This document shows positions 1 through 64,000 of a stretch of DNA of 64,000 nt, piece by piece. A model generated the notes under the pieces. The model made no database searches and was not told where the DNA came from. It worked only from the letters and a program-made list of their open reading frames with translations. The position numbers and the translations under genes are program-made. The stretch lies in assembly GCA_016793265.1 (NCBI GenBank), contig JAEUHT010000041.1, positions 1,865 to 65,864 on the forward strand, written 5' to 3'. The stretch comes from Planctomycetota bacterium (lineage in GTDB: Bacteria; Planctomycetota; UBA1135; UBA2386). Within the stretch, counting starts at the first letter, position 1. Every line of letters starts with the position of its first letter.

Positions 1-1
1 C

Positions 2-652
2 CTCGCCTCGATGCCCAGCGGCGACATCATCGCCGGCGGTTCCTTCGTGACGGCCGGCGGACTGCCGGCGAACCGTCTGGCCCGTTGGAACGGCTCCGGT
101 TGGTCCGCCATCGGCGCGGGGCTCGGCTTCACGGCCTTCTGCATGGCGCGTACTGCCGACGACGAACTCGCGATCGGCGGCAGCTTCTTCACCGCGGGCG
201 GCACGCCTGCCGCCTACCTGACCCGCCTGGGTTCCGGCTGCGTGGCGAGCGCCACCGCCAGCGGCGCTGGCTGCAGTGGCAGCGGCGGGCCCAACGTGCT
301 GACGCCTACCTCGCTGCCGTGGATCGGCGCCACGTATCGCACCCGCGCTACCGGCATGCCTGCGGCCGGGCTCGGCCTCTGCATCTTCGGCCTCGGCACC
401 ACGACCGTGCCACTGGCGTCGATCCTGCAGCACGGCGTGCCGGGGTGCTCGTTGCTGGTGACGCCCGACCTGCTGGAGCTGCACGTGCCTGTCGCCGGCG
501 CACTGACGACGGCGCTGCCGATCCCGCCATCCCCGGCGCTGATCGCTCTGTCGCTGCACCACCAGATCGTCGCCGTCGAGGTCGACGCGCAAGGCGCCTT
601 CACGGCCTGGACCTCGACCAACCGGCTGACCATGACCTTCGGCTGGTTCTGA
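2..652 (+). CDS. Beta-propeller repeat protein with C-terminal two-Cys domain (5' truncated by window edge)
   Basis: Frame open from window start; repeats [30 protein letters not shown] and [13 protein letters not shown]; C-terminal ~135 aa GAGC..LPWIG..PGC..Q domain resembling that of 28579-29970. Confidence 0.8.
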
Positions 653-654
653 CG

Positions 655-827
655 CCGGCTGCGGAACCCGTTCACCGGCGGGCAAGCGCCGACACGCGGC
701 CAGCAACTCGGGCCCGCCGCCCGGTGGATCGCGCCGTCGACACCCCCAACGCCGAGTAGCGTCTCGCTCGCCGCATTGACGATGGCATCGACGTCGACCG
801 CGTGAGGTCGCCGCGCACGAGTCCCAT
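655..827 (-). pseudogene. Frameshifted, truncated macrodomain (YmdB-like O-acetyl-ADP-ribose deacetylase) remnant
   Basis: Across frames reads [10 protein letters not shown] / [29 protein letters not shown] / [11 protein letters not shown], matching the macrodomain N-terminal consensus [32 protein letters not shown]; frameshifts near 797 and 709. Confidence 0.8.
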
Positions 828-1014
828 GACCCCGAACATGCCCTCGGATCGGAACCGGCGGTAGGCCCAGCCGTCGCCGTTCCGCCTTGAGCCGGCGCCC
901 GATTTCGTCTCAGCCACTTGGCGCCGCTGCCATCGCGACCTCCCGGTCGCGACTGTCGTCGTCTGCAACACGTCTCGATCCGGGTGCTCGATAGCGCGCC
1001 ACGGAGGAGAGACC

Positions 1015-1989
1015 GTGGGGAACAACTCGACAGGGCGCGCACCTCGCCCGGCACCAGCACTGCCGCTCAGCTTCGTCTTCGCCTTCGTGGCGGCCTGCAG
1101 TCCGGACCAGGGTCCGGCGCCGAACCTGTCGGCGGCGTCGATCGCCGCCGCCTCCGCCCTGGCCGGCAACGCCCCGCAGCTCGCGGTCTGTGAGCTGCTG
1201 CCGAGCTCGCCGCTGCCAGCACCGACCGCGGAATCGCTGGTGCGCACCACGGAGCCGCCGCGCCGGCACGACGCGGTGGCGCTCGGCCGCAGCGCCGCGT
1301 CGTGGATCGACGACAGCTTTACGCAGACGCTCGCGGCCGAGGGCACGGCGCGCCACGACTTCGCCGCCAGCACCGACCGCGACGCGATCGAGCTGGTGAT
1401 GGTCGGTCGCGCCAACTTCGCCGTCATCGGCGGCCAGCTCTCCGACCGCGACCTGCGCGCCGGCCTGCGCGAGACCCGCGTCGGCGTCGAGCTCTACGGG
1501 CTCGCCGTGCCGGTCGACTCACCGGTGCGCTCGTTGTCGCGTTCGCAGCTGCGTGAAGTGCTGACGGGCCAGGTCACCTCGTGGCAGCAGCTCGGCTTCG
1601 ACGGCGGCGCCATCGTCTGCGTGGTGCCCGCCGACCGCAACCTCGCCGAACGTGCGGCGAAGGCGCTGATCCCGGGCGATGCGTTCGCGTCGACCAGCGT
1701 GCGGGTCGCCGACGACCTGCACGTCGCCGACCAGTTGCTGCAGCAGCCGAACGCGATCGCCGTCGTGCGCGTCACCAAGGGCCCGCGCGAGCCAGGGCAG
1801 AAGCTGCTGCAGATCGACTGGTGCCCGCCGACGCTCGAGGCGTTCGGCTACGGCACCTACCCGTTCGGCCTGCCGATGACGGTGGTCTGCGCCGGCCCGC
1901 TGAACCCCGCGGCCAGCGACTTCGTGCGCTTCGCGCGCTCCGAGAGCGGCCAGGAACTGCTCGGCCGCTCGCTGCTGCTCCTGCCCTGA
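1015..1989 (+). CDS. PstS-like periplasmic substrate-binding (PBP domain) lipoprotein
   Basis: GGAGGAG SD before GTG; lipobox-like FVAAC; motifs PVRSLSRSQLREVLTGQVTSWQQLG, GTYPFGLP and FVRFARSESGQELL typical of the phosphate-binding fold. Confidence 0.75.
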   Translation: MGNNSTGRAPRPAPALPLSFVFAFVAACSPDQGPAPNLSAASIAAASALAGNAPQLAVCELLPSSPLPAPTAESLVRTTEPPRRHDAVALGRSAASWIDDSFTQTLAAEGTARHDFAASTDRDAIELVMVGRANFAVIGGQLSDRDLRAGLRETRVGVELYGLAVPVDSPVRSLSRSQLREVLTGQVTSWQQLGFDGGAIVCVVPADRNLAERAAKALIPGDAFASTSVRVADDLHVADQLLQQPNAIAVVRVTKGPREPGQKLLQIDWCPPTLEAFGYGTYPFGLPMTVVCAGPLNPAASDFVRFARSESGQELLGRSLLLLP

Positions 1990-2028
1990 GGCGCGTCCCG
2001 GCGGCGCCGGGGCACGCCAGGCGTCTCA
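1987..2028. terminator. GC-rich inverted repeat between convergent genes, possible bidirectional terminator
   Basis: tgaggcgc..cccggc-ggc-gccggg..gcgtctca nested inverted repeat; no U-tract. Confidence 0.3.
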
Positions 2029-2790
2029 GAACTTGATGCCGGCGCCGAAGAACCAGCCCTGGATGTCCAGGTCGGCGTCGAAGTCGCGGCCGGTGGCGAC
2101 ACCGTAGGCGTCGAGCAGCACGTAGCGGTAACCACCGAGCACCTCGAACTTCTCACCGAGCTGCAGCTTGCCGTAGGCCTCGATGTCCCAGTAGCGGCCG
2201 CTGGCGTCGCGGATCTCACCGCCCATCAGCGAGGCGTTGACGCCGCCGGTGAAGCCGCCGTAGTAGAGCTCGGCCTCGACGAACGGCATCGGCATCAGGA
2301 TCTGCGTGTTGACCTGTTCGTAGCCAGCGGTCGAACGCGCCGCGACGTCGAGCGAGTAGAAGCCGAGCTGACCGCCGGCGGCGAGGCGGTAGCTGCGATC
2401 GCGCAGCAGCTCGTAGGAGTACTGCCCGTTGATGACGTACAGGTCCTCCTTCGTCGTCACCTGCGAGCCCGTCACGAGTCCGCCGAAGTCGCTCGCGAGC
2501 ACGCCGCTGCCTTCGGTCTGCATGGCGAAGCCGTTGAGGCGCACGCGGTGGCGCTCCTGGTCCCACTGCGCGCGGAGGAACGGTGACGGTTCGGTGTCGC
2601 CGAGGCCCATGGCGCCCTGCAGGTGGTTCTGGTGGTCCCCGAGACTGAGGGTGCCGCCGGCGTCCTGCAGCGCGACCTGGCCGCGCGTACGGACGAAGAT
2701 CGGACCGGCATCGACGCGCCAACCTTGGTTGACGCAGGCGGCGAACGGCATGGTGACGAGCAGGAGCAGCAGGGTCTGCGGCTTCATCAT
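2026..2790 (-). CDS. Outer-membrane beta-barrel protein, hypothetical
   Basis: Coding part of the 1221-aa track ORF; signal-like MMKPQTLLLLLVTMPFAAC, amphipathic strands, C-terminal GWFFGAGIKF beta-signal. Confidence 0.8.
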   Translation of the reverse strand: MMKPQTLLLLLVTMPFAACVNQGWRVDAGPIFVRTRGQVALQDAGGTLSLGDHQNHLQGAMGLGDTEPSPFLRAQWDQERHRVRLNGFAMQTEGSGVLASDFGGLVTGSQVTTKEDLYVINGQYSYELLRDRSYRLAAGGQLGFYSLDVAARSTAGYEQVNTQILMPMPFVEAELYYGGFTGGVNASLMGGEIRDASGRYWDIEAYGKLQLGEKFEVLGGYRYVLLDAYGVATGRDFDADLDIQGWFFGAGIKF

Positions 2791-2994
2791 GGCCGCAGTA
2801 TGGCCTGCCCCCTGGCCTGCGATGAAGGGCCTGCCGGAAAAGCCGGCCATGCGCTGCGCCGCCGCCGGCACACGATGGCGCGATGGCATCGGCGATCGGC
2901 GCTCACCGCGGCCGGCTCCGGGAATGGCGGACGTGCGCGCGCCAGCCGCTGCGGCGGGCAATATCCTCGGCCCGGCCCGTAGCCCGCGCCCCCC

Positions 2995-3753
2995 ATGCCC
3001 AGCCACCACTGCTCGCCTGCCGTCCTGTTCCTGCTGTTCGCCACCGCCTGCAACACACCGGCGTTCGTCGCCTGCAAGTCGGCCGAGCTGACCGTGCCGG
3101 CTGCGTCGCTGCGCCGCTTGCAGTGTGAGAGCCACAACGGCTTCATCAAGGTGATCGGCGAGGCGGGCCGCACCGAGGTCGCCGCCCGCGTCGAGATGTC
3201 GGTGCGCGGCTGCACGCAGGAGGAGGCCGACGCCAACCTCGCCCGGCTCGAGGTCGGCTGTGATGTCGCCGCCGAGTCGCTGCGGCTCTACGGTCGCCAC
3301 CCGGTCGAGCTGTTCGTCAACCGTTCGCCGAGCTTCGCCTTCACGCTGACGGTGCCGGAGCAGCTCACGGCGACCCTGACCTCGCACAACGGCGCGGTGA
3401 CGGTGAAGGGCCTGTGCGGCGACGTGAAGATCGAGACCCACAATGGCGGCATCGACGTCGACGCCGTGTGCGACCACATCGACATGACCTCGCACAACGG
3501 CGACATCGGCGTGCGGGTGACCGGCCGCGACCAGCTGGACGGCAGCATCGTGACGCACAACGGCGACGTCGACGTGCACTTCGGCGATGCCGTCAGCACC
3601 ACCGTGGCGGCCTCGACCCACAACGGTCGCATCCGCAACGACGCGGCGATGCGCGACGTGCGCAGCGAGCGCCGTTCGTTCGCTGGCACGGTCGGTAGCG
3701 GGGCCGGCCGCCTGCTGGTCGAGACCCACAACGGCGACATCGGGCTGCACTGA
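2995..3753 (+). CDS. DUF4097/adhesin-like beta-strand repeat lipoprotein
   Basis: Lipobox FATAC; seven (S/T)HNG-centred repeats. Confidence 0.8.
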   Translation: MPSHHCSPAVLFLLFATACNTPAFVACKSAELTVPAASLRRLQCESHNGFIKVIGEAGRTEVAARVEMSVRGCTQEEADANLARLEVGCDVAAESLRLYGRHPVELFVNRSPSFAFTLTVPEQLTATLTSHNGAVTVKGLCGDVKIETHNGGIDVDAVCDHIDMTSHNGDIGVRVTGRDQLDGSIVTHNGDVDVHFGDAVSTTVAASTHNGRIRNDAAMRDVRSERRSFAGTVGSGAGRLLVETHNGDIGLH

Positions 3754-3852
3754 GTCCTGGGCGGCGCCGAGGCGCCGCGGGCACATTTCGCCCGTTGCGG
3801 ACCAGGAACAGGGTCGGCAGCTGCGGCGGGCGAAGCTATCGTGCTCGCCCCG

Positions 3853-5484
<1,632 letters not shown>

Positions 5485-5497
5485 GCCGGCCCCGGCC

Positions 5498-6859
5498 TCA
5501 TTCGAGGCCGAAGCCGAGCCGGCGCAGCTCGTCGCGCAGTGTGCGCCGCGCCGCCAGGTAGCTGCTGTGCTCGCCCCACGACTCCGCCATGCGGTCGGCC
5601 CAGCCCTTCGTCTCACTGAGCGGCTTCTGGTTGTAGCCCCCACGTTCGGCGTTGCTGCGCCGCGCCCACGCCCGCATGCCCTCGTCGGCACCTTCGATCA
5701 CCGCGTCGACGAGCTCGCTGCGGTAATGGTCGAGGTGCAGCACGCCGTCGAGCGGCATGCGGCCGCGCGGGATCGGATCGTCGGCCGGCACACCGATCGT
5801 CATGCCGAACACCACGTAGCAGTGCGGCGGCAGCCCGAGCAGCCGGGCGAGCTCGCCCGGGTGGTTGCGCGCGGCGCCGATCATGCAGGCGCCGAGGCCT
5901 TCGGCTTCGGCGGCGAGCTGCAGGTTCTGGCCGAGCAACACGGCGTCGATCGTGGTCTGCAGGAACAGCTCGAAGCTGTCGGCCGCGAGCCGCTGGCCGT
6001 GGCGGGTACAGGCGGTGGCGAGCTTGTGCAGGTCGGCGCAGACCGCCGCGAACACCGGCGCCTCGACGATGTGGCGCTGGCCGCCACACAGGCGCGCGCA
6101 CTCGCCGCGCCGCGCGGGGTCGGTGACGGCGACCACGGCGTAGGCCTGGATGAAGCTCGACGTCGATGCGTGGCGGGCGGCGTCGACGAGCCGTTCGAGC
6201 TGCGCCGTCGGCACCGCATCGGGCCGGTACGAGCGGTGGCTGCGGTGGCGGAACATCTGCGCGACGGGGCTCCACGGCTGGCCGGCGAGCGCACAACGCG
6301 CCGCGCGCAGGTCTTCGGGCCGGTCGAGGTCGGCGTGCACCCACGGGTTGGCGGACGGCACCACGCGCGCTGCGCCGGCGGCGCGCACGAGGTCGCGCAG
6401 CACCGTGTTCGGAGCCGTGATGCCCGCGAAGATGCGCCGCCGCAGCGCGATCGGATGGCCGGGGCGGTCGCGGAACAGCGGCAGCGCCACCTGGGCGCCG
6501 CCGGCCAGCGCGTGCAGCAGCGCCGCCACGGTCTCGGCTTCGACCAGCGCGTGGTCGACCGGGAACACCACCACGGCGTCGGCTCCGGTCGCGCCGTCGA
6601 CCGGCAGCAGCGCCGCCGCCGCGCGCAGGCTGTCCGCCATCTCGCCGCCGGACGGCACGACGACGACGCGCGCGGGCAACCCGGCCGGCAGGGCCTCGGC
6701 GCCGTCGCGACGTACGACGATCACCTCGTCGACACCGCCGGCGCGGCAGCTGCGCACGACCCGTTCGATCGCCGTCAGCCCGCCCAGGTCGAGCAGCGCC
6801 TTGTCCGCGCCCATACGTTCGCCGCGGCCGGCGGCAGGCACGATGGCGACGGCGTACAC
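5498..6859 (-). CDS. MocA/YgfJ-like nucleotidyltransferase fused to NfsA/FRP-type nitroreductase
   Basis: N-terminal PAAGRGERMGADKALL, FPVDH, GHPI, DLDRPEDL; C-terminal HRSHRSY, ASTSSFIQAY, DAVLLGQNLQLAAEAEGLGACMIG. Confidence 0.85.
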   Translation of the reverse strand: MYAVAIVPAAGRGERMGADKALLDLGGLTAIERVVRSCRAGGVDEVIVVRRDGAEALPAGLPARVVVVPSGGEMADSLRAAAALLPVDGATGADAVVVFPVDHALVEAETVAALLHALAGGAQVALPLFRDRPGHPIALRRRIFAGITAPNTVLRDLVRAAGAARVVPSANPWVHADLDRPEDLRAARCALAGQPWSPVAQMFRHRSHRSYRPDAVPTAQLERLVDAARHASTSSFIQAYAVVAVTDPARRGECARLCGGQRHIVEAPVFAAVCADLHKLATACTRHGQRLAADSFELFLQTTIDAVLLGQNLQLAAEAEGLGACMIGAARNHPGELARLLGLPPHCYVVFGMTIGVPADDPIPRGRMPLDGVLHLDHYRSELVDAVIEGADEGMRAWARRSNAERGGYNQKPLSETKGWADRMAESWGEHSSYLAARRTLRDELRRLGFGLE

Positions 6860-6860
6860 G

Positions 6861-7427
6861 TCAACTCCCGCGGATCTCGCTGAGCGTCAGCAGGCACTCG
6901 ACGCGGTGCTGGCTGCGGAACGCCGCGGCGTCGGGGTCTTCACGATCGGCGATCGCCATCACCACGACCGGCACTGCACCGACCTCGCGCACGGCCTCGA
7001 TGGCCTTCAGCGCCGAGCCGCCGGTGGTCACGGTGTCTTCGAGGATGGCCACCTTCTCGCCCTTGTCGAGGTCGCCTTCGATCTTGCTGCCGGTGCCGTG
7101 GCCCTTGGCCTCCTTGCGCACCAGGAACGCCTTGAGGTTCTGGCCGGTCTCGAACGACAGCGCCGCCACCGCGCTGGCCAGCGGGTCGGCGCCGATGGTC
7201 AGGCCGCCGACGGCGGTGATCTCCGGGTGGCGCTTCAGCTTGTCGAGCAGCAGCTTGGCGATCAGCCACAGCCCCTCGGGATGCAGCGACACCTTCTTGC
7301 CGTTGATGTAGAAGGTCGAGCGCTTGCCCGACGCGAGCACGATGTCGAGGCCGTCGCGGTAGGCGCGCTCGCGCACGAGCTGCAGCAGACGGGCCTTGGC
7401 CTTCACGGGTTCGAACTGGGTGGTCAC
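6861..7427 (-). CDS. pyrE: Orotate phosphoribosyltransferase
   Basis: LASGKRSTFYINGK, GGLTIGADPL, VRKEAKGHG, PRPP motif ILEDTVTTGGS; GTG start inferred. Confidence 0.93.
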   Translation of the reverse strand: MTTQFEPVKAKARLLQLVRERAYRDGLDIVLASGKRSTFYINGKKVSLHPEGLWLIAKLLLDKLKRHPEITAVGGLTIGADPLASAVAALSFETGQNLKAFLVRKEAKGHGTGSKIEGDLDKGEKVAILEDTVTTGGSALKAIEAVREVGAVPVVVMAIADREDPDAAAFRSQHRVECLLTLSEIRGS

Positions 7428-7608
7428 GGCGACAGGGATAACGAACCGCGGCGCCGGTTTCCAAACCCCGCGCGCCGGCGCCGCCCCCGCAGCCACCATG
7501 GCACCGGCGGCAACGCGGCGGGAAAGAACGTACGCGTCGTCGATTCATCGGCGCCCCCTCGCTGGCTACACTTCGCCGCCGCCGGGCCACCCCGGCACCG
7601 AGCCAAAG

Positions 7609-8580
7609 GTGTCCGTCCCCCTTCCTGATGCGAGTTCGCGCCCGAGCCAGCCGGCCACTTCCGGGCCCGGCCCGCGCCCGGCGTCGCGAGCGCTGGTCGT
7701 GGTGAACGACTTCGCCGCGGCGGAGGCCCAGGTGCGCGGCGGCGTCGACAGCGCCGAGCTCGTCGTCACCAACGGCCAGGACCCGGCCGCGGCGCTGGCA
7801 GCGGCAGAGCGCGGCGTCGCCGACGGTCGCGGCCCGGTGCCGGTGCGCGCGCACACGCCACCTTGGCGCACGCTCGTGGTGGTGCCGACCTACAACGAGA
7901 AGGACAACGTCGAGCCGATCGTGCGGGCGATCCACGCCTACCTCGACTGCGATGTGCTGATCGTCGACGACGGGTCGCCGGACGGCACCGGCGCCATCGC
8001 CGATCGCCTGGCGGCGGCCGACCCGCGGGTGCACGTGCTGCACCGCCAGGGCAAGCAGGGCCTCGGCACCGCCTACCTCGCCGGCTTCCGCTTCGCGATG
8101 GAACGCGGCTACCAGCGCGTGTGCGAGATGGACGCCGACTTCAGCCACGCGCCGTGGGACCTGCCGCGGCTCGTGTTCGCCTCCGCTGAACACGAACTCG
8201 TGATCGGCAGCCGCTACGTCAAAGGCGGCTGCACCGTCGGCTGGGACTTCCGCCGCCGCATGCTGTCGCGCGGCGCCAACCTCTACGCGCGGCTCATGCT
8301 GTCGTCGGGCATCCGCGACAACACGGCCGGCTATCGCTGCTTCCACACCGCCGCCCTGCGCCAGCTCGACCTCAGCGCGGTCGGCGCCCAGGGCTACGCC
8401 TTCCAGATCGAGATGGCGTTCCGCATGGTGCGCGCCGGCTTCCGCGTGAAGGAGGTCCCGATCCACTTCGTCGACCGCCGCGTCGGCAAGTCGAAGATGG
8501 ACGGCAAGATCGCGCGCGAGGCACTGCTGCTGGTGCCGCGGCTGCGCGGTCGGGTGCCGAAGGGCCGCGCGAACGGCTGA
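7609..8580 (+). CDS. Polyprenol-monophosphomannose synthase-like GT2 (DPM1 family) with N-terminal extension
   Basis: VVPTYNE, VDDGSPDGT, KQGLGTAY, EMDADFSH, GSRY, FVDRRVGKSKM; start uncertain. Confidence 0.9.
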   Translation: MSVPLPDASSRPSQPATSGPGPRPASRALVVVNDFAAAEAQVRGGVDSAELVVTNGQDPAAALAAAERGVADGRGPVPVRAHTPPWRTLVVVPTYNEKDNVEPIVRAIHAYLDCDVLIVDDGSPDGTGAIADRLAAADPRVHVLHRQGKQGLGTAYLAGFRFAMERGYQRVCEMDADFSHAPWDLPRLVFASAEHELVIGSRYVKGGCTVGWDFRRRMLSRGANLYARLMLSSGIRDNTAGYRCFHTAALRQLDLSAVGAQGYAFQIEMAFRMVRAGFRVKEVPIHFVDRRVGKSKMDGKIAREALLLVPRLRGRVPKGRANG

Positions 8581-8730
8581 GCTGCTGGCCAACTCGACCT
8601 CGAGATCGGCACGGCAGCCCGCATCCGAGGATGAGGCCGCTTTCGCCGGTGCCCTACGTCGGCAACGGTACCCTACGCCGGATCGTGTGGATCTCCGACC
8701 GCACGCGGCACCGCGCGCTACAACTCCGTG

Positions 8731-9474
8731 ATGACGCGCCTCGACGTGCTCGGCTTCTGGTTCAGCCCCGATGCGCCCTCGGAGCTGCCGTTGCCGCAGC
8801 GCCTCGTGCGCGGCCTCGGCGCCGACGAACGCGCTGCGGTGCTCGCCTACCTGCGTGCGGGCACGGTGCTCGTCACCTTCCCGGACCCGTCGTTCTGTCG
8901 CTTCGCGTGCGGCGAGAGGGCGATGGGCACGCGTGACCTGACCGACGGACGCTGGGTGTGGCCCGAGGGGCTCGCCCACTACGTCGAACGGCACGACGTT
9001 CGCCTGCCGCCGACGTTCACGGCACACGCGGTGGAGGCGAACGGCGTGGTGGCGCCGTTCCGCGCGCCGAAGCCGCGTTTTGGCCTCTACGACCGCAGCG
9101 CTTGGCTCGCGTGGGGCCGCGCCGAACGTGCCTGCCTCGACCTCGCCGGCTTCGAACTGCCCGACCCCGAAGTGCGCGAACGCATCGCCGCCGACCTCGG
9201 CGCGCTGCCGTACGAGCACATCCTGCTGTGCAACGGGGCCACGCGTGAGGTCGTGCTCGACGTCGGCGGCGGTGCGCTCGAACTGCGCCAGGTGAAGCCC
9301 GGCGCCCCGCCGCCGCGGCGCTTCGCCGGTTGGCACGAGTGGCCGGTGTCAGGCGCTCGCGCATCGTCGCCATCCGTCGCGCACCCGCCGACCAAGCCTG
9401 GTCGCGGCGTGCCGATGGCCGAGTTCCTCGCAGCGCTGCGCAGCAAGCAGGAACGCGACGAGCCGAAGCCATGA
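8731..9474 (+). CDS. Hypothetical protein with Cys/His motif
   Basis: Coding-like ORF; YLRAG..SFCRFACG..DLTDGRWVWPEGLAHYVERHDVRLP block. Confidence 0.7.
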   Translation: MTRLDVLGFWFSPDAPSELPLPQRLVRGLGADERAAVLAYLRAGTVLVTFPDPSFCRFACGERAMGTRDLTDGRWVWPEGLAHYVERHDVRLPPTFTAHAVEANGVVAPFRAPKPRFGLYDRSAWLAWGRAERACLDLAGFELPDPEVRERIAADLGALPYEHILLCNGATREVVLDVGGGALELRQVKPGAPPPRRFAGWHEWPVSGARASSPSVAHPPTKPGRGVPMAEFLAALRSKQERDEPKP

Positions 9475-9522
9475 CGCCGCGTCGGCAGGCCAAGGGGCCG
9501 CGCGAACGGCTGATCTGCTGGC

Positions 9523-11376
9523 CTACTCGACCAGTCGCAGCTGGTAGACGACGACGCCGCCGTCGATCGCCTTACCCTTGGCGAGGCTGTCGAGGCGCGC
9601 CTTGAGGTCCTGGGGCGCGTGCTGCGGGTGCAGCACGAAGCCGAAGGTCTCGCGGATCTGCTGCCGGCGCACCTTCGCCACCAGCTCGTCGAGCTTGGTC
9701 ACGTCATCGACGCCGTAGATGAGCTCGAACTTGCCGATCTTGGGGTGCGCCACGGGCGGCGCACTCGTCAACACGGTGGCGCAGCCGTCGAGCTGCGGTG
9801 CGGCCTTCTCGACCACGGCGACGGTGTCGTTCTGCGGCGCGAAGCCGAGCCGGTAGACCAGGATGCCATCGGGGCCGACCTGCCGCGGCGCCAGGGAGTC
9901 GAGCACGCGGACCAGTTCGGGATCGGCGTGCTCCGGATGCACGATGAAGCCGACCTGATCGCGGAACTGCTTCTCGCGGCCCAGCGCCACGAAGCCCTGC
10001 AGCTTCTCGGCCGTGTCGATGGCGTAGGCCATCGACATGTGTTCGATCTGCACCTGCGTCACGGCCGGCGCGCTGGTCATCACCGTGCTGACGCCATCGA
10101 GCAACGGCACTGCCTTCCGCATCACGGCGATGGTGTCGTTGGTCTCGACGACCTCGTGGTTGGTTATCAGCCGGTGGGTGCCGAGGTGGCCGCCGATCGC
10201 CACGCACCCGGCCAAGACCAGGGCGAGCGCACGCAGGGGACCGCCCAGCGCCGGCACGGCGGCCGCGAACACGCACAGGCCGGCGAAGCCGTGCACCGAC
10301 CAGAACGGGTGGTCGACCGCGTGCCGGAACATCGAGCCGTAGTTGAGCAGCCCGGGCAGCAGCGTGGCCGCGCCGACCAGCAGCAGCGGCCGCAGCGCCG
10401 CGTCGCGCGCCGCGATTGCGATGCCGGCGAGCGCGAGCACGAGCAGGCCGATGTTGAAGTGCTCGAACCAGACCACGGCCATCGCTTCGCCGAAGCGCGC
10501 CAGGTCGACGGTCTCGGCGATGCCGTGGCTCTCCAGGTGGATCAGCGTCAGCAGTTCGTGCACATAGCCCGCGGCGCTACCGATCTTGGGGTCGAAGCCG
10601 AAGTGCCACGCCATGACCCCGAACGCCAGCAGCGACACCGGGAACATGCCGACCACCTGCAGCAGCGCGGCCAGCTTGCGCCGCTGCGCGAAGGCGAGCA
10701 CGAACATCGCCGGCCCCCACCAGTAGCCCGAGAAGTCCCACGACGCCGAGGCGAAGAACAGGCCGGCGCAGGCGAGCCAATTGCGCACGTTCGGCGCGTC
10801 ACACAGCCGCTGATAGCGCCACAGCGTCCACAGGCCACAGCCGAGCACGGCGCCGTCCTGCAGCACCATCGGCCCGTAGTAGGCGATCAGCGGCGCCGTC
10901 GCGAACAGCAGCGCGCTCCAACCCGCCGCCTGCGGACTGGCGAAGCGTCGCACCAGCAGGTAGACCGCGAACAGGCCTGGGAAGAACAACAGCAGCTGGC
11001 CGATGCGCAGCGCCATCGGCGTATGGCCGAGCAACCAGCCCCAGAAGCTCACGTAGAGCCAGTAATAGGGCGGGTGGTGGTGATTGACGTTCTGTTCGAG
11101 CTTGCCAGCAACCTCGATGACGAAGCCCGGCAGCCCGTGCGTGACCGCGAGGCCGTACTTGAGATTGACGGCGACGGCGACATCGGTGTAGCGCGCCGCG
11201 ACGCCGCCGCGCAGGCCGTGCTCCCAGGGCCCCGTGATGTTGCGCAGGCTGGTGACGAGCAGCAGCAGGGTGGCGAGCAACAGCAGCAGCCGTCCGGCGC
11301 GCTCATCGCGCCCGCTGGCTGCGGGCCGCAGATCAGCCGCCGGCGACGTCTCGGACGGAGGCAAGGGTGGAATCAC
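9523..11376 (-). CDS. GT-C fold (ArnT/GT39-like) membrane glycosyltransferase with duplicated C-terminal domain
   Basis: HHPPYY motif followed by many TM helices; two ~103-aa homologous C-terminal units. Confidence 0.8.
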   Translation of the reverse strand: MIPPLPPSETSPAADLRPAASGRDERAGRLLLLLATLLLLVTSLRNITGPWEHGLRGGVAARYTDVAVAVNLKYGLAVTHGLPGFVIEVAGKLEQNVNHHHPPYYWLYVSFWGWLLGHTPMALRIGQLLLFFPGLFAVYLLVRRFASPQAAGWSALLFATAPLIAYYGPMVLQDGAVLGCGLWTLWRYQRLCDAPNVRNWLACAGLFFASASWDFSGYWWGPAMFVLAFAQRRKLAALLQVVGMFPVSLLAFGVMAWHFGFDPKIGSAAGYVHELLTLIHLESHGIAETVDLARFGEAMAVVWFEHFNIGLLVLALAGIAIAARDAALRPLLLVGAATLLPGLLNYGSMFRHAVDHPFWSVHGFAGLCVFAAAVPALGGPLRALALVLAGCVAIGGHLGTHRLITNHEVVETNDTIAVMRKAVPLLDGVSTVMTSAPAVTQVQIEHMSMAYAIDTAEKLQGFVALGREKQFRDQVGFIVHPEHADPELVRVLDSLAPRQVGPDGILVYRLGFAPQNDTVAVVEKAAPQLDGCATVLTSAPPVAHPKIGKFELIYGVDDVTKLDELVAKVRRQQIRETFGFVLHPQHAPQDLKARLDSLAKGKAIDGGVVVYQLRLVE

Positions 11377-11383
11377 GGGGGCT

Positions 11384-12841
11384 TCAGCCGCAGTTGCTGG
11401 CGGCCATGCGATCCGACTCGATGTCGCTGATCATCTGCTCGGTGATGTCACCGGTCGGGTAGATGCCCTCGAAGCACGCCTTGCAGAACTCGATCGAGCG
11501 GTTGCCCGCCGCGCGCACCGCATCCACCATCTCGGGCAGGGTCTGGTAGAGCACGTGATCGGCGCCCAGCTCCTTGGCGATCTCCTCGTTGGTGCGGCCG
11601 CGCGCGACGAACTCGCGCTTGGTCGACATGTCGATGCCATAGAGGCACGGGAACAACAGCGGCGCGGAGTAGGACGCGAGGTAGACCTTCGCGGCGCCCA
11701 TCTGACGGGCGATCTTGACGATCTGCCGGCTGGTGTTGCCACGCACGATCGAGTCGTCCAGGATGATCACGCGGCGACCTTCGAACTCGGAGCGGATCGG
11801 GTTGAGCTTGGCGCGGATCGTCGCCTGCCGCGCCTTGTCGTTCGGCATGATGAAGGTGCGGCCGACGTAGCGGTTCTTGACGAAGCCCTCGCGGCACGGC
11901 ACCCCGATCTCCTCCGCCATCGTCACGCCCGCGTTGCGGGCCGACTCGGGCACCGGGATGACGACATCGGCCTCGAGGCCGGTGGCGCGGAAGGCCTTGC
12001 CGAGGCGCCGGCCCAGCTCCATGCGCGCGGCGTGCACCGAAGTGCCGTCGAGCACCGCGTCGGGCCGCGCGAAGTAGACGTATTCGAAGATGCAGGGCCG
12101 GTGCGGCTTGTCGCCGACCTGGCGGATGTGCGGCACGCGGTCCTTGCCGATCCACAACATCTCGCCGGCCTTGAGGTCGCGCACGACCTGGTAGCCGGCG
12201 ACGTCGAGCACCACCGACTCGCTGGCGACGGCGTAGAAGGTCCCCTCGGGCGTCTCCTTCTTGCCGTAGATGCACGGCTTGATGCCGTACGGGTCACGGA
12301 AGGCATACATGCCCTCGCTGGTGATGCCGACGACGGAGTAGGCGCCCTTCACCCGCGTGAACACCTCCTGCACGGCGACCTGCACGTCGTCGACCGTGAC
12401 CGGGTGCTTGGCGCGGCGCATCAGCGCGTCGGCGAACACGTAGAGCACGACCTCGAGGTCGCAGTTGCTGCCGAGGTGGATGTTGCGCTGGCCGAAGTAG
12501 GTGCGCTTGAGCTCGTGGAAGTTGGTGACGTTGCCGTTGTGCGCCATGGCGACGCCGACGGGGTAGTCGAGCCAGAACGGCTGCACGTCGGTGTCCTCGC
12601 CGAGGCCGACCGTCGGGTAACGCACGTGGCCGACGGCGAGGTGGCCACGCAGGCGCTGCATGTGCTTGTCCTGGAAGACCTCGCGCACCAGCCCGAGCCC
12701 CTTCTTGGCCTGGAAGCGGTCGTGGAACGTCACCACGCCGGCGGCGTCCTGGCCGCGGTGTTGGATCGCCAACAGGCCGGACAGCACGTCGTGGATGGCG
12801 TTGGATTCAGGAGGGCCGAAGATCGAGATGAAGCCGCACAT
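11384..12841 (-). CDS. purF: Amidophosphoribosyltransferase
   Basis: MCG start, QHRGQDAAG, GHVRYPT, AHNGN, RDPYGIKP, CIFEYVYFARPD, LDDSIVRGNTS. Confidence 0.97.
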   Translation of the reverse strand: MCGFISIFGPPESNAIHDVLSGLLAIQHRGQDAAGVVTFHDRFQAKKGLGLVREVFQDKHMQRLRGHLAVGHVRYPTVGLGEDTDVQPFWLDYPVGVAMAHNGNVTNFHELKRTYFGQRNIHLGSNCDLEVVLYVFADALMRRAKHPVTVDDVQVAVQEVFTRVKGAYSVVGITSEGMYAFRDPYGIKPCIYGKKETPEGTFYAVASESVVLDVAGYQVVRDLKAGEMLWIGKDRVPHIRQVGDKPHRPCIFEYVYFARPDAVLDGTSVHAARMELGRRLGKAFRATGLEADVVIPVPESARNAGVTMAEEIGVPCREGFVKNRYVGRTFIMPNDKARQATIRAKLNPIRSEFEGRRVIILDDSIVRGNTSRQIVKIARQMGAAKVYLASYSAPLLFPCLYGIDMSTKREFVARGRTNEEIAKELGADHVLYQTLPEMVDAVRAAGNRSIEFCKACFEGIYPTGDITEQMISDIESDRMAASNCG

Positions 12842-12855
12842 GGATTGGGCGCGCG

Positions 12856-12865
12856 AGCTTACCAT
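12856..12865. promoter_or_regulatory. Overlapping divergent -10 boxes for purF and the aminotransferase gene
   Basis: TACCAT (+, 12860-12865) 10 nt before ATG 12876; TAAGCT (-, 12861-12856) 14 nt before ATG 12841; 34-bp intergenic gap. Confidence 0.55.
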
Positions 12866-12875
12866 CCCGACCCGC

Positions 12876-13775
12876 ATGGCGAACCTCTGCAACATCGACG
12901 GTGTCGTCACCGCCGAAGCCGACGCCCGCATCCCCGTTCTCGACCGGGGGTTCCTGTTCGGCGACTCCGTCTACGAAGTGGTCAGGACCCATGGCGAAGT
13001 GCCCTTCGCCTGGCGCGAGCACTGGGCGCGCTTGTGCAGCTCGGCGGCCGGGCTACAGCTGCAGCTCGACCTCGACGAAGCGATCGTGGCGCGGCGCGTG
13101 GCGGCGACGCTGGCCGCGTCCGGTCCCGGCGATCACTACGTGCGCGTCATCGTCACGCGTGGCAGCGGGGAAGCGCCCAACATCGACCTCACCTACGCCA
13201 GGTCGGCGCCGCGGTGGGTGATCCTGTGCCGACCGCTGACCACCATCACCGGACTCGCCGCCAAGGTCGCCATCGTCGACCGGCTGCGCAACGACCGCCG
13301 CGCGCTCGACCCGGCGACGAAGAGCGGCAACTACCTCAACAACGTGCTCGCGCTGGCCGAGGCCAAGGCCGTCGGCGCCACCGATTGCCTGATGTGCAAC
13401 AGCCAAGGCTTCGTCACCGAAGCCTCGACGTCGAACGTCTTCGCGCGCCTGGGCGGCATCTGGTGCACGCCGCCGCTCGCGGCCGGCCTGCTCGCCGGCA
13501 TCACCCGGCGCCTCCTGCTCGACTTCTTGCCGACGATCGGCGAGTTGGTCGCGGAGCGCGAGATCACGGCCGACGAGCTGCGTGGTGCCGAAGAGGTGTT
13601 CCTGTCGAGCACCCTGCGCGACATCGGCCCGGTCACCCACGTCGACGGCCGCGCCCTGCACGGCGGCGCCGGCGGCCCACAGACCGCGCGCCTGCTGCCG
13701 CTCTTCCAGGCGCACATCGAACGCCGACTGCGGGAGTTCGACGCGCCGGAGTGGCGCCGCCTCACCAGGGCCTGA
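12876..13775 (+). CDS. Class IV PLP aminotransferase (IlvE/D-amino-acid/PabC family)
   Basis: DRGFLFGDSVYE, RVIVTRG, KSGNYL, EASTSNVF, LLAGITR, EEVFLSST. Confidence 0.92.
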   Translation: MANLCNIDGVVTAEADARIPVLDRGFLFGDSVYEVVRTHGEVPFAWREHWARLCSSAAGLQLQLDLDEAIVARRVAATLAASGPGDHYVRVIVTRGSGEAPNIDLTYARSAPRWVILCRPLTTITGLAAKVAIVDRLRNDRRALDPATKSGNYLNNVLALAEAKAVGATDCLMCNSQGFVTEASTSNVFARLGGIWCTPPLAAGLLAGITRRLLLDFLPTIGELVAEREITADELRGAEEVFLSSTLRDIGPVTHVDGRALHGGAGGPQTARLLPLFQAHIERRLREFDAPEWRRLTRA

Positions 13776-13798
13776 CGGGGTGTACGCCGCCGTCAGGC
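13770..13798. terminator. Hairpin between convergent genes
   Basis: gcctgacgg-N11-ccgtcaggc, 9-bp perfect stem; no U-tract. Confidence 0.4.
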
Positions 13799-13811
13799 GG
13801 GGTGCCGAAGC

Positions 13812-14210
13812 TCAGCTGAGGGCGTCGGCGAGGATGGACTGGATGCGTTCCAGCGCGGCGCGGTAGCGGTTCTTGGCCTGCTCGCTGCTCTTCACCGCGT
13901 TGACGATGCCCTCGAGGGAGTCGAAGGTCGGAGCCGCCTGCTTGCGCGGACGGCCAGGGCCACGCTTCGGCATGGCCGCGACCGGCGCCACACCCGCGGC
14001 CTTGGCCTTGGCGCGCGCCGCCTTGCCCTGGCCACGCGGGGCCGCCTTGACGATGCCCACCAGGGTCTGCGCCCGGCCGAACATGATGGGGTAGATCTTC
14101 AGCTTCTTCTTCGCCGCCGCGGCCTGGATGTCGGCGTACTTCGCGTCGCGGTTGCTCTTCAGGCTCTCGACGATGAACTCCATCGCCGAACTGCTCTTCT
14201 TGGCTGCCAT
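13812..14210 (-). CDS. Small basic AT-hook protein, candidate nucleoid-associated protein
   Basis: 132 aa, K/A/R-rich, PKRGPGRPRK motif, C-terminal amphipathic helices. Confidence 0.75.
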   Translation of the reverse strand: MAAKKSSSAMEFIVESLKSNRDAKYADIQAAAAKKKLKIYPIMFGRAQTLVGIVKAAPRGQGKAARAKAKAAGVAPVAAMPKRGPGRPRKQAAPTFDSLEGIVNAVKSSEQAKNRYRAALERIQSILADALS

Positions 14211-14326
14211 CGTATTGCTTGGTTCGTGAATGCGGCACAATCAGCCGCGGAACGGAAGCCGGCATTGTCCTGGGTCGGACAGGAGAAACAAGCGTGATGC
14301 AGTCATTGCCGCGGGTGCTGCTGCAC

Positions 14327-16144
14327 CTATTTGCCCGACCGGACCAGCCACGATTCCCCGGGAGCAAGCAACACGGTGTGGTGCGGCAATAGCGACTTCT
14401 GCAGGGCGTGCAGGTCCTTCAGGGTCACGCGGGTCACGTTCGGCAGCGTCTGACAGGCGAAGGCCTCGTCGAACAGCACCACGGTCGGCTTCAGCCTGGC
14501 CAGGATGGTGGCGATCTCCATGTTGCGCGGCGAGGCGATGACGACGTCCACTGGCCCCTCGGGCGCGTCGGCGACGGTCAGGTTCATACCCATCACGAGC
14601 ACGCGCGGCCCCTTGGCCAGCTCGACGAGGTAGCTGCAGTCATAGGCGACCTTGCCGTCGTCGCGCACCTTGCCGAGCAGGTGCACGAGCGCGCCCGAAC
14701 CCTGCCCGAATGTCTTGCCGGGCGCGAACAGCGGGATCCGATCCATCGGCACCGCCGGCAGGTGGAAGGCGATGTGCGTGAACACCGGCCGCGGCGGCTC
14801 CGCGCCCAGCATGCCGACCAGCAACTGGTCATTGCGGCGCGTCATGTCGAGCGGCGTGGTGAGCAGGCAGAACTCGAGGCCGCCCCACAGCAGGTTGCCG
14901 AGCTGTGGGCCGACCGGGTCGATGGCGAAGTTGCGGGTCGCCGATCGCACCAACCAACCACCCATCGGCAGACGGAACAGGCGCGCGGCGCCTTCGGGCA
15001 CCGGATCCTCGGCCTCCTTCGACACTGCGCGCAGCCGGTCGAACCACCACTGCGGCAGGCCGCGCGCGCAGATGCCGCCCACTTCGCGGTCCATGCGCCG
15101 GTGGATGCGCTGCAGCAACTCCAGATAGTCGACGCGCGGGAAGCGCGCCGTCGCGCTCTCGATCACCTCGAGTGTCTGCAGTCGCTTCAGCCCGCCGAGC
15201 GTCTCCGGCGGCTCGCTGCCGTCGTAGACCTGCGGCGGCTGCAGCTGCAGGTTGGCCGTCTGTTCGCGCCAGAACTCCGGCGGCTCGCACGGCGGCCGGG
15301 ACTGTCCCGGCTTGGGCGGGAATTCCGGAACCACACCGTTCAGCGCCGCCGTGTCGGCAACCAGCATGATGCTGCCGAACAGCCCGGGGTCGACGAGCGG
15401 GCTGCAGCCGAAGGTCCAACCGATGCGGGTCTGCGGCATCGCATCCGTGCTCTCGTCGAAGTCATTGACGACGATCTGCAGGTCGAACACGGCCCCGGCC
15501 TTCGCCTGCTGACCGGGCGGCAGGATCTCACCCCACGGCAACCGCGCCTCATAGGTGGTGATGCCCTGTTCCTTGTCGTGCAGCACGACCATACGGGCGC
15601 TGTCGCCGTCGAGCACGCGCGCGGTGCCGCGCAGCCGGTCCCACTGGATGATCTCGCGGCCGGTCTCGTCGCCGAACCAGAACTCGCGGTCGTCGGCGCG
15701 GCCGGGGTCGTTGCCGCCGGCGCGGGTGTCGCGCGCCGGATCGAAGGTCAACACCACGGAGTCGGCGACCGGGATCTCCGTCAGCAACAAGGTGCCGGCG
15801 TCGAGCGCACGGTGCCATTCGTCGCGCACGCTGAGCCCGACGTAGAGCGCGTCCGCATCCCACATCAGGAACGCCATCGCACTGAGGTCCGCGGGGCCGC
15901 GCCAGGCGCCGAAGGCGGTGCCGGACAGCTGCCGCCGGTCGGCGAGGGTGATCGCCGGCAACTCGGGCCAGTCGATCAGCGAACCGTCGATGGTGAGCGT
16001 GCGCTCGCCGCGCGGCAGCACCACTGCCTGCGGGATCAGCATCAGCTCCGGCCGGCGCTGGGGACCAGCGGCGGGCGGCGGTGCCTGCGCCGCCAGGACG
16101 GCGCCGAGGCCGAGCAAGGTCAGGGGGATTCGTTCCACGAGCAC
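14327..16144 (-). CDS. Secreted protein with CBM9-like sugar-binding domain and degenerate metallo-beta-lactamase-like C-terminus
   Basis: Signal peptide; TIDGSLIDW, LMWDADALYVGLSVRD, YEARLPW, IVVNDFD (CBM9-like); GWLVRSATRNFAIDP and SYLVEL (MBL-like, no HxHxDH). Confidence 0.65.
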   Translation of the reverse strand: MLVERIPLTLLGLGAVLAAQAPPPAAGPQRRPELMLIPQAVVLPRGERTLTIDGSLIDWPELPAITLADRRQLSGTAFGAWRGPADLSAMAFLMWDADALYVGLSVRDEWHRALDAGTLLLTEIPVADSVVLTFDPARDTRAGGNDPGRADDREFWFGDETGREIIQWDRLRGTARVLDGDSARMVVLHDKEQGITTYEARLPWGEILPPGQQAKAGAVFDLQIVVNDFDESTDAMPQTRIGWTFGCSPLVDPGLFGSIMLVADTAALNGVVPEFPPKPGQSRPPCEPPEFWREQTANLQLQPPQVYDGSEPPETLGGLKRLQTLEVIESATARFPRVDYLELLQRIHRRMDREVGGICARGLPQWWFDRLRAVSKEAEDPVPEGAARLFRLPMGGWLVRSATRNFAIDPVGPQLGNLLWGGLEFCLLTTPLDMTRRNDQLLVGMLGAEPPRPVFTHIAFHLPAVPMDRIPLFAPGKTFGQGSGALVHLLGKVRDDGKVAYDCSYLVELAKGPRVLVMGMNLTVADAPEGPVDVVIASPRNMEIATILARLKPTVVLFDEAFACQTLPNVTRVTLKDLHALQKSLLPHHTVLLAPGESWLVRSGK

Positions 16145-16698
16145 TGGATCCTCCGCAACGTCAGGTAATTCATGATGGCGTGCGCGGTGGTCGAACCGAG
16201 CAGGCCGAAGCCGGATTGCACCACGAGACCGAGCGCCACCGCGTGCACCAGCACGAACGGGGTCAGCCGCACGTTGCCGAGCCAGCTATTCAGCAGCACG
16301 CTGGCGGCAACCGAGCCGAACAGCCCGAACTGATCCTGCACCGCCAGCCGGAAGAACGTCTCTTCGGCAACCGCGCCGGTCAGCACGAGCGTCACCATCG
16401 CCTTGTCGCCGACGCCGGCCAACGAGGCATGGGCGAGCCGTTCGACCTCACGCACGCCTTGCCACCGGCGCGACGCGGCGTTGCCGAGCCACGCCATGAC
16501 GACGCCGAGGCCGAGCCCGACCGCCGAGGCCAGCAGCGGTCCGTGTCGGCCGACGGCGACCTCGGCCAGCGCCGCGCTGCGGTCGCGCACCGACAGCCAC
16601 CACAGGGCGGCGCCGAACAAACCGGCGAAGACGGCGACGCTGGCGACGACCACCGCCGCCGGGCTGGCCGGGCGCTCCGGTTCGGGAGCTTCGCTCAC
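16120..16698 (-). CDS. CPBP (Abi/Rce1-like) intramembrane glutamic metalloprotease
   Basis: AEETFFR and AHAIMN motifs within TM helices; GTG start overlaps the upstream TGA. Confidence 0.8.
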   Translation of the reverse strand: MSEAPEPERPASPAAVVVASVAVFAGLFGAALWWLSVRDRSAALAEVAVGRHGPLLASAVGLGLGVVMAWLGNAASRRWQGVREVERLAHASLAGVGDKAMVTLVLTGAVAEETFFRLAVQDQFGLFGSVAASVLLNSWLGNVRLTPFVLVHAVALGLVVQSGFGLLGSTTAHAIMNYLTLRRIQCSWNESP

Positions 16699-17939
16699 AG
16701 GAGCCACCGCCGTCGCGACCACGGCCCCACCACGGCCAGCGGCACGCCGAGGAACGCCTGCTTCGCCACCGGCCCGAACTGACGGCTGTCGCGGCTGGCG
16801 AACGGGCTGTCGCCGAGCAGGAACCAGTGCCCCGGCGGCACCAGCCGCGGCCACTCCCCCGGCGCGCCGGGCAGGCCGAGCACCTTCTCGCGGTAGGCGT
16901 GCACGTCGTGGAACACGGTCAGCGCGCGCAGCCGCAGCGGGCGCGCCCCGAGCACGCCGACGCTGGCATGGCAGCGCGGCCCGTTGCCGAACACGGCATC
17001 GAAGTCGGGCGCCCAGTCGGCGCGGCGCGCGAACACGAACCGCGCATCGGGGCGGTCGTCGACGACGAAGAAGGCGCGATCGTCGAGCACGCCGAAGGCC
17101 ACCCGGTGCGGACCCGGCGCCGCCGGCAGCGTCGCCCTGGCCACGCTGACGCCGTTGCGCCAGAGGTCGAGTTCGCCGCTCACCGGCTGCCAGTGGAAGG
17201 TCAACGCCTCGTTGCGGCCGTCGAGGCTGCCGAGCAGCGTGTCAACGGCGTCGATCAGCTGCAGCTCGACGCCGACGTCGTACACCGAGACATCCTCACC
17301 GATGCGCTCGTGCCGGCCGGTGCGGTCGACGTACGACGCGTCCACGGCCCGCGTGGTGCCGAGGCACCCGGGTGGCGTCACGGCACCACGACGACGACGC
17401 GCGATGCGGGTCGCGAACAGCCGCCGCGCCTCGTCGACGCCGGCTTCGAGCGGCGGCAGCCGCAGCTCACCGGGTTCGAAGGTCGCCGCCGTGAGGTCGA
17501 GCCGTTCGTCGCCGGCCACCGCCGGCCACAGCGCCCAGGGCACCCGCATCGACCGCGCCGCGATCGGGTCCTTCTGCTCGACGTGCACCGACTGCTTGTC
17601 GGGGCCGAGCCAGACGTCGCCCTGCCGGATGTCGATCCAGCAGGCGGCGGGATCGTCGCCGCTGGCGGCGATGCGTTTGACGAGCTGGCGGCCGGATTCG
17701 TGTGGTTCTGCCACCACGACGAGGTCGTGGCGCCGGCGGCCGCTGGCGCTGGCCAGCTTGTCGACGAAGACGATGTCGCCGGTGTCGGGATCACCGTGCA
17801 GCAGCGGTTCCATGCTGCCGGTCGGCACGATGTAGCGGTCGCCGACCCACAGCCGCAGCGCCTGCACGGTGACGACGGCGACCAACGCCATGCACACGGC
17901 GTCGCGCAGGATGGTCAAGGTTGGGGACCGTGGCCGCAT
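16695..17939 (-). CDS. lepB: Signal peptidase I (S26) with large internal insertion
   Basis: N-terminal TM, VPTGSMEP (Ser), LVKRI (Lys), C-terminal LGDSPFASRDSRQFGPV. Confidence 0.85.
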   Translation of the reverse strand: MRPRSPTLTILRDAVCMALVAVVTVQALRLWVGDRYIVPTGSMEPLLHGDPDTGDIVFVDKLASASGRRRHDLVVVAEPHESGRQLVKRIAASGDDPAACWIDIRQGDVWLGPDKQSVHVEQKDPIAARSMRVPWALWPAVAGDERLDLTAATFEPGELRLPPLEAGVDEARRLFATRIARRRRGAVTPPGCLGTTRAVDASYVDRTGRHERIGEDVSVYDVGVELQLIDAVDTLLGSLDGRNEALTFHWQPVSGELDLWRNGVSVARATLPAAPGPHRVAFGVLDDRAFFVVDDRPDARFVFARRADWAPDFDAVFGNGPRCHASVGVLGARPLRLRALTVFHDVHAYREKVLGLPGAPGEWPRLVPPGHWFLLGDSPFASRDSRQFGPVAKQAFLGVPLAVVGPWSRRRWLL

Positions 17940-18105
17940 GGACGGGTCAGGGCAGCGGACGGAACGCGGGCAAGGTCACCGCTGCGATCATGCAGCGGCC
18001 GCGGCGACATCGGAAGCCAGCAGGCCTTCTTCGCCCGCTGCGGTCGCGGCGTTCGCCTGGATCGGGCATGATCCCATTCCCGCCGCAGCCCGCGGCCCCG
18101 ACGTC

Positions 18106-19326
18106 ATGACGCGCATCGCCGACCTCATCCACGACTGGAACCAGACCGGCGGCACCTTCCGCCCCACCCGCCCACTGCAGTTCGACGACGAGACGCTGCG
18201 CGACGGCCTGCAGTCGCCGGCGGCCAGCGACCCGGTGCTCGAACAGAAGATGGACCTGATCGAGCGCATGGACCGGCTCGGCATCCACACCGCCAACCTC
18301 GGCCTGCCCGGCGCCGGCGAACGCCCGCGCGAGGACATCCTGCGGCTGACCAGGCACATCGTGAAGCAGCGCCTGCGCATCGGCGCCAACGTCGCCTGCC
18401 GCACGGTCGTCAGCGACATCGAGCCGGTCGTCGACATGACGCAGAAGGCCGGCATGCCGATCGAGGTGTGTGCCTTCATCGGCAGCAGCTACATCCGCCA
18501 GTTCGCCGAGGACTGGACGGTCGAACGCATGCTGAAGAACACGCGCGAGGCGCTTACGTTCGCGCAGCGGCACAACCTGCCGGTCATGTATGTGACCGAG
18601 GACACCACGCGGGCGCGGCCGGAGACGATCACCGCGCTCTACTCGACGGCGATCGAGCTCGGCGCCCGGCGCTTGTGTGTCTGTGACACCGTCGGCCACG
18701 CCACGCCGCAGGGCACGCGCGCGGTGGTGCGCTTCGTCCGCGAACTGGCCGACCAACACGACAAGACCATCGGCATCGACTGGCACGGCCACCGCGACCG
18801 CGACCTCGGCATCGCCAACTGCCTCGCCGCGATCGAAGCCGGGGCCGATCGTGTGCACGGCAGCGCGCTCGGCGTCGGCGAACGCGCCGGCAACGCGCCG
18901 ATGGACCTGCTGCTGGTCAACTGCCGGCTGATGGGCTGGATCGACAACGACCTGACCACGCTGCCGCAGTATGTGGCTGCGGCGGCCAAGGCGATCGAGG
19001 TCGTGTTGCCGCACAACTACCCGGTGTTCGGCGAGGACGCCTTCGAGACCGGCACCGGCGTGCACGCGGCGGCCGTGATCAAGGCGTTCAAGAAGGGCGA
19101 CGTCGAGCTCGCCGACGCGGTCTACTCGGGCGTGCCGGCCGGCATGGTCGGGCTCAGCCAGAAGATCGCGGTCGGGCCGATGGCCGGGAAATCCAACGCC
19201 GCATTCGTGCTCGAGCGGTTGGGCATCGAGCCGACCGAGCAGCGTATCCAAGACGTCCTTGCCGCCGGCAAGTCGAGCAAGCGGCTGCTGACCGACGACG
19301 AAGTGCGCCGCGCTGCTGGCGCCTGA
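18106..19326 (+). CDS. 2-isopropylmalate/homocitrate synthase family (short LeuA-like, no regulatory domain)
   Basis: DETLRDGLQ, CDTVG, HGHRD, GVGERAGN, GVHAAA; 406 aa. Confidence 0.88.
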   Translation: MTRIADLIHDWNQTGGTFRPTRPLQFDDETLRDGLQSPAASDPVLEQKMDLIERMDRLGIHTANLGLPGAGERPREDILRLTRHIVKQRLRIGANVACRTVVSDIEPVVDMTQKAGMPIEVCAFIGSSYIRQFAEDWTVERMLKNTREALTFAQRHNLPVMYVTEDTTRARPETITALYSTAIELGARRLCVCDTVGHATPQGTRAVVRFVRELADQHDKTIGIDWHGHRDRDLGIANCLAAIEAGADRVHGSALGVGERAGNAPMDLLLVNCRLMGWIDNDLTTLPQYVAAAAKAIEVVLPHNYPVFGEDAFETGTGVHAAAVIKAFKKGDVELADAVYSGVPAGMVGLSQKIAVGPMAGKSNAAFVLERLGIEPTEQRIQDVLAAGKSSKRLLTDDEVRRAAGA

Positions 19327-19351
19327 GCCGCGAAGGCCGCCTGACGGCCCA

Positions 19352-19377
19352 TCAAGTTCGCCGGCGCGAGGGCCGAT
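19352..19377 (+). promoter_or_regulatory. Sigma28 (FliA/WhiG)-like promoter of the Hpt gene
   Basis: TCAAG-N15-GCCGAT, 17 nt before ATG 19395. Confidence 0.55.
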
Positions 19378-19394
19378 CCATGGTCCGAGAACAC

Positions 19395-19757
19395 ATGGAT
19401 CCAGTGCTGGACATGAGCGTCGTCGAAGAGCTGCTGTCGATCACCGACGACGGCGATCCGGAACTGCTGCTGGACCTCGTGCAGATGTTCCTCGAAGACG
19501 GTCCGATCAAGGTGCGGGCCGTGATCGAGGGGGTCGCCGAAGGCGACTACGAGAAGGCCGAACGCGCGGCGCACTCGCTCAAGGGCTCCTCGGGCAACCT
19601 CGGTGCGCGCCAGCTGCAGAACATCTGCGAGCAGCTGCAGATCGCGACCCGCTACCAGAAGCGCGACGAGTCGAAGCAGCTGGCGGCGAGCCTCGGCGGC
19701 ACGTTCGAGCAGGCCGAGCTCGCCTTGCGCAAGCTGCTGGCGACCTACCAGGGCTGA
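19395..19757 (+). CDS. Stand-alone histidine phosphotransfer (Hpt) protein
   Basis: LVQMFLED, AAHSLKGSSGNLGA..L...C..L. Confidence 0.92.
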   Translation: MDPVLDMSVVEELLSITDDGDPELLLDLVQMFLEDGPIKVRAVIEGVAEGDYEKAERAAHSLKGSSGNLGARQLQNICEQLQIATRYQKRDESKQLAASLGGTFEQAELALRKLLATYQG

Positions 19758-19763
19758 GCGCGC

Positions 19764-20111
19764 CTACTCCGAGGCGGCGGCCGGACGCCGGCGCGCCGCG
19801 GACTTCGCCTGCTTGCGGTCGGCCTTGCCGGGCGCCTTGCCGGGCGTCTTGGCCGGAGCCTTGCCCTGGGCCTTCGCCGGCCGCGGAATCGCCACCGTCT
19901 TCTTCTTGCGGTTGCCGGTCTCGGCCTCGATCACGACATCGAGCACCGGCGCGTGGCCAGCAGCGGGCTCCCAGGTCGCAGCCATGCCGCGGTAGATGCA
20001 GCGGTGGCACTTGTGGAAGTTGCTGCCCTGGCGGGCGAGGCAGGTGTCGCAGCTGATCTGGTGGGTGATCAGGGGCGAGGCTGCGCCGGCGACGGTGGGA
20101 CAGGTTCTCAT
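19764..20111 (-). CDS. Small Cys-rich protein with basic K/A/P tail
   Basis: C..H..CDTC..HKCHRC then AKAQGKAPAKTPGKAPGKA; fills the gap between convergent genes; start 20111 or 20135. Confidence 0.6.
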   Translation of the reverse strand: MRTCPTVAGAASPLITHQISCDTCLARQGSNFHKCHRCIYRGMAATWEPAAGHAPVLDVVIEAETGNRKKKTVAIPRPAKAQGKAPAKTPGKAPGKADRKQAKSAARRRPAAASE

Positions 20112-20174
20112 GCAGGTGGAGTCCGGCGAGGGCACGCCGGGCAGGGCGGAAGAGTAGGCAGGATGCTGGCCCGG

Positions 20175-21005
20175 TCAACGACGCGGATCGCCGACACAAC
20201 GGCGCCAGAGCTCGCCGCAGGCGGCGACAGCGGCCGGCGCCCGGTGGCTGGAGCGCGACAGTTCGAAGCAGACCGGGCCGCCGTAACCAGCATTCTTCAG
20301 AGCAGTTAACGCTGCAGCGAAGTCGACGTCTCCGGCCCCCGGTTCGAGGTGTTCATGCTGGCCGCGCCGCATGTCCTCGAGGTGCACCTGGCACAAGAAC
20401 GGTGCGACGGCGCCGATGACATGGGCCGGCTCGCCTTCCCACACCGAATACAGGTGGCCGATGTCGAGGGTCAGACCGGGGGCCTCGTCGCCGAGTTCGT
20501 CACGCACCCGGTGCCAGTCGGCGACCGTCTCCACGAACATGCCGGGCTCGGGCTCCAACGACGGCTCCAGCCCTTCGGCCCGGATGCGCCGGCACGACTC
20601 CCGGACGCCGTCCAGCATGCGGAGCCGGGAATCACTCCCCGGCTGCCGGTCGATGCCGGTCCAGAACGAAACCACCCGCGCCCCGAGCCGCGCCCCCATC
20701 GCCGCCGTGCGGCTGGTGTAGTCGAGGCGGCGCTGCCGCGCCGGCCCAGGCGTCATCAGGGTCGGCTCGTGTTTGACGCGCGCATCGAGCAGGAAGCGGG
20801 CCCCGGTCTCCATCACCGGTTCGAGGCCGAGGTCGGCGAGCTGCCGCGCCAGATCGGCGAGCTGGCCTGGGCTCGTCGTCGCTGGATCGAGGTGGCAGGT
20901 GTCCGGCGTCAGGCCGACGGCGCGGTAGCCGTGCTGCGCGAGCAGGGCCAAGCCGTCGCCGAGGCGGTGGTTCTGCAGGCCGTTGCTCTGGTAGCCGAGC
21001 CGCAT
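20175..21005 (-). CDS. Sugar-phosphate isomerase/epimerase (xylose-isomerase-like TIM barrel)
   Basis: LEPEPG, LTLDIGH, VHLEDM, HEHLEPGAGDVDF, CFEL metal ligands. Confidence 0.88.
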   Translation of the reverse strand: MRLGYQSNGLQNHRLGDGLALLAQHGYRAVGLTPDTCHLDPATTSPGQLADLARQLADLGLEPVMETGARFLLDARVKHEPTLMTPGPARQRRLDYTSRTAAMGARLGARVVSFWTGIDRQPGSDSRLRMLDGVRESCRRIRAEGLEPSLEPEPGMFVETVADWHRVRDELGDEAPGLTLDIGHLYSVWEGEPAHVIGAVAPFLCQVHLEDMRRGQHEHLEPGAGDVDFAAALTALKNAGYGGPVCFELSRSSHRAPAAVAACGELWRRCVGDPRR

Positions 21006-21009
21006 CGAC

Positions 21010-21564
21010 TCACGTGCCGCCGTTCATGCGCACCTTCTTCTCGAGCTTGGCGTACTCGCCGAACAGCTTCTCCAGCGTCATGTACTCGGCCGGCTGCGCC
21101 CAATCCTCGAACTGCGCCTCCTCCTGCCACAGCAGCGGCTTCTCCAGCGCCTTCTTGAGTTCGTCGAGCTTGGCCTTGGCGACCGATTGCAGCTCGCGGG
21201 CTTTGTGGTTGTCGCCGGCCGAACGCGCGGTGACGCCCTGGTTGCAGCTGGCCGTGGCAGCGTCGAGCAGCGTGCGCGCCTGCTGCAGCATCTCGCTCGT
21301 CAGCGCCGGCGCCGGCTTGCTCGGGGCCTTGCCCGCCTTGGCGGCGGCGAGCTGCACGGGGTTCGGCGCCGGCGTCGGCGCCGCGGCCTTCGGCGCCGGG
21401 ACCGGCGTATTGGCCGGGGTGGCGTTCGTGCCGCCGCCGCTGTTCATGACCACGAGCAGCACGACGACGACGGCGAGGCCGACGCCGCCGAGCACCATCG
21501 GCATGTGGTTGGACTTGGGCTGGGACGGGCGGCTCCTGCCGCGGGAAGGGGTGCGCGAGGCCAT
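21010..21564 (-). CDS. Hypothetical single-TM protein with Pro/Ala linker and helical domain
   Basis: Basic N-terminus, TM helix, PA-rich linker; strongly coding codon usage. Confidence 0.75.
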   Translation of the reverse strand: MASRTPSRGRSRPSQPKSNHMPMVLGGVGLAVVVVLLVVMNSGGGTNATPANTPVPAPKAAAPTPAPNPVQLAAAKAGKAPSKPAPALTSEMLQQARTLLDAATASCNQGVTARSAGDNHKARELQSVAKAKLDELKKALEKPLLWQEEAQFEDWAQPAEYMTLEKLFGEYAKLEKKVRMNGGT

Positions 21565-21709
21565 GGGAGGCCGCAGGTTCTACCCGTCCGCGACGGGCGC
21601 CGGAAGGTGCGGGAACGCCGGCGCCACGCCGAGCCGGCCCAAGCCACAGAGGCGGCCTCGCCAGGAGCACTCGACGCATCCTGGCCGGGAGCTGCCTAGC
21701 ATGCCGTCG

Positions 21710-22813
21710 ATGCCCGGCCCGTTGCGCCCCCGCCTGTTGCTCGCCACCGCCGTGACCACGCTGGCCGCGGGCATCGCCTTCTGGGTCTACGGCACGTTCG
21801 GCGGGCCGCGCAGCACCATGCAGGTGACCAAGGCGGCGGACGACACCGAGCTCACCTGGCGCGGACAGGACGCGTTCGTCGTCGACGCCGTGGCAGGCCT
21901 GCGGCCGCGCGCCCGAACCACGATCCGGCTGCCGACCGTCGGCATCGGCCCCGACGAACCGAGAGAGACCGTCAAGCACCGCGACCGCTTCGGCTTCCTG
22001 CGCGAGGACGAACTGCCCGAGCCGATCGACCGGCCGTGTGTGCTCGTGCTCGGCGACAGCCACATCGACGGCGTCGTCGACACCGCCGACAACGTCAGTA
22101 CGCGGCTCGAACGGAGCAGCGAGGCCGACGGCCAGCCCGTGCGCGTGCTCAACGCCGCCTGCGGCATGTATGGTCTGTGGCAACACAACCTGCGCGGGCG
22201 GGTGCTGCTCGATCGCTTCCGGCCGCGGGTGGTCGTCGTCGTGGTCTTCCTCGGCAACGACTTCCTCGACCTCGAGAACCCGACCATGCCGCATCTCGAC
22301 GATGCGCTGCGGGAACAACCCGAGGGCACGCTCGACAGCGCCGAGGCGGTGCGGCAACGCCGGCGCGACCTGGACCTGCCGGAGGACCGCCAGATGCTGT
22401 TCTGGCAGGGGCTCGACCAAGCGCGCTTCCTGCAGCAGCAGCCGGAGCGGCGGCCGTTCCTGCTGGCCAAGGCGAAGCACGCGGTCGAAGCGCTCGAAGC
22501 GGCAGCGGCGGCGCACGGCGCCAAGGTGCTCTGGGCACTGCTGCCGTCGTACGACCTCGTCTTCCCCGAGCGCACGGCGGCGCTGAGTGCGGTCGCGGCG
22601 CAGGTGGTGGCGAGCGGCGCGCAGCGGCAGATGCGCGATCAGTTCGTGCGCCTGCTGACGCAGCGGCAGGCCACGATCGTCGACTTCGAGCCGACCTTCC
22701 GTGCCAAGGGCGGCTCGACGCTCTACGCCAGCGACTTCCACGTCTACCGGCGCGGGCACGAGCTGATGGCCGAAGCCCTGCAGGCGCCGCTGCGCACGCT
22801 GCTCGGGCGCTGA
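21710..22813 (+). CDS. SGNH/GDSL hydrolase-like (AlgX/AlgJ-like) membrane-anchored protein
   Basis: VLGDSH, VLNAA, FLGND, DFHVYRRGH (DxH); N-terminal TM; start inferred from TAGCAT box. Confidence 0.8.
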   Translation: MPGPLRPRLLLATAVTTLAAGIAFWVYGTFGGPRSTMQVTKAADDTELTWRGQDAFVVDAVAGLRPRARTTIRLPTVGIGPDEPRETVKHRDRFGFLREDELPEPIDRPCVLVLGDSHIDGVVDTADNVSTRLERSSEADGQPVRVLNAACGMYGLWQHNLRGRVLLDRFRPRVVVVVVFLGNDFLDLENPTMPHLDDALREQPEGTLDSAEAVRQRRRDLDLPEDRQMLFWQGLDQARFLQQQPERRPFLLAKAKHAVEALEAAAAAHGAKVLWALLPSYDLVFPERTAALSAVAAQVVASGAQRQMRDQFVRLLTQRQATIVDFEPTFRAKGGSTLYASDFHVYRRGHELMAEALQAPLRTLLGR

Positions 22814-24121
22814 TCAGCGCCGCCGCAGCACCGCGTGGAAGCCGCCGTCGTGCTGGCCGGCCGCCGGCAGCGTCCGTTGGCGCACGACGACCTCGCAGGG
22901 CGGCGTCGACGGCGCCGCCAGCACCGCGTCGACGACGGCGTCGTTCTCCTCGTGGTCGATCGAACACGTCGAGTAGACGACGGCGCCACCGGGGCGGGCG
23001 AGGCCGATCGCCTGCGTGAGGATCGTGCGCTGGGTCGCCGCCATGGCCGCGAACGTCGCCGGCGACAGGCGCAGACGCACCTCGACGCGGCGGCCGAGCA
23101 CGCCGGTGTTGGAGCACGGCACGTCGGCGAGCACCGCGGCGGCGTCGCGCGGCAGGTCGGCGGCATCGTCGACGACGCGCACGACGTCACCGAGGTGCAG
23201 ACGCTGCACGTTCTCGACGATGCGCCGGCGGCGATGCGCGTCGACGTCGAAGGCGAAGACGCGGCCCGGCCGCGCCCGTTCGGCGAGCAGCGTGGTCTTG
23301 GTGCCGGGCGCCGCGCAGAGGTCGATCACGGTGTCGCCGGCCGCGACCGGCACCGCCAGCGCCGCGCGCATCGCCGTCGGGTCCTGCACCACGAACTGGC
23401 CGCGGGTGAACGCGGCGGTGGAGAACGGCGAGTTGCCGCCGGACCAGCGCAGCAACCGCGGCGTCGCCGTGGCCTCGACCTCGACGCCCTGTTCGCGCAG
23501 CGTGGCTGCCAGCGCCGCCGCGTCGGCGTCCGCCGCGGCCCGCAGGAACACGCCCGGCACTTCGCTGGCCGCGGCGGCGATGCCGCGCACGGCGTCGAGG
23601 CCGAGCCGTTCGCACCAACGCGCGACGAGGAAGTCCGGCAGCGAGTGCACGATGGCGAGCCGGGCGGCCTCGTCGTCGGGCAGCGGCTTCGCCAGGTGCA
23701 GCACGCGCGAGTCGCTGAGCGCGAGCTCGGTCCGATCCCCTGCATCGGCGGTGCCGAGGTCGATGTTGCCGGCCAGGCGCCGCAGCAGGGCGTTGGCGAA
23801 GCCGCGGTTGGACCGCACCAACTCGACGGTCTCGTGCACCGCGGCGTGCGCCGGCATGCCGGCCACGAACAGCAGCTGGTAGGCGCCGAGGCGCAGCGCC
23901 GTCAGCAGCTGGGCGTCACGCGGCAGCCCGCGGTGGGCGAGCCCGTTCAGCACGAAGTCGAGCAGCCGTTCCCGGCGCAGCACGCCGTGCGCGAGCTCGA
24001 ACGCGAACGCCATCTCGCGCGGCTCCAGGCGGCCGGTGTCGAGCACCGCGCGCAGGCGGTCGGCGCGGCCGCGGGCCAGCGACGTCAACGCATGCAGCGC
24101 CAGGCCCCGCGCGTTGACCAT
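22814..24121 (-). CDS. rsmB: 16S rRNA m5C967 methyltransferase RsmB/Sun
   Basis: NusB-like N-terminus (LRLGAYQL, AVHETVEL, FANALLR); VQD, DLCAAPGTKT, DVPCSNTG, YSTCSI..EEN. Confidence 0.9.
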   Translation of the reverse strand: MVNARGLALHALTSLARGRADRLRAVLDTGRLEPREMAFAFELAHGVLRRERLLDFVLNGLAHRGLPRDAQLLTALRLGAYQLLFVAGMPAHAAVHETVELVRSNRGFANALLRRLAGNIDLGTADAGDRTELALSDSRVLHLAKPLPDDEAARLAIVHSLPDFLVARWCERLGLDAVRGIAAAASEVPGVFLRAAADADAAALAATLREQGVEVEATATPRLLRWSGGNSPFSTAAFTRGQFVVQDPTAMRAALAVPVAAGDTVIDLCAAPGTKTTLLAERARPGRVFAFDVDAHRRRRIVENVQRLHLGDVVRVVDDAADLPRDAAAVLADVPCSNTGVLGRRVEVRLRLSPATFAAMAATQRTILTQAIGLARPGGAVVYSTCSIDHEENDAVVDAVLAAPSTPPCEVVVRQRTLPAAGQHDGGFHAVLRRR

Positions 24122-24123
24122 CG

Positions 24124-25056
24124 TCAGCCGAAGCGTGCGTCGGGGGCGATGTGGTGCCCGCGCACGAACTCACCCGCCGTCATGTTGCGGCCGTTGTCCG
24201 GCTTGATGCGGGTGATGCGGTAGAGGTCCTTGCCGGTGCAGACCCGGATGCCCTCTTCGCCCGACGACTGCAGGCCGCCCGGGATGCCCATGCCGTAGAG
24301 GTCCTGCTCGACGGTGCCCTCGATGACGATGAAGCGCTTGTTGCCGAGCCGGGTCTGCGCGCCGGGCTTCGGCGTCATCGCCCGCACCAGCAGGTCGACC
24401 TCGCGCGCCGGCAGCCGCCAGTCGATGACGCCGTGCTCCTTCTCGACCTTGGGCGCGTAGGTGGCCTTGGCGGCATCCTGTGGGGTGAACTTCGCCTTGC
24501 CGCTGTCGAGCAGGCCGAGGGCGTCGACGAGCGCCTTGCCCGACAGTTCGGCGAGCCGGTCGCGCAGCCCGCCGGCGTTCTCGCGCGGACCGATCGGCGT
24601 GCGCTCTTGCAGCAGCACGTCGCCGGCATCGAGCTGCTCGATGATGCGCATGATGGTGACGCCGGTCTCCGCCTGGCCGTCGCGGATCGCGCGCTGGATC
24701 GGCGCCGCGCCGCGGTAGAGCGGCAGCAGCGAGGCGTGGGCGTTGATCATGCCGAGCTTCGGCAGAGCGATCAGTTCGGGCTTCAGGATGACGCCGTAGC
24801 TGATGACGACGCCGATGTCCGGCTTCAGCTCGCGCAGGCGGTCGAGGAAGGCCGGGTCGTGCGGATCGGCCGGCTGCTCGAACGGCAGCGACAGCTCCTG
24901 GGCCGCCAGCTTGACCTCGCTGTCGTAGATCTTGCGGCCGCGACCACGCGGTGCGTCCGGCTTGGTAACGACCAGGGCGGGGGCCAGGCCAGCGCTCTTC
25001 AGCGCCGTCAGGGACGGGATCGCGAAGTCACTGCTGCCGAAGAAGACGATGCGCAA
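24124..25056 (-). CDS. fmt: Methionyl-tRNA formyltransferase
   Basis: IVFFGSSDFA, VTKPD, NAHASLLPLYRGAAPIQ, LDAGD, TYAPK; TTG start inferred. Confidence 0.95.
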   Translation of the reverse strand: MRIVFFGSSDFAIPSLTALKSAGLAPALVVTKPDAPRGRGRKIYDSEVKLAAQELSLPFEQPADPHDPAFLDRLRELKPDIGVVISYGVILKPELIALPKLGMINAHASLLPLYRGAAPIQRAIRDGQAETGVTIMRIIEQLDAGDVLLQERTPIGPRENAGGLRDRLAELSGKALVDALGLLDSGKAKFTPQDAAKATYAPKVEKEHGVIDWRLPAREVDLLVRAMTPKPGAQTRLGNKRFIVIEGTVEQDLYGMGIPGGLQSSGEEGIRVCTGKDLYRITRIKPDNGRNMTAGEFVRGHHIAPDARFG

Positions 25057-25174
25057 AGTGGGAGGCCTTGGGGAAATCTGCTGGGGGCGCACGACCGCGC
25101 CAGGACCGTGGGCCGAGAAGGGTAGCCACGGTGCGCATTTGCCGCAAACCTGGCGCAGTTGGCGACGACCCGAC

Positions 25175-26002
25175 ATGGAGTGGCAGAGCCGCCGCCCCCA
25201 GAATGCGCCGGTGCCGCTCCCTCCCCACGTCCCCATGGTCCGGCTCGCCGCGTTCGCGCCGGTCGCCTCGCGCTCGTTGCTCCTGTTCGGGTGCCCGGCC
25301 GAGCTGGTCCTGGTACCCGGCCGCAAGGCGCGCGGCGACACCGCCGACGCCGCCCGCCCTGCCTTCCGCCGTTCTCCCGCACCACGCATCGTCGCCGAAG
25401 AGGCGCTGTGGCGCGGCGAGGGCTTCGTCATCACCCCGAACCGGTTCCCGTTCGGCCGGGGTCAGCAGCTGCTGTGGCCCGAGGCCGGTGGTCGCGAACC
25501 CGACGCCACTTTCTGGCTCGCGACCAATACCTGGGCCGATGCGGCCGGCGGCTCCGTGCTGCACAACACCGTTGGCGCCGCCGCTTCGATCGCGCGGGCG
25601 CACGTGCACTTGCTGGCCGAACGGCTGCCGTTCCTGGCCGGGCTCGCCGAGGCACCGGTCGGCAGTGATCTCATCACCGTGCCGCTCGGCGCGACCCTGG
25701 TGCGCAAGCTGGCGCCGTTCTGCCTGCTGGGAGTGCGTGGTTCTCCGGCCGCGCGCGCCGCGGGGCTCGCGGCGCTGGCGGAGGCGCGGCTGACCGCGGC
25801 CTGCAACGTGGTCGTGCAGGACGGCACCGCGTGGCTGTTCCCGCGCCGCGAGGAGACGCCGGCGCCGCACTTCCCGCAGGCGCTCGGCGCCGCCGAGGTG
25901 TGGGGCCGCTGGTGCTACGTCGACGAACGCGACTTCGCCGCCGCGACCGCCAGCGACCTCGAACAGGCGCTCGTGCGTGCCGGCATGCCGGTCATCGACT
26001 GA
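25175..26002 (+). CDS. Hypothetical HIT-like nucleotide phosphorylase (GDP-sugar phosphorylase/Ap4A phosphorylase/DUF4922-like)
   Basis: ITPNRFPF and HNTVGAAASIARAHVH resemble N..P and N..GAxAS..HxHxQ motifs; start uncertain. Confidence 0.55.
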   Translation: MEWQSRRPQNAPVPLPPHVPMVRLAAFAPVASRSLLLFGCPAELVLVPGRKARGDTADAARPAFRRSPAPRIVAEEALWRGEGFVITPNRFPFGRGQQLLWPEAGGREPDATFWLATNTWADAAGGSVLHNTVGAAASIARAHVHLLAERLPFLAGLAEAPVGSDLITVPLGATLVRKLAPFCLLGVRGSPAARAAGLAALAEARLTAACNVVVQDGTAWLFPRREETPAPHFPQALGAAEVWGRWCYVDERDFAAATASDLEQALVRAGMPVID

Positions 26003-26014
26003 CGGGCGCTGCGG

Positions 26015-27061
26015 TCACTTCGTGCCGGCGGCAGCGGGCGTCGCCTTGGCGAACAGCGCGCGCGACATCGGCAGCAGGCCCAGGTCGCGCACCTTCGCCT
26101 CGCGTTCCTCGACGGCGGCGTGCTGCTGCGTGAGCTCGGCGATCTGCTTGTCGAGCTTGACGGCCTTCTCCGACGCCGGCCCTTCGTTGGCCCGCACCTC
26201 CAGCAGCTTCTCGCTGAGTTCGCGCTTGCGCTTGTCGAGCGCGTCGAAGTCGTCGAGGCACGACAGCCACGCCTTCAGCGCCTTCTGCGAGCTCTTTGCA
26301 TAGCGCTGCTCGACCACCGCGGCGAGCGCGCGCGCCATCGCGGCCGGCGTCTGGTCGCCGCCGAAGAAGACCGGCGCCGCGCCGGGCTCGGCCAGCAGGA
26401 ACAGGTGCGGCCACAGGCCCTTCTGGTCCTGCTCCGCGAACACGTTGAAGAACGGGTGCGCCGGCTGCGTCACGTGCGGCGGCAGCTTCACGGTGCGGAA
26501 CCACTTCGTCAGCAGCATCGTGCGGTCGTTGTTCACCGAACGGCTGAGCAGCGCATAGTCGTTGCCCTGGCACTGGTCGCACTCCCGCAGCACGAGCAGC
26601 GGCCGGTCGTCGCCCTGGCCCCACAACACTTCGAGCGCTTCCAGGTACGGCAGCGGGCCGACGGCTGCCGTGCCCTCGCCGCTGCGATCCGGCGGCACCG
26701 GGTGCAGCCAATCGATACGGAGACGCTGCTTCGACGTCTCCCCGCGCTCGAAGTCGATCGCCATGCCGCGCGCGCCCGTGGTCGGTCCCTTGGCCATCGG
26801 CTTCGGCGCGCTGGCGCGCGGCGTGATCGGGCCAGTGGTCGCCGGCCCCGGCGCACCGGGCGCCGGCGCGGCGGGCCCGGCCGGCGACGGTGCCGAAGGT
26901 GCCGAGGGCTTGGCTGGTGTCGTTGGCCTGCCGACCGGGCCCGTGATGTTGTCGTACTTCATCGGCTCGCGCGGCGGCATGTGCGGCGCGCATTGCGCAG
27001 AGGCAGCTCCGACGAAGACACTCGCGGCCAGCACCGCGGTAACGAAGTTCTCGTTCCTCAT
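26015..27061 (-). CDS. Secreted hypothetical protein with CxxC thioredoxin-like core and C-terminal coiled coil
   Basis: AGGAG SD; signal peptide; Pro-rich linker; RPLLVLRECDQC. Confidence 0.7.
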   Translation of the reverse strand: MRNENFVTAVLAASVFVGAASAQCAPHMPPREPMKYDNITGPVGRPTTPAKPSAPSAPSPAGPAAPAPGAPGPATTGPITPRASAPKPMAKGPTTGARGMAIDFERGETSKQRLRIDWLHPVPPDRSGEGTAAVGPLPYLEALEVLWGQGDDRPLLVLRECDQCQGNDYALLSRSVNNDRTMLLTKWFRTVKLPPHVTQPAHPFFNVFAEQDQKGLWPHLFLLAEPGAAPVFFGGDQTPAAMARALAAVVEQRYAKSSQKALKAWLSCLDDFDALDKRKRELSEKLLEVRANEGPASEKAVKLDKQIAELTQQHAAVEEREAKVRDLGLLPMSRALFAKATPAAAGTK

Positions 27062-27187
27062 TGGCGATCTCCTGAAGGCTCGGCGTGGGACGCGCCGGAC
27101 GAAGAGGGGAGCCACGCATCGGTGGCAGGCGACCACGAACTCAGACCAGGGACGGGAGCATAGCGTTAGCAGTCCGGCCCGGGCAGA

Positions 27188-28426
27188 TCACCGCCGTTTG
27201 GCTCTGGCGAGCAGAAAATCGCGCCACTCGATTTGCAGCGCCTCGGCGTCCTTGTCGAGGATCGCCTGCATCACATCCTTCTGCCGAGCACTGAGTTCCA
27301 TCGCGGTGGGCAGCTTCCGCCGGTAGTGGAATGGGACCTTGAGCTCACTGAGGAAGCGAGGCAGCCGGTCCTTGTAGCGCTGCATCAGGAAGTCGACGAA
27401 CGCCCAGGCCTGCATGTGCTGCTCGAGCCCGAACTCGCCGGCATTGCCGCGTTCGAACAAGGTCGACAGCGGTTCGAAGACGCCGTTCTTCATCAACCCA
27501 CGCACGCGCGTATCCCAGGCCCAGAACGGGCTGCGTGGGTCCTTGTCCTTGTCGTCCTTGCGGTCATAGGCCGGGAAACGCGGCGAGACGCGGCGCGCGT
27601 GCCAGTGGCCGAGCCCCGTCGGCAACCACGCCGGCAGATCGAAGCTCCACGAGCGATAGCCGCTGTAGAGGTTGTGGGCGACGTTGAAGGTCAGGTTGGC
27701 GTGCAGCGCCAGGTCGTAGCCGAACAGGCCGCCGGCGGTCTCCTCGCTGCCGCTCCAGAACACGGCGCCGAGTTTGATGTCGTGGTAGCGCACGGGGTCG
27801 GTCATCTCGATGCCCTGGTAGGCGCTCGTGTAGCGGGCCTGACTGGCGGCCTTGCGCAGCAGCAGCACGCGGAACTTCTCGGGCATGCCGAGGTAGGGCC
27901 CGAGGCCGCGGAAGCGCTCCGGGTCGGTCGGATCGTCGCCGGGCACCGCCGGGAAGCTGGCATCGGTGACGCCGAGCACGCCCTGCACCTCTGCGTAGAG
28001 GTCCTCCAGCCGCTGCGCCATCAGGTGCGCGCGCAGCCACGGATCGAGCTCCTTGACGTCGACCTTGACCTTCGGGATGCGCTTCTTCAGGCGCTTCAGC
28101 TCCTCGCGCACGCTGCGCACCCAGTCCGGCAGCCACTCCTCCTCGCCCTTCAGCACGACGCGCGACAACGCGCAGCCGAGCCGGAAGTGCGCGGTCTCGA
28201 TCCAGATCAGCGGCTCGTCGCCGAGCAGGGACTCGACGGCCTCGGTCGAGTGGTCGTGGCCCAATGGGAACGGTCCGAACGACACATAGCCGGCGGCCTT
28301 CATCACCGCCGCGTCGCCACCCGTGTACGGATCCGGGCCGGCCTTGCGCATGGCGACGAGCCCTTCTTGGGCCGCCATCGCGCCGGCGAACAACACCCCC
28401 AGCAGACTGATACGCAGCGACGGCAT
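27188..28426 (-). CDS. Secreted hypothetical protein, DUF1570/zincin-like without HExxH
   Basis: Signal peptide; IETAHFRL, FNVAHNL, LPAWLPTGLGHW, QAWAFVDFLM. Confidence 0.7.
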   Translation of the reverse strand: MPSLRISLLGVLFAGAMAAQEGLVAMRKAGPDPYTGGDAAVMKAAGYVSFGPFPLGHDHSTEAVESLLGDEPLIWIETAHFRLGCALSRVVLKGEEEWLPDWVRSVREELKRLKKRIPKVKVDVKELDPWLRAHLMAQRLEDLYAEVQGVLGVTDASFPAVPGDDPTDPERFRGLGPYLGMPEKFRVLLLRKAASQARYTSAYQGIEMTDPVRYHDIKLGAVFWSGSEETAGGLFGYDLALHANLTFNVAHNLYSGYRSWSFDLPAWLPTGLGHWHARRVSPRFPAYDRKDDKDKDPRSPFWAWDTRVRGLMKNGVFEPLSTLFERGNAGEFGLEQHMQAWAFVDFLMQRYKDRLPRFLSELKVPFHYRRKLPTAMELSARQKDVMQAILDKDAEALQIEWRDFLLARAKRR

Positions 28427-28578
28427 GGGCAGGATCCGCGCGATTCTCACTGCAGCGAGGCCAGGCGACCAGCCGGAGGGCTGTGACTCCACCGCGAACA
28501 GGTCCTATGGTGACCGCGCCTCAATAGCCTGCCCGGGGACGATGGCAACCGCCGCCCCCGCACCACGAGAACCACGAC

Positions 28579-29970
28579 ATGCACCGCCCCTTCCGTCTCG
28601 GCGCCGCCGCCGCCACGCTCGCCTGCCTCGCGCCGGCCCAGGTCAACTGGACCTCCTTGGCCGCGACGAACGCGCCACGCGCCCTCTGTGCCCACACCTG
28701 GGATCCGGTTCGCAACCGGCTGATCGCGTTCGGCGGCCAGGCCACCACGTTCGCCAACACCACTTGGGAGTGGAACGGCACGCAGTGGCTGACGGCGACG
28801 CCCACCAGTTCGCCGACGGCGCGCGCCCGCGCGGCGATGGTCTTCGACCGCGCCCGCGGCAACATCGTGCTGTTCGGCGGCAACACCGGCGGCGCCACCG
28901 GCTTCTCGTCGCAGACCTGGACCTACGACGGCACCACCTGGACGCAGCGCACGCCGGCGACCGTGCCGCTCGGCCGCTACGGCGCCGCGATGGCCTACGA
29001 CCAGGGGCGCGACGTCGTCGTCATGTTCGGCGGCTTCGTGCAGAGCGGCAGCGACAACGCCGAGGTGTGGGAGTGGAACGGCAGCAACTGGACGCAGCGC
29101 ACGTGGTCGGGCTTCGCCCCGCAGGCGCGCGGCGCGCACCGCATGGTGTTCGACGAGGCGCTCGGTGAGACGCTCTTGTTCGGCGGCTACCGCACGCCGG
29201 CACAGACGACGCTCGCCGACTGCTGGAGCTGGAACGGCACGGCTTGGACGCAGCGCGCGGCCGGCCCCGGCAGCCTCTGCGACCAGGCCTTCGCCTACGA
29301 TCCGACGCGACAGCGCGCGATCCTCCAGGGCGGGCTCAACATCGTCGGTTCGACGGTGACGACGCTCAGCGCGACCTGGGAATGGGACGGCGCCGGCTGG
29401 ACACAGCGCTCGACCGCGGTGACGCCTTCGGCACGCAGCTCGTCGGCCAACGACTTCGACCCGATCAACCGCCGCCTCATCGTCGGCGGCGGCATCACCG
29501 GCTTCGGCGTGCAGCCGACCGATACGCTCGCCTATGCGCCGATCACGCCGGGCACGGTCACCGAGGTCGGCTTCGCCTGCCCGTCGTCGGCCGGCCCACT
29601 CGGTCTCACCACCACGACGCTGCCCTACTACGGGTCGCCGTTCGTGCAGGAGGTCAGCAACGGCCCGCTGACGATGCCGTTCGCGCTGATGATCTTCGGC
29701 AGCTCCCACACGCAGTGGAACGGCATCCCGCTGCCGGCCGACCTGACGGTGATCGGCGCCCCGGGCTGCTTCCTCGACGTCAGCTTCGACGTCGTGCTGA
29801 CCATGACGCTCAGCAACGGCGAAGGCACGATCACGTGGGTGCTGCCGAACCAGCCGTCGATCACGGGCTTCGAGTTCAGCACGCAGGCGCTGGTGTTCGA
29901 CCCGCTGAGCCCGAATCCGTTCCAGATCGCGATGAGCTCCGGCCGCCACTGCGTCGTCGGCGCGCCGTAG
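28579..29970 (+). CDS. Secreted kelch-repeat beta-propeller with C-terminal two-Cys domain
   Basis: Signal peptide ending APAQ; six AMxYD..R..VLFGG..TWEWNG..W repeats. Confidence 0.88.
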   Translation: MHRPFRLGAAAATLACLAPAQVNWTSLAATNAPRALCAHTWDPVRNRLIAFGGQATTFANTTWEWNGTQWLTATPTSSPTARARAAMVFDRARGNIVLFGGNTGGATGFSSQTWTYDGTTWTQRTPATVPLGRYGAAMAYDQGRDVVVMFGGFVQSGSDNAEVWEWNGSNWTQRTWSGFAPQARGAHRMVFDEALGETLLFGGYRTPAQTTLADCWSWNGTAWTQRAAGPGSLCDQAFAYDPTRQRAILQGGLNIVGSTVTTLSATWEWDGAGWTQRSTAVTPSARSSSANDFDPINRRLIVGGGITGFGVQPTDTLAYAPITPGTVTEVGFACPSSAGPLGLTTTTLPYYGSPFVQEVSNGPLTMPFALMIFGSSHTQWNGIPLPADLTVIGAPGCFLDVSFDVVLTMTLSNGEGTITWVLPNQPSITGFEFSTQALVFDPLSPNPFQIAMSSGRHCVVGAP

Positions 29971-30009
29971 GGGTTCTGCGGCCGCGGCTGTGTTACGCTG
30001 GCCGCCCCG

Positions 30010-30981
30010 ATGGACCCCCGGATCGAACGTGCTCGCGGCATCATCGAGCACGAAGCAGCGGCCGTACGCCAGGTGGCGGAGCGGCTCGGCACCCCCTTCC
30101 TGACCACGCTGGACCTGATCCTGGGCCTGCGCGGCCGGGTCGTCACGGCCGGCATGGGCAAGGCCGGCTTCATCGCCCAGAAGGTGTCGGCGACGCTGGC
30201 TTCGACCGGCACCCCGTCGATCTTCCTGCACCCGGCGGAGGCCATCCACGGCGACCTCGGCCGCGTCGAAGCGGGTGACCTGGTGCTCGCCTTCTCGAAG
30301 TCGGGCGAGACCCAGGAGCTGTTGATCATGCTGCCGCACGTCAAGGCGGTCGGCGTGCCGGTGGTCGCGATCACCCAGCTGCAGGGTTCCACGCTCGGCC
30401 GCCACAGCGACGTCGTGCTCGAACTGGGCCGCATCGACGAAGCCGGCCCTTATGGCCTCGCCCCCAGCACGTCGACCACGGCGATGCTGGCGCTCGGCGA
30501 CGCGCTGGCGCTGGTCGTGCAGGAGGGGCGCCGCTTCGGGCCCGAGGACTTCGCGCGCTTCCACCCCGGCGGCGACCTCGGCCGGCGGCTGATGAAGGTC
30601 GGCGAACTGATGCGCCGCGACGCCCACAATCCGCGGGTCGCCAGCGGCGCCACCCTGCTGCAGGCGATCGAGGTGATGACCCGCACCCCTGGCCGCCCCG
30701 GCGCCACCAGCATCGTCGACCACGACGGCCGCCTGCTCGGCTTCTTCACCGACGGCGACCTGCGCCGCCAGATCGAACGTGGCCTCGACGACCCGCGCCA
30801 GCGCCGCATCGACGACATCATGACGAAGAACCCGCGCTCGATCGGCCCGGACACCTTCGCCCTCGAAGCGCTGGGCACGATGCACCAGCATCACATCGAC
30901 CAGCTGCCCGTCGTCGACGCGGCGGGCCGCCTGCTCGGCCTGCTCGACGTGCAGGACCTGCTCAACCTGAAGATCGCATGA
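30010..30981 (+). CDS. kdsD: Arabinose-5-phosphate isomerase KpsF/GutQ (SIS + 2 CBS)
   Basis: GMGKAG, LASTGTP, HPAEAIHGDLG, SKSGET, APSTSTTAMLALGDALA, FHPGG, TDGDLRR. Confidence 0.95.
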   Translation: MDPRIERARGIIEHEAAAVRQVAERLGTPFLTTLDLILGLRGRVVTAGMGKAGFIAQKVSATLASTGTPSIFLHPAEAIHGDLGRVEAGDLVLAFSKSGETQELLIMLPHVKAVGVPVVAITQLQGSTLGRHSDVVLELGRIDEAGPYGLAPSTSTTAMLALGDALALVVQEGRRFGPEDFARFHPGGDLGRRLMKVGELMRRDAHNPRVASGATLLQAIEVMTRTPGRPGATSIVDHDGRLLGFFTDGDLRRQIERGLDDPRQRRIDDIMTKNPRSIGPDTFALEALGTMHQHHIDQLPVVDAAGRLLGLLDVQDLLNLKIA

Positions 30982-30991
30982 CGGCCGGCGC

Positions 30992-33943
30992 ATGAAGCGG
31001 CTGCTCGCGTTCCTGCTGTTGTTGTCGATCGGCACGCTCGTGCTGATGTTCGCGGTCGGCGAGGACCCGGCGGCGCGCGCCAACTCGCAGACCGGCGCGG
31101 CGGAGGAGCAGCCGCAGCCGGCGATCCCGCGGGTCGATCTCGGCGCCGGCCGCGTCAGCGCCTCGGTCGCGCAGACCGGACCGCTGCGCAACATCAACGA
31201 GATGCGCGAGGTGCAGCTCGGCAACGGCCGCGTGCGCCTCGAACGCGTCTACGTGCTGAACACCGCCGACAGCCGGCCGATCGGGCAGGGCCTGCAGCAG
31301 CTCGATGGCGTCAGCGTCGAGCTCTACGAACACGACCAGCACACGGCGACGATCGAGGCGAAGCAGGCGTTCGTCGAGCTGCAGCGCGATGCCAACGGCG
31401 TGCCGACGTTCAAGGGCAGCAAGACCTTCGACCTGCGCGACGCCGTGTTCCACACCCTGTCGGCGAGCCGCGTCGCCGGCCTGCGCTTCGAGCTCGGCAA
31501 CGTCAAGGCCACCGTCGAGGACGACGCCGTGATCCTGCGTTCGCCGGACGACCAGCCCGTGCTCGTCACGCTCGACGGCGACCGCCGCGGCACGCTGCGT
31601 GGCATCGGCCTGCAGGCGCGGCTGCCGCGCAACCAGCAGAACGGACTGCACCGCATCGATGTCGAGTTGCTGCGCCAGCCCGACCTCGTCGCCGAGGGCC
31701 TGCACGCGCGCGCCGCCGGTCGCCTGCACTACGTCGAGGACACCACCACCGGCGCGGCGATGATCACCATCGACGACGACGTGCAGCTCGACATGCAGGG
31801 CGGCCAGCTGGCCGTTCCCGGGCTGTCGCGGGCGCGCCGCGATGGCACCGGCGCCGACGAGACCGCCTCGGCGCGCGGTGATCAGTTCACCGCCTGGCTG
31901 GTGCGACTGCGCACGCCGCGCCCGAATGGCGACGAACACCAGGAGATGGTGTGGCAGCGCGCGCGCCTGATCGGTGCTCCGGCGCGCATCGAGGTGCCCG
32001 GCGGCATCGTCACCACGCCGCGCCTGGCCGTGCTGCCGGGCTTGTCCGGGGAGCCACTGCAGGTCACCGCGCTCGGCGGTGAATCGCGGCTCGAAGCGCA
32101 CGACCTCGGTCCGACGGCGAAACCCGCCGCCCCGATCGTCGCCACCGCGCGCCGGCGCACGCACCTCGTGCGCCCCGGCGAGTACCTCGGCAGCGTGCAC
32201 CGCGCCTACGGCTTCCCGAGCTGGTCCTTGCGCGGGCTCGACCAGTTGCAGCTGGTGATCTGCGAGGGTCAGGCGACGCTCGACAACGGCCAGCGCCGCA
32301 TCGAGGCCGCCGACGGCGTGCGCGTGCTGCGGCGCGACGGCACCGAGGCCGGCATCGTCGAGGGCCTCGGCGAGGTGCGCTGCGTGGTGCGCCCGCGGCG
32401 CGCGGGACAGCCGGAGCTGATCGCCACCGGCGACGACGGCTTCCTCCTGATCGCGACGCCGACCAGCGAACGGCTGCGCATCGGCCCTGTTGCGGCCGCG
32501 GCAGAGCGGGTCGCGCAGCACCACTTCGTCGTCGACGACGGCGATGCCCGCCTCGACGGTCATGGCAGTTGTGAGCTCACCGGTGCCGCCGACCGCCGCC
32601 GGCTGCAGGTGCGGTCGCCGGGCGCCGACGTGCGGGTGCGGGTGCTGGGCCAGGGCCTCGAACTGGCGCGCGTGCTGCGGCTCGACGCCGAGCTCGACGT
32701 CGACTCGGAGGAGCTGCTGGAGCTGACCGTCGACGGCCTGCCACTGCAGGTGACGTGGCGGCACCGCGACGAACTGCTGACGGCGACCGCCCCGCGCCTG
32801 ACCCGCATCGGCGCGCGTTCCTTGCGGTTGCTGCCGGTGCCAGCGCACGACGCCGAGGCCTTCCGCAGCCTCACCGAGGCCGATCGCCGACCGCTGCTGC
32901 GCCGCGAGACCGCGGCCGGCGAACGTGCGGAGCTGCGCGGCCCGCGCCTCGACGTGCACCAACTCGGCGGTCGCGACGTGCTGCTCGACGCCGAGGCCGT
33001 CGGTGACGACCGCCCCCACGTGACCGCCGTGCTGCCACCACAGCGAGGCGGCGCGCCGACCACCATCGACTGCCTGGCGCAGCGGCTGCGGCTGCTGCCC
33101 TTCGTGGTCACTCGGCAGGCGATGCAGGCCCACCTCGGCGGCCGGCCCGGGCTCACCGACGACATCGTCGGCAGCACCTTGTCGCGGCCGTGGCTGCTCG
33201 TCGACCAAGTCCTCGACTTCCGCCTCGACGACCCGCACCACGGCCACAGCGAAGGGCGCGCCCACCGGCTGTTGGTGTCGCAGGGTGGGCAGGCGGCGCT
33301 GTTCGTCGGCGACCCCGACGGCGCGCCGGCCTTCGTGCGGCAGCGACAGCAGGGCCGCGAGGTGATCACCGAGGGTGCGCGCGTGCGGGTGTTCCGCGAC
33401 GAGGTGGTGCGGCTGCAGACGCTGTCGACCTACGACAACCGCTCGCTGACGGTGCTGCCGACCGTGACGTTGCACGAAGCCGCGGCCGACGGTCTCCTGT
33501 CGCACATGCGAGCGACCTGCCGCGGTGACATCGAGGTGTGGCCCGAAGCCGTGACGTTCGGCGGGCCGGTGCTGGCGCGCGGCATCCACCCGGATGGCGA
33601 GGACGATCCCGACGGCATCACCATCGACGCCGAGCGCCTGCACCTCGTGCGCCACCCGGAGACCGGGCGCATCCTCAGCGCCGATGCCCGCAACGTGCAC
33701 GTCGACTGGTCGCGTCTGACCGCGCGCGGCACCCGCCTCGAACTCGACGAACGCAGCAAGTCGTGCGTCATCCATGGCGAACCCGACGCCGAGGTCGAGC
33801 TGCCGAACGGCGCCTTCTTCAAGGCGCCCCGCCTCGAGGTGTGGTACCAGACGATGGCCATCCGCAGCTTCCGCGGGCACGGCGGCCAGCGGGTCGTCGC
33901 GCCGGCGTCGAACCCGACCCCGAGCCCGGCAGGTCCACAGTGA
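30992..33943 (+). CDS. Very large membrane-anchored LptC/LptA(OstA)-like beta-jellyroll protein
   Basis: N-terminal TM; LptC-like VSVELY..TIEAKQA; C-terminal LptA-like ARGTRLELD..IHGEPDAEV..APRLEVWY; lies between kdsD and lptD. Confidence 0.65.
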   Translation: MKRLLAFLLLLSIGTLVLMFAVGEDPAARANSQTGAAEEQPQPAIPRVDLGAGRVSASVAQTGPLRNINEMREVQLGNGRVRLERVYVLNTADSRPIGQGLQQLDGVSVELYEHDQHTATIEAKQAFVELQRDANGVPTFKGSKTFDLRDAVFHTLSASRVAGLRFELGNVKATVEDDAVILRSPDDQPVLVTLDGDRRGTLRGIGLQARLPRNQQNGLHRIDVELLRQPDLVAEGLHARAAGRLHYVEDTTTGAAMITIDDDVQLDMQGGQLAVPGLSRARRDGTGADETASARGDQFTAWLVRLRTPRPNGDEHQEMVWQRARLIGAPARIEVPGGIVTTPRLAVLPGLSGEPLQVTALGGESRLEAHDLGPTAKPAAPIVATARRRTHLVRPGEYLGSVHRAYGFPSWSLRGLDQLQLVICEGQATLDNGQRRIEAADGVRVLRRDGTEAGIVEGLGEVRCVVRPRRAGQPELIATGDDGFLLIATPTSERLRIGPVAAAAERVAQHHFVVDDGDARLDGHGSCELTGAADRRRLQVRSPGADVRVRVLGQGLELARVLRLDAELDVDSEELLELTVDGLPLQVTWRHRDELLTATAPRLTRIGARSLRLLPVPAHDAEAFRSLTEADRRPLLRRETAAGERAELRGPRLDVHQLGGRDVLLDAEAVGDDRPHVTAVLPPQRGGAPTTIDCLAQRLRLLPFVVTRQAMQAHLGGRPGLTDDIVGSTLSRPWLLVDQVLDFRLDDPHHGHSEGRAHRLLVSQGGQAALFVGDPDGAPAFVRQRQQGREVITEGARVRVFRDEVVRLQTLSTYDNRSLTVLPTVTLHEAAADGLLSHMRATCRGDIEVWPEAVTFGGPVLARGIHPDGEDDPDGITIDAERLHLVRHPETGRILSADARNVHVDWSRLTARGTRLELDERSKSCVIHGEPDAEVELPNGAFFKAPRLEVWYQTMAIRSFRGHGGQRVVAPASNPTPSPAGPQ

Positions 33944-36426
33944 GCCGGCGGTCGCGACTGCTGCGCCTGGTGGCCGCCCACGTGGCCGTGGTCGCCTTCG
34001 CCATGGCCCAGCAGGAGCCGGCGCCGAGCGTGCCCGGCCTGCTGCTCGACCACGAACACAGCTTCCTCGAGGAGGTCGTGCGCGACGACTACCGCGAGGT
34101 GCGTGTGTTCGGCGGCTTCCGCTTCCGCTCGCCGGCCTACGGCCTCGAGCTGCGCGGCGAGAACGCGCTGTTGCTGCTCGACCTCGACGAGACCGAACGT
34201 GCCGCCAGCAGGCGTTCCGGCAGCGGCCTGCCACGCCGTGGCATCGAGCTGCCGGAGCCGCGCCGCCGGCTGTCGCCAGCGCAGATCCGCGAACGCCTCG
34301 ATCACACGCTGCGCGCCATCGGTCGCACCGACGGCCTGCCCGCGTCGAGCCGCACCGACCTCGCGCTCGACGTGCTGCGCTACGTCTACTGCGAGGGCGG
34401 CATCGTCGTCGTGCGCGACGGCCGCGAAGTGCTGCGCTGCGACCGGCTGTGGCTCTCGCCGCTCGAAGACCGCGTCGTGGTCGAGAACGCGGAGCTGCGC
34501 TACGTGACGCCGGGCCGCAGCAGCAACGAGACGCTGGTCGTGCGAGGTCCACGGCTGGTGCGCGAAGGCAGCCGCTGGACCGGGCGCGACGTGACGATGA
34601 CGACCTGCAACGCCGGTCGCCCACACGCCGCCGCCGCCGCCGGCGAGATCGAGATCATCGAGCGTGAGGGCGAGTTCGAGATCCGGTCGCGCGGCCAGAC
34701 CCTGCAGATCGGCGGCACCGACGTGCTGCCGCTGCCGGACGCACACATCTTCACCAAGAGCCAGAGCGAGTTCCCGATCCGCCGCGCCAGCGCCGGCTAC
34801 TCGGGCCGCGAGGGCGCCGAAGCCGAGATCGTGCTCGGCCTGCCGTGGAACAACACCGGCGGCCGGCTGCACCACTGGCTGACCGACCGGCCGGCGGTGG
34901 AGTTCCGCGGCGAATGGGAGCTCGGGCTCGGCTGGATCGAACGCCGCGGCTTCCCCGTGGACGCCGCGCTCAGCTACCGCGCCGCCGACCTCTACGAGGG
35001 CCGCACCGAGGGCTTCTGGATCGACGACCAGGGCACCGACCTGCGCGAGATCCGCACCTGGCGCGACGGCAGCGCCATCGGCACCGGCCAGCGCGCCCTG
35101 CTGCGCACGCAGAACCGCGTGCGGCTCGGTGACTCCACCCACCTCGACCTCGTCGCCTTCGATGCCACCGACCCCGGCGTGCTGTCGGAGTACTTCGCCG
35201 GCGACTACCGCACCCAGGAAGTGCCCGAATCGGGCCTCTACCTGCACCACGCCGCCGGCAATTCGCTGCTGACCGTGGGTACCCGCCACAACCTCGCCGA
35301 CTTCAGCTACCGCGACGACCGCGCGCTGGCGGACCGCTTCGTCGAAGAATCGCCGGTCGTCACCTACCAGTGGCTGGCGCAGCCGATCGCCCACTTGCCG
35401 TGGGGAACGCCGCTGATCGCCGACCTCGAGACCGGGGTCGGCGAGCGCCGCAGCGACTACGACGACCGCGCCGGCGTGCGCGTCGGCGACAGCACCTTGC
35501 GCGCCGACCAGCTCGCCGAACTCTCGGCGCCGTTCCACCTCGGGCCGCTCAACGTGCGCCCCTACACCAACGCGCGCGGCACCTGGTACGACGACACCGT
35601 CGCCGGCGGCGACGACGGTCGCATCGCCTTCGAAGGCGGCGTGCAGATCGGCACGCGGCTGCAGCGCACCTGGTCTTGGATCCGCGACGACGGCGAGCAG
35701 AACGTGCGCCACGTCATCGCGCCGCGCCTGACCTGGCGCAACCGCTTCTACGTCGATGACGACCCGTCGACGTTCTTCCAGTTCGACCCGCTCGACCAGC
35801 TCGCCGAACAGCAGCTGCTTCGCTTCGAGGTGCGCAACCTGCTGCAGACGATGGGCGACGTGCAAGGTCGGCCGGAGCCGCGCGACTTCGTCATGTTCGA
35901 CCTGGCGCAGGACGTCTGGCCGCAGGCCGATCGTGACAACCAGGGCGAACGGCTCGGGCTCTTGCACTACGACCTGCTGCTGCGGCCGCGGGTGCAGTGG
36001 CTGCCGCTGGAGACGTTCTCGTTCGCCGTCTACGGCGATCACGACTGGAAGACCGGCTTGCGCACGCTCGACACCGAGCTGCAGATGGGCCGCATCGCCG
36101 GCATCACCTGGGCGGCCGACTACCGCACCGACGCGCTCGTCGCCGGCGCCGTGGGCGTCTCCGCGGCGACCGAGCTGTTCGATCGATGGGACCTCTACGC
36201 GCGCAGCCAGCGTGACATCGAGAACGACGCCTGGCTCAACTACTCGTTCGGCCTGCGTCGCAACGACCACGACTGGTCGATCCTCGCCGGCGTCGTCTAC
36301 AACCCGTTCTCGGACGAGACGACGTTCCGCATCGAGTTCCTGCCGCGCTTCGGCGGCATGAACGGCGGCCGCCGCGAGCGCTTCGGCGGCATGGACCCGA
36401 TGAGCCCGCTCGCCACGAGCTTCTGA
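33940..36426 (+). CDS. lptD: LPS assembly outer-membrane protein LptD
   Basis: OstA-like N-domain (YCEGGIVV..LRCDRL, TMTTC), long barrel with RHVIAP, FFQFDPLD, FEVRNLLQ; GTG overlaps the upstream stop. Confidence 0.8.
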   Translation: MSRRSRLLRLVAAHVAVVAFAMAQQEPAPSVPGLLLDHEHSFLEEVVRDDYREVRVFGGFRFRSPAYGLELRGENALLLLDLDETERAASRRSGSGLPRRGIELPEPRRRLSPAQIRERLDHTLRAIGRTDGLPASSRTDLALDVLRYVYCEGGIVVVRDGREVLRCDRLWLSPLEDRVVVENAELRYVTPGRSSNETLVVRGPRLVREGSRWTGRDVTMTTCNAGRPHAAAAAGEIEIIEREGEFEIRSRGQTLQIGGTDVLPLPDAHIFTKSQSEFPIRRASAGYSGREGAEAEIVLGLPWNNTGGRLHHWLTDRPAVEFRGEWELGLGWIERRGFPVDAALSYRAADLYEGRTEGFWIDDQGTDLREIRTWRDGSAIGTGQRALLRTQNRVRLGDSTHLDLVAFDATDPGVLSEYFAGDYRTQEVPESGLYLHHAAGNSLLTVGTRHNLADFSYRDDRALADRFVEESPVVTYQWLAQPIAHLPWGTPLIADLETGVGERRSDYDDRAGVRVGDSTLRADQLAELSAPFHLGPLNVRPYTNARGTWYDDTVAGGDDGRIAFEGGVQIGTRLQRTWSWIRDDGEQNVRHVIAPRLTWRNRFYVDDDPSTFFQFDPLDQLAEQQLLRFEVRNLLQTMGDVQGRPEPRDFVMFDLAQDVWPQADRDNQGERLGLLHYDLLLRPRVQWLPLETFSFAVYGDHDWKTGLRTLDTELQMGRIAGITWAADYRTDALVAGAVGVSAATELFDRWDLYARSQRDIENDAWLNYSFGLRRNDHDWSILAGVVYNPFSDETTFRIEFLPRFGGMNGGRRERFGGMDPMSPLATSF

Positions 36427-36453
36427 GCCGGCTCGCCGGCCGTCACGCCGCGA

Positions 36454-37467
36454 TCAGAACGACCAGCCGACGCTCAGCACGATGCGGTGGTCGGCGCGGT
36501 CGAGGCCCGGCGACGGGGTGTTGTCCCAGTCCATCACGTGCGCGAGCGAGGCGATCATGCTCGCGGTCAGCGACGTCGTGATCTCGGTCTTCGCCTGCAG
36601 GTAGACGTCCCGGCTGTCCTCGACCGACGGGAACGCCTCGACGCCGTGCACGAGCTTGGTCTTGTCGCTGAGCTGGTGCGTCAGCTTGTAGGCGACGCGC
36701 GCGGCCATGTAGTCCTGCGATGGCGTGTTGCTGCGGTAGTTCTCGTTGAAGTACGACAGACCGGCTTCGAACGTCAGGCCCGTCGTGCCGTTGTCGATGA
36801 TCGTGTAACCGAGACCGACACCGCCCGTGAAGCGCAGGTTGATGTCCGCGAGCGTGTCGCCGAGCACACGGGCCGTGGCCAGCGAGTACCAGCGCTTGCT
36901 CAGGAAGTAGTCGTACTTGAGGCCGCCGCCCGCGCGACGCTGATTGAGCGTCCAGGCGTTGGTGGTCTTGTTGCGGTCCTCGCTGTAGTCCCAGGCGGCG
37001 TCGAACGAGATGCGGTCGATCTCGGTGCGGCGCGAGGCGTCCAGCGCGGCGCCGACGGCGCGGCGCTCGGTATTGCCATCGGTCAGCAGGCCATTGAGGG
37101 TGATCGAGCCCGTCCAGGCCGGCTCCGGCTTGGCCGGCGGGTTGATCATGCCGAGGTTGTCGAGCGCCAGCGACGTGGTGTCGCCTTCGAGCCGCAGGTT
37201 GCCGCCTTCGAGGCCGACGACGCGGCGCTTGAGCAGATCGCCCGACTTGGTCTGCAGGTCGACCTGGTCCTTGGTGACCATGTCGCTGATGTTGGTCATC
37301 GGCACGGTGACGTCGCCGAGCAGCGGCGAGGCGATCGTGACCTTGCCGTCGGCCATCGTCTTGATCGTGCCCGTTAGGACGTCACCGTTGGCGAGGGTGA
37401 TCTTGTCCTGGGCGAGAGCCCCGGCGGCGAGGGCCGAGAGGGCGGCGAGGAACTTGAGGTTCTGCAT
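36454..37467 (-). CDS. DUF481/YdiY family outer-membrane beta-barrel
   Basis: Signal peptide; DKITLANGDVLTG N-domain; WTG..GNT, KYDYFLSKRWY, C-terminal SVGWSF. Confidence 0.88.
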   Translation of the reverse strand: MQNLKFLAALSALAAGALAQDKITLANGDVLTGTIKTMADGKVTIASPLLGDVTVPMTNISDMVTKDQVDLQTKSGDLLKRRVVGLEGGNLRLEGDTTSLALDNLGMINPPAKPEPAWTGSITLNGLLTDGNTERRAVGAALDASRRTEIDRISFDAAWDYSEDRNKTTNAWTLNQRRAGGGLKYDYFLSKRWYSLATARVLGDTLADINLRFTGGVGLGYTIIDNGTTGLTFEAGLSYFNENYRSNTPSQDYMAARVAYKLTHQLSDKTKLVHGVEAFPSVEDSRDVYLQAKTEITTSLTASMIASLAHVMDWDNTPSPGLDRADHRIVLSVGWSF

Positions 37468-37610
37468 GTGGTTTCCGGGAAATCGGGCCGAGGATCATGT
37501 CGAAGCGGCGATTGGCGGCCAAGGGAAATCGAACCGGCGCGCCGTGCCCGAACCGCTCCCGTCCAGCGGCCCCTGGCTCCCGCAAGCCACGCCGCTACCG
37601 TTGCCGAGCC

Positions 37611-38141
37611 ATGAGCATGGACGCCAAGCAGACGGAAGCGCGCAGCCTCATGCAGTGGCTGCGCGACATGCCGAGGTGGAAGAAGATCGCCGTCGCGGCC
37701 GGGCTCGGCACCGTCGCCGTCGGCGCGGTGCTGCACGTGACCACCGGCGGCGCGACCACCGGCAGCGGCGCCCCGGGCGGCCTGCAAACGAGCCTCGTCG
37801 AGGGCAGTGGCAAGAGCGGCTCCACGGCGGCGATCGAACCGGCGTCGCAGGGCGTGTTCCGCCTCGGCTTCAGCTTCCTCGCCGGCTTCTGCATCGGCAG
37901 CTTCCTGCGCGCTACGTTGCGCATCGCCGCGATCGCCTTCGGCTTCTGGCTCTGCATGACCTTCGTGCTCAGCTACATGGGCATCGTCGTCGTCGACTGG
38001 AACGCCATGGACGCGCTCTGGAACCGCTTCGCCGAGAACGTCGGCAAGGAGTGGGCGGACTTCCAGACCTTCATCACCGGCAGCCTGCCCGCCGCCGGTC
38101 TCGCCGTCACCGGCCTGATGGTCGGCCTCAAGAAGCACTGA
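37611..38141 (+). CDS. FUN14 family membrane protein
   Basis: LGFSFLAGFCIGSFLR..RIAAIAFG..LSYMGIVVVDW..GLMVGLK pattern. Confidence 0.8.
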   Translation: MSMDAKQTEARSLMQWLRDMPRWKKIAVAAGLGTVAVGAVLHVTTGGATTGSGAPGGLQTSLVEGSGKSGSTAAIEPASQGVFRLGFSFLAGFCIGSFLRATLRIAAIAFGFWLCMTFVLSYMGIVVVDWNAMDALWNRFAENVGKEWADFQTFITGSLPAAGLAVTGLMVGLKKH

Positions 38142-38177
38142 GCGCCGCGGCTCGGGCGGCGCGCGGCCGTCGCCGCG

Positions 38178-39770
<1,593 letters not shown>

Positions 39771-39852
39771 GGTGGGGCGAAGAGGGTACGGCGGGGGTCG
39801 GCGGAATCCAGCGCTACCGCCGCCGGCGCCCGCCGGACTATGCTGCCCGGCC

Positions 39853-40212
39853 GTGTTGGCCTTCTTCGACAGCCTGGGCATGCCCGAGATGATCCTGCTG
39901 GTGATCGTCGGGCTCGTGCTCTACGGCCGCAACCTGCCGGAGGCGGCGCGCAACTTCGGTCAGGTGCTGGCCAAGTTCCGCCGCGGCTTCCACGAGTTCA
40001 AGGACCAGCTCGACCGCGACGGCCAGCTGCGCGAGATGAAGAAGGTCATCGACGACGCCAAGCGCGACGTCACCAGCGCGACCGCGGTGCCGCGGGCGAT
40101 CGCCGACCCAGGCCGTGCGCTGCGCGACCTGACCAACGACACGCTGGTGTCGCCGATCAACGAGCCGACGACGACGACTCCGCCGCCGCCCCAGCAGCCG
40201 CCCGCCGACTGA
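39853..40212 (+). CDS. Twin-arginine translocase TatA/TatB family subunit
   Basis: LGMPEMILLVIVGLVLYG.NLPEAARNFG...KFRR. Confidence 0.88.
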   Translation: MLAFFDSLGMPEMILLVIVGLVLYGRNLPEAARNFGQVLAKFRRGFHEFKDQLDRDGQLREMKKVIDDAKRDVTSATAVPRAIADPGRALRDLTNDTLVSPINEPTTTTPPPPQQPPAD

Positions 40213-40218
40213 TCCCGG

Positions 40219-40815
40219 CTACTTGCCGCCCGGCTTCTTGTGCGTGGCTTTGATGGCCTGCTCGCCGGCGTCGAAGATGCTCATCCAGTCGTCGCTCTTG
40301 GCCGGCGCCGTGCTGCGCTTCTTGGCCTCGTCCTCACGCCGCTTCTGCTCCTGCTCCACCCACTGCGGGTAGTCCTTGTGGATCTCCGTCAGCACCTTCT
40401 TGTTCTCGCTGACGAGACCGACGTACGGGAACAGGTCGCAGTCATGCTCCTTCTGGATGCGCGCGAACTCCTCGAACGTCGTCATCACCGGCATGGCGAC
40501 GCAGACGATGTCGCCGAACACGTCGAGCGGCACGATGGTGTGCTTGAACAGCACTTCCTTGGGCAGCCGGTTCTTCGCTTCGTCGCTGATCTGGTAGTTG
40601 CCAGCCATCAGGAACGGCAGGTTGAAGCACTCGGTGACGATCTTGGCGAGGTCCCACTCGGTGATGTGACCGCCGCTGACGAGCGTCTGTACGAACGGCT
40701 CGGAGTGTTTGTCCTGCGAGTAGAGCGCGTCGGTCACCACCTCCGACGGCACGACGCCGCGTTCGGTGAGGATCTCGGCGAGGCGGACCGACGTGATCTT
40801 CTCGATGCCCTTCAC
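40219..40815 (-). CDS. Stand-alone MshEN / T2SSE-N-terminal domain protein (no ATPase)
   Basis: RLAEILTERGVVPSEVVTDALYSQ 24-residue MshEN-like motif, then LPKEVLFKHTIVPL..VAM; GTG 40815 preferred over ATG 40866 because of the promoter motif. Confidence 0.75.
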   Translation of the reverse strand: MKGIEKITSVRLAEILTERGVVPSEVVTDALYSQDKHSEPFVQTLVSGGHITEWDLAKIVTECFNLPFLMAGNYQISDEAKNRLPKEVLFKHTIVPLDVFGDIVCVAMPVMTTFEEFARIQKEHDCDLFPYVGLVSENKKVLTEIHKDYPQWVEQEQKRREDEAKKRSTAPAKSDDWMSIFDAGEQAIKATHKKPGGK

Positions 40816-40824
40816 CCGCCGATC

Positions 40825-40851
40825 ATCGGTCCGGGCCACGCTGCGGCTTGA
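40825..40851 (-). promoter_or_regulatory. Sigma28-like promoter of the MshEN gene
   Basis: TCAAG-N16-ACCGAT, 9 nt before GTG 40815. Confidence 0.45.
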
Positions 40852-40878
40852 GGCAGCCGTTGCCATGGCGATCTGGGG

Positions 40879-42378
40879 TCAGGAGTAGATCAGGAACGTC
40901 AGCACCGCGTGCACCGTCAGCACCAGCGCCATGCCGATGACGATGGCGGCGTTGACGGCCTCGCCGACGTCGGCGCCCGAACGTTTCGGGCCGGTGCCGA
41001 GGTGGTAGCAGCAGATGGCGACGAGATAGCCGGACAGTGTCGATTTCCCCGACACCACGAGCACGTCGCGCGCGTCGACGGTGGCGAAGTAGGCGTTGAC
41101 CCAGCCGGCGGTGGTGATCGCGGCGACGCTCTTGGCGGCGAACAAGGACGCCAGCGCCGCGGCCATGACGCCGCCGAGCGTGACCAGCGGCATCGCGATC
41201 ACCATGCCCCACACGAGCGGCGTCAGCAGGTAGTCCGCCGGCCGCACGCCCATCATCTGCAGCGCGGCGATCTGGTTGGTGCGCTTCATCGTGCCGAGGC
41301 GGGCGGCGGCGCCGGCGGCGATGCGCGCGGTGAAGAAGAAGCCGCTCAGCATCGGCACCAGGACCGCGGTGGCGACCTTGCCGGTGCCGGTGAGCAGGGC
41401 AGACTCGAAGCCGCCGTGGATCGGGTTGTTGCGCAGCGCGAAGAACGTCGCCAGACCGCCGATCACGGCGCCGGCGATGGCCACGAACAAAGCCGGTTCG
41501 AGCGCGAAGCGCGCCGTCGTGCGCAGCACCTGGCCGAGTTCGAACGGCGGCAGCCGACGCAGCGACTCGAACACCGTCTCGCAGATCGCCCCGAGCCGCA
41601 ACAACGCGCGCCGCACGCCGTGCAGCGGCAGCAGGTCCTGGTTCGCCACTTCGCCGTTCTGCTTCATCACCGCGCTGCCGGTGGCGCGGTAGCCGGGCGC
41701 CTCGAGCCGCAGCGTGCGCGCGGCGGCGTCGAGCACGAGTACGCCGTCGTGCACACCATCGAAGGCGGCGACGTCATGGGTGATGACGAGCGTGGTGCGC
41801 TCGACATCCTGGTCGTGGGCGTCGCGCAGCAACCGGGCGATGTGGCGCGCTGCCTCCGGATCGAGGCCGGCGGTCGGTTCGTCGCAGAGCAGCAGCCGCG
41901 GCGACGATGCCAGCGCCCGGGCGACGGCGAGTCGCTTGCGCATGCCACCGGACAGTTGGGCGGTGCGTTCGGGCGGCGATTCGAGACCGGCCTGGGCCAG
42001 CAGTCCGGGCGCCAACCGCGGCGAACGACCGGCTGCGCGCAGCGCCATCTCGACGTTCTGGCGCGGTGTCAGTTCGTCGAGCAGGCCTTCGTCCTGCAGG
42101 ATCGCAGCCACCTTGTCGCGCAGCGATTCGGCGTGATCGGCGGTCACCGGCTCGCCCCACGCCAGCAGTTGTCCGCTCAGCCGCGGCGCCGGTTCGCGCG
42201 CTTCGACCAGCCCGGCCAGCACGCGCAACAGCGACGACTTGCCGCCGCCGCTGGCGCCGACGAACAGGTAGAAGCCGTGGGGCGCCAGCGCCAGGTCGAC
42301 CGCTTCGAGCAGCACCTCCTCGCCGGTCGGCCGGCTGTGCGCGAGGCCGAAGCCGCGGAACTCGAGCGCGACGGTCAT
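40879..42378 (-). CDS. Fused MlaF-like ATPase + MlaE-like permease
   Basis: GASGGGKS, LSGGMRKR, CDEPTAGLDP, ITHD; then ARIAAGAAARLGTMKRTNQIAALQMMG and VGEAVNAAIV. Confidence 0.88.
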   Translation of the reverse strand: MTVALEFRGFGLAHSRPTGEEVLLEAVDLALAPHGFYLFVGASGGGKSSLLRVLAGLVEAREPAPRLSGQLLAWGEPVTADHAESLRDKVAAILQDEGLLDELTPRQNVEMALRAAGRSPRLAPGLLAQAGLESPPERTAQLSGGMRKRLAVARALASSPRLLLCDEPTAGLDPEAARHIARLLRDAHDQDVERTTLVITHDVAAFDGVHDGVLVLDAAARTLRLEAPGYRATGSAVMKQNGEVANQDLLPLHGVRRALLRLGAICETVFESLRRLPPFELGQVLRTTARFALEPALFVAIAGAVIGGLATFFALRNNPIHGGFESALLTGTGKVATAVLVPMLSGFFFTARIAAGAAARLGTMKRTNQIAALQMMGVRPADYLLTPLVWGMVIAMPLVTLGGVMAAALASLFAAKSVAAITTAGWVNAYFATVDARDVLVVSGKSTLSGYLVAICCYHLGTGPKRSGADVGEAVNAAIVIGMALVLTVHAVLTFLIYS

Positions 42379-42385
42379 CGCCGGC

Positions 42386-43852
42386 TCACCTCGGCCGCAG
42401 GTCGGCGGGCAGGCGGGCGAACGCGACCACGTCGCCGCGGCCAGCCTCGGGCTTGAACGCGAACACGCCGTGCACGCTGCCGCCGCGCATCACCGCCGCG
42501 CCGAGCAGGTCCGCCGTCGCCTTGGCCTCGGCGGTCAGCGGTTGGTTGAGCGGAGCGCCATCCGGGCCCGCGCTGCGCAGCGAGAGGCCATCGGCGCCGG
42601 CGGGCAGTTCCTCGCTGGCGAAGCGGCTGCCGGCGGTGCCGCCGAGATCCGGCGGGGCGTCCTCGATCACCAGCGCGGCGAGATCGGCACCTTGTGGGTC
42701 GACCCAGACGCGGCCGGCGCGACGCACCAGTCCATCGGGCAGCAGCACCTCGAGCTTCTCGTCGGCGATGTCCGGGGCGCCACCGAAGGTGTCGTGTTCG
42801 GTGTAGCTGCCGTCGACGAGGCTGCGGGCGGTGACCACGACGGCGCGGCCCGAACGATCGAGGAACAGCGTGCCGGTGCCCTGGCGGTGCACGGGGTCAT
42901 CGGGGCTGAAGGTGTCGCGCTCGACGGCGTCGTAGGTGATGCGCACGAGCACCACGTCGTCGGGTGTCGTGTGCGGCACCGCCTTCGGCTGCACCAGCGC
43001 GTTCGCCGGCACGCCGGCGACCTCGACCTGCGGCCGCTGCGCCTGCGCCGCCGTGCGGTAGCCATCCTGCACCGGTCCGCCGCGGCCCGGTTCCGTGTAG
43101 TAGCTGACGTACGGCGACACGATCGCGCTGGCATCGGTGAGCGTGAAGCCAGAGAACAACGCGCCGCTGACCGACGGTCGCGCCACCCAGAACTGCGTCT
43201 GCTCGGTCACCGTCTGCCGGAAGGCGCGCGTGATGCGCACCGTGAGTTCGACGTGGGTGCCGGCCGGTGCCAGCTGCACCTTGCGCACGTCGCCGGTCTG
43301 CATGCCGCGGAAGATCACGGCGGCCCCTGGCTTGAGGCCGTGGTTCTCGGGCACCAGCAGGGTCATCAGCAGGTCGCCGTGGCCGAGGTCCTCGAGCGAT
43401 TCGGCTTCGGCCGGTGGCCGTTCGCTGCCGTTCAACAGGCTCGCCGGCGCCAGCGGTGAACCGCGTTCGGCCGGGGTCTGGAAGGCGATGTAGGAGTCGC
43501 GCACGAGCGTGTCGAGGCCGCTGGCGCCGCCGGTCAGGCCGCCGAACCGCGGCGTGACGATCCAGAACTGGCTGTTGACGCAGGCGTGGGCGGCGCCAGC
43601 CGGGTCGAGCAACAGCTGCGCGACCGCCTTGTCGCCGTCGCCGCTGATCGACACCGACCGCACGGTGCCGACGGTGACCCCGCGGAAGCGCACGTCGGCG
43701 CCGTCTCGCAGGCCGCGGGCGTCCTTGAACTCGACCCGCAGCGCGAGGCCAGGGCGATCGTCCAGGTTGCGCAGGATGCGCACGAACCAGACCGCTGCGA
43801 CGATCGCCGCGGCGAGGGTCAACACGCCGATCAGGTAGCGCAGGCGGTGCAT
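42386..43852 (-). CDS. Two-MCE-domain PqiB-like protein with C-terminal degenerate trypsin-like domain
   Basis: TM; FKDARGL..GADVRFRGVTVGTV..FWIVTP..GLDTLV; second GLKPGAAVIFRGMQTGDV..FWV; C-terminal GTG..VVTARSLV..DLAAL. Confidence 0.85.
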   Translation of the reverse strand: MHRLRYLIGVLTLAAAIVAAVWFVRILRNLDDRPGLALRVEFKDARGLRDGADVRFRGVTVGTVRSVSISGDGDKAVAQLLLDPAGAAHACVNSQFWIVTPRFGGLTGGASGLDTLVRDSYIAFQTPAERGSPLAPASLLNGSERPPAEAESLEDLGHGDLLMTLLVPENHGLKPGAAVIFRGMQTGDVRKVQLAPAGTHVELTVRITRAFRQTVTEQTQFWVARPSVSGALFSGFTLTDASAIVSPYVSYYTEPGRGGPVQDGYRTAAQAQRPQVEVAGVPANALVQPKAVPHTTPDDVVLVRITYDAVERDTFSPDDPVHRQGTGTLFLDRSGRAVVVTARSLVDGSYTEHDTFGGAPDIADEKLEVLLPDGLVRRAGRVWVDPQGADLAALVIEDAPPDLGGTAGSRFASEELPAGADGLSLRSAGPDGAPLNQPLTAEAKATADLLGAAVMRGGSVHGVFAFKPEAGRGDVVAFARLPADLRPR

Positions 43853-43954
43853 CGGGTCAGGTTCTCCGGCGCGATCCTCGGATCGGCGCGTCCTTGTGGC
43901 CAACCGGCGGTCGCCTTCGTCACGCGCGCCACCGCTGGCGGTCGACCGGGAGGC

Positions 43955-46756
<2,802 letters not shown>

Positions 46757-46757
<1 letters not shown>

Positions 46758-47851
46758 CAGGCGCCGCTGATCGGCATGACGACATAGGTGAACGACTCGC
46801 CGAGCGTGAACTTGGCAGGCATCGAGTCGTCGGACATGTCCAGGCGCACCTGATCGAGATGGCACTGGCGCAGCGCCTCGAGGATGTAGTCCGGGTTGAA
46901 GTTGATGCTGCCGCCGGCGCCGCGCACGACGGCGTCGACGACGATGTCGGCGCGGCCGCGGGTCGAGCTCTCGGCGGTCATGCGCAGCGACTGGTCGCCG
47001 ACCTCGAACCGCACCATGCGCAGCTCGGCCGAGCACAAGATGGAGGCGCGGCGCAGCGCACCTTCGAGCACGGCCCGCTGGATCTCGACCGTGGTATCCG
47101 CCGCCTTCGGCAGCACCCCCTCGTAGTCCGGGAAGCGCGTCTCCAGCAACTGGCTGACCAGCTTCATGCGGGGGGTCGTGAAGACGATCTGCTTGTCGCC
47201 GACCTCGATCGCCAGCGGGTCCTTGGAGTTCTCGGGCAGGGCGCGCGCCAGCGTCGTCAGCGCCCGCAGCGGCACCACCACCTTGAACTCGTTCTTGGTG
47301 TCGACGTTCTCGTAGCTGATCGCCAGGCGCCGCCCGTCGGTCGCCACCAGCCGCACGCAGCCGGCGGCGGCGTCCATCAGCACGCCGTTGATGGCGTAGC
47401 GCGTCTCCTCGCGGGCGGCCGCGAACACCGTCTCCTGGGTCATGCCCAGCATGCGGCCGGCGGGGATCTCGATGCGCTTGCCGGAGCGCACCTGCGCCTC
47501 GGCCGGGTATTGCTCCGGATCCTCGCCGAGCAGCACGAACGACCCGCCGCCGCTCTCGATGCGGCAGCGCTGGTCCATGCTCTCCAGGGTCACGGTCGGG
47601 TCGCTGAGCTCGCGCAGCAGCGCCGCGGTCTCGCGCGCCGGCAGCAGCATGACGCCGGGCTTGCTGACCTTCACCGAGTCGAGGTGCACGCTGGCGGCCA
47701 TCTCCAGGTCGGTGGCGAACAGCGTGATGCCTTCGCCGTCGGCGCGCAGCAGCAGGTTCATCAGGATCGGCTTGGTCGACTTGGCCGGCACGACCGAAGA
47801 GACCACGGTCACAGCTTCCTGCAGGGCGGTGCGATCGCAGAGGATCTTCAT
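46757..47851 (-). CDS. dnaN: DNA polymerase III beta sliding clamp
   Basis: KPILMN, ATDLE, TVFAA..ETRYAING, VATDGRRL, FPDY, FNPDY, YVVMP. Confidence 0.97.
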
Positions 47852-48385
47852 GTCGGGCTGTCGTCTCGGTTGTTGGACGCGGCGTTGGCGAGGCTGATCG
47901 GCGCTGCTCGCACGCGGCAGACGGATGATCTGAGCTCTGAGAGAATTCTCTCTCTCATCACAGTCGTCCGTGCCGTCACGAGTGTGGAGAGGATAGCGGC
48001 GAACGGGCTCAGAGCGAGGCTTTCCAGCGCTTCCGTGGCAGTTCCGGCACCTTGGAAAACCCCGGGGAAACTGCTCCTCGCAACTGACATCCTGCACATC
48101 GTGCGCGGCTCGGTGATGCCCGGTCGGCGCGGCGTTGAGGACTGCCCACGGTTCTGCGCAGCGCCTGCAGGCCGCGTCCCATGCTTCTGCACGGATCTCG
48201 CGACGGTTTGACGCCAGCATGTGCCGCTGCCGGTCACGGGACGGACCCAGGCGTCAAGAGATTGGCTGCCGGTGACGAACACACGGCTCGAAGGCGGCCG
48301 GGCCCGGCGTGGGCCCGACGCGTGGTCCGCCGGCCTCGACCCGGAGGGAGGCCTGGCATCAGCCCCAGCGGAGGCTGCCCGGCGA
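47852..48385. other. oriC: Putative oriC (dnaA-dnaN intergenic region)
   Basis: ~530-bp non-coding gap; locally AT-rich tract 47939-47962 next to TGTGGAGAG (47983-47991); several degenerate DnaA boxes (48051-48059, 48090-48098, 48152-48160, 48185-48193). Confidence 0.65.
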
Positions 48386-49885
48386 TCAGGCGCGGAAGGA
48401 ACGCGTCAGCAGCCGGTTGGACAGGCTGTCGAGCAGTTCCTTGAACAGCCGGTCCTTCTGCGTGCGTTCGCGGATCTTGTTGACCGCGTAGAGCACCGTG
48501 GTGTGGTCGCGGTTGCCAAAAATGCGACCGACGTCCTCGAGCGAGTTCTCGGTGTGCTCGCGCAGCATGAACATGGCGATCTGGCGCGGCATGCTCACCG
48601 TCTGCGTGCGGCTCTTGCCGACCAGTTCGCGGGCGGTGATGGCGAACTCGGTCGTCACCAGCGTCATGACGTCGTCGACCGAGACCTGGGCGTGGCGCAC
48701 CGGCATGCCGCGCACGCAGCTCTCGGCCAAGGCCAACGTGATCGGCTGGTCGGTGATCGCGGCGAAGCCGACGACCTTGATCACCGCGCCCTCGAGCTCG
48801 CGGATGTTGGTGGTCACGCGTTCGGCCAGGAACCGGGCGACGTCGTCGGGCAGTTCGACGCCGCGGCCGGCGGCTTTGCGGCGCACGATCGTCACGCGGG
48901 TGTCGAAGCACGGCGCCTCGACCTCGGCGACCAGGCCCCACTTGAAGCGCGAGACCAGCCGTTCCTCGATGGTCGGGATCTCGACCGGCGGCCGGTCCGA
49001 CGACAGCACGATCTGGCGCTGGCCGTCGTAGAGCGAGTTGAAGGTGTGGAAGAACTCCTCCTGGGTCTTGTCCTTGTTGGCCAGGAACTGCACATCGTCG
49101 ATCACCAGCACATCGGCGCTGCGGCAATAGTCGCGGAACGCATCGAGCTGGTGCGCCTGGATCGCCTGGATGAAGGCGTTGGTGAAGTCCTCGCAGCTCA
49201 TGTAGAGCACGCGGGCGTTCTGGTCGCGGCGCAGCACCGTGTGGCAGATCGCCTGCAGCAGGTGCGACTTGCCGAGGCCGACGTTGCCGTGCACGAACAG
49301 CGGGTTGTAGGCGCAGCCAGGGTTCTCGCCGATGGCGAGGCTCGAAGCGTGGGCGAGGCGGTTGCAGGCGCCGACGACGAAGCGATCGAAGGTGTAGTTG
49401 GGGTTGAGCTGGTTGCCGATGCGGCGCAGACCACCAGCTCCCTGGTGCCCCGGTGCCACCGGGCGCGGCGCCGGCGCTGCCGTCAGGCTCGCCACCGACG
49501 GCTGGGCGGCGACCGGCGTGCGTTCGTCGCGCAGCCGCAGCAGGCGATCCATCTCGTCGGCGATCGGCGACGGGTTGGCGAAGCGCAGGCTGTCCCAACC
49601 GTCTTCGTCGCGGTTGCCGAGCACGAGCCGGCGCCTGGGTTCCCCGAGCGCGGCGACGGCCTCCTGCAGCACACCGAGGTAGTTCTTCTGCAGCCAGTCG
49701 CGCACGAACTGGCTGGTCACGGTGAGTTCGATCTCACGGTCGTCGATGCGGCGAACATCCAACGAACGGAACCAGGTCTCGAGCTGCTCGCGGCGCACGC
49801 GGCCGCCGAGGTGCTGCAGGATGTTGCGCAGGAGCTCGCGCTCGGGTGCAGGAGTCGTGGGGTCTGGCACGGTGGCTTCAACCAT
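48386..49885 (-). CDS. dnaA: Chromosomal replication initiator DnaA
   Basis: LNPNYTFDRFVVG, YNPLFVHGNVGLGKSHLL, IDDVQFL, QEEFFHTFN, NIRELEGA, FGNRDHTTV. Confidence 0.98.
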   Translation of the reverse strand: MVEATVPDPTTPAPERELLRNILQHLGGRVRREQLETWFRSLDVRRIDDREIELTVTSQFVRDWLQKNYLGVLQEAVAALGEPRRRLVLGNRDEDGWDSLRFANPSPIADEMDRLLRLRDERTPVAAQPSVASLTAAPAPRPVAPGHQGAGGLRRIGNQLNPNYTFDRFVVGACNRLAHASSLAIGENPGCAYNPLFVHGNVGLGKSHLLQAICHTVLRRDQNARVLYMSCEDFTNAFIQAIQAHQLDAFRDYCRSADVLVIDDVQFLANKDKTQEEFFHTFNSLYDGQRQIVLSSDRPPVEIPTIEERLVSRFKWGLVAEVEAPCFDTRVTIVRRKAAGRGVELPDDVARFLAERVTTNIRELEGAVIKVVGFAAITDQPITLALAESCVRGMPVRHAQVSVDDVMTLVTTEFAITARELVGKSRTQTVSMPRQIAMFMLREHTENSLEDVGRIFGNRDHTTVLYAVNKIRERTQKDRLFKELLDSLSNRLLTRSFRA

Positions 49886-50355
49886 GGTCGGTGGTCGGTT
49901 CCTGCGGTGTGGGATCTCCCCCAGTGCCCTCGCCCGCCAGTGCCCTCGGTCACCCTCTCCTCAGGTACGCACCGGTAGCCTGAAGGCTGCTGGCGGTTCC
50001 CTGGGAGGGCCTCCCCAGGCTCTCTGCACCGATTCAGGATGGGCGTTCCGAGCGGGACGAGGTAGTCGGCTCGGACTGAAGCGGTGAGAGTGGGAAGGGC
50101 GAGTGGTCGAGAAGACTGCTGGCTGAGTCTGGCTGGCTGAGATCCTGATGCTGCCTCGCAGGCCAGTTAGGCGACTGGTGCTGCGCGGCGGACTGACGAC
50201 TGCGTTCTACCGACGCGGTGCAGTCTTGCAAGAGCACTCCGTCGAGTTTGCACGCTGCGCGCACAAGGTTCTTCACAGCATGTTCGTGGTCGCTGCACGC
50301 TCGACCACCGCGGACAACAACTTGGAGCGCGCGGCGCCGCGCAGGTGCGACACGA
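49886..50355. promoter_or_regulatory. dnaA upstream regulatory region, possible second half of a bipartite origin
   Basis: 470-bp non-coding region; TTCTTCACA (50269-50277), GTTTGCACG (50246-50254), CTCTGCACC (50022-50030); direct repeats and hairpins. Confidence 0.5.
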
Positions 50356-51489
50356 TCAGCCGGCGCAGTTTTTTTTCTGCAGCCGCAGCACGAGCTCGCC
50401 GACCCGATGACCTGCAGCGTGCAGCGCTGCACAGTCGTCGTTGGCACCGAAGCTGAAGCGCACGCAGGCCCGCGCTTGCACGTCGTCGCGGCCGATGGCG
50501 ACGAGGATGCGCGGTGGCGTCGGCGCGCCGCTCGAACAGGCTGCACCGTGCGAAGCGTGGATCGCCGCGAGATCGAGCGCAGGCATCAGGTTGCGGCCAT
50601 CGACGTGCGGGAAGCACAACATCGCGGTGTTCGGCAGGCTCGCCGTCAAAGGCGTCAAGAGATCGTGCTGCACACCGGACTCGCCGAGCGCCGCGAGGAA
50701 CGCGCAACGAACCGCAGCCATGTGCGCGCCGCGACTAGCACAATCGGTTAGAGCCCGCACGATCGCGAGCGCGTTCGCCGCGGCGAGCGAAGGACTCTGC
50801 GTGCCCGGTCGATGACCGAGCTCTTGCCCGCCCCCGCGCAGCAACGGCCGCAATCGGGCGTGCAGGTCGTGGCCGAGCAGCACCCCGTGACCACGCAGAC
50901 CTCCGGCCTTGTGCGGAGACAGCGCGACGATCGCGCCGGCGGCGACCACCGGTTCGACGGCGACGCGTCCGAGGGTCTGCGCCGCATCGACGAACAGCGG
51001 CAGTCGGCGTCGCGCCGCCATCGCCGCGGCTGCGAGCACCGGCTGCAGCGTGCCGACTTCACCCTGCGCGTGCACCAGGCAGAGCAGGCCGACGTTCGGT
51101 TCAGGTTCGGTCAATTGCACCGCGGCTTCGGCATCGACGGTCCACCAGCGTGCACCGCGCAGCTGCGCTGGCTCCAGCACGGCCGGGTGTTCGGCTGGCG
51201 AGACCTGCACCGGCAGCGATGGCTCGCCGAGCCCGAGCACCGCCAGGTTGGCAGCCTCGGTTCCCCCGCTCGTGAACACCACGTCGGCGGCGGCCACCTC
51301 GAAGGCGTCGGCGATCTGCTGCCGGGCCTGTTCGAGCACCGCGCGGGCCCGGCGGCCTGGCGCATGCTGGCTCGCGGGGTTGCCAGGGCACTCGCGTTCG
51401 ACCGTGAGGAAGCGCTCGAGCACCTCGGGCGCCACCGGCCCGCCAGCGTTGTGGTCGCAGAACACGGCGCCGCTCCGGCCGTCGCTCAC
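50356..51489 (-). CDS. Cysteine desulfurase (IscS/NifS-like, class V PLP)
   Basis: DHNA, GNPAS.H, FTSGGTEA, EHPAV, DAAQ, SPHK, GGGQE..RPGT, GAACSSG; GTG overlaps the bshA stop. Confidence 0.9.
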   Translation of the reverse strand: MSDGRSGAVFCDHNAGGPVAPEVLERFLTVERECPGNPASQHAPGRRARAVLEQARQQIADAFEVAAADVVFTSGGTEAANLAVLGLGEPSLPVQVSPAEHPAVLEPAQLRGARWWTVDAEAAVQLTEPEPNVGLLCLVHAQGEVGTLQPVLAAAAMAARRRLPLFVDAAQTLGRVAVEPVVAAGAIVALSPHKAGGLRGHGVLLGHDLHARLRPLLRGGGQELGHRPGTQSPSLAAANALAIVRALTDCASRGAHMAAVRCAFLAALGESGVQHDLLTPLTASLPNTAMLCFPHVDGRNLMPALDLAAIHASHGAACSSGAPTPPRILVAIGRDDVQARACVRFSFGANDDCAALHAAGHRVGELVLRLQKKNCAG

Positions 51490-52589
51490 GCCAGGACCCG
51501 TTCGTAGATCGCCACGTACTGGCTGACGATGCGTTCGGTCGCGAACTGCTCGACGGCGCGCGCGCGGGCGGCGGCGGCCAACCGGGTGTGGGCGTCGACG
51601 TCGGTCAACAGCTCGAGCGCCACCTTCGCCATCACGTCGGGCTGGGCGAACGGCACCAGCCGGCCGGTGTCGCCGAGCACCTCGGCGACGCCGCCGACCG
51701 CGGTGGACACGCACGGCACGCCGCAGCTCATCGCCTCCAGCATCGACAGGCCGAAGCTCTCGGTCTCCGACGCCGACAAGAACAGGTCCGCCTGCGGTAG
51801 CACGTCCTCGAGGTTGTCGACCATGCCGAGCGTCTCGACCTTGTGTTGGCAGCCGACGTCGTTGGCGACCGCGAGCGCGTGTTCCCGATCGGGGCCGTCG
51901 CCGACCAGCAGCAGTCGCGCCGGCACCTGGCGCTGGATCGCGGCGAACGCGCGCACCACGTCGGCCACGCGCTTGACCGGGCGGAAGTTCGATACGTGCA
52001 CGAGGATGCGCTCCTCGTCGGCACGCTGATGCCAGCGCGGCGTGGCGGTGGGCCGGAAGCGCTCGATGTCGACGAAGTTCGGCACCACTTCGACCTCCTT
52101 GCGCACGCCGAACACGAGCTGCGTCTCGTCGGCGAGGTAGCGGCTGACCGCGGTGACGGCATCCGACTGCTCGAGCGCGAAGCGGGTCGGCCGCATGTAG
52201 GCGCGGTCGCTGCCGACGATGGTGATGTCGGTGCCGTGCAGCGTGGTCACGAACCTCAGGCAGTCGCCGCACATGCTGCGCGCCAGGAAGGCGCTGACGG
52301 CGTGCGGGATCGCGTAGTGCACGTGGAAGACGTCGATGCGCGCTTCTTCGCGCACCTCGAGCATGCGCGTCGCCAGGGCGAGGTCGTACGGCGGGTAGCG
52401 GAACAGCGGGTAGGCCGACACCGCGACCTGGTGGAAGCGCAGCCCGGGCACGCCGCGGCGCAGCCGGCTCGGCCGGTCGTAGCTGAGCAGGTGCACGTCG
52501 TGGCCGCGCTTGGCGAGCGCGATGGCCACTTCGGTGGCGACCACGCCGCTGCCGCCGACGGTCGGATAACAGACGATGCCGATGCGCAT
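51486..52589 (-). CDS. bshA: N-acetyl-alpha-D-glucosaminyl L-malate synthase
   Basis: MRIGIVCYPTVGGSGVVATE, YPLFRYPPY, HVHYAIPHA, TTLHGTDIT, HVSNFRPVKR, ESFGL. Confidence 0.95.
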   Translation of the reverse strand: MRIGIVCYPTVGGSGVVATEVAIALAKRGHDVHLLSYDRPSRLRRGVPGLRFHQVAVSAYPLFRYPPYDLALATRMLEVREEARIDVFHVHYAIPHAVSAFLARSMCGDCLRFVTTLHGTDITIVGSDRAYMRPTRFALEQSDAVTAVSRYLADETQLVFGVRKEVEVVPNFVDIERFRPTATPRWHQRADEERILVHVSNFRPVKRVADVVRAFAAIQRQVPARLLLVGDGPDREHALAVANDVGCQHKVETLGMVDNLEDVLPQADLFLSASETESFGLSMLEAMSCGVPCVSTAVGGVAEVLGDTGRLVPFAQPDVMAKVALELLTDVDAHTRLAAAARARAVEQFATERIVSQYVAIYERVLA

Positions 52590-52621
52590 GGGGCGTCGAT
52601 ACTACCCCCTGGCCAGGAAGT

Positions 52622-53230
52622 TCAGCGATCGTCGGTCGCCAGCGCCATCGGCAGCTCGAGCACGAGCAGCAGGCCGTGGTGGTCGTCGGTGGCGACGCGG
52701 CAGCGGCCGTCGAAGGTGCCGACGAAGTCGCCGAGCGTCTCGGCGCGTTCGCCGCGGAACGGGCCGGCCTCGGCGCTGAGGCCCCGGCTCTCGATCTCGA
52801 ACACGGCGACGTCGTCGTCGCGGCGCGTGGTCACGATCAGCTCGCCGCCTGCGTCGAGGTCCTCGACCGCCAGCACCAGCGCCCGGCGCACGGCGTGGGT
52901 GAGTTCGTTGGGAGACACCGCCACCGGCGGCAGGTCCGGGTCGAGGCGCTGGCGCACGACGATCGGCACGCCGAGCTCGGTGACGCAGGCCTGGGTGGCG
53001 CGCTCGACGATCGGGTTGAGGGCCGCCTGGCCCTCCTGGTCGTCGACCACCAGCATGTGGTCGACGAGATCCTGCAGCATCGCGGTCTCCTGCTCCACCG
53101 CGTCGGCGGTTTCGTAGCCATCGTCGCCGTCGGGCAGGTCCTGGATGCGGTAGGCCTCGGCGTCGATGCGGCCGAGGCACTGTTCCAGCAGGTGCTCGAG
53201 GCGATCGAGGTCGGGATCGCGCTTCTTCAT
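52622..53230 (-). CDS. Degenerate histidine-kinase-like (pseudo-HATPase) protein
   Basis: LNPIVE..LDPDLPPV....ELTHAVRRAL..A......GGELIVTT..VFEIESRG; N-box Asn and G1 Asp absent, no clear H-box. Confidence 0.7.
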   Translation of the reverse strand: MKKRDPDLDRLEHLLEQCLGRIDAEAYRIQDLPDGDDGYETADAVEQETAMLQDLVDHMLVVDDQEGQAALNPIVERATQACVTELGVPIVVRQRLDPDLPPVAVSPNELTHAVRRALVLAVEDLDAGGELIVTTRRDDDVAVFEIESRGLSAEAGPFRGERAETLGDFVGTFDGRCRVATDDHHGLLLVLELPMALATDDR

Positions 53231-53240
53231 GCCCCGCGGC

Positions 53241-53267
53241 TATCGGCCGTCGGGCTTTGCCGCATGA
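53241..53267 (-). promoter_or_regulatory. Sigma28-like promoter of the pseudo-HATPase gene
   Basis: TCATG-N15-GCCGATA, 10 nt before ATG 53230. Confidence 0.5.
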
Positions 53268-53340
53268 AGGTCGCCGCGACGGTGGTGGTCCCGGCTCGGG
53301 ACGGAGCCCCGTCGCGGGCGGTGTCCGGCCGGACCTGTCG

Positions 53341-54177
53341 TCAGGCCGAGCCTTCGGCGGCCTGCTCGGGCGCCGGTTCGGCGGCAGCGGCCGTTGCCGT
53401 CGGCACGACGACGCCGATCATGCGCAGGAACTCGGCCCCGAACGCCTCGTAGTCGCGGGCGCCGTTGCTGTCGGGAGCGTGCTCGAAGATGGTGCGGCCG
53501 AAGCTCGGCGCTTCGGCGAGCTTGACGTTGTTGCGGATGCGCGCCTTGGCCAGCAGCGGCCCGAAGTGGGTGTCGATCTCGCGCAGCACTTCGCTGCTGA
53601 GGTTGGTGCGGGCGTCGACCATGCACGGCAGCACGCAGGCGATCTGCAGCGCCGGGTTGAGCCGCTTCTGCACGAGCTGGATGACCTCGAGCAGCTTGGC
53701 CATGCCCTGCAGCGACAGGTACTCGGCCTGCATCGGGATGACGACATGGTCGGCGGCCACCAGCGCGTTGGCGCTCAGCACGCCGAGTGACGGCGGGCAG
53801 TCGAACAGCACGAAGTCGAAGTCCTTGGCGCCCGGGAACGCGTCGAGCGCTTCGCGCAGGATCGTCTCGCGGCCGATGCGGTTGGCGAGCACCTGCTCGA
53901 CACCGGCCAAGGACGTGTCGCTCGGCACCACGAACAGGTTGGCGATCGAGGTCGGTTGCACGAGGTCCTGCAGCGGCGCGTCCTCGACCAGGAGGCTGGT
54001 CAGCGTGTGGCTCTCGAGGTCGGGGCGCTTGTCGACGTGCACCGTCAGGTTGGCCTGCGGGTCCATGTCGAGCAGCAGCACGCGGAACCCCTGGCGCGCG
54101 ATCGCGGCGCCGAGATTGACCGTGGTGGTCGTCTTGCCGACGCCGCCCTTCTGGTTGATGACCGCGATGCGCTTCAT
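53341..54177 (-). CDS. parA: ParA/Soj family ATPase
   Basis: GGAGG SD; NQKGGVGKTTT, DMDPQAN, DCPPSLG, IRNNVKLAEAPSFG. Confidence 0.93.
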   Translation of the reverse strand: MKRIAVINQKGGVGKTTTTVNLGAAIARQGFRVLLLDMDPQANLTVHVDKRPDLESHTLTSLLVEDAPLQDLVQPTSIANLFVVPSDTSLAGVEQVLANRIGRETILREALDAFPGAKDFDFVLFDCPPSLGVLSANALVAADHVVIPMQAEYLSLQGMAKLLEVIQLVQKRLNPALQIACVLPCMVDARTNLSSEVLREIDTHFGPLLAKARIRNNVKLAEAPSFGRTIFEHAPDSNGARDYEAFGAEFLRMIGVVVPTATAAAAEPAPEQAAEGSA

Positions 54178-54256
54178 GGCCGAGCCTCCGCGCACGATGG
54201 TGCCACGCGGCGGGCCGCGTGCGAGCCTTTTCTCGGCCTCGTGCGTGGCGTCGACG

Positions 54257-54979
54257 TCAGCCGAGCAGGGCGGCGAGATCCCGCACCGGCAGCGGTCCGG
54301 CGTGCCAATACGCCTCACCGGCGATGCTGCCGATGCGGGCGCCGTGGTAGCGGTCGCGCACCTGGGCCCGGTCGAGCACGTCGACGGTCGGCGGCTGTCC
54401 GGCGGGTGCCGGCGGCGCGATCTGCGAACGGAAACAACGCAGCACTTCGGCCTTGGCGTCGACCACGGTGCTGATGTCGACGACGAGGCTCGGTTCGAAC
54501 GGGTGGTTGCCGGTGTAGGCCAGCACGAGCCGCGGCCGGTGGCGCGCGCCGAGCTCGGGGCGGTGGTTGCGGAGGCCGGCGAGGAAGGTGGCGCGATGCG
54601 CGATCGCGGCGGCGGCGACGTGGTCGGGGTGGCGGTCCTCGCCGAACGGCACCAGGAGGAGCTGCGGCTGCACGGCGCGCAGCACCGCGACCAGGCGGTC
54701 GGCGGAGTCGTCGTCGTCGCGCATCGCCGTGTCGCAGAGACCGAGGTTGCCGCGGGCGCGGGCGCCGAGCCGGGCGGCCGCCGCGGTCGCTTCGGCGGCG
54801 CGGCTGGCGGCGTCGCCCTGGCTGCCCTTCTCTCCCGCCGACGCGTCGACCAATACGCAGCTGCGGCCGAGCTGGCCGAGCCGCAGCAGCGTGCCGGCGC
54901 AGCCGATCTCGAGGTCGTCGGGGTGGGCGCCGAAGGCCAGCACGTCGGCGCGCGGCAGCGCCAGCAACGCCGGCAACAT
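54257..54979 (-). CDS. bshB1: Bacillithiol biosynthesis deacetylase BshB1 (PIG-L family)
   Basis: AFGAHPDDLEIGCAG, GEKGSQG, R..E, DRHPDH, VVDIS, FRSQ; coupled to bshC by TGATG overlap. Confidence 0.88.
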   Translation of the reverse strand: MLPALLALPRADVLAFGAHPDDLEIGCAGTLLRLGQLGRSCVLVDASAGEKGSQGDAASRAAEATAAAARLGARARGNLGLCDTAMRDDDDSADRLVAVLRAVQPQLLLVPFGEDRHPDHVAAAAIAHRATFLAGLRNHRPELGARHRPRLVLAYTGNHPFEPSLVVDISTVVDAKAEVLRCFRSQIAPPAPAGQPPTVDVLDRAQVRDRYHGARIGSIAGEAYWHAGPLPVRDLAALLG

Positions 54980-56547
54980 CACAGCTCCAGCACGCCGTGG
55001 TCGGCGCGGAACGGATCGGCGGCGTCGATCAGGGCGTCGGCCAGGTGCGGCCCGACCGTGGTCAGGAACGACAGCGGCCCGAGCACGCGCTCTTGCGGGC
55101 GCGAGCGCGGTCGCAGCGTGCTGCACAGGCGGCGCAGCTGGCGGATGCCGGTGCCCTCGCGGTTCTGGCGGGCGTTGCGCACCTTCTGCAGCAACCGTTC
55201 GATCTCCTCGACCGACTTGGTGCGGGCGCGATCGAGCGCGCCGAGCATCGACGCGTCGAGCACGCCGAGCTGCTGGGCGATGCCGTCGAGGCCGTTGCGC
55301 AGGTGGGCCTGCAGGTCCTCGAGGCGCACCTCGACGTCGCTGCCCTGATCACCGGCCAGCAGCCGTTCGGCGAGCTCCTCGGCCGGGCGGTCGAGGTCGG
55401 GCAGGTCGAGCGAGAAGCGGTTGAGCAACCGCTGCATCGACGGCTCGACGAGCGTCAGCGACGCGCGCGGCACGAACACCGGCTGCGGCACGCCGAGTGT
55501 GCGGTAGAGCGGCGCCACCGAGCACAGGTACCCGAGTTCGCCAGGGCCGACGACGAAGGCGACCGATGGCAGGCAGGCGTCCTGCCACAGCGGCCGCAAC
55601 AACACACCCGGGCTCAGGTCCTGCGGCCGGCCGACGCTCTCGCCGTCGGCCAGCGGTTGGCGCACACCGCCGGTCAGTTCGAACATCATCGTCGCGGTCG
55701 GGTCGAGCGTGACGTCGATGCCGAGCGCGCCGAGGTCGTCGCTGGCCTGGCGCAGCTGGTCGCGCACCTCGTTGGCCTTGCCCCACCACTTCAGCAGCGG
55801 CTCGAACGCCTCCGCCGGCAGGTCGCGCGGCTCGATCATGCAGAGGCCGTGCCTGCCGAACGTCTCGAACAGGAAGCGCGCCTGTTGGTCGCCGAGCGTG
55901 TCGTTGCTGCTGCGCGGCCTGGCCATGCCCATGACCCAGTCGCGGAATTCGGTCTGCGGCAGCAGCGGGTCGAGCTCGTGCAGCAGGCGCTCGAGGTCGC
56001 GGCCGACGGCGATCGACCGCAGCGGTTCGTTGTGGCTGGTCTGGTCGATGCGGAAGCGCTGCACTTCCTGCTGCTGGTTGACCAGGAACAGGCGGTTGGC
56101 TTCTTCGAGGTCGTGGTCGTCGCTGTGGTTCCAGAACAGCGGCACCACGCGCGGCCCGCCACCGGCGGCGGCGCTGGCGGCGTTGATGTCGCGGCACAGC
56201 CGGATCGCCGTCGCCACCTTGTGGAACGTCAGCAGCGGCCCGCCCATCAGCCCCGGCTGCTGGCCGGTGACGACGACGTGCACGTCCGGGTCGAGCAGCG
56301 CCTTGGCGCTGGCGAACACCTCGGCCGGCGCGTGGTGGCGTTCGGCGTAGGCGCACAGCGCCTTGACCAGCAGTTCGCGCGGCAGCAGGCGGCCGGCGCG
56401 CGTCGGCGCCCGCCGCATCAGCTCGCCGACCGTGCGCGCGCGTTGACCGAGGAACGCGCCGAGCTCGCGGTCGTCTTCGAGGAACCGTTGGTGCGCCTCG
56501 GAGGTGCCGAGGCGGCGGAACGAGATGTGGCGGAGCGTTGCGGTCAC
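54979..56547 (-). CDS. bshC: Bacillithiol biosynthesis cysteine-adding enzyme BshC
   Basis: VVTGQQPGLMGGPL, VPLFW..DDHD, SPGVLLRPLWQD..LP..AFVVGPGE..Y, PQERVL. Confidence 0.9.
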   Translation of the reverse strand: MTATLRHISFRRLGTSEAHQRFLEDDRELGAFLGQRARTVGELMRRAPTRAGRLLPRELLVKALCAYAERHHAPAEVFASAKALLDPDVHVVVTGQQPGLMGGPLLTFHKVATAIRLCRDINAASAAAGGGPRVVPLFWNHSDDHDLEEANRLFLVNQQQEVQRFRIDQTSHNEPLRSIAVGRDLERLLHELDPLLPQTEFRDWVMGMARPRSSNDTLGDQQARFLFETFGRHGLCMIEPRDLPAEAFEPLLKWWGKANEVRDQLRQASDDLGALGIDVTLDPTATMMFELTGGVRQPLADGESVGRPQDLSPGVLLRPLWQDACLPSVAFVVGPGELGYLCSVAPLYRTLGVPQPVFVPRASLTLVEPSMQRLLNRFSLDLPDLDRPAEELAERLLAGDQGSDVEVRLEDLQAHLRNGLDGIAQQLGVLDASMLGALDRARTKSVEEIERLLQKVRNARQNREGTGIRQLRRLCSTLRPRSRPQERVLGPLSFLTTVGPHLADALIDAADPFRADHGVLEL

Positions 56548-57422
56548 GGGGTCGCGGTTCTACCGCCTGAGCACACCGCGCGACACTCGGCGGCGAACGT
56601 AGCCGCGGCAGCATCGATGCGGTCGAGCCAGTCGTCGGCTTCGGGGCGGAAGCACTGCATCACGCCACGGCTCTGGTTGACGAGCGCGCCGAGGCCACGC
56701 CGGTCGAACGCGGCGGCGAGATCCTGCACCTTGCCACCCTGGGCGCCGACGCCGGGCAGCAAGAGCCAGCTCTTCGGTAGCAGCGCGCGCAGCCGCGCCA
56801 GCTCCTGCGGCCAGGTCGCGCCGACGACGGCGCCGACCGGCGAGTAACCTTCGGCCTCGGGCAGCTCGCCCGCCCACCGCGTCACCGCGCGCGCGACGAC
56901 GTCACACAGCGGTTCGCCACCGACCATCAGGTCCTGGAAGTCCCTGGCGCCCGGGTTGCTCGTGCGCACGAGCACGAAGACGCCGCGGCCGCCGCGTTGC
57001 GGGTGGCAGGCCTTCAGGAACGGCGCCACCGAGTCGCCACCGAGATACGGGTGCAGCGTCACCGCGTCGGCGTGCGGGAAGTGACCTTCGGCGTAGGCCT
57101 CGGCCGTGCTGCCGATGTCGCCGCGCTTGACGTCGCCGACGACCAGCAGGTCGCGGCGGCGCGCCAGCTCGCAGACCTGCTCGTAAGCCCCGTAGCCGCC
57201 GGCACCGAAGCACTCGAAGAAGGCGATGTTGGGCTTCACGGCGGGAGCGTGCCGGGCCAACACGGGCATCACTTCGCGGTAGAACGCAACGATGCGGTCG
57301 GCGGGGGTGGCGCCTGGCAACAGGCGCAGCGGCAGCGCGTCCAGACGCGGATCGAGGCCGATCACGATCGGGGCCTGACCGCCGAGCACGCGCGCGGCGA
57401 GGCGGGCGACGAAGCTCTGCAT
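56544..57422 (-). CDS. pyrF: Orotidine-5'-phosphate decarboxylase
   Basis: GLDP, KPNIAFF, DVKRGDIGST, VRTSNPG, GAVVGAT, LLPGVGAQGG, NQSR. Confidence 0.95.
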   Translation of the reverse strand: MQSFVARLAARVLGGQAPIVIGLDPRLDALPLRLLPGATPADRIVAFYREVMPVLARHAPAVKPNIAFFECFGAGGYGAYEQVCELARRRDLLVVGDVKRGDIGSTAEAYAEGHFPHADAVTLHPYLGGDSVAPFLKACHPQRGGRGVFVLVRTSNPGARDFQDLMVGGEPLCDVVARAVTRWAGELPEAEGYSPVGAVVGATWPQELARLRALLPKSWLLLPGVGAQGGKVQDLAAAFDRRGLGALVNQSRGVMQCFRPEADDWLDRIDAAAATFAAECRAVCSGGRTATP

Positions 57423-57521
57423 TGGTCCGGCGAGAGTAGCCCTTGTTCCCCGTGGCGCGAGGTCGCCGCTTCTGATTCTCTTCTCGGCTCCAAAGTCCGA
57501 CGTCCGAGAGAGGCAGTCCCC

Positions 57522-58661
57522 ATGGTTGTGATCTTCGTGCCCAAGGAACCGGCTCCAGGCGAGACGCGCGTCGCCGCCATCCCGGAGACCGTGAAGGGCA
57601 TGCTCAAGCTCGGTCAGCAGGTGCAGATCGAGCGTGGTGCCGGAGTTCCCGCCGGCTTCCAGGATTCCGATTTCCAGGCCGCTGGCGCCACCCTCGTGGA
57701 CGCCGCCGCGATCGCCAGTGCCGACATCGTGCTCGCCGTCAACGCGCCGCCGCCCGACCGGGTGAAGGCGATGAAGGCCGGGGCGATCCTGATCTGCTCG
57801 CTGACGCCGACCAGCCGTCTCGACACGGTCGTGGCGGCGCGCGATGCGAAGGTCACCTCGATGGCCCTCGAGCTGATGCCGCGCATCACCCGGGCGCAGA
57901 AGATGGACATCCTCAGTTCGCAGGCAACCTGCAGCGGCTACCAGGCCGTGCTGCTGGCGGCGGTCCACCTGCCGAAGATGTTCCCGCTGATGATGACCGC
58001 GGCCGGCACCTTGACGCCGGCCCGCGTGCTGATCCTCGGCGTCGGCGTCGCCGGTCTGCAGGCGATCTCGACCGCCAAGAAGCTCGGCGCCGTGGTCGAG
58101 GCCAACGACATCCGCCCGGCCTGCCGCGAGCAGGTCGAGTCGCTCGGCGGCAAGTTCGTCGACACCGGCACGCCACCCAACGCCGAGACCAAGGGCGGCT
58201 ACGCCACCGAGGTGCAGGCCGAGTTCCTGAAGAAGCAGCGCGAGATCCTGACCAACCACATCGCGCAGGCCGACGTGCTGATCACGACGGCGCAGGTGCC
58301 GGGCAAGAAGGCGCCGGTGCTGGTGACGGCGGAGATGCGCAAGGCGATGAAGCCCGGTTCGGTGATCGTCGACATGGCCGCCGCGACCGGTGGCAACGTC
58401 GAGGGCACCGTCGCCGGTCAGGTCACCGACCTCGACGGCGTCACCGTGATCGGCGACACCAACCTCGCGTCCCGCAAGGCCAATGACGCCTCGCGCATGT
58501 TCGCGCGCAACATCCTCGCCATGTTCCCCGAGTTCATGGGCAAGGACGGCAAGCTCAACATCAACCTCGAACAGGAGATCCAGACCGCGGTCATCGTCAC
58601 CCACGATGGCAAGGTGCGGCACGAACCCACGGCCGCGGCCCTCGCCGCCAAGGGAGCCTGA
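57522..58661 (+). CDS. pntAA: NAD(P) transhydrogenase alpha subunit part 1 (dI)
   Basis: PKE..GETRVA, PRITRAQKMD, LMMTAAGT, GVGVAGLQA, GGYA, DMAAATGGNVE. Confidence 0.95.
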   Translation: MVVIFVPKEPAPGETRVAAIPETVKGMLKLGQQVQIERGAGVPAGFQDSDFQAAGATLVDAAAIASADIVLAVNAPPPDRVKAMKAGAILICSLTPTSRLDTVVAARDAKVTSMALELMPRITRAQKMDILSSQATCSGYQAVLLAAVHLPKMFPLMMTAAGTLTPARVLILGVGVAGLQAISTAKKLGAVVEANDIRPACREQVESLGGKFVDTGTPPNAETKGGYATEVQAEFLKKQREILTNHIAQADVLITTAQVPGKKAPVLVTAEMRKAMKPGSVIVDMAAATGGNVEGTVAGQVTDLDGVTVIGDTNLASRKANDASRMFARNILAMFPEFMGKDGKLNINLEQEIQTAVIVTHDGKVRHEPTAAALAAKGA

Positions 58662-58666
58662 GTCCG

Positions 58667-58990
58667 ATGGAACAGATCCTCGCGCAACTGACCTTCCTGG
58701 TCATCTTCGTCTTCGTCATCGCCTCGCTGCTCGGCTTCGAGCTGATCACCAAGGTGCCCCCGACGCTGCACACGCCGCTGATGTCGGGCTCCAACGCAAT
58801 CTCCGGCATCACCGTCGTCGGCGCGATCATGTGTGCGCTGACCCTGGAGGGGAACCCGCTCGGCAAGACGCCCGGCTGGTTCTCCAACACGCTCGCGTTC
58901 CTGGCGATCGTGTTCGCCACCATCAACGTGGTCGGCGGCTACATGGTGACCGACCGCATGCTCGGCTCGTTCAAGAAGAAGGGGAAGTGA
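58667..58990 (+). CDS. pntAB: NAD(P) transhydrogenase alpha subunit part 2
   Basis: LHTPLMSGSNAISG, INVVGGYMVTDRML. Confidence 0.95.
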   Translation: MEQILAQLTFLVIFVFVIASLLGFELITKVPPTLHTPLMSGSNAISGITVVGAIMCALTLEGNPLGKTPGWFSNTLAFLAIVFATINVVGGYMVTDRMLGSFKKKGK

Positions 58991-58993
58991 GCC

Positions 58994-60388
58994 GTGACCT
59001 ACCTCTATCTGCTCGCGACGCTGCTGTTCGTCTTCGGCATCAAGCGCCTGACCAGCGTCAAGACCTGCGCCCAGGGCAACCGCCTCTCCGAGGCGGGCAT
59101 GTTGCTGGCCATCGTGACCACGCTGCTGATCTACAACGGCAGCATCAGCTGGTGGGTCGTGATCGCCGGCCTGCTCGTCGGTGGCGGCATCGGCGCCATC
59201 ATCGCCAAGAAGACGCCGACCACGCAGATGCCCGAGATGGTGGCTGCGCTCAACGGCTTCGGCGGCGTCGCCTCGGCGCTCGTCGCCATGGCCGACCTGC
59301 TGCAGAACACCGCGTTGAAGGGCGAAGCCTCGCTGTCGATGATGGGCACCGTGCTGGCGATCGCCACGCCGGCCACCATCCTGATCGGCATGGTGACGCT
59401 GACCGGCAGCTTCGTCGCGTTCTTCAAGCTCGGTGGCAAGAAGATCGTGCACCCGCTGAAGGGCTCGGCGCGCCACTACGCGCACGCTGCGCTCGGCCTG
59501 GCGGCCATCGGTTGCTCGGTCTGGATGGTGTTCACCGGCAGCCACGTGTCGATGGCGATCGCCGTCATCCTGCTGGCGTTGATCGCGTCCGCGCTCGGCG
59601 TGCTGCTGACGCTGCCGATCGGCGGCGCTGACATGCCGGTCGTGGTGTCGCTGCTCAACAGCTACTCGGGTGTCGCTGGCGCCGCCGCCGGCTTCGTCAT
59701 CAACAACCCGCTGCTGATCGTCGCCGGCGCCCTGGTCGGCACATCGGGCCTGATCCTGACGCAGATCATGTGCAAGGCGATGAACCGGTCGCTCGGCAAC
59801 GTGCTGCTCGGCGGCATCGGCGACGACACGGTGGCCAAGGACGCCAAGGACTACAAGTCGATCAAGGCGACCACGCCCGAAGAGGTGGCGATGCTGCTCG
59901 ACGGCGCGACCTCGGTGGTGTTCGTGCCCGGCTACGGCCTCGCTGTCGCCCAGGCGCAGCACACCATCCGCGAGCTCGGTGAGCTGCTGATCAAGCGCGG
60001 CGTCACGGTGCGCTACGCGATCCACCCGGTGGCCGGTCGCATGCCGGGCCACATGAACGTGCTGCTGGCGGAGTCGGACGTCCCGTACGACCAGCTGTTC
60101 GAGATGGATCAGATCAACGGCGACTTCAAGAACACCGACGTCGTCATCGTCGTCGGCGCCAACGATGTCGTGAACCCGGCGGCGCGTGAAGACACCGGCC
60201 CGATCGCCGGCATGCCGATCCTCAACGTCGACGAAGCGCGCACCTGCGTCGTCATCAAGCGCTCGCTGGCGCCGGGTTATGCCGGCATCCGCAACCCGCT
60301 GTTCGACCTGCCCAACACGCTGATGGTGTTCCTCGACGCCAAGGAGGCGCTCGAGGGCATGGTGAAGGAAGTCAAGGAGCTCAAGTAG
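58994..60388 (+). CDS. pntB: NAD(P) transhydrogenase beta subunit
   Basis: MPEMVA, IGGADMPVVVSLLNSYSG, PGYGLAVAQAQ, HPVAGRMPGHMNVLLAE. Confidence 0.96.
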   Translation: MTYLYLLATLLFVFGIKRLTSVKTCAQGNRLSEAGMLLAIVTTLLIYNGSISWWVVIAGLLVGGGIGAIIAKKTPTTQMPEMVAALNGFGGVASALVAMADLLQNTALKGEASLSMMGTVLAIATPATILIGMVTLTGSFVAFFKLGGKKIVHPLKGSARHYAHAALGLAAIGCSVWMVFTGSHVSMAIAVILLALIASALGVLLTLPIGGADMPVVVSLLNSYSGVAGAAAGFVINNPLLIVAGALVGTSGLILTQIMCKAMNRSLGNVLLGGIGDDTVAKDAKDYKSIKATTPEEVAMLLDGATSVVFVPGYGLAVAQAQHTIRELGELLIKRGVTVRYAIHPVAGRMPGHMNVLLAESDVPYDQLFEMDQINGDFKNTDVVIVVGANDVVNPAAREDTGPIAGMPILNVDEARTCVVIKRSLAPGYAGIRNPLFDLPNTLMVFLDAKEALEGMVKEVKELK

Positions 60389-60476
60389 CTCCGGCCTGCT
60401 CCCGCCGCCGGCCGGCATCGCCGCGCCGTTGGCCGTTGGCCGCGCACTGTCGCGCGTCGGTAGAGTGACGGCGACC

Positions 60477-60965
60477 ATGCGCCACCTCCCGCCGCACCTG
60501 CTGCCGCTGTTCGCCTTGTTGTCGCTGCTGCCGCAGGAACCGGCCGGCAAGCCCGCCGCCGAGCTGCCGCCCGGCGTCGCCGAGCTGCGCCGGCTGGACT
60601 GGCTCAGCGGCACCTGGGTGATGGAGAGCCGCGGCACCACCACCGAAGAACACTGGCGGCCGCTGCAGGGCACGACCCTGCTCGGCACCTCGCACACCTT
60701 CGATGCCCGCCGCACGCAGGCCTTCGAGTTCCTGCGCATCACGCTCGTGCGCGGCAAGCCCGCCTACGTGGCGCAGCCGGGTGGTGGTGCGCCGACGGTG
60801 TTCGTGATGACGAAGCTCGAAGATGGCGCCGTGACCTTCGAGAACCCGGAGCACGACGCCCCGCAGCGCATTCGCTACGAACGCACCGACACGGGCGTCA
60901 CCGCCTCGATCAGCCAGCTCGACGGCTCGCGGGCGATGCGCTTCGTGTTCACGAAGCGGGAGTGA
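60477..60965 (+). CDS. DUF6265-like secreted protein
   Basis: Signal peptide; LDWLSGTW, EEHW, FEFLRI, YVAQPGG, FENPEHDAPQRIRY. Confidence 0.8.
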   Translation: MRHLPPHLLPLFALLSLLPQEPAGKPAAELPPGVAELRRLDWLSGTWVMESRGTTTEEHWRPLQGTTLLGTSHTFDARRTQAFEFLRITLVRGKPAYVAQPGGGAPTVFVMTKLEDGAVTFENPEHDAPQRIRYERTDTGVTASISQLDGSRAMRFVFTKRE

Positions 60966-61686
60966 CCGGGGCCGGCGCGGCCGGCGGCGTCGACGGCAGG
61001 GCGGCGAGCGCCTTCAGCGCGGCGCCGACGGCGCGTTCGGACGGCGCGTCGATGAGCCAGCGCATCTGCGCCGGCGTCAGCACCTGGCCGAGATCGGTGT
61101 CTTCGGCGTCCGGGTAGAGCACGGGCTCCTCGGGCACGCCGAACGCGAGCGGCGGCAGGTCGGCTTCGGGCTCGGTCTGGCGCACCTTCGCCAGCAGCAC
61201 CTGCAGGTCGACACCACGCAGCAGCAGCAGTTCCCACGGTCGGTCATCGAGCCGGCGGGCGACCAGCTCGTGCAGCGCCAACACGTGCCGGCAGGGTTTC
61301 TCCTGCAGGTCGCACGAACAGCCGAAGGTGACGCTGCGCGAATCGGGGAACAACGGTTCGCCGACCACGCGCGCGACCAGGCGATCGAAGGCGCGCGGCA
61401 CGCGGCCGTCGTCGAGCGCTTCGATGATCGTCTTGCTGCGCCGCAGCACGCGCACCAGCGTCATCATGTCGCGCTGCGGCAGCGTGCGGATCTGCAGGCT
61501 GACCTCGTGGATCGAGCCCATCGACCCTTCCATCTCGGCGCGGATCGAACCGGCGCGGATGCGCAGCATCGGCTTCCTGATGCTCGGCAGCGCCTCGAGC
61601 GCCGCCGCCAGCCGCTTGTCGTCGATGCCGCGGGTCGCCTCGCGGCGCCAACGCTCGCCCATGGAGACCGACTTGCGTTCGTTCAC
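60949..61686 (-). CDS. SWIM zinc-finger protein
   Basis: CSCD....CRHVLA and DDRPWELLLLRG; start overlaps the SNF2 stop. Confidence 0.88.
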   Translation of the reverse strand: MNERKSVSMGERWRREATRGIDDKRLAAALEALPSIRKPMLRIRAGSIRAEMEGSMGSIHEVSLQIRTLPQRDMMTLVRVLRRSKTIIEALDDGRVPRAFDRLVARVVGEPLFPDSRSVTFGCSCDLQEKPCRHVLALHELVARRLDDRPWELLLLRGVDLQVLLAKVRQTEPEADLPPLAFGVPEEPVLYPDAEDTDLGQVLTPAQMRWLIDAPSERAVGAALKALAALPSTPPAAPAPVTPAS

Positions 61687-63998
61687 GCCATCGCCTCCTT
61701 GCGATCGAGCACGAGCAGGCGCTTGAGCTCCTCGTTGCTGAGTTCGGTGATCCAGTTCTCGCCAGCCGCCAAGAGGCCGTCGGCGACCTCACGCTTGCGA
61801 TCGAGCATGGTCTGGATGCGTTCTTCGAGCGTGCCGCTGCAGACGAACTTGTGCACGAAGACGTTGCGCTGCTGGCCGATGCGGAAGGCGCGGTCGGTGG
61901 CCTGGTCCTCGACGGCAGGGTTCCACCAGCGATCGAAGTGGAACACGCGGTTGGCGGCGGTCAGGTTGAGGCCGGTGCCGCCCGCCTTGAGCGACAGCAC
62001 GAACAGCTTCGGGCCGTCGGGCCGCGCCGTCTGGAAGTCGGCGACCATCTGGTCGCGCTCCTTCTGCGGCACGCCGCCGTGCAGGAACAACACACCCTGG
62101 CCGAACATGTTCTCCAGGTGTGTCTTCAGCAGCGAGCCCATCTCCTTGAACTGGGTGAAGATCAGGCAGCGGTCGCCCTCGTCGAGCGCCTCCTCGATCA
62201 TCTCGGTCAACAGATCGAGCTTGCCCGACCGGCTCGGCAGCGAGCTGCCGTCCATCTGGTAGTGCGCCGGGTGGTTGCAGACCTGCTTGAGCCGCAGCAG
62301 CGTGGTGAGGATGGCGCCGCGGCGCTGGATGCCCTCGGCGGCCTTCTCGACCTCCTGCAGGCCCTTGCGCACCACGGACTCGTAGAGGATCGCCTGTTCG
62401 CGCGAGAGCGTCGAGGTGACGATCTGCTCGGTCTTCTCCGGCAGGTCGGCGACGATCTCGGGGTCGGTCTTGAGGCGGCGCAGCACGAACGGCCGCACCA
62501 GCCGCGCCAGCGCCGACATCGACCCCTGCCGCCGTTGCTTGACGATCGGGTGTTCGAGCGTCTGCATGAACTGCGTGCGCGAGCCGAGCAGGCCCTCGTT
62601 GAGGAAGTCCATGATCGACCACAGGTCGAGCGGGCGGTTCTCGAGCGGCGTGCCCGTCAGCGCCATGCGGAAGTGGCCCTTCATCTGCCGCGCCACCTTG
62701 GACTGGCGCGTGGTCGGGTTCTTGATGTTCTGCGCCTCGTCGAGGATCACGCCGTCGAAGGTCGTGTCCTGCATGATCTCCTCGTCGCGCTGCAGCAGGT
62801 TGTAGCTGGTCAGCACGATGTCGTGCTCGGTGATCGTGCGTTGGAACTCCTCGGTGGTCGCCGCGCGGCCCTTGCCGTGGTGCAGCACGACGCGGAAGTT
62901 CGGGGCGAAGCGGGCCAGCTCACGGCGCCAGTTGCCGAGCACGGAGACCGGGCAGACGATCAGGATCGCGCCGCGGTTCTGGTCCTGGTGCTGGCGGCGC
63001 CAGTCGAGCATCACCGTGATGGCCTGGATCGTCTTGCCGAGACCCATGTCGTCGGCGAGGCAGGCGCCGAAGCCCTGGTCGACGAGGAAGTGCATCCAGG
63101 CGTGGCCGCGCGCCTGGTACGGGCGCAGTGAGCCGATGAACTCGGGCGGCATCGGCCGGTCCTCGACCACGCGCGCCTGTTCGAGGTTCTGCAGCAGCTG
63201 CTCCAGGCGCGGCGTGCTGGCGATCGACTCCATGGTCAGGCCGTGCAGGTGGGAAGCGCCGCCGAGGCGCAGCCGCAGCGCTTCGAAGAAGCTGATGCGT
63301 TCGCCGCCTTCGGCCATGCGCTTCTTGAAGTCCTGCAGCGCGTCGCGGTCCTTGGGCGACAACAAGACCGGGCGGCGGTCGATGAAGACGAGCGGCGAAC
63401 GTGCCTCGACGAGCTCGTCGAACTGCGCTTGCGTGAGCTCCTTGTCGCCGATGGCCAGGCTCCAGCGGAACTCGAACCACGGCCGCGGATCCCCGGCTTG
63501 GCCCTTGGCCTCGATGATGGCCACGCGCGCCGACAGGCGCTGCATGGCCTCGACGCCGGGCAGCGTCAGCTCGAAGCCCTCGCTCTCCAGCAGCGGCATG
63601 TGGTCGAGGATCTGGTCGAGCTCCTGGCGGGTCAGGCTGGCGCGGCCGTCACTGAGGTTGCGTGCGCGCCGCAGCGCCGGCAGCTTCTCGCTGACGCGGT
63701 CGATCGTCTGCTCGATGCGGTGCAGGCTCTCGGCGGCGATCTCGTTGGGGAACAGCGCGGCGGTGTGGCGTTGGTGCAGGCTCTCGATCGTCTCGCTGTG
63801 GTCGATCGTCGGGACCGGACGCACGAGGATCTGCAGCCCCCACGGCGCACCCTCTTCGAGCGGCTGGTCGGGCACCAGGATCTCGAGCACGGGCACCATC
63901 GGCGTCTGCCAGAAGGTCTTCGGCAGGCGTTCGGCCTTCTCGAAGCGCGGCAGGTAGGGCTTGCCGTCGGCGGTGGCCTGGATGGCGACCTGGTCGAG
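61683..63998 (-). CDS. SNF2-family helicase/ATPase (5' truncated by window edge)
   Basis: LRPYQ, LADDMGLGKT, DEAQNIKN, LTGTPLEN, SGKL, LSLKAGGTGLNLT, DRWWNPAVEDQATDRAFRIGQ; frame open to the window end. Confidence 0.96.
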   Translation of the reverse strand, partial: LDQVAIQATADGKPYLPRFEKAERLPKTFWQTPMVPVLEILVPDQPLEEGAPWGLQILVRPVPTIDHSETIESLHQRHTAALFPNEIAAESLHRIEQTIDRVSEKLPALRRARNLSDGRASLTRQELDQILDHMPLLESEGFELTLPGVEAMQRLSARVAIIEAKGQAGDPRPWFEFRWSLAIGDKELTQAQFDELVEARSPLVFIDRRPVLLSPKDRDALQDFKKRMAEGGERISFFEALRLRLGGASHLHGLTMESIASTPRLEQLLQNLEQARVVEDRPMPPEFIGSLRPYQARGHAWMHFLVDQGFGACLADDMGLGKTIQAITVMLDWRRQHQDQNRGAILIVCPVSVLGNWRRELARFAPNFRVVLHHGKGRAATTEEFQRTITEHDIVLTSYNLLQRDEEIMQDTTFDGVILDEAQNIKNPTTRQSKVARQMKGHFRMALTGTPLENRPLDLWSIMDFLNEGLLGSRTQFMQTLEHPIVKQRRQGSMSALARLVRPFVLRRLKTDPEIVADLPEKTEQIVTSTLSREQAILYESVVRKGLQEVEKAAEGIQRRGAILTTLLRLKQVCNHPAHYQMDGSSLPSRSGKLDLLTEMIEEALDEGDRCLIFTQFKEMGSLLKTHLENMFGQGVLFLHGGVPQKERDQMVADFQTARPDGPKLFVLSLKAGGTGLNLTAANRVFHFDRWWNPAVEDQATDRAFRIGQQRNVFVHKFVCSGTLEERIQTMLDRKREVADGLLAAGENWITELSNEELKRLLVLDRKEAMA

Positions 63999-64000
63999 CG

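Follow-up and report, generated by a model that had tools for sequence, protein, structure and literature searches.

Phospholipid movement across double-membrane bacterial envelopes is ascribed chiefly to MCE systems as candidates, and there is continuing debate about the way in which they span the periplasm. LetB (YebT) of the E. coli LetAB system (PDB 6V0C and 9N8W) has one N-terminal membrane helix followed by seven tandem MCE domains and no extra C-terminal domain, and its partner, LetA, is a non-ABC protein. PqiB of E. coli PqiABC (PDB 5UVN) is a multi-MCE tunnel protein of three rings with a distal end-piece past the last ring, namely a needle of helices that the lipoprotein PqiC holds; its partner is PqiA. 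In MlaFEDB (PDB 6XBD, 6ZY2, and 6Z5U) a permease of the MlaE family and an ABC-type ATPase, on separate chains, work with the STAS subunit MlaB and an anchored MCE protein, MlaD, built of a single MCE domain plus a short helix; the rest of the route is provided by MlaC, the shuttle, and by MlaA.

Two ABC-driven MCE systems are precedents for doing without the MlaC shuttle and having their own distal end-piece. As described in the available portions of the two reports, Mpc of Brucella abortus has a single-MCE MpcD with long helices, a PqiC-like lipoprotein, and a STAS domain on MpcE (PMC12436622), and the MlaD of Veillonella parvula MlaEFD ends in helices and a beta-barrel, the barrel being reported absent from PVC phyla (PMC10665443). 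Neither is described there as having a second ring, an end of protease fold, or an engine fused into one chain. The same portion of Grasekamp et al. 2023 gives MlaEFD without MlaABC as the common form across diderm phyla and long MlaD with varied C-terminal extensions as 85% of homologues (PMC10665443), and the available part of Isom 2017 describes multi-MCE proteins as Proteobacteria-specific and mostly paired with PqiA-type partners (PMC5561183).

We examined a pair of genes in a 64,000-nucleotide stretch of a Planctomycetota contig (the window). The family to which the pair belongs breaks both of the latter rules, as they appear in the accessible text of PMC5561183, by placing LetB-like tandem domains, presumably stacked, on an ABC engine in Planctomycetota. 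Here the LetB-like stack would be tipped by a repurposed protease fold, a layout new to the MCE family as far as we found in the literature, and a further case of a protease fold recruited to a non-catalytic role. The features of the locus are as follows.

43955..46417 (-), gyrB, upstream neighbor (ORF), given for context only; ends 102 bases upstream of the MCE gene
42386..43852 (-), MCE protein gene (P0001), 488 aa: membrane helix, MCE domains 1 and 2, linker, dead HtrA-fold domain (predicted)
43757..43849 (-), predicted N-terminal membrane-anchor helix, residues 2-32 (AF2 helix; hydrophobic stretch kept in homologue alignments)
43418..43753 (-), MCE domain 1, about residues 34-145 (Pfam MlaD best stretch, 36-125; LetB match, query residues 16-235)
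43028..43378 (-), MCE domain 2, about residues 159-275 (second MlaD stretch; LetB MCE2-MCE3 chain 6vci_C matches residues 159-235)
42953..43027 (-), linker, residues 276-300 (poorly conserved; pLDDT 65-88)
42389..42952 (-), predicted HtrA-type (chymotrypsin-fold) domain without catalytic triad, residues 301-488, with tail LPxxLRP (AF2, Foldseek, VIA, HHalign)
42379..42385 (-), spacer of 7 bases from the MCE gene stop to the fused-gene ATG (direct sequence reading)
40879-42378 (-), fused ABC ATPase-MlaE gene, 499 aa (ORF)
41704..42378 (-), ABC ATPase half, about residues 1-225 (Pfam ABC_tran PF00005, 83.5 bits, residues 25-170)
40882..41613 (-), MlaE-type permease half, about residues 256-499 (Pfam MlaE PF02405, 106 bits, residues 295-495)
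40219..40866 (-), separate protein of 215 aa with a stand-alone MshEN domain, 12 bases past the fused gene (Pfam MshEN, 22 bits, narrowly below its 23.1 cut-off)

Gene pair, MCE domains, and fused engine

All of the sequence features that an earlier note had claimed at 40879..43852 were found there, including the 7-bp distance between the two genes, which we counted as 7 bases. The ORF list has the MCE reading frame open across 42386-43903 (-); we assigned a length of 488 aa because homologues share the N-terminus MHRLRYLIG, which points to the ATG at 43852 as the start. Sequence search returned at least 120 full-length homologues of P0001 (58-100% identity), and since each of the two genes has more than 100 full-length homologues, their features are far beyond chance. 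Comparison of related loci showed the fused ABC-MlaE gene directly 3' of the MCE gene in all 72 that had room. Across 60 related loci, the spacing between the two genes ranged from about 7 to 108 bases. The pair is also kept in divergent loci (33-38% identity) whose other neighbors differ.

The MCE domains of P0001 are nearer to LetB/PqiB than to MlaD in both sequence and fold. Against solved structures, phmmer with the MCE part matched LetB at E = 1e-32 and PqiB at 1e-13; profile search of the PDB gave LetB at 2e-88, PqiB at 5e-31, and MlaD far more weakly at 3e-7; and Foldseek with the full-length AF2 model (pLDDT 89, pTM 0.51) ranked LetB (6e-18), PqiB (3.5e-15), and MlaD (5.8e-6) in the same order. 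Two PqiB/LetB-style domains had been read from the letters alone, and Pfam PF02470 (MlaD) indeed matched P0001 in two stretches (83.4 bits, cut-off 25.1), both of which were refound in the genome search. This count differs from the three or seven tandem domains of PqiB and LetB, and the named families were matched below their thresholds: the best NCBIfam match was PqiB NF008070 (residues 16-224, 82.8 bits, cut-off 525), and the MlaD family TIGR04430 reached 42 bits (cut-off 135). AF2 predicts the single N-terminal membrane helix of the MCE superfamily at residues 2-32. Each MCE domain contains one loop with pLDDT <50 (residues 108-115 and 230-240), the first of which is probably pore-lining. 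In the linker, the mean majority-residue share was 0.30, and none of the 25 positions reached 0.9.

The downstream ORF had been taken to join an MlaF-like ATPase to an MlaE-like permease, and ABC_tran and MlaE do lie in one chain. The ATPase motifs are intact (Walker A GASGGGKS, signature LSGGM, Walker B LLLCDEP, H-loop ITHD) and were conserved among the 120 homologues listed (Walker A in 120, signature in 119, Walker B in 120, H-loop in 114), every one of which has the fused frame. The permease half is divergent: TIGR00056 covered residues 256-498 at 85.2 bits, under its cut-off of 212.2, and in the genome profile search this half scored 108.7 bits versus 222-249 for the genome's two ordinary MlaE genes. 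Pfam gave no STAS family match in the MCE protein or the fused protein. In the database cluster of ABC_tran-plus-MlaE proteins (Atlas) the commonest labeled phylum was Pseudomonadota; a search with a divergent fused member returned 42 fused proteins among 120 listed, and every named organism was from Planctomycetota.

Set against the described systems, the locus agrees with each in part. P0001 shares with LetB the order of one membrane helix and then tandem MCE domains, with an expected hexameric stack, but has two such domains, a dead HtrA-fold end, and an ABC-MlaE partner, in a genome without a PqiA/LetA match. As in PqiB, a distal end-piece follows the last ring; here, however, it would be an all-beta protease fold, and the locus lacks PqiA and PqiC. 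The engine is of the same kinds as in MlaFEDB, pairing an MlaE permease with an ABC ATPase whose motifs are intact, whereas the separate chains and STAS subunit are replaced by one fused chain, and the single-MCE MlaD by a two-domain protein. That mlaC, mlaA, and pqiA are missing nearby, as the earlier note had it, holds for the whole assembly by Pfam (no match to MlaC PF05494, MlaA PF04333, or PqiA PF04403; genome 81% complete), and a single PqiC-like ABC_trans_aux gene lies on a different contig. Two ordinary MlaE/MlaF/MlaD loci are present in the same genome. The locus on contig C190 is Mpc-like, with the STAS-MlaE, separate MlaF, MpcD needle, and PqiC-like lipoprotein, none of which occurs in the locus under study.

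The C-terminal domain

The trypsin-like reading of the C-terminal domain is one that Pfam does not see (no protease or PDZ family on P0001 at E ≤ 0.01), and NCBIfam likewise left the domain unrecognized; Trypsin_2 had 15 matches genome-wide, 0 of them on the contig carrying the locus. Fold and profile comparisons nevertheless bear it out. The AF2 model of the domain (pLDDT 94.3, pTM 0.90) is an HtrA/chymotrypsin double beta-barrel, for which Foldseek, a check proposed in the note, returned DegS/DegP/HtrA1 (E = 2e-6, probability 1.0). VIA placed HtrA3 at the top (Z 16.0, rmsd 3.6, 165 residues aligned) with DegQ at Z 15.9, and chymotrypsin-fold proteins filled all of the best 50 rows. HHalign against the same genome's own HtrA domains gave 86.8% probability (E = 4e-6, 153 columns). 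A profile search of the PDB matched DegP and DegS weakly (E from 0.01 to 1), in agreement with the fold although insufficient alone. The domain shares this double beta-barrel, at Z 14-16, with the HtrA family (DegS, DegP, DegQ, HtrA1-3) and with chymotrypsin-fold domains in non-protease roles. Close structural neighbors also include RsgI9 S1C (7SJY, an S1C-NTF2 bi-domain; Z 15.5) and MamO (5HM9; Z 14.7), whose chymotrypsin-fold domains we take to be catalytically degenerate binding modules.

The landmarks GTG, VVTARS, DLAAL, and LLGAAV, on which the reading had been based, are all in the translation, and GxG, T-x-x-(His position), DLAxL, and G-x-x-G fall in register with the genome's own HtrA proteases. 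The catalytic positions were mapped through a single HHalign profile alignment (87% probability), in whose register the His-to-Ser change at VVTARS agrees with the note. Among 58 family members the His position holds S in 46, A in 5, and other residues in 7, and His in none; the nucleophile position holds R in 27, L in 11, and others (E, G, H, etc.), and never Ser, as the note's missing serine would have it; the Asp position is Asp in 53. The domain differs from HtrA proteases in this loss, in having no PDZ domain and no Trypsin_2 match, and in being fused to an MCE protein. A search with the C-terminal domain alone across 1.84 billion representatives returned 65 matches, all from its own MCE family; 34 were proteins of 473-542 aa with the domain at the C-terminus, and no protease-length relative with another layout was among the 65. 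In every family member the domain stands at the C-terminal end, after ring 2.

Conservation is uneven across the domain. The first beta-barrel (share 0.57, 14 of 96 positions at ≥0.9) equals the MCE domains, and the second, which would hold the specificity pocket, is variable (share 0.32, 0 of 81 positions at ≥0.9). The tail is conserved (P482 in 58/58, R486 in 56/58), as is an acidic/aromatic set in the first barrel: E311 (52 of 58), D313 (55), D319 (55), D347 (58), E365 (57), and W383 (57). Because conservation is limited to the first barrel and the tail, canonical peptide capture is argued against.

Proposed transporter and competing readings

On balance we favor the reading that the gene pair is a self-contained, ATP-driven, two-ring inner-membrane MCE transporter with a non-catalytic distal module. 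With MlaFEDB as the likely model for stoichiometry and coupling, the fused ABC-MlaE protein would act as a homodimer, the counterpart of MlaF2E2. Six copies of the 488-aa MCE protein would come together, each anchored by its N-terminal helix, and the MCE domains of this hexamer would stack as two rings that make a short hydrophobic tunnel over the permease, comparable to LetB/PqiB. ATP hydrolysis would then be coupled to passage through this tunnel, and the cargo is probably lipids. Each chain would be tipped by an HtrA-type fold, giving six modules at the distal tunnel end that are expected to be non-catalytic because His and Ser have been lost. Such an end-piece may be a structural and binding module. 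Its conserved first barrel and tail would either sit against the mouth of the tunnel or keep hold of a partner in the periplasm or outer membrane, and the module would replace what other MCE systems use, be it the shuttle MlaC, the PqiC-bound helical needle, or a beta-barrel.

The geometry of the tip could be otherwise. Given the pTM of the full-length model and the 25-residue variable linker, the end domain could hang beside the tunnel rather than cap it. Oligomer prediction with three copies of the end domain gave a score of 0.00 (mark, 0.42), which speaks neither way on oligomer formation. From the dimensions of a LetB ring and an HtrA domain, two rings plus one domain span about 100 Å, and an assembly of this length may stop short of the outer membrane; the conserved gene pair encodes no outer-membrane partner. 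Beyond the favored reading, we offer as a tentative and rather doubtful extension that MCE transporters have a third type of end-piece, formed by six dead-HtrA domains in a ring, beside the MlaC shuttle and the needle or beta-barrel bridge. This crown would grip a protein or peptidoglycan partner through the first barrel and LPxxLRP, lipid being handed over there, with the fused ABC engine under the LetB-like double ring.

The variable linker and uncertain tip placement would also suit a sensory or regulatory domain at the side of the tunnel, which would gate transport on binding a signal in the periplasm (a peptide, a metal, or a piece of the envelope). The acidic/aromatic set could serve such binding, and the similarity to RsgI9 and MamO shows chymotrypsin folds in non-protease contexts. 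We nonetheless regard a sensor as unlikely: the S1-pocket barrel is the least conserved part of the domain, and the domain always sits where the distal end-pieces of PqiB and MlaD are found. That the locus is an ordinary minimal MlaEFD-type phospholipid transporter, with extra ring, fusion, and end domain as lineage decoration and no new mechanism, has some appeal given how common MlaEFD without MlaABC and long MlaD are in the available part of the survey (PMC10665443), and the locus could be a diverged paralogue of the genome's two ordinary systems. We give this a low probability, however, since its MCE domains are far nearer to LetB/PqiB than to MlaD. Moreover, the first barrel matches the MCE domains in conservation down to 28% overall identity, which argues for selection on the end domain rather than decoration, and the persistence of the pair next to two ordinary Mla-type systems suggests a separate task.

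Residual hydrolase activity through non-canonical residues might be argued from the retained Asp, the Ser usually found at the His position, and the adjoining R343 (53/58) and D347. It is very improbable, as neither base His nor nucleophile Ser occurs in any of the 58 members, the nucleophile position is variable, the oxyanion/S1 barrel is poorly conserved, and Pfam protease models have no match; an active protease in the usual sense is unlikely on the same two positions. An assembly or sequencing artefact behind the fusion or the extra domain is ruled out. The fusion recurs in all listed homologues and, being kept in every related locus with room, is no sequencing error; the domain occurs in the at least 120 full-length homologues, from many sources, and near-identical DNA was found in sequencing runs of 9 studies besides the possible source. 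The distinct architecture proposed in the note is left standing by the domain fold, the fusion, and the literature, in which we found no characterized MCE class with this layout; the full architecture list (PMC5561183, Table S1) lay beyond the reach of that search. As the system is small, consisting of two genes that have no further conserved partner, it should be tractable for cryo-EM and for reconstitution of how ATP is coupled to a stacked-ring tunnel.

Genomic context and distribution

The location directly downstream of gyrB, which the earlier note had included in its proposal, is correct as a position: of 67 related loci with room, 59 have gyrB as the immediate same-strand neighbor upstream, a placement conserved in the main clade. 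It does not stand as part of the system, because divergent members that keep the gene pair have lost this placement, and gyrB is therefore context. On the other side lies the MshEN-domain protein, whose PDB matches are the N-terminal domains of PilF, PilB, and MshE. Of 69 related loci, 59 have it ≤400 bases downstream, and divergent loci lack it; it is a possible third, cytoplasmic component. Elsewhere in the window, a 962-aa ORF at 33538-36426 (+) had no Pfam family.

The carriers are an uncultured group of Planctomycetota. Named records of the family are nearly all Planctomycetota MAGs, and the C-terminal domain was present in 11 of 401 sampled Planctomycetota genomes. A promoter and terminator scan of 39800-44100 returned a single promoter-like site (39866, + strand) and one terminator-like site inside the MCE gene versus 1.5 ± 1.6 expected in shuffles; neither site is informative. 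RNA-library contigs lay on both genes in 4 of 4 runs, where DNA carry-over is possible and where uncovered gene stretches are uninformative. One 151-base RNA-library piece, with 1 difference, spans the stop-start junction of the two genes, and together these contigs give a weak hint that both genes are expressed.

A two-gene MCE locus

The genes for the MCE protein and for a fused ABC ATPase-MlaE permease lie in tandem on the minus strand, between gyrB and a stand-alone gene for an MshEN domain.

43955-46417, minus strand: gyrB, the upstream neighbour, 102 bases before the MCE ORF
42386-43852, minus strand: MCE protein gene (stop end at 42386, likely start at 43852), 488 aa
40879-42378, minus strand: fused ABC-MlaE gene, 499 aa, beginning 7 bases past the MCE stop
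40219-40866, minus strand: stand-alone MshEN-domain gene, 215 aa, 12 bases downstream of the fused gene

The listed MCE ORF opens with a TTG at 43903; the 488-aa protein probably begins at the ATG at 43852, because the N-terminus MHRLRYLIG is kept in homologues and GGAGAA lies 9 bases upstream. Pfam assigned MlaD to two stretches of the MCE protein, with no other family at E ≤ 0.01, and placed ABC_tran (residues 25 to 170) and MlaE (residues 295 to 495) in a single chain in the fused protein. ORFs, Pfam and direct sequence confirmed the locus as an earlier note had described it (an MCE gene, a short gap, one fused ORF and gyrB upstream), and all of the motifs reported there for the MCE protein were present in its translation.

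Comparison of the MCE protein with solved structures (phmmer) returned LetB/YebT (E = 1e-32) and PqiB (1e-13), and the family profile matched PDB structures of LetB (2e-88), PqiB (5e-31) and MlaD (3e-7). LetB (6e-18) and PqiB (3.5e-15) were also the best Foldseek matches of the full-length AF2 model (pLDDT 89.0, pTM 0.51), which has an N-terminal helix (residues 2 to 32), two beta domains and low-confidence loops at residues 108-115 and 230-240, where MCE proteins carry pore-lining loops. PqiB was the best NCBIfam family, although its 82.8 bits fell below the cut-off, which is 525.

The ATPase half of the fused protein carries Walker A (GASGGGKS), signature (LSGGM), Walker B (LLLCDEP) and H-loop (ITHD) motifs, which pattern matching recovered in 120, 119, 120 and 114 of 120 homologues, respectively. 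The MlaE half is divergent: it scored 108.7 bits in a genome search in which the host's other MlaE genes, two in number, reached 249.3 and 222.4.

Contigs from four metatranscriptome-labelled runs (four studies) gave shallow, partial coverage of both genes, and one 151-base piece, with one difference, spanned the stop-start junction at 42305-42455. Libraries so labelled may contain DNA, and this coverage gives a weak hint that both genes are expressed.

The ATPases PilB, MshE and PilF carry MshEN at their N-terminus, where it binds c-di-GMP. The MshEN gene adjoined the pair (at most 400 bases downstream) in 59 of 69 related loci and was missing from divergent ones; its identity across related loci, about 45-78%, was above that of the MCE protein. 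Its product could regulate the transporter from the cytoplasm, or the gene's position could be mere synteny. In many relatives the locus shared a conserved downstream block (36454-40212), which encodes a TatA-like protein (+), an ABC-F ATPase (-), a FUN14-family membrane protein (+) and a DUF481 protein (-). A 962-aa open frame at 33538-36426 (+) had no Pfam family at E ≤ 0.001 and overlaps an antisense frame of the same length, a common situation where the DNA is 65-73% G+C.

The C-terminal domain of the MCE protein

Residues 290-488, searched alone against 1.84 billion representative proteins, gave 65 matches at E ≤ 0.001, none of which was a protease. Thirty-four of the 65 were proteins of 473-542 aa matched at their C-terminus; the remainder were shorter and probably partial. 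Using an alignment of 58 rows, reaching down to 24% identity, AF2 modelled the end domain (residues 301-488) as all-beta (pLDDT 94.3, pTM 0.90), and Foldseek against the PDB placed DegS, DegP, DegQ and HtrA1 on top (E = 2e-6, probability 1.00, TM 0.5-0.6). An independent VIA search ranked HtrA3 best (Z 16.0, rmsd 3.6, 165 residues aligned), with further matches to DegQ (15.9), the S1C domain of RsgI9 (15.5), Deg5 and MamO (14.7), and chymotrypsin-fold proteins filled all 50 rows shown. HHalign aligned the family with eight HtrA-type domains cut from the host genome at 86.8% probability (E = 4e-6, 153 columns).

The HHalign register puts S344 at the catalytic His position, D390 at Asp and L450 at Ser. 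Over the 58 members, the His position is occupied by S (46), A (5), T (2), R (2), C, P and Q, and the Ser position by R (27), L (11) and others, never by Ser; the Asp position holds D in 53 of 58. As judged from sequence and predicted structure, the end domain is a catalytically dead HtrA-type fold; the earlier proposal of a dead trypsin-like C-terminal domain was borne out by the AF2 model, by comparison with Foldseek, VIA and HHalign, and by the loss of His and Ser from the catalytic positions. The host genome had 15 Trypsin_2 matches in all, and its contig C136 carries a single long open frame in which a PDZ domain comes after three Trypsin_2 stretches in tandem.

Conservation is distributed unevenly along the end domain.

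Conservation of the end domain (region; mean majority-residue share; positions with a share of at least 0.9)
First barrel, 301-396; 0.57, equal to the MCE domains; 14 of 96
Second barrel, 397-477; 0.32; 0 of 81
Last 11 residues; 0.57; 2 of 11

D347 and P482, the latter in the C-terminal tail, were kept in 58 of 58 members and R486, also in the tail, in 56 of 58; further conserved residues are R343, E365, W383, Y307, E311, D313 and D319. The second barrel is where proteases hold the nucleophile and specificity pocket, and its poor conservation here argues against canonical peptide binding by the end domain and points to the first barrel as the more likely place of a conserved interface or site.

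Relation to known MCE systems

MlaC, MlaA and PqiA were not found in the host genome (81% complete), which extends genome-wide the earlier observation that mlaC, mlaA and pqiA are absent nearby. The host has two ordinary MCE loci besides the pair.

Contig C190, 10500-16295: STAS fused to MlaE, a separate ABC ATPase (MlaF), an MlaD-domain ORF and ABC_trans_aux (PqiC-like)
Contig C221, 1-4931: MlaE (265 aa), an ABC ATPase and a 387-aa single-MCE MlaD protein

The layout of the C190 locus resembles that of the Brucella Mpc system, in which STAS-MlaE and MlaF are described together with a PqiC-like lipoprotein and with MpcD, a protein with one MCE domain and long helices (Lannoy et al. 2025, PMC12436622). 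Four architectures are reported to cover >97% of MCE proteins, the multi-MCE types being Proteobacteria-specific and, in most cases, adjacent to PqiA domains (Isom et al. 2017, PMC5561183). MlaEFD without MlaABC is described as widespread, and long MlaD proteins as ending in helices and a beta-barrel, the barrel being absent from PVC phyla (Grasekamp et al. 2023, PMC10665443). Outside the full architecture table of Isom et al. 2017, full-text literature searches found no paper on an MCE protein with a protease-like domain, on an ABC engine serving a protein with two MCE domains, or on a fused MlaF-MlaE.

The pair most likely constitutes an ATP-driven MCE transporter with a non-catalytic HtrA-fold module at its distal end. 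In the proposed complex, six copies of the double-ring MCE protein would form a hexamer on (ATPase-MlaE)2, and the HtrA-fold modules would form its distal end; we infer the hexamer, the stacking, the lipid cargo and the coupling by analogy with LetB, PqiB and MlaFEDB. Two rings and one domain would span about 100 Angstrom, so the assembly may stop at the peptidoglycan layer or depend on a partner.

Conservation and distribution of the pair

Among scored candidates, 256 relatives of the MCE protein were identified at E ≤ 0.001; the best 120 of these were 481-514 aa long and 58-100% identical, and the named ones were Planctomycetota MAG proteins. ABC_tran and MlaE occurred together in 120 of the 120 listed relatives of the fused protein. 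A survey of 185,579 species genomes gave 96 loci encoding a relative of the MCE protein, 80 of which were kept; they were labelled Planctomycetota or unclassified 'bacterium', besides Brocadiaceae, Kuenenia, Singulisphaera and Phycisphaerales labels. One MAG contig labelled Luminiphilus sp., a gammaproteobacterium, carried a planctomycete-type dnaN-gyrB-MCE-ABC/MlaE block with 56-74% identity to the window proteins, and is probably mis-binned.

By tblastn of the window proteins, a single-piece fused ABC-MlaE gene lay directly downstream on the same strand in all 72 related loci with room for it, and gyrB lay directly upstream in 59 of 67. Divergent members (33-38% identity) retained the pair, with two MlaD stretches and then fused ABC_tran and MlaE, and had other neighbours (uracil-DNA glycosylase, sucrose-phosphate synthase, redoxin, MurJ and protein kinase); therefore, the conserved unit is the two-gene module, and synteny with gyrB holds at the level of the clade.

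A single-protein query (E ≤ 1e-5) of 401 genomes sampled evenly across the phylum detected the end domain in 11, host included. Within the host's family, 4 of 5 other genomes had it; the three remaining families of that order gave 0 of 18 genomes, and three distant families also had it. The ESM Atlas held 11 clusters with ABC_tran and MlaE in one chain, and in one of them Pseudomonadota was the commonest labelled phylum, so fused engines may also occur beyond Planctomycetota; a follow-up search yielded no such members among the matches listed. Near-identical DNA to 40879-43852 (at least half of the sampled words) was present in 14 runs labelled sludge, activated sludge or bioreactor metagenome, from 9 studies, besides the possible source run.
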